NCBI GenBank assembly: GCA_002269645.1 | Contig: NIVC01003869.1 | Coordinates: 8,810 to 72,809 of the forward strand | Length of the DNA stretch: 64,000 bases | Direction: 5' to 3' | Origin: Macrostomum lignano | Taxonomy: Eukaryota | Shown: positions 1-64,000 of the stretch, in pieces | Layout of the letters: every line of letters begins with the position of its first letter | Position numbering within the stretch: position 1 is the first letter of the stretch | Notes under the pieces: model-generated | The model's database searches: none | Told to the model about the DNA's origin: nothing | The model's input: only the letters and a program-made list of their open reading frames with translations | Made by a program: the position numbers and the translations under genes

Positions 1-1303
1 GCCCACCAAGAGAGGGGCGCCCACCAAGGGACAGTGGCGTCTACCAAGAGACAGTGGCTTCTACCAAGAGACAGTGGCTTCTACCAAGAGACAGTGGCGT
101 CTACCAAGAGACAGGGGTGCCCACCAAGAGAGGGGCGCCCACCAAGGGACAGTGGCTTCTACCAAGAGATAGTGGCTTCTATCAACAGACATTGGCTTCT
201 ACCAAGAGACAGTGGCGTCTACCAAGAGACAGTGGCGTCTACCAAGAGACAGTGGCTTCTACCAAGAGACAGTGGCTTCTACCAAGAGACAGTGGCGTCT
301 ACCAAGAGACAGGGGTGCCCACCAAGAGACAGGGGCGCCCACCAAGAGACAGAGGCGCCCACCAAGAGAGGGGCGCCCACCAGAGACAGTGGCTTCTACC
401 AAGAGACAGTGGCTTCTACCAAGAGACAGTGGCTCCTACCAAGAGACAGTGGCTTCTACCAAGAGACAGTGGCTTCTACCAAGAGACAGTGGCTTCTACC
501 AAGAGACAGTGGCGTCTACCAAGAGACAGGGGTGCCCACCAAGAGAGGGGCGCCCACCAAGGGACAGTGGCTTCTACCAAGAGATAGTGGCTTCTATCAA
601 CAGACATTGGCTTCTACCAACAGACAGTGGCTTCTACCAACAGACAGTGGCTTCTACCAAGGGACAGTGGCTTCTACCAAGAGATAGTGGCTTCTATCAA
701 CAGACATTGGCTTCTACCAAGAGACAGTGGCGTCTACCAAGAGACAGTGGCGTCTACCAAGAGACAGTGGCTTCTACCAAGAGACAGTGGCTTCTACCAA
801 GAGACAGTGGCGTCTACCAAGAGACAGGGGTGCCCACCAAGAGAGGGGCGCCCACCAAGGGACAGTGGCTTCTACCAAGAGATAGTGGCTTCTATCAACA
901 GACATTGGCTTCTACCAAGAGACAGTGGCGTCTACCAAGAGACAGTGGCGTCTACCAAGAGACAGTGGCTTCTACCAAGAGACAGTGGCTTCTACCAAGA
1001 GACAGTGGCTTCTACCAAGAGACAGTGGCGTCTACCAAGAGACAGGGGTGCCCACCAAGAGACAGGGGCGCCCACCAAGAGACAGAGGCGCCCACCAAGA
1101 GAGGGGCGCCCACCAGAGATAGTGGCTTCTACCAAGAGATAGTGGCTTCTACCAAGAGATAGTGGCTCCTACCAAGAGACAGTGGCTTCTACCAAGAGAT
1201 AGTGGCTCCTACCAAGAGACAGTGGCTTCTACCAAGAGACAGTGGCTCCTACCAAGAGACAGTGGCTTCTACCAAGAGACAGTGGCTCCTACCAAGAGAC
1301 AGG
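1..1303 (+). repeat. 20-bp minisatellite (CTACCAAGAGACAGTGGCTT with GGCGT/GGGGCGCC variants), in a CLASP intron; runs off the window start
   Basis: Directly visible tandem units; the ORFs at 34-1162 are repeat translations. Confidence 0.95.
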
Positions 1304-1581
1304 GACTGTCTCTGTAAAACTGACTCAGGATAACAACCTTTTTTCTTCAAGTTCGCCAAGGGCCCTCAGTCGCTTTGAGTTTCCCATTAATTAATGATTA
1401 AATTGACAAAATCTCTTCAATTGTAGAATATTTTAATTGACTTGACCTGCTTGCTAGCTTTGGTCTTCCTCGGGTCATTAAATTTTGAGTTTTCTTCCAT
1501 CAAAGAAAGTTGCAGGCCAATTCTAAATTGCTGTCAACACCTTTTCCTGTCTAACTGTCAGCTTCTACCCAACCTTCTCAG

Positions 1582-1708
1582 ACACGAGCAAAGAAAGTTT
1601 TGCATGCAACGACTAATTGGACTGGTTCGTGACAAGACCGCGTTGAACTGGGACGATCACTTCAAGAATATCCTGCTAATTTTGTTGGAAACTCTGTCCG
1701 AAAATGAG
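1582..1708 (+). CDS. CLASP: CLASP (CLIP-associating protein), penultimate coding exon
   Basis: ttctcag acceptor ends at 1581 and gtaagc donor starts at 1709. Translation HEQRKFCMQRLIGLVRDKTALNWDDHFKNILLILLETLSENE matches the CLASP C-terminal TOG-like motif WDEHFKTILLLLLETLGD. Confidence 0.88.
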
Positions 1709-1889
1709 GTAAGCGGCGGCTGGGGGGTTCCCAGCTTGTTTTGTGGGCGTTTTTGCCAGTTAAGCTACGTATTTTTCAGCCGTGTCTCCTGGTAAAAATA
1801 AATTTAACTGAAGACACGCCCAGAACTGAGGGCAATCATTGTGTTCTTCTTATTCCTCCTCTTGTGTGTCTCTGTTTAGTCCGTGAGAC

Positions 1890-2710
1890 TCTGACATTGT
1901 GACACTGGTCCTGACATCCTGTTTACTGACATCTCTTGTCTGACATCCTGTTTACTGACATCTATTGTCTGACATCCTGTTTACTGACATCTCTTGTCTG
2001 ACATCCTGTTTACTGACATCTCTTGTCTGACACCCTGTTTACTGACATCTCTTGTCTGACATCCTGTTTACTGACATCTATTGTCTGACATCCTGTTTAC
2101 TGACATCTCTTGTCTGACATCCTGTTTACTGACATCTCTTGTCTGACATCCTGTTTACTGACATCTATTGTCTGACATCCTGTTTACTGACATCTCTTGT
2201 CTGACATCCTGTTTACTGACATCTCTTGTCTGACACCCTGTTTACTGACGCCTCATCTGACATCTCTTGTCTGACATCTCTTGTCTGACATCCTGTTTAC
2301 TGACATCTCTTGTCTGACACCCTGTTTACTGACGCCTCATCTGACATCTCTTGTCTGACATCTCTTGTCTGACATCCTGTTTACTGACATCTCTTGTCTG
2401 ACACCCTGTTTACTGACGCCTCATCTGACATCTCTTGTCTGACATCTCTTGTCTGACATCCTGTTTACTGACATCTCTTGTCTGACACCCTGTTTACTGA
2501 CGCCTCATCTGACATCTCTTGTCTGACACCCTGTTTACTGACGCCTCATCTGACATCTCTTGTCTGACATCCTGTTTACTGACGCCTTATCTGACACCTC
2601 TTGTCTGACACCCTGTTTATCGACGTCTCATCTGACACCCTGCTTACTGACGTCTCATCTGACACCTCTTGTCTGACACCCTGTTTATCGACGCCTCATC
2701 TGACACCCTT
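1890..2710 (+). repeat. ~29-bp minisatellite (CTGACATCTCTTGT-CTGACATCCTGTTTA) filling the last CLASP intron
   Basis: Visible tandem units built from 14/15-bp subunits. Confidence 0.93.
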
Positions 2711-2766
2711 GTTACTGCCACCTTTTGATCCGGCAATGTGCTGTTTTCATCCCACAAATCCTTCAG

Positions 2767-3297
2767 AGCGACATTCGAGCCTGCGCTCTGTCCGCCCTGC
2801 AAGAGCTGCTCCGAGCCGAGTCGGCCAGATTCGTTGACTTTGTCGAGGTCACCGTATTGAAGGTGCTGGAAGCGCACAGAGATCAGGACCGGTCTGTAGC
2901 CAAAGCCGCGGACGATTGCGCCAAAGCTCTGTCTGCCTGCCTGCCAGCTGATCAGATTCTCCGAGTCCTCATTCCCATTGTGCTGGACTCTGAGGTGCCA
3001 ATCACTTTGGCGGCAATCAAGATGGAGATGCGAGTAGTTCAAGAGGCTGACTCTGGTCTGCTCGAACGCCTGCTAGCGGAGCTCTGCCCCGGCCTGGTCA
3101 GGGCCTGCGAGCATCAGGAGTCGCCGATACGAAAGGCGGCGATATTCTGCTTAGTACAGGTGCAGCTCAAGGTTGGCGACTCCCTGATGCTGCATCTGGG
3201 CGATATGAGCGGCACCAAGCGGCGTCTGTTGCAGCTGTACATCTGCCGGGCCAGGGCGCCCCAGCAGCAGCAGCAGCAGCAACTGACCGCCTTCTAA
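2767..3297 (+). CDS. CLASP: CLASP, last coding exon (C-terminal CLIP-binding/TOG-like domain)
   Basis: Phase-0 join after ttcag (2766). SDIRACAL...VLKVLEAHRD...LAAIKM...ESPIRKAAIFCLV...GTKRRLLQLYICRA matches the CLASP C-terminus (IRALAL...KTLEAHKD...LAAIKM...ESSVRKASVFCLV...GSKMKLLNLYIKRA). Stop TAA at 3295-3297. Confidence 0.93.
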   Translation, partial: SDIRACALSALQELLRAESARFVDFVEVTVLKVLEAHRDQDRSVAKAADDCAKALSACLPADQILRVLIPIVLDSEVPITLAAIKMEMRVVQEADSGLLERLLAELCPGLVRACEHQESPIRKAAIFCLVQVQLKVGDSLMLHLGDMSGTKRRLLQLYICRARAPQQQQQQQLTAF

Positions 3298-3429
3298 AAG
3301 AAGCTGTTTATATATATATACCTGTGTTTTTCTCTATCTTTTTTGCTTTGGTTTTTTAGGGTTCACTTGCTAATTTATTCTGAAGACATGACTCGCTGAT
3401 TATTGAGTTGGTGACCTATTATCAAGCAT

Positions 3430-3830
3430 TGATGACTCACTGATGACTCACTTGGTTGCTCACTGAATATGACTCACTTAAATCTTTAAATGACTCACTT
3501 AAATCTTTAAATGAATCACTTAAATCCTTTAATGACTCACTGAGTGCATCGGTGACTCACTTAAATCCTTAAATGACTCACTGAATGCATCGATGACTCA
3601 CTTAAATCCTTAAATGACTCACTGAAGGCATCGATGACTCACTTAAATCCTTTAATGACTCACTGAATGCATCGGTGACTCACTTAAATCCTTAAATGAC
3701 TCACTGAATGCATCGATGACTCACTTAAATTATTAGATGACTCACTTAAATCCTTAAAAGACTCACTGAATGCATCGATGACTCACTTCAATCCTTAAAT
3801 GACTCACTGAATACATCGATGACTCACTAA
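3430..3830 (+). repeat. 20/21-bp minisatellite built around TGACTCAC, downstream of the CLASP stop
   Basis: About 18 TGACTCA copies counted by eye; alternating CTTAAATCCTTAAA and TGAATGCATCGA spacers. Confidence 0.9.
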
Positions 3831-4769
3831 ATGCTCTTTGATTCACCATTTAATAAATAATTTCAAATTGATTAATTATCAGAGGCTACACTTGCTTATA
3901 TGATATTTGCATCTGTAAAACTACTATGCGCCTCCCTCATCAGTGCTATTCAAAATATTCTTCATCTATTACTCTAATACTTCATCAAATTTGCTGACAG
4001 AGGTTTCAATAGAATAACAAGTATGAATTCTCAAATCTGTATTTTTTTAATAATTTACTAATCAACTAGTTTATTGTCCCAAACGAAATATATTTAGTTA
4101 ATATTAGTATACTCTGAATGGTATAAGTATATGGTATTATATGATTAATGTGTTATTTTTCCAACGATATTTATTATTAGTGTGACATTAGTTATTTTAA
4201 AAATAACATAAAAATATATTGCATTTTTATTTCATCTTAAAATTTGTATTGTATAGTATTGGTGTGGATTAAATGGGGGCCCTGCCGCAAGCTAGTGAAT
4301 ATCCAAGCATATGATTATGATTAATGATGTAATCTCGTTAATTGTGTTTTATTGGCGTATATATATTTACATATGAAATATGAAATATGGAACTTCGGAA
4401 CAGCACTGACGCACTGCAGACTAAAATATATATGAAATTTATTAATCTACGTGTTGTCTGCCATTTTGTCTGCAATCTGCCAGTATTCTCTTAATGTTCC
4501 TGTTCAAGGCACTGTAAATAGTTTTCTTGATGCGTTTTTTAGCTTCACTTTTCTGCTAATTTATTCTTGCAGTCAGCAAAGAGGCGAGCTAATTCATACC
4601 CTAAGCACGCTCTCACAGAGTGTACAGCAGCCCAGACTTTCTGACCGTCAGGCGTGTACAGTCTCTGTGCCTTCTGGGGGCTGGGCCTCGTAGGTGTGAA
4701 ATTGATCCCCTGATCAATATTCGTGCATATAAGCCGCGCGGATGTATGTGGCCGCGCACGGGACTACAG

Positions 4770-5445
4770 TGGGGCGCCAGGTACAGAGGGGGCGCCAATT
4801 ACAGAGGAGCGGTGGCTACAGAAAGGGCCAAACAGCTACAGGGGGCGCTAGCTACAGAGGGAGGGGGCGCTAGCTACAGGGGGCGCTAGCTACAGAGGGA
4901 GGGGGCGCTAGCTACAGGGGGCGCTAGCTATAGAGGGCGCCAGCTACAGAGGGCGCCAGCTACAGAGGGCGCCAGCTACAGAGGGCGCCAGCTACAGAGG
5001 GGACGCCAGCTACAGAGGGCGCCAGCTACAGAGGGCGCCAGCTACAGAGGGGACGCCAGCTACAGAGGGAGAAGCGCTAGCTACAGAGGGCGCCAGCTAC
5101 AGAGGTTGCCAGCTACAGAGGGGACGCCAGCTACAGAGGGAGGGGCGCTATCTACAGAGGGCGCCAGCTACAGAGGGCGCCAGCTACGAGTACAAAGGGG
5201 GCGCCAGCTACAGAGGGAGGGGGCGCCAGCTACAGAGAGAGGGGCGCTAGCTACAGAGGGCGCCAGCTACGAGTCCTAAGGGGGCGCTAGCTAGAGGCGG
5301 CGCCAGCTACAGAGGGAGGGGCGCTAGCTACAGAGGGCGCCAGCTACGAGTACTAAGGGGGCGCCATGCAGCTACAGAGGGAGGGGCGCTAGCTACAGAG
5401 GGCGCCAGCTACAGAGGGGGCGCTAGCTACAAAGAAGGCGCCAAC
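4770..5445 (+). repeat. ~16-bp GC-rich minisatellite (GCTACAGAGGGCGCCA and variants)
   Basis: Visible tandem units. Confidence 0.9.
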
Positions 5446-5852
5446 TTCGGAGAGCGGATCCTGATAGCTCCTTTGCAAGCTACCCAAAATCTTTTATAAT
5501 TCTGTAGTCATTATCAGCATCCCGAATCAAACGCAGCATTCGTAAGCTTAGGTTGCAGTTCTGTTGCAACAGTGGGCAGCTGTAAAAAGCATCTTAGCAT
5601 TCAATCCTGCTGACAGGATTCGTCCAGCGCATCTTTATTCGGCATAATTTAGTTTCCAAGTTGGAGTGTTTTGTCAATGTTTGAGTAGCTCATACAGCTC
5701 TAGTTCACGAACAGAAATTGTAAATCAATAATATTTGTTATAGTTTGATCATCCTGCTGCACGCGATCAGAACGTTCAGCCGAGAAACTCCGAGATTCTC
5801 TTTCTGTAGCGGCGCTCGTTTTGGCGCAGCCACTTGGCGAGAGCCTCAGCCG

Positions 5853-6249
5853 ATGTCTCCTCCTCCGGTGGGGGCACCGGCCACGGGCTGCCGCGTTTTC
5901 CTAGAAACTCGGACACTCGCTTTTCTATCGGGCTGGGTCGGTCGGTGTCAACTGGGGGGGGTGCGGTGAAATTAAGGAGTTGATTAGCGAATCTAAGCCT
6001 GTCTGTGTGTCTGTCTTAGTGTCTGCCTGCCTGTCTCTCTGTGTGTCTGTCTTAGTGTCTGCCTGTCTGTCTGCTTGTCTGTGTCTCTGTCTGTCTCTCT
6101 GTCTTAGTGTCTGCCTGCCTGTCTCTCTGTGTGTCTGTCTGTCTGTCTGTCTGTCTCTCTGTCTTAGTGTCTGCCTACCTGTCTCTGTGTGTCTGTCTGT
6201 CTGTCTTAGTGTCTGCCTGTCTGTCTGTCTGTCTGTCTTAGTGTCTGCC

Positions 6250-6292
<43 letters not shown>

Positions 6293-6673
6293 GTGTGTGT
6301 CTGTCTGTCTGTCTGTCTGTCTGTCTTAGTGTCTGCCTGCCTGTCTGTCTGTCTGTCTCTCTGTCTTAGTGTCTGCCTGTCTGTCTGTCTGCCTGTCTGT
6401 CTGTCTGTCTGCCTGCCTGTCTGTCTGGCTGGCTAATCACCCACCCAACAAAGGGTGTAGCACACAGAACCGTCAATAAAGTTCTTATTCGTCTTACACG
6501 GCCTGGGCTCCACAGTCACTGCCGTCATCGCCATCAGCAGCATCAAAGCGAAGCGTGCAGATTTCATGAGATCTTCCGCTGATATTTCCAACAATAACAA
6601 ACGAAAGAAGATTTTGTTGCTAGAAGACAAGTGGAATCGAAGCAGAGCAATTGTTGCACCTTATATTGACTGA
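5853..6673 (+). CDS. Possible small two-exon gene (~90 aa, one hydrophobic segment followed by a basic tail); unassigned
   Basis: ATG at 5853, donor near 5937/5941, a (GTCT)n-filled intron, acceptor at 6460 or 6467, then [29 protein letters not shown]... to TGA at 6673. No family recognised. Confidence 0.25.
5998..6432 (+). repeat. (GTCT)n microsatellite
   Basis: Directly visible. Confidence 0.95.
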
Positions 6674-7214
6674 ACGAGCCGGCCTTCTCACTGGCTGCTC
6701 GCCTTAATTGGGCAGGGAAATCTGGCAAAACTTTTTTTCTTGTCCGGCTCCTCTCTCTTTGACACGAGTTCCTGTTTGAGCAGCTGGGTGCATCGCTGCC
6801 TGTGCTTATAATTTACTGCCTTTGCTGCTGAGAAAATTGTCAATTTGAACGTTTGCAAAACTGTCATGTGTGGGCGATTACAAGGTGGGTGGGGGGGGGG
6901 TGGTAAACCGCGCCGCTGCACGCGCTGCCACAGATAATAAATAAATTTAGCATCTGTGCGCGCTGCTGCCTTGCTTCTTCTAAACTGGGGAATTCTGCCG
7001 TATGAAGTAAAGTTAGCGTAGAGTTGCTCCATGATCATTGCAAACTGATGCATACACGAGGTCAGGCCGGTTAAATTGAAATCCTGCGAGCTATTGAAAA
7101 CTTCGTCATAACCAGAAACAGAATTGCGACATGATCGACTCTGCATACCTCGAACTGCGGCTCTTCTTTCGAGTCTACGGCGTTTTGACTGCCAAAAATA
7201 ATACGGTCTAACCT

Positions 7215-7578
7215 AACTGTAACCCTAATCCCAACTCTAATCCCTAATCCCTATCCTTAATCCCTAATCCCCAAATCTACTCTAATCCCTAATCATTAAT
7301 CCCTATCTCGAATACCTAATTCCTAATCCCTATCCCTAATCCATAATCCCTAATTCCTAATCCCTACTGTAATCCCTAATCCGTAATTCCTAATCCATTA
7401 TTCCTAATCCCTACTCTAATCCCTAATCCCTAATTCCTAATCCATTATTCCTAATCCCTACTCTAATCTTTAATCCCTAATCCAAGGACTACTTAAGTAG
7501 ACACTATATACGTTACTTACTCGTACATGTAAGTCGTCCTTGCCTTAATCTCTATTCCTAATCCCTAATCCCTAGTTC
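7215..7578 (+). repeat. Degenerate (CCCTAAT)n telomere-like interstitial repeat with a 60-bp MITE-like insert
   Basis: Repeated CCCTAAT/CCTAAT units, interrupted at 7483-7542. Confidence 0.75.
7483..7542. mobile_element. Minimal non-autonomous DNA element (CAAGGACTAC TIR family)
   Basis: Ends are CAAGGACTACTTA and TAAGTCGTCCTTG; 8-bp flanks CCCTAATC and CCTTAATC. Confidence 0.55.
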
Positions 7579-8834
7579 CACCAGTGAACGAGCCGAGAGC
7601 GAGAGAACCCGAGGCCATGCTCATTTTTCACTGCTCATTCTCATGCGTGAAAAAAGTGATTGGAAATCGATCAGAGTAGTGATTTTTTAATATTTAGCTT
7701 GAAATGAGGCAAAAAGCGCAATAGGACGGCAATATTTTTATGACGCCTGATTTTCCACATAACGAGGCATATTTGTGTGCAATTTCTAGAGATTCGGTTC
7801 ATTGGGTAAAAAATTATCGATAAAAAACTAAAAACTTGATTTGTGACACTTTTGCTACTTCCGGGGCTAATTAACCGGGAAATGTTATAAATTTTGAACT
7901 GAAATGCACGGTGTTCCAGACAGTTAATTTAACAAATTTCTTGAATTTCATAAACAAATCGATGTTTTTTCACGTAAAAAATGCCTTTTTTGCACCAAAA
8001 TTCATGAGATTAAGCTGCATACCGCTTTGCATAATTTGCATTTGCACAGAGTTTGCAAGTACGTAAATAGCTTATCAATTATTATCTTGTCTTATCTTAT
8101 CAATACTATTATTATATTTGCCCCACAGCCCTGCTGCAATTATCATTTTTATTCAGCAATCAGGGGGGGACAAGGGTCCGGCCGGGTATGCAATGAACTA
8201 AGGACGACTGCTTGCACTGGCAATTGAATTTTAAAATATTTCCAGAATAGAATGTCCATATTCAATAAGCCTGCCATTACACTTCATCTGAGACTAATTA
8301 ATTTTTCCCAGTCACAATGACTGAATCAGTTATCTCAGTAGCGGCAGTTTCAGAGGCAGAGAAGAAAAATCAATTAATTTATTTTATTACCTCTTCACCG
8401 CTTGTGACCGCTTGGGGGCTCTTTCATGGACTTCTACTATAGCTGTCAGCCAAGGAGTGCTAAACTAAGCTATCTGGATTTGAAACTAATTTTGCAATTA
8501 TCGTTTATATTAATGAGGACTCAGATGTTGCGGAGCATCTAGACAAATTATCAAAACGGTAGTTTCCAGTCCACTATTGCTTAGCACATTTCAGTAGTCC
8601 TTGGCATGCGCCGACAATGAGCCCCAGCTGCAACTGGCAGGCACCACCCCCTTCCCCATCCTGCCCTGGGTTGGCCTGACAATGGACAATGGGTTATTGG
8701 CCAGGTGCTTTTAATAATTATCATTTTTCGGCTTCAGTTGGCGATCAGGGATCTAAGAGGAGAGAGAGACTCTATAAAGAGATGGATTTAAAACTCAGCA
8801 TCCCCATCTCCAACTCAGCAACAGTCTCCCTGCG

Positions 8835-52872
<44,038 letters not shown>

Positions 52873-52994
52873 TACTAAGCTAACACCTTCAACTATGAAC
52901 TGACCGTTAATAACGCGCACATACTGTTCATATATTGTTCAACAGGCCATTGCTAACCTTCGAGTCACAGAGAGGGTACATGCCAAGGTTGTTG

Positions 52995-53033
52995 CAAGGA
53001 CCACTGTAGTACACTGTACTACAGTAGTCCTTG
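52995..53033. mobile_element. 39-bp palindromic mini-MITE (CAAGGAC TIR family)
   Basis: CAAGGACCACTGTAGTACA-C-TGTACTACAGTAGTCCTTG; 8-bp flanks GGTTGTTG and GGTTGTTA. Confidence 0.65.
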
Positions 53034-53289
53034 GGTTGTTATACACCCTGCGTGAGCGTGCGTGTGCTCAGACTGAGTAGAGTCCATGCATGTTTGTTCG
53101 TTTTCTTCTCTCTCTCTTGAGCGTATTTTCTAGAACAGTTGCCTTTTTACCTATCTCCAGCGTACACTTTGGTTTCTTCTTTTTGTTTGTTGCTTATTTG
53201 AGAATATCGAAGACTTTACCAGCGTGTGAGAGCACAACTATTTTATTACCAAAATGGGAAAATAAAAAAGCGAGCAATTGGGGAACACG

Positions 53290-53510
53290 AGAATTTCCCG
53301 CAGGAAGTTTTACCGCCGAGGTTTGCCCGCAGGGTTTTTACAGTCTATAGACAATGCTTGACTAGATTAGAACTAGACTAAACTAGACTAGACTAGACAT
53401 AAACTTGACTAGATTAGAACTAGACTAGATTTCAAATCCGATTGGATTTGACTTGAATTTCCGACAGGAGAAACCCTGAGGGAAAACCTCGGCGGGAAAT
53501 TCTCATAGAC
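53290..53510. repeat. Imperfect inverted repeat enclosing (ACTAG)n
   Basis: GAGAATTTCCCGC...CGAGGTTT...CAGGGTTT mirrored by AAACCCTG...AAAACCTCG...GCGGGAAATTCTC. Confidence 0.55.
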
Positions 53511-53659
53511 CCGAGCAATTATTGTACTAATAATGCAACTAGTGACAGGTAGCTGCTGTCTGTCTCAGCCACATTCATTTATGCTTTAGAGAGTGCACAT
53601 GCCTGACGATTAGAAAGAATCAGGACCGTTGTACACCCTGTGTGAGCGTGTGTATGAGT

Positions 53660-54103
53660 GTGTGCCTTCCTGTTATACAACGCCGAGACCTGGACGCTGA
53701 CAGACTCGCTCGAGGCTCAAGTCGACGCGGCGCACGCTGGCCTGCTGCGCGCCGCCTTCAAGATCGGCAACGAGCGAGTCACCAACACGGCGCTCTATCA
53801 TCGCGCCGCCCTGGCCCGTCCTAGCGATCTGCTGCGCCGTCGGCGACTCCAGCTGGCAGGCCACGTCATCCGCGCCGAGGCCTACTGTCCGGAGCCGGTG
53901 CAGGAGGTGCTGCTACTTACGTTGCAGGCACCCTACCGGCGGGGACAGGCGAGGACTCGGCGCTACGTCGACTGTCTGCTGGCTGACGCCGGCGCCCCGG
54001 ACTCTGCCGGCGGTGCAGCGTTTGTTCGCGCCCAAGCTTCGAAGCGCGCCATCTGACGCTGCTTTTGCGAACTGACAGCGTACTCTGTTGTTGTTGTTGT
54101 TGT
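53660..54103 (+). mobile_element. 5'-truncated non-LTR retrotransposon (RTE-like LINE), 3' end
   Basis: LLYNAETWTL...LLRAAFKI...RVTN...LRRRRLQLAGHVIR is the typical post-RT region; a (TTG)n tail follows at ~54085-54103. Confidence 0.8.
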
Positions 54104-54235
54104 GCCTTCGTACAGTATTGGAGCGCTTGTATGTCAGCTCAGGAGTCAGCGAAATGGACAATTATGCAACCATCCTGCAAAATGGTTATTATTAAATACC
54201 AGAATACCACACAGCTGCCTAACACCACAAATTTG

Positions 54236-54310
54236 GGCTAGGGTTAGGATTAGGGTTAGGGTTAGGGTTAGGTTAGGATTAGGGTTAGGGTTATGTCTAG
54301 GGTTAGGTTG
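54236..54310 (+). repeat. Short (TTAGGG)n-like interstitial telomeric tract
   Basis: GGGTTAGGATTAGGGTTAGGGTTAGGG... Confidence 0.8.
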
Positions 54311-54333
54311 GCAGTGAAATATGGTGTACTAGG

Positions 54334-54801
54334 CAAGGACTACTAAAGTAGATGTTAATGAGGCTGGTTTTCGCCGAAAAATACACTACGGAGATAGGAA
54401 GTTTTCATTTTTTCAACACAAAAATTGCTATTGCTTTTGATAGGAGGCAAACATAGAATCTGAACGAAAAGATTCTACGTATGTTCACCTTTGAATTACA
54501 TGTTGCGCCTTTCTTATTGCTCTATTGATATTTATAAATCTTTTCGTTCAGAAAATTAGGATTCTATGTTTGCTTTTTAACGATTTTAGGTAAATGAAAT
54601 GTATGTTAGAATAAAAAATTGACATGGAGTTCTAATATTCTAAACGAAAAGATTATAAAAATCAATAGAGCTAAAAAATGCACAACATATCAAAAGATGA
54701 ACACTGGGTCTCCCCTCTATCAAAAGCAATAACAATCTTTGTGTTGAAAAAATGAAAACTTGCTATCTCCGCAGTGTATTTTTTCTTTAGGTAGTCCTTT
54801 G
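54334..54801. mobile_element. Foldback MITE (CAAGGACTAC TIR family) with ~190-bp internal inverted arms
   Basis: Ends CAAGGACTAC and GTAGTCCTTTG; arm 54376-54570 is the reverse complement of 54625-54785; flanks GTACTAGG and GTACTAAT. Confidence 0.75.
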
Positions 54802-55489
54802 GTACTAATTAAGCTACACATTAGTAATAAACATCATAAAAATTCCCAAAAATACACTATAAGGTCAATATCTATGGCACTTAAATGGCGACATTGCTCC
54901 GTCTCGTTTCTTGAAAACCATTTTAGTAAAATAAGAAAACACTATAACAATTAGCAATATCCGCCCACGCATAGATAGCTCTACCTGGGGGGGGGGTTGT
55001 CGCCTATACTCGAACTGCAGACGGTTCAAGTGAGAAAACAATCACTGGAGAGCAGCAACACAGCCAGTCTACAGACGGGGAAAAAGCAAATTTATGCAAT
55101 TCTATTTCTGCTTGAATTAAAATGCAGAGCTTTTAGGATTTTTCCACAGCATTTATTTCCCAGTTTGATATATTAAGCTTTTTAATTTAATATTTAATCA
55201 CTTCACTTTAAAGACAGCGCGCATCCATGCGAACAGAAGCCTCTATCCAGCCTTTCGTCTGACAAAAAATGCCTTCTATTGCCATAATTGCCTTTGTCTT
55301 GGTGGGGAATTTTCCAGATTAACTGCTGATTTTGACACTTTTCCTGCATTCAGTGTAGAGAGCAGAGAGCTCTGTTTGAGCCGCTTGTCCATCTTCTATT
55401 CTAATCAGTATTGGGATCTACAGACTTAGTATAATAATCCATAACAATATATTAAATCTCTAATTATAATCTAAAGGCCTGATGGCCCA

Positions 55490-55930
55490 TTTAAAATCGG
55501 TAGAATCATCAATAGTCCATAAGATCTATAGAATTGATAGTCCAAATGATTCTAAACTTAGTATAGTTCACAAGATCCATAGGCCTGATAATCCATAAGA
55601 TCTATAGACTTGCTGGTCCATAAGATCTATAGACGTAATATTTCATATAATCTATAGAATTGATTATCCAAATGATCTATCGACTTGATGGTCCATATGA
55701 TCTAAAGACTTGGTAGTCTATACGATCTATAGACTTGATAGTTCATAAGATAAGTATACCTGATAGTCCAGTTTATATGATCTATAGACTTTGATAGTCC
55801 ATACGATCTATAGACTTGGTAGTCTATGCGATCTATAGGCTTGATAGTTTATATGATCTATAGACCTGCTATTTCATTAGGTCTAGAATTGTAATATGGA
55901 TAGTCCAAAAATCTATAGGCCTCTCCAATG
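55490..55930 (+). repeat. Degenerate AT-rich ~30-bp minisatellite (GATAGTCCATAAGATCTATAGACTT)
   Basis: Recurring GATCTATAGAC core. Confidence 0.75.
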
Positions 55931-56789
55931 GGGGTCTAGATCGCTAGTCCCAATTGCTCAATATCATATTGGAAAATGGAAAATCTATGAATAGCACAAC
56001 CTTTCAGACACTAAACAAAAGAAAAATATATGCACGCAATAGATTTTTTATGCAGAGTTTTAATTTAGAACCAATATGGCATTGCCTTTGTTTTAGCGGA
56101 TTGGCAAAATTAAACTAATTAAATTCCACTTCTACAGGCTATGCGTGCACCAATACACGTTTTTTTTCTCTATTGCTTACGTCAAGGCAAAGACTAGGGC
56201 GCCCCTTAGTCTCTAAGTAGTCCCTGGTTGTGGCGCCCCTTACTACTGGCGCCCCCCTCGCATGGGTTCATGTTTACAATGACACTCTCCCCATTAGATG
56301 GCGCCACACGGTTTCGACCTCTAAATATGCTCCCAAATCGGAAATCCTGACAAGAATTGTAGCTTGTAGAAAAAAAATCATATATAAATTTTCTAATAAA
56401 TAAATTTTAGTCAGAGATTTGGGGTGCTAGCATCTCTCACAGGATTCCGTTGCTATGGTAACAAGCAAAGCAACGCAATCCGGAATCGTAATTAAATAAA
56501 CTACAATAAAGTACTATCTAAAATACCCGGAAAGCTATAACAATTATTAATTGATTTAATAAATTCAAACCTCATTGACGAAATAAAAACCATTGAAGTT
56601 TTAAAAATAGAAATGGACAGACAAAAGTCAAAACTAATTGAGTTTCGGCAAAATCAAAGACTATGAATTTTCATGTCTCTGCATTTCAATGCATGCTTCA
56701 GAAAAACTCGAAACGCAAATTAATATTCTTTTAAGTTCGCTCACATGGTAGTGATGTGGTTGACAGATGTGGTTGATGCCAAGCATGAG

Positions 56790-57043
56790 ACACCAAGAGA
56801 CAGGGGGCGCCTACCAAGAGACAGGGGCGCCTACCAAGAGACAGGGGCGCCTACCAAGAGACAGGGGCGCCTACCAAGAGACAGGGGCGCCTACCAAGAG
56901 ACAGGGGCGCCTACCAAGAGACAGGGGCGCCTACCAAGAGACAGGGGCGCCAACCAAGAGACAGGGGCGCCTACCAAGAGAGAGGGGCGCCTACCAAGAG
57001 ACAGGGGCGCCTACCAAGAGACAGGGGCGCCAACCAAGAGACC
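56790..57043 (+). repeat. 20-bp minisatellite (CCAAGAGACAGGGGCGCCTA), same family as 1-1303
   Basis: About 12 units. Confidence 0.93.
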
Positions 57044-57277
57044 AAATATAGGCATATCGGCATCCCTTAGGTTTGCGACCTCTACAGTTTAAATTCCTTC
57101 GATTCCTGCCCCTGTCTCTGTCTTAGTCTTTGTCCCTGTCCCTGTCTTTGTTCGCCCTGTCAGTCCAGCAGCCTGTCGCGTTGAATACATCCGGGACGCG
57201 AAACCCTAATTCGGCTGATATGTCTGCATGGGGAAATTTCTCACACAGGTTTGTATTCAGACATGGGTGTACGGCAC

Positions 57278-57510
57278 ATCTATAGATCCTCAATAGGGAT
57301 AGCAGTGCTTATCTATAGATCCTCAATAGGGATAGCGGTGCTTATCTATAGATCATCAATAGGGATAGCGGTGCTTATCTATAGATCCTCAATAGGGATA
57401 GCGGTGCTTGACTATAGATCCTCTATAGGGATAGCAGTGCTTATCTATAGATCCTCAATAGGGATAGCGGTGCTTGACTATAGATCATCAATAGGGATAG
57501 TAGAGTTAAA
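57278..57510 (+). repeat. 33-bp minisatellite (CTATAGATCCTCAATAGGGATAGCGGTGCTTAT)
   Basis: About 7 units. Confidence 0.9.
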
Positions 57511-58194
57511 CTATAGATGCATTTATACAGGCATATAGACATATAGACATCTATAGACATTTCATTGCAAATGGTTTCTGTAGAAGACAGACACATTGCC
57601 TAAAAGCGGCATCCACGCAGACAAAGCGTCCTTTCTGTCAGTATGCTCTAGACAAAAAATGAATCAACATTCTATAAATAAAATTTTAATTTCAATAGAC
57701 ACTCTCGCATGACTTAATCATTATCGTCGGTGCATGAACAACTATGGAATAAAAATACTCGGAATTACTGCGTATTCATTGCTGCAGTGTGCTCTCGAAA
57801 AATCTAATTTTTCTAACGTGGATTTTTTTTCACTCAGTTTGTCTGAGTTTCTCAGAATCCCACATAAATGCAATGACGATACGGAAAATACGCGTTCATC
57901 AACGGCGTCCGGGTCTTTTCTAAGAAAACTCGAGTTGTAGCGCAACCTTCTGCTTCAGTTGCATCATAAATGTAACATAGAACATCTGTGATTTCACTGC
58001 GCTTCGATCCAATTTCTCTTAATTTTAAAAGATGAAAATCAATTTTGGAAACGAAAAATTCTATAGAAGTCGCGATTAAATCCGTTGAAAAACACTTAAA
58101 AATCACAAATATCTGAAAGCACTTTTTCAAAGCAAGTGGAGGTGAGTCTAAATGCAAAATAAAAGAATAATCAAATTTATCGGAAAAACGCCCA

Positions 58195-58407
58195 CCTGCC
58201 GACCCACCAACGCGCTCTGGCGCTATTGGCTAAGCTTACTCGAATTGTCTATAAATACACACTTTTAAAAGCTTGACAGTATTCGCTTACACAATATCCA
58301 AATAAACATCGCTTTTTGAAAAAAACCCTACCGGTAAGTTACAAACCGTTATTAGTAGCCGTATGGGTTTGCCGTTACATTTTACAGGTACGTTTCACCT
58401 GTTTCAG
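58195..58407 (+). promoter_or_regulatory. Promoter and 5'UTR intron of peptide gene copy 1
   Basis: CCCACCAACGCGCTCTGGCG-ATTGGCTAAG module, TATAAATA at 58250-58257, intron 58334-58407 (gtaagt...tttcag). Confidence 0.75.
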
Positions 58408-58419
58408 ACTCTGGTCACC

Positions 58420-58776
58420 ATGAGAGCAGCAGCTGGTCCCATTGTCCTGCTCGTTCTCCTGTCGGCCATCTGTTATCAAGCCGTGAACGCTCGGCCTTTC
58501 AAGTCGCCATCGAACCGACACATTTTCGAGACCGACGACCAAGCAGAGCTCGTTCAGCTGATGCGTCGACTGCTCATCGAGGAGAAGATGATCCAGCGTG
58601 AGCAGCAGCAGCAGAGGCAGTTCGAGGAGCACTTCGATCCATCTAAAAATCGTCCCTGGAACGCCGCCGAGAATCCAGCTGGCTTCCTGGTGGTGCCGAC
58701 ACCGCCAGGCCCGATTGTGGAGCGTCGCTTCAAGCCGAGCGTCACCCCGTGTCTGCTGAAGTTTTGCACCTGGTAA
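58420..58776 (+). CDS. Secreted cyclic-peptide precursor, copy 1 (118 aa); predicted mature peptide FKPSVTPCLLKFCTW
   Basis: Signal peptide MRAAAGPIVLLVLLSAICYQAVNA, acidic/Gln-rich pro-region, RR cleavage site, C-terminal C-x4-C; ATG context CACCATGA; AATAAA near 58873. Confidence 0.85.
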   Translation: MRAAAGPIVLLVLLSAICYQAVNARPFKSPSNRHIFETDDQAELVQLMRRLLIEEKMIQREQQQQRQFEEHFDPSKNRPWNAAENPAGFLVVPTPPGPIVERRFKPSVTPCLLKFCTW

Positions 58777-59219
58777 ACTTGGATCGGCGGAGAGCTCACG
58801 TCGATATTTTCTCTTTGAATCAATCGATCCTAAAATTATGCGATTAGCTGAATTTCCCAAACAAATGAGGGCAATAAATAAAAAATTCCGCCAGCTTTTG
58901 TTCGAAAATCCTATATTTTAATGTCTTTCGCGGCAACACTTCATCGGTTTTACGTTTGACGATTTAAAATAATAAATTTAATACAGCTTGAGAGACTTTG
59001 AAGCTCATATGCATTTTCTCGCTGAATTCTAGAGACTGCATGCGAGATGCAAAAAGTTGTTTGATTTAAATTATTTTTTACTCAGTTCTTCACTGTACAA
59101 ACTGCATGGTTCACTGCAAATAGCCCTGCATGTACAGCTAGCTGGCTCATGTACCGAAGGCTACTCAAGTAGAAGGACGGGAACTATGCGTTTCTTGGAA
59201 AATTTTAGGAGACAGGTTT

Positions 59220-59390
59220 TAGGAGACATGTAAAAAATACATTACAAAAGATAGGAAGTTCTCATTTTTCAGCACAAAAATTGTTATTGCTTTTAATAGA
59301 GGAGAGATCCAGTGTTCCTATTTCGATATGTCCTGCCTTTCTTATTGCTCTATTGACATTCAGAAAGCTTTCTGTTTAGAAAATTACGAA
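59220..59390. mobile_element. Partial copy of the 54334-54801 MITE arm
   Basis: ATAGGAAGTTCTCATTTTTCAGCACAAAAATTGTTATTGC... Confidence 0.55.
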
Positions 59391-60894
59391 CCTCGAGTTA
59401 CCGCCTAGACAAAGAGAGGCCTTTCTCGCTAATCGTTATTTCAAATAGTCTGACTTAAAAGCATGTTGCTGAGCAAACAACCGGCAATCTAAAACTACAG
59501 ACAAAACCAGACGCAATGAGTGCAGTTTACGGAATGATCACCTTCAGCTTTACTTTAGCTTTGATTTTAACCCCTAACAATGTCAGAAGTTAAGGTGTCA
59601 GTACCACTCCAGTTTGCGGATGAGGCTTCATTAATTAAGGGAAGCATAACTTGATACTTGTTTTACTATCGGCCCAGTCATCGATCGCAGACTCGACTTC
59701 CCCAAGCGTCCAGGAAACGTCGCCTCCTACTGTCGCATGAGTTGCCGATGCCAATTCTTCTAGGACCTAGCCTTGCAGGGGTCCCCAACCTGAGGTCCAC
59801 AGGCCATTTCTGTGTGGCCCGAAGCCCTCTTTCCAATTTTTTCATTGCATGCAGCCCGCCGAGTCGCCTGTATTCTTTGTGATGCGGATATATGGCATTT
59901 AAGCCTGCGAATGACTATCCGCTCGTCGGCCAATTGAAGGCGAACGTGCAGGCTAAAAATAGACGCGAAGCATGGTTTTCCTTGATAAGAAGCGCACCAG
60001 TCATCTCCCTAAATTTGCATCGACTTTGAGAAACAGACATTTTTAATTTTTGTGTACTTTTTGTGGCCCGCGTATCGTATCCAATGTCTACCACTGAGTC
60101 CTAGCCAATCGGTCATCAAGACTTTCGAGACAACCAGGAGGTGCTCAGAACAGTACAGAACACTGATGTCGGTTTTAGGGGTGCCACGTCGTGCTAAGCA
60201 CCAAGCTCCAAATTGAGCAACCGTAAATTAGCCGGAATCGCCTCTTCGATGAGTCTCTGAACTTCCCAGAAAATATCCCTCCACAGCAAGTCAGTCCACA
60301 GCCAAGGACACCACAAGACTGACTCTAAAACCACGCCTTGAAAAACCGCCCGCCAACAGGATGATCTACCGTTCAGCACATCGCTCATGATTGATCAAAT
60401 AAATATTTTACCCACTCTGCAAATGCTCGCGGTGCGCGGTTTACATGTACAGATATAGACGACACGTACCTGCAACCTAGAAAAACTGTCAAGAGACCAC
60501 ACATTGTGGACAAGCCCGCGCAGACGTACACTCGACCTCTCAATGGCCTCTGCTGAATGGCACCCAGATTCTTAAATACAATAGTTGTCCTTCTTCGGGC
60601 CAGTGCGATTCAGATATATGGACCTACAGAAACTTCAGTGAGGCATCTGAAGCTCATATGAACCGGACTAGACAGACAGAAAAGCATCGAATTACTGCAT
60701 CGTCGACTTATGTAGTACCAACTACAATTAAATGCATCGATATCATGCTTTCTCTTAATTTTTCCATTTCCAAGCTAATAAAAATGTAGGCAATGAGAAA
60801 AATCATGTCGCTAAAAATCCAATTAACAAGCACTTATAAATCAATTAGCTACCATTCGACTAGATCTCAAAGAAAGATAATTTTTCTGGAAAAC

Positions 60895-61123
60895 GCCCAC
60901 CTGCCAGTCCACCAACGCGCTCTGGCGCCATTGGCTAAGCTAATTGTCTATAAATACAACTGTTTTACGAGCTTGCAAAATTGCTAGCACAATATCCAAT
61001 TTCCAGACTAGCACCCTTCTTGAAAAACCCAATCGGTAAGTTACGAACAGTTACTGCTGCAACTGCCAGTAGCCGTATGTGTTTCTCATGTCGTTCTGAA
61101 TCGGTACGTTTCACCTGTTTCAG
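60895..61123 (+). promoter_or_regulatory. Promoter and 5'UTR intron of peptide gene copy 2
   Basis: Same module; TATAAATA at 60949-60956; intron 61036-61123. Confidence 0.75.
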
Positions 61124-61135
61124 ACTCTGGTCACC

Positions 61136-61492
61136 ATGAGAGCAGCAGCTGGTCCCATTGTCCTGCTCGTTCTCCTGTCGGCCATCTGTTATCAAGCCGT
61201 GAACGCTCGACCTTTCAAGTCGCCATCGAACCGATACATTTTCGAGACCGACGACCAAGCAGAGCTCGTTCAGCTGATGCGTCGACTGCTCATCGAGGAG
61301 AAGATGATCCAGCGTGAGCAGCAGCAGCAGAGGCAGTTCGAGGAGCACTTCGATACATCTAAAAATCGTCCCTGGAACGCCGCCGAGAATCCAGCTGATT
61401 TTCCAATGGCACCAACACCGCCAGGTCCGATTGTGGAGCGTCGCTTCAAGCCGAGCGTCACCCCGTGTCTGCTGAAGTTTTGCACCTATTAA
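61136..61492 (+). CDS. Secreted cyclic-peptide precursor, copy 2 (118 aa); predicted mature peptide FKPSVTPCLLKFCTY
   Basis: Near-identical paralog of copy 1; AATAAA near 61632. Confidence 0.87.
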   Translation: MRAAAGPIVLLVLLSAICYQAVNARPFKSPSNRYIFETDDQAELVQLMRRLLIEEKMIQREQQQQRQFEEHFDTSKNRPWNAAENPADFPMAPTPPGPIVERRFKPSVTPCLLKFCTY

Positions 61493-63064
61493 GCTTGGAG
61501 CCTCCGAAAGCTCAGAAAGATCGGGCACTCGAAGTGAAGTCTAACAAACTTATCTTAGCTAGTGCTGAACCCACCTGTCTTTTAATTTCAACTAATTGAT
61601 CATAAAGTTATAGAGTCGAATGTCCCCGCTCAATAAAAAAATCGTGCAAATTTTCTTTCCAGAAATCCCCTATTTTGAACAAGCCTTTTGTGGCCAAGTT
61701 TTATCGATCTTATCGGTAATGGCTTCAAATAAATCCTTTATTACATCTTGGGACAGAAAAACTCTTGGTAGCATATTGTCTCTCTTAATTCGCTCGTAGC
61801 GAGATCGCAAACAGTGGTTTGATATTTTTTCATTTTTTGACTTAATTCTCTATCGTATAGACTAGATGTAGCTCAGAATTTTGCATTTCAATGCATTTAG
61901 ACTGTACGTATCGAGCCATAGTAGATGTACATGTGCTGGCACCCTGAATATGCAGCGCTTTGCTGACAATCGATTAACTATAATTTTAACCACTCTGGTG
62001 ATGATGCACATGTATGCATGAGTATGAGTAATTGCGGCCTTGAACCATCCAAAGACAAGAAAACACAAATTCACCGGTTGGATGTTTCTGCTCTCAGGCG
62101 CGCCCCAGGGTCGCCGATTTTTCCAAGTCAGTAGTTATCACGGCGCTCAGCCTTTAAGTATCCCATCGGTGACACCTGGCATGGATACTATTTAACAGTC
62201 CAACTTTAGCATTATATTTTTCTCTAATCGATCACAAACATAGACAGATTATACCTACCTACCGACAAACATTTTTTAGCATAATTTTATACGTTAGTCC
62301 CCATGAACATGTAAAAAGCCAAGTCTGGCTTCTGTGGAATAAAGGTGTTTAAAGCAGCAAGCATGTACTCCCATCCTGATATCAATCTTGATAGCTTATT
62401 AAATTTCCCTCGTGTGTCATGGCCGAGCCGAGAATTGAATCGCCGTCGTTCTAATCTAACATTGGGCCTTCAAAACGTCCAGATTCCAGAGATTTACAAG
62501 GAATAATCCCATCGAGCGCGCTTGCGATTCTATCAAGACGGTGTGAATCCAGCGACATATTCCGTCACAGTATGCACTTGTGGAACCCGACGCAGGCAGT
62601 CGCTTAAATTGTGTACGACAGTATCTGATTGGCCCCTCTACGAGTAGTCGGTTGTCGTCTTGGTATGGACTTGAAAAACCACATAGAAGCGATAAAAATT
62701 GGTAACTAACTAATAATAATGACGATAATTCCATTGCGCATTATGTAATTGAAAAAAACATTTTATTTAAATTTTACTATTTTACCAATTTAATTTTAAA
62801 TTTTACCAATTTTACTATAGTAAATTAAAAAATGACGACCATCAATTGACTTAATTGACTTACAAAGTTCAGAGCGACAGATGCGTCGATTTGATGCTTT
62901 CTCTTAGTTTTTTTCAAGCTGATAAAAAATTAAATAACGAAAAAATGAAATGGCTCGATAATCAGTGTAAAAGCTGTTGAAAATTTTCAATTATCTGTCC
63001 ATCAGTTAATAAAAAAGTGGAAAGTCTGTGGCTAAAAAATAATTTATCAGGACAACGCCTACTT

Positions 63065-63282
63065 GCCGCCGGCCCACCAACGCGCTCTGGCGCCATTGGC
63101 TAAGCTTATTGTCTATAAATACAGTTGTTTTAGGCGCTTAACAAATTCGCCTACACAATTTTCTGATTAACACGCACTTCTTAAAGAACCCAATCGGTAA
63201 GTTACGAACCGTTATTACTGCAACTGCCAGTAGCCGTATGGGTTTGCCGTGACATTTTACAGGTACGTTTCACCTGTTTCAG
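63065..63282 (+). promoter_or_regulatory. Promoter and 5'UTR intron of peptide gene copy 3
   Basis: Same module; TATAAATA at 63114-63121; intron 63197-63282. Confidence 0.75.
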
Positions 63283-63294
63283 ACTCTGGTCACC

Positions 63295-63656
63295 ATGAGA
63301 GCAGCAGCTGGTCCCATTGTCCTGCTCGTTCTCCTGTCGTCCATCTGTTATCAAGCCGTGAACGCTCGGCCTTTCAAGTCGCCATCGAACCGATACATTT
63401 TCGAGACGACGACCAAGCAGAGCTCGTTCAGCTGATGCGTCGACTGCTCATCGAGGAGAAGATGCTCCAGCGTGAGCAGCAGCAGCAGAGGCAGTTCGAG
63501 GAGCACTTCGATCCATCTAAAAATCGTCCCTGGAACGCCGCCGAGAATCCAGCTGGTTTTCCAATGGCACCAACACCGCCAGGTCCGATTGTGGAGCGTC
63601 GCTCCAAGCCGAGCGTCACCCCGTGTCTGAGTAAGTTCTGCACCTGGTCAACTTAA
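63295..63656 (+). pseudogene. Peptide precursor copy 3, with a 1-bp deletion near 63407 (pseudogene or assembly error); C-terminus SKPSVTPCLSKFCTWST
   Basis: GAGACGACG versus GAGACCGACG in copies 1 and 2; the downstream paralogous frame is intact to TAA at 63656. Confidence 0.7.
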
Positions 63657-64000
63657 AGCCGCGAATAGAGAGAGCGAGAGATCGAGGATAGCGACAGATT
63701 GGGCAATCGCAGTGAAATCTAACACACTTTAATAACTACAAGCAAGAAATTGCGTTTTGATTTAATGAAGTTTAACCTGTCTGTCTTTTGATTTTTTTTG
63801 GACTGAACGAATCGATCCTGAAATCTCCGGTTAGCTGCATGTTCCACTGGACTGCGAGAACAATAAACTAAATCCAATAAATCAAGTTTTGGTTTGAAAG
63901 TTCTCTTTGTAATAGTTATGTCTTTGTCTTATTACGAGTGCTGCCCAAAATACGTCCAAACAGTGTATTTGAAATCGTGTCTAGAACTTATTTTTATTGC

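What the first reader, a model, noticed from the sequence alone, without database searches (positions are those of the whole stretch)
58420..63656. Tandem three-gene cluster of secreted precursors for a urotensin-II-sized cyclic peptide
Seen: three paralogs, each with a signal peptide, a pro-region, a dibasic RR site, then a 15-17-aa C-terminal peptide with exactly two Cys four residues apart (FKPSVTP-CLLKFC-TW/TY). Known: vertebrate urotensin II has a six-residue disulfide ring, CFWKYC (human ETPDCFWKYCV), released from the precursor C-terminus; the same ring size with K and an aromatic residue in the last two ring positions occurs here, and a CxWKxC-type UII-like peptide has been reported in Aplysia. 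Inference: a lineage-specific UII/somatostatin-superfamily-like neuropeptide lacking the ring Trp, or a convergent pheromone, seminal or toxin peptide. I do not recognise it as a described flatworm peptide.
Basis: partly seen in the sequence, partly recalled or inferred. Interest (0 to 1): 0.82.

Follow-up and report, generated by a model that had tools for sequence, protein, structure and literature searches.

The report
Flatworm cyclic-peptide precursor gene cluster
Three tandem genes of the flatworm Macrostomum lignano (two intact, one broken) encode small secreted precursors whose last 15 residues should be cut off as a disulfide-closed peptide; it has the ring size of urotensin II, but kinship with that hormone family could not be shown.

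Summary
Two intact 118-aa ORFs (58420-58776, 61136-61492) and a third copy (63295-63656) carrying a 1-nt deletion lie in tandem on the + strand. Each has a CCAAT/TATA promoter core, a GT-AG intron in the 5' UTR and an AATAAA signal downstream.

Only the stretch from promoter core to stop codon is conserved: the CDS is 95-96% identical, while the 3' flanks are no more alike than shuffled sequence. pN/pS is 0.35 in the sense frame. These are maintained genes.

The product has a signal peptide (cleavage after Ala24), a helical acidic pro-region, and RR102-103 in a disordered Pro-rich stretch. It ends in FKPSVTP-CLLKFC-TW/TY, which holds the only two Cys of the mature protein.

The organism is Macrostomum lignano. 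No homologue turned up in Pfam, two very large protein libraries, metagenome contigs or the literature.

The closest known kind is the protostome SSRP-like/urotensin-II peptides (Aplysia CLWKVC, Capitella CIWKVC...PW-OH). Shared: ring size, Leu2, Lys4, a free aromatic C-terminus and the precursor layout. Not met: the defining Trp, the pro-region intron and profile similarity (an independent HMM scores it at noise).

Verdict: a lineage-restricted prohormone-like gene family. Urotensin-II kinship is unproven, and the tissue and target are unknown.

The parts
58184..58257 (+). Copy 1 promoter core: conserved block CCACCAACGCGCTCTGGCGC (58204), inverted CCAAT box ATTGGCT (58225), TATAAATA (58250)
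   Evidence: 82-88% identical between copies while sequence further upstream is at shuffle level. Promoter function is inferred from the motifs.
58334..58407 (+). Copy 1 5'-UTR intron (GGTAAGTTAC...TTTCAG), ending 12 nt before the ATG. The untranslated exon 1 lies roughly at 58280-58333 (inferred).
   Evidence: Donor and acceptor motifs are conserved in all three copies; the last 30 nt of the intron are identical.
58420..58776 (+). Copy 1 CDS, 118 aa. Signal peptide 58420-58491; pro-region 58492-58722; RR 58723-58728; peptide FKPSVTPCLLKFCTW 58729-58773; stop 58774-58776
58873..58878 (+). Copy 1 AATAAA poly(A) signal, 97 nt after the stop codon
60889..60956 (+). Copy 2 promoter core (conserved block 60909, inverted CCAAT 60930, TATA 60949)
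61036..61123 (+). Copy 2 5'-UTR intron
61136..61492 (+). Copy 2 CDS, 118 aa. Signal peptide 61136-61207; RR 61439-61444; peptide FKPSVTPCLLKFCTY 61445-61489; stop 61490-61492
   Evidence: AlphaFold2 model
61632..61637 (+). Copy 2 AATAAA poly(A) signal, 140 nt after the stop codon
63054..63121 (+). Copy 3 promoter core (conserved block 63074, inverted CCAAT 63095, TATA 63114)
63197..63282 (+). Copy 3 5'-UTR intron
63295..63656 (+). Copy 3, frameshifted: 1-nt deletion between 63407 and 63408, premature stop at 63433-63435. The downstream frame still reads ...RR (63597-63602) SKPSVTPCLSKFCTWST (63603-63653), stop 63654-63656. Probable pseudogene, or an assembly indel.
   Evidence: pN/pS against copy 2 is about 1.05, and two of its private replacements fall in the peptide.
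63862..63867 (+). Copy 3 AATAAA poly(A) signal, 206 nt after the stop codon

Best explanation
This is a Macrostomum-restricted family of prohormone-type genes. Each is a small transcription unit: CCAAT/TATA promoter, one 5'-UTR intron, an intronless CDS and a short 3' UTR.

Proposed mechanism (every step is inferred; none was observed):
1. The 118-aa product enters the ER, and its signal peptide is removed after Ala24.
2. The only two remaining cysteines, C111 and C116, form an intramolecular disulfide.
3. A subtilisin-like convertase cuts after Arg102-Arg103.
4. This releases a C-terminal, non-amidated 15-mer with a six-residue ring: FKPSVTP-c[CLLKFC]-TW from copy 1 and -TY from copy 2.

The released peptide would be the active, extracellular product. 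The acidic helical pro-region would act as a spacer, or yield a second product if RR49-50 is also cut. I read the likeness to urotensin II and SSRP-like peptides as a likeness of design (how it works), probably convergent or too diverged to prove, and not as demonstrated family membership. The cluster evolves by birth and death, and copy 3 is decaying.
For: Real, maintained genes:
- The CDS is 95-96% identical while the 3' flanks and distal upstream regions are at shuffle level. The promoter core, splice sites and poly(A) signals are conserved.
- pN/pS is 0.35 in the sense frame, against 2.1 in the open antisense frame.
- CDS GC3 is 0.62-0.69, against 0.37-0.44 GC in the flanks.

Secretory layout:
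- Hydrophobic core with mean Kyte-Doolittle hydropathy 3.36, and a VNA|RP cleavage site.
- AlphaFold2 gives helix 7-24, a confident helix 38-76 that contains RR49-50, and a disordered residues 84-118 that contains RR102-103.
- Exactly two Cys remain after signal peptide removal.

Peptide under constraint:
- There are no nucleotide differences between copies 1 and 2 over peptide codons 104-117.
- The frameshifted copy 3 has F104S, L113S and a lost stop codon.

Processing precedent and machinery:
- Aplysia apUII is released by cleavage at a dibasic site directly before F-K (F85KSP...), shown by mass spectrometry.
- M. lignano has a pc2 homologue expressed in the nervous system and essential for development.

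Lineage restriction: no Pfam family, and no hit among 5.8 billion clustered proteins, 1.84 billion representatives, exact-sequence look-ups, metagenome contigs or the paper library.
Against: - There is no expression, peptidomic or receptor evidence of any kind.
- The signal peptide and cleavage sites come from heuristics, not from SignalP or NeuroPred.
- A second RR at residues 49-50 means the RR before the peptide is not a unique signature.
- The libraries searched are rich in prokaryotes and metagenomes and poor in flatworm transcriptomes, so 'no homologue' is weak evidence of restriction.
- Near-identical tandem copies behind strong TATA promoters, with a decaying member, fit abundant gland products as well as neuropeptides.
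- The low synonymous divergence (pS 0.03-0.13) beside saturated flanks implies gene conversion. Gene conversion weakens pN/pS as a measure of constraint.
Confidence: 0.55

Rival explanations
1. It is a true but divergent member of the bilaterian SSRP-like / urotensin-II family, and would be the first from Platyhelminthes. It would be a neuropeptide acting on a somatostatin/UT-clade GPCR, in which the pharmacophore Trp has been replaced by Leu and the introns lost. This refines the best explanation rather than excluding it.
For: [quoted passage not shown]
- An aliphatic residue at ring position 2 and Lys at position 4, as in Aplysia CLWKVC and Capitella CIWKVC.
- Hydrophobic or aromatic residue at ring position 5 (Tyr in UII).
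- 7 residues precede the ring, against 8 in Capitella.
- A free, non-amidated C-terminus ending in Trp, as in Ct-SSRPL1 ...PPTPW-OH.
- The peptide starts F-K directly after the dibasic site, as in apUII.
- A single peptide sits at the end of a ~110-125-aa precursor.
- The best local alignment in hhalign and BLASTP places ring on ring.
- Ring-only similarity has P about 0.01 against background amino-acid frequencies.
- Some annelid family members have lost an intron.
- The family had not been reported from flatworms, so a gap exists to be filled.
Against: - The WK motif shared by all known members is absent.
- Nematode nlp-56, with FK in place of WK, is itself treated as doubtful.
- The phase-0 pro-region intron common to all genes investigated is absent.
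- The tail lacks the usual prolines.
- hhalign probability is 1% with E 0.05, and BLASTP gives E 0.08, each for a single comparison.
- An independent HMM of eight SSRP-like/UII peptides scores the ORFs at -0.2 to -0.5 bits, ranks 771-856 of 2677 six-frame pieces.
- Shuffling the peptide's own residues reaches the observed ring score 6.5% of the time.
- The features listed in favour were chosen after seeing the sequence.
Confidence: 0.2
2. It is a non-neural gland product: a seminal-fluid, adhesive, mucus or defence protein made in bulk by secretory cells. Either the whole ~94-aa protein is the active form, or the cationic cyclic tail acts as a host-defence or partner-manipulating peptide.
For: - Orphan, fast-turnover tandem family with one decaying copy.
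- Strong TATA/CCAAT promoters.
- In M. lignano, 76 prostate-limited transcripts are known; 31 have no BLAST hit, and 38 of 65 have signal peptides. This class is common in the species.
- The peptide is cationic (about +1.7 net at pH 7) and hydrophobic (GRAVY 0.55).
- From general knowledge, not tested here: frog 'Rana box' peptides and bactenecin are host-defence peptides with a small disulfide loop, cut from the C-terminus of an acidic precursor.
Against: - The peptide sequence was absent from the held supplements of the prostate screen, though these probably hold no sequences.
- At 15 residues with only two Lys, it is short and weakly charged for a membrane-active peptide.
- The peptide shows complete nucleotide identity between copies 1 and 2. 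Arms-race proteins usually diversify in the active part, although gene conversion could equally produce this identity.
Confidence: 0.25
3. The ORFs are not functional genes. They would be relics carried by a repeated element, or a dying family kept alike only by gene conversion, without a stable secreted product.
For: - Copy 3 is frameshifted.
- The window is extremely rich in repeats.
- The conserved segment is short, about 570 bp, with unrelated flanks.
- There are no homologues and no annotated protein.
Against: - The conserved segment ends exactly at the stop codon and covers promoter, splice sites and CDS, which a mobile element would not explain.
- No further copies or terminal repeats occur in the window.
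- pN/pS is 0.35 only in the sense frame.
- Two copies keep 118 open codons with a canonical signal peptide.
- Each copy has its own poly(A) signal.
Confidence: 0.05

Closest known systems
Protostome SSRP-like peptides: Aplysia apUII FKSPMQSRSGGMSL-CLWKVC-PAAPWLIS and Capitella Ct-SSRPL1 pQASSGAQI-CIWKVC-PPTPW-OH (Romanova 2012, PMC3493602; Koch 2022, PMC9048919)
   Same: A signal peptide, a pro-region, a dibasic site, and one cyclic peptide at or near the C-terminal end of a precursor of about 110-125 aa. A four-residue Cys loop with an aliphatic residue at ring position 2 and Lys at position 4. A non-amidated end with Trp in the tail. Cleavage directly before F-K, as in apUII.
   Different: The ring Trp of the defining WK motif is Leu. 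There are no Pro in the tail and no Gly/Ser-rich N-extension. The CDS has no introns. Profile similarity is absent. There are three tandem copies. Not known from flatworms.
Vertebrate urotensin II / URP (CFWKYC)
   Same: A six-residue disulfide ring with Lys followed by an aromatic residue in the last two ring positions. The peptide is released from the C-terminus of the precursor after basic residues.
   Different: Ring positions 2-3 are Phe-Trp in UII and Leu-Leu here. The tail and N-extension differ. UII/URP genes have several introns.
Nematode nlp-56 (FK instead of WK; mentioned in Koch 2022)
   Same: A Cys-loop peptide that resembles SSRPs but lacks the Trp, and whose family status is uncertain.
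   Different: I did not see the nlp-56 sequence. It forms a solitary cluster in the published analysis, and no link to the Macrostomum peptide was tested.
Allatostatin-C
   Same: A C-terminal disulfide-looped peptide from a small precursor, and present in spiralians.
   Different: The loop size and motifs differ from those of the SSRP-like family. Koch 2022 found nothing in common between the two families beyond a Cys loop.
Prostate-limited putative seminal fluid proteins of M. lignano (Weber 2018, PMC5977470)
   Same: The same species. Small secreted proteins, many with no homologue.
   Different: No evidence places these genes among the 76 transcripts. A prohormone-like dibasic site followed by a cyclic tail is not a described feature of that set.

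Membership tests
SSRP-like / urotensin II family | Cys loop enclosing four residues | tested here: met
   CLLKFC in copies 1 and 2, CLSKFC in copy 3.
SSRP-like / urotensin II family | WK motif inside the loop (C-x-W-K-x-C), shared by all described members | tested here: not met
   The ring reads L-L-K-F: Lys is present, but Trp is replaced by Leu (definition).
SSRP-like / urotensin II family | Aliphatic (protostome) or aromatic (chordate) residue before the W position | tested here: met
   Leu at ring position 2, as in Aplysia LWK.
SSRP-like / urotensin II family | Secretory precursor with a single peptide near the C-terminus, behind a basic processing site | tested here: met
   Signal peptide heuristics and RR102-103; a disordered context for the site. 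Actual processing was not observed.
SSRP-like / urotensin II family | C-terminal extension with prolines and a single Trp (protostome members) | tested here: inconclusive
   The tail is TW or TY: an aromatic free C-terminus like Ct-SSRPL1 ...PW-OH, but with no Pro and only two residues.
SSRP-like / urotensin II family | Phase-0 intron in the pro-region (all genes investigated); canonical 3-exon structure in molluscs and annelids | tested here: not met
   The CDS is one uninterrupted ORF, and the only intron lies in the 5' UTR. Some annelid genes have lost the second intron.
SSRP-like / urotensin II family | Detectable sequence or profile similarity of the precursor or peptide to family members | tested here: not met
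   hhalign E 0.052, probability 1%. BLASTP E 0.078. An HMM of 8 family peptides gives -0.2 to -0.5 bits, ranks 771-856 of 2677. The whole-library searches returned nothing at all.
SSRP-like / urotensin II family | Activates a GPCR of the SST/UT-related clade; neuronal expression | not testable with these tools
   No access to the M. lignano proteome, its transcriptomes or assays.
Prohormone-type secreted peptide precursor (generic kind) | Signal peptide, spacer, basic cleavage site, short terminal peptide with a stabilising modification | tested here: met
   A convertase (pc2) exists in the species.

The most novel reading that the evidence does not exclude
The cluster encodes the missing platyhelminth branch of the somatostatin/urotensin-II (SSRP-like) signalling system, in a form that has lost the Trp of the otherwise invariant Trp-Lys pharmacophore. 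That would imply a co-evolved receptor pocket in flatworms. It would also show that this family can hide from motif searches based on C.WK.C.
Probability: 0.2. Interest if true: 0.7.

Novelty: new variant of a known kind. Interest (0 to 1): 0.5.

Why it matters
Flatworm peptide signalling is poorly mapped. The published survey of SSRP-like peptides does not mention flatworms. If the 15-mer is made, it is an undescribed bioactive-peptide candidate in a genetically tractable model flatworm. It is cheap to synthesise and has exact predicted masses, so it could be tested directly on receptors, behaviour or reproduction.

If it proves to be a Trp-less relative of urotensin II, it would extend that family to a new phylum and relax its defining motif. 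If it proves to be a gland product, it is an example of a prohormone-style cyclic peptide recruited for external or partner-directed use.

Either way, the locus shows how sharply selection and gene conversion can preserve only the promoter-to-stop segment of old tandem duplicates.

Tried and rejected
- Pfam scan of both intact proteins: only sub-threshold noise.
- Word-indexed search of 5.8 billion proteins at E<=10: nothing.
- Exhaustive phmmer against 1.84 billion representatives: nothing.
- Exact-sequence look-ups for both proteins: not on record.
- Metagenome contig scan: 506 pattern matches, none confirmed.
- Full-text search for CLLKFC, FKPSVTPC, VTPCLLK and LLKFCTW: no paper.
- Supplements of the M. 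lignano prostate screen: no match. Supplements of Koch 2022 are not held. McVeigh 2009 is not held.
Doubling it retrieved six molluscan precursors.
- Reading the gene on the minus strand, where 161- and 187-aa antisense ORFs exist: rejected. pN/pS there is 2.1, their starts lie in unconserved flanks, and all gene signals point to the + strand.
- The upstream in-frame extension of copy 1 from ATG 58363: rejected. It lies in the intron and is absent from copy 2.
- A mobile-element explanation for the short conserved segment: rejected.
- The vasopressin/oxytocin type (also C-x4-C): rejected on layout, from general knowledge. Those peptides sit at the N-terminus and are followed by a neurophysin.
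- The monogenean GPCR paper gave no information on SST/UT-type receptors in flatworms.

Full report
**What is there.** Three paralogous units lie head to tail on the + strand, with ATG codons at 58420, 61136 and 63295. Copies 1 and 2 are uninterrupted 118-codon ORFs, 94% identical in protein. Copy 3 lacks one C between 63407 and 63408. Its ATG frame therefore ends after 46 codons, and the rest of the protein sits in another frame. A tblastn search and a pattern scan of all six frames found no further copy in the window, which ends 344 nt after copy 3.

**Organism.** A neighbouring exon (2764-3294) is identical to Macrostomum lignano UniProt protein A0A1I8FRN9, apart from two short segments missing from that gene model.

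**Gene anatomy.** A three-way DNA alignment shows a sharply bounded conserved segment of about 570 bp. It contains:
- a promoter core, CCACCAACGCGCTCTGGCGCCATTGGCTAAGCT...ATTGTCTATAAATACA, with an inverted CCAAT box and a TATA box;
- a diverged untranslated first exon;
- a 74-88-nt GT-AG intron whose last 30 nt are identical between copies, ending 12 nt before the ATG;
- the CDS.

Similarity stops at the stop codon. Measured identities are 95-96% for the CDS, 82-88% for the promoter core, 71-75% for exon 1 and 69-84% for the intron. The first 340 nt after the stop and the -600 to -300 upstream region score 0.60-0.62, which equals shuffled controls. Only two small blocks of residual homology, 53 and 37 bp, survive in the spacers. 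Each copy has an AATAAA signal 97-206 nt after its stop. CDS GC3 is 0.62-0.69, against 0.37-0.44 GC in the flanks.

I read these as old tandem duplicates whose functional segment is kept alike by purifying selection, probably with gene conversion. The reason is that synonymous divergence (pS 0.03-0.13) is far below the saturated flanks.

**Which strand and frame.** Between copies 1 and 2, pN/pS is 0.35 in the proposed frame. It is 2.1 in the open antisense frame that yields the 161- and 187-aa minus-strand ORFs. The promoter, intron and poly(A) signals all point to the + strand.

**Copy 3.** Against copy 2 it has pN/pS of about 1.05. Its private changes are A16S, the frameshift, I58L, F104S, L113S (three nucleotide changes) and a lost stop codon. 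Copies 1 and 2, by contrast, have no nucleotide difference across peptide codons 104-117. This fits relaxed constraint on copy 3 and constraint on the peptide in the intact copies. A long-read indel error cannot be excluded for the frameshift itself.

**The protein.**
- Residues 1-24 have a basic N-terminal region, a hydrophobic core (IVLLVLLSAI, mean Kyte-Doolittle hydropathy 3.36) and a VNA|RP site that obeys the (-3,-1) rule.
- C18 is removed with the signal peptide, so the secreted protein has exactly two cysteines, C111 and C116.
- A single-sequence AlphaFold2 model (mean pLDDT 69) gives a confident helix at 38-76 (pLDDT above 90) and no structure from residue 84 to the end.
- There are two RR sites. 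RR49-50 lies inside the confident helix. RR102-103 lies in the disordered, Pro-rich stretch directly before the peptide.
- The released peptides would be FKPSVTPCLLKFCTW and ...CTY. Net charge is about +1.7 and GRAVY 0.55. Oxidised [M+H]+ is 1767.896 and 1744.880.
- There is no Gly for amidation, and no basic residues need trimming, because the peptide ends the precursor.

**Feasibility of processing.** In Aplysia apUII, mass spectrometry showed cleavage at a dibasic site directly before F85-K-S-P. M. lignano has a pc2 homologue that is expressed in the nervous system and is essential for development. Processing of this particular precursor remains inferred.

**Relatives.** None was found. Pfam gave only noise. 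A word-indexed search of 5.8 billion clustered proteins found nothing at E<=10. An exhaustive phmmer run over 1.84 billion representatives found nothing at E<=0.001. Exact-sequence look-ups, metagenome contigs and full-text searches for the peptide strings were all empty. These libraries hold the UniProt M. lignano proteome, since the neighbouring gene was found there, but few flatworm transcriptomes. The orphan status is therefore provisional.

**Comparison with urotensin II and SSRP-like peptides.** Aplysia apUII is FKSPMQSRSGGMSL-CLWKVC-PAAPWLIS, with a disulfide verified by mass spectrometry. Koch et al. 2022 define a protostome SSRP-like family. Its members have a four-residue loop, an invariant WK motif preceded by I, V or L, and Pro plus a single Trp in the tail. 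They report it from molluscs, annelids, brachiopods, rotifers and Xenoturbella, and do not mention flatworms. The annelid ligand Ct-SSRPL1 is pQASSGAQI-CIWKVC-PPTPW-OH and activates its receptor at 13 nM.

The Macrostomum peptide shares:
- the loop size;
- Leu at ring position 2 and Lys at position 4;
- a hydrophobic or aromatic residue at ring position 5;
- an N-extension of 7 residues, against 8 in Capitella;
- an F-K start after the dibasic site;
- a free C-terminus ending in Trp;
- the precursor layout.

It differs in:
- lacking the defining Trp;
- lacking Pro in the tail;
- lacking the phase-0 pro-region intron reported for all genes investigated.

**Tests of that link.** I retrieved six molluscan precursors.
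- Profile-profile comparison places ring on ring, but with probability 1% and E 0.052.
- BLASTP against the Nucella precursor aligns ERRFKPSV---TPCLLKFC with QKRQRPSVQSRSGGMSLCLWKVC at E 0.078 for a single comparison.
- A ring-only BLOSUM score is reached by 1% of background-composition rings, but by 6.5% of shuffles of the peptide's own residues.
- The least biased test was an HMM built from eight family peptides without reference to this window. It scored the three ORFs at -0.2 to -0.5 bits, ranks 771-856 among 2677 six-frame pieces of the same window.

The likeness is therefore confined to the Cys spacing plus two or three positions. It is a lead and does not establish homology. Three family features were tested and not met: the WK motif, the pro-region intron and detectable profile similarity. 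I do not file the genes under that family.

**Alternative role.** In M. lignano, 76 prostate-limited transcripts are known. Of these, 31 have no BLAST hit, and 38 of 65 have signal peptides. An orphan tandem cluster behind strong promoters, with a decaying member, fits that class as well. Sequence alone cannot separate a neuronal from a glandular source.

**Verdict.** The secreted, convertase-released cyclic-peptide mechanism is the best-supported reading (about 0.55). True SSRP-like/UII ancestry is possible (about 0.2) but failed the tests I could run. A gland product is a serious rival (about 0.25). Non-function is unlikely (about 0.05).

I rate it a new variant of a known kind and moderately interesting. 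Its value depends on expression and peptidomic checks that are easy to do in this model species.

Noticed in passing
window 29873-52414: A 22.5-kb array of a 42-bp unit (TATAGGATAGGGGAGTTGAGGACCGTAGCTGAAGGACACTAT): 537 copies, 99% matching, with constant GC skew of about +0.5. It creates artefactual ORFs of about 5900 codons on both strands.
   Followed up: no
window 23-1302, 1911-2724, 13703-14454, 15077-16878, 19815-21097, 25389-26192, 27093-27527, 56792-57042: The window is packed with other minisatellites of 8-84-bp units. The 20-bp units at 23-1302 and 56792-57042 share a 12-nt start (ACCAAGAGACAG), although they lie 55 kb apart.
   Followed up: no
window ~13000-14940 and 24843-25187 (+); 19025-19627 (-): Exons of a TRPM-type channel gene (Pfam TRPM2-like domain, E 1e-9 and 3e-17; Ion_trans, E 2e-5). 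Between them, on the opposite strand, lies an exon-like ORF with a weak hit to the amiloride-sensitive sodium channel family (ASC, E 2e-4, below Pfam's cut-off). It may be a gene nested in a TRPM intron.
   Followed up: partly
window 2764-3294 (+): A TOG/CLASP-like exon identical to M. lignano A0A1I8FRN9, except that the UniProt model lacks VPITLAAIK and RLLQ, which are in frame in the genome, and differs at one residue (T versus A) near the C-terminus. The deposited gene model may skip these segments wrongly.
   Followed up: partly
window 58492-58521 and 61208-61237 (residues 25-34 of the precursors): The pro-region begins RPFKSPSNR(H/Y). This echoes the start of the C-terminal peptide (FKPSVTP) and the N-terminus of Aplysia apUII (FKSPMQSR). 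It could be an internal repeat, a second product if RR49-50 is cut, or coincidence.
   Followed up: no
window 58681-58698 versus 61397-61414: Most of the copy 1 versus copy 2/3 differences cluster in six adjacent codons, 88-93 (GFLVVP versus DFPMAP or GFPMAP). The patch looks like a gene-conversion boundary or a locally unconstrained linker.
   Followed up: no
window 63630-63640: The three-nucleotide change CTG to AGT in copy 3 creates GTAAGT, a consensus splice-donor hexamer, inside the peptide-coding part.
   Followed up: no
window 59232-59391; also 54377-54784 (-) and 22479-22622: A dispersed repeat of about 160 bp (70-80% identity) sits in the spacer between copies 1 and 2, with further copies at 54.4-54.8 kb and 22.5 kb. 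It is probably a transposable-element fragment. The ORF at 53658-54056 has no Pfam hit.
   Followed up: no
window 58375-58860 (-) and 60965-61528 (-): Long antisense ORFs (161 and 187 aa) overlap the CDS of copies 1 and 2. Their pN/pS of 2.1 and unconserved starts show they are by-products of the sense-strand codon bias.
   Followed up: yes
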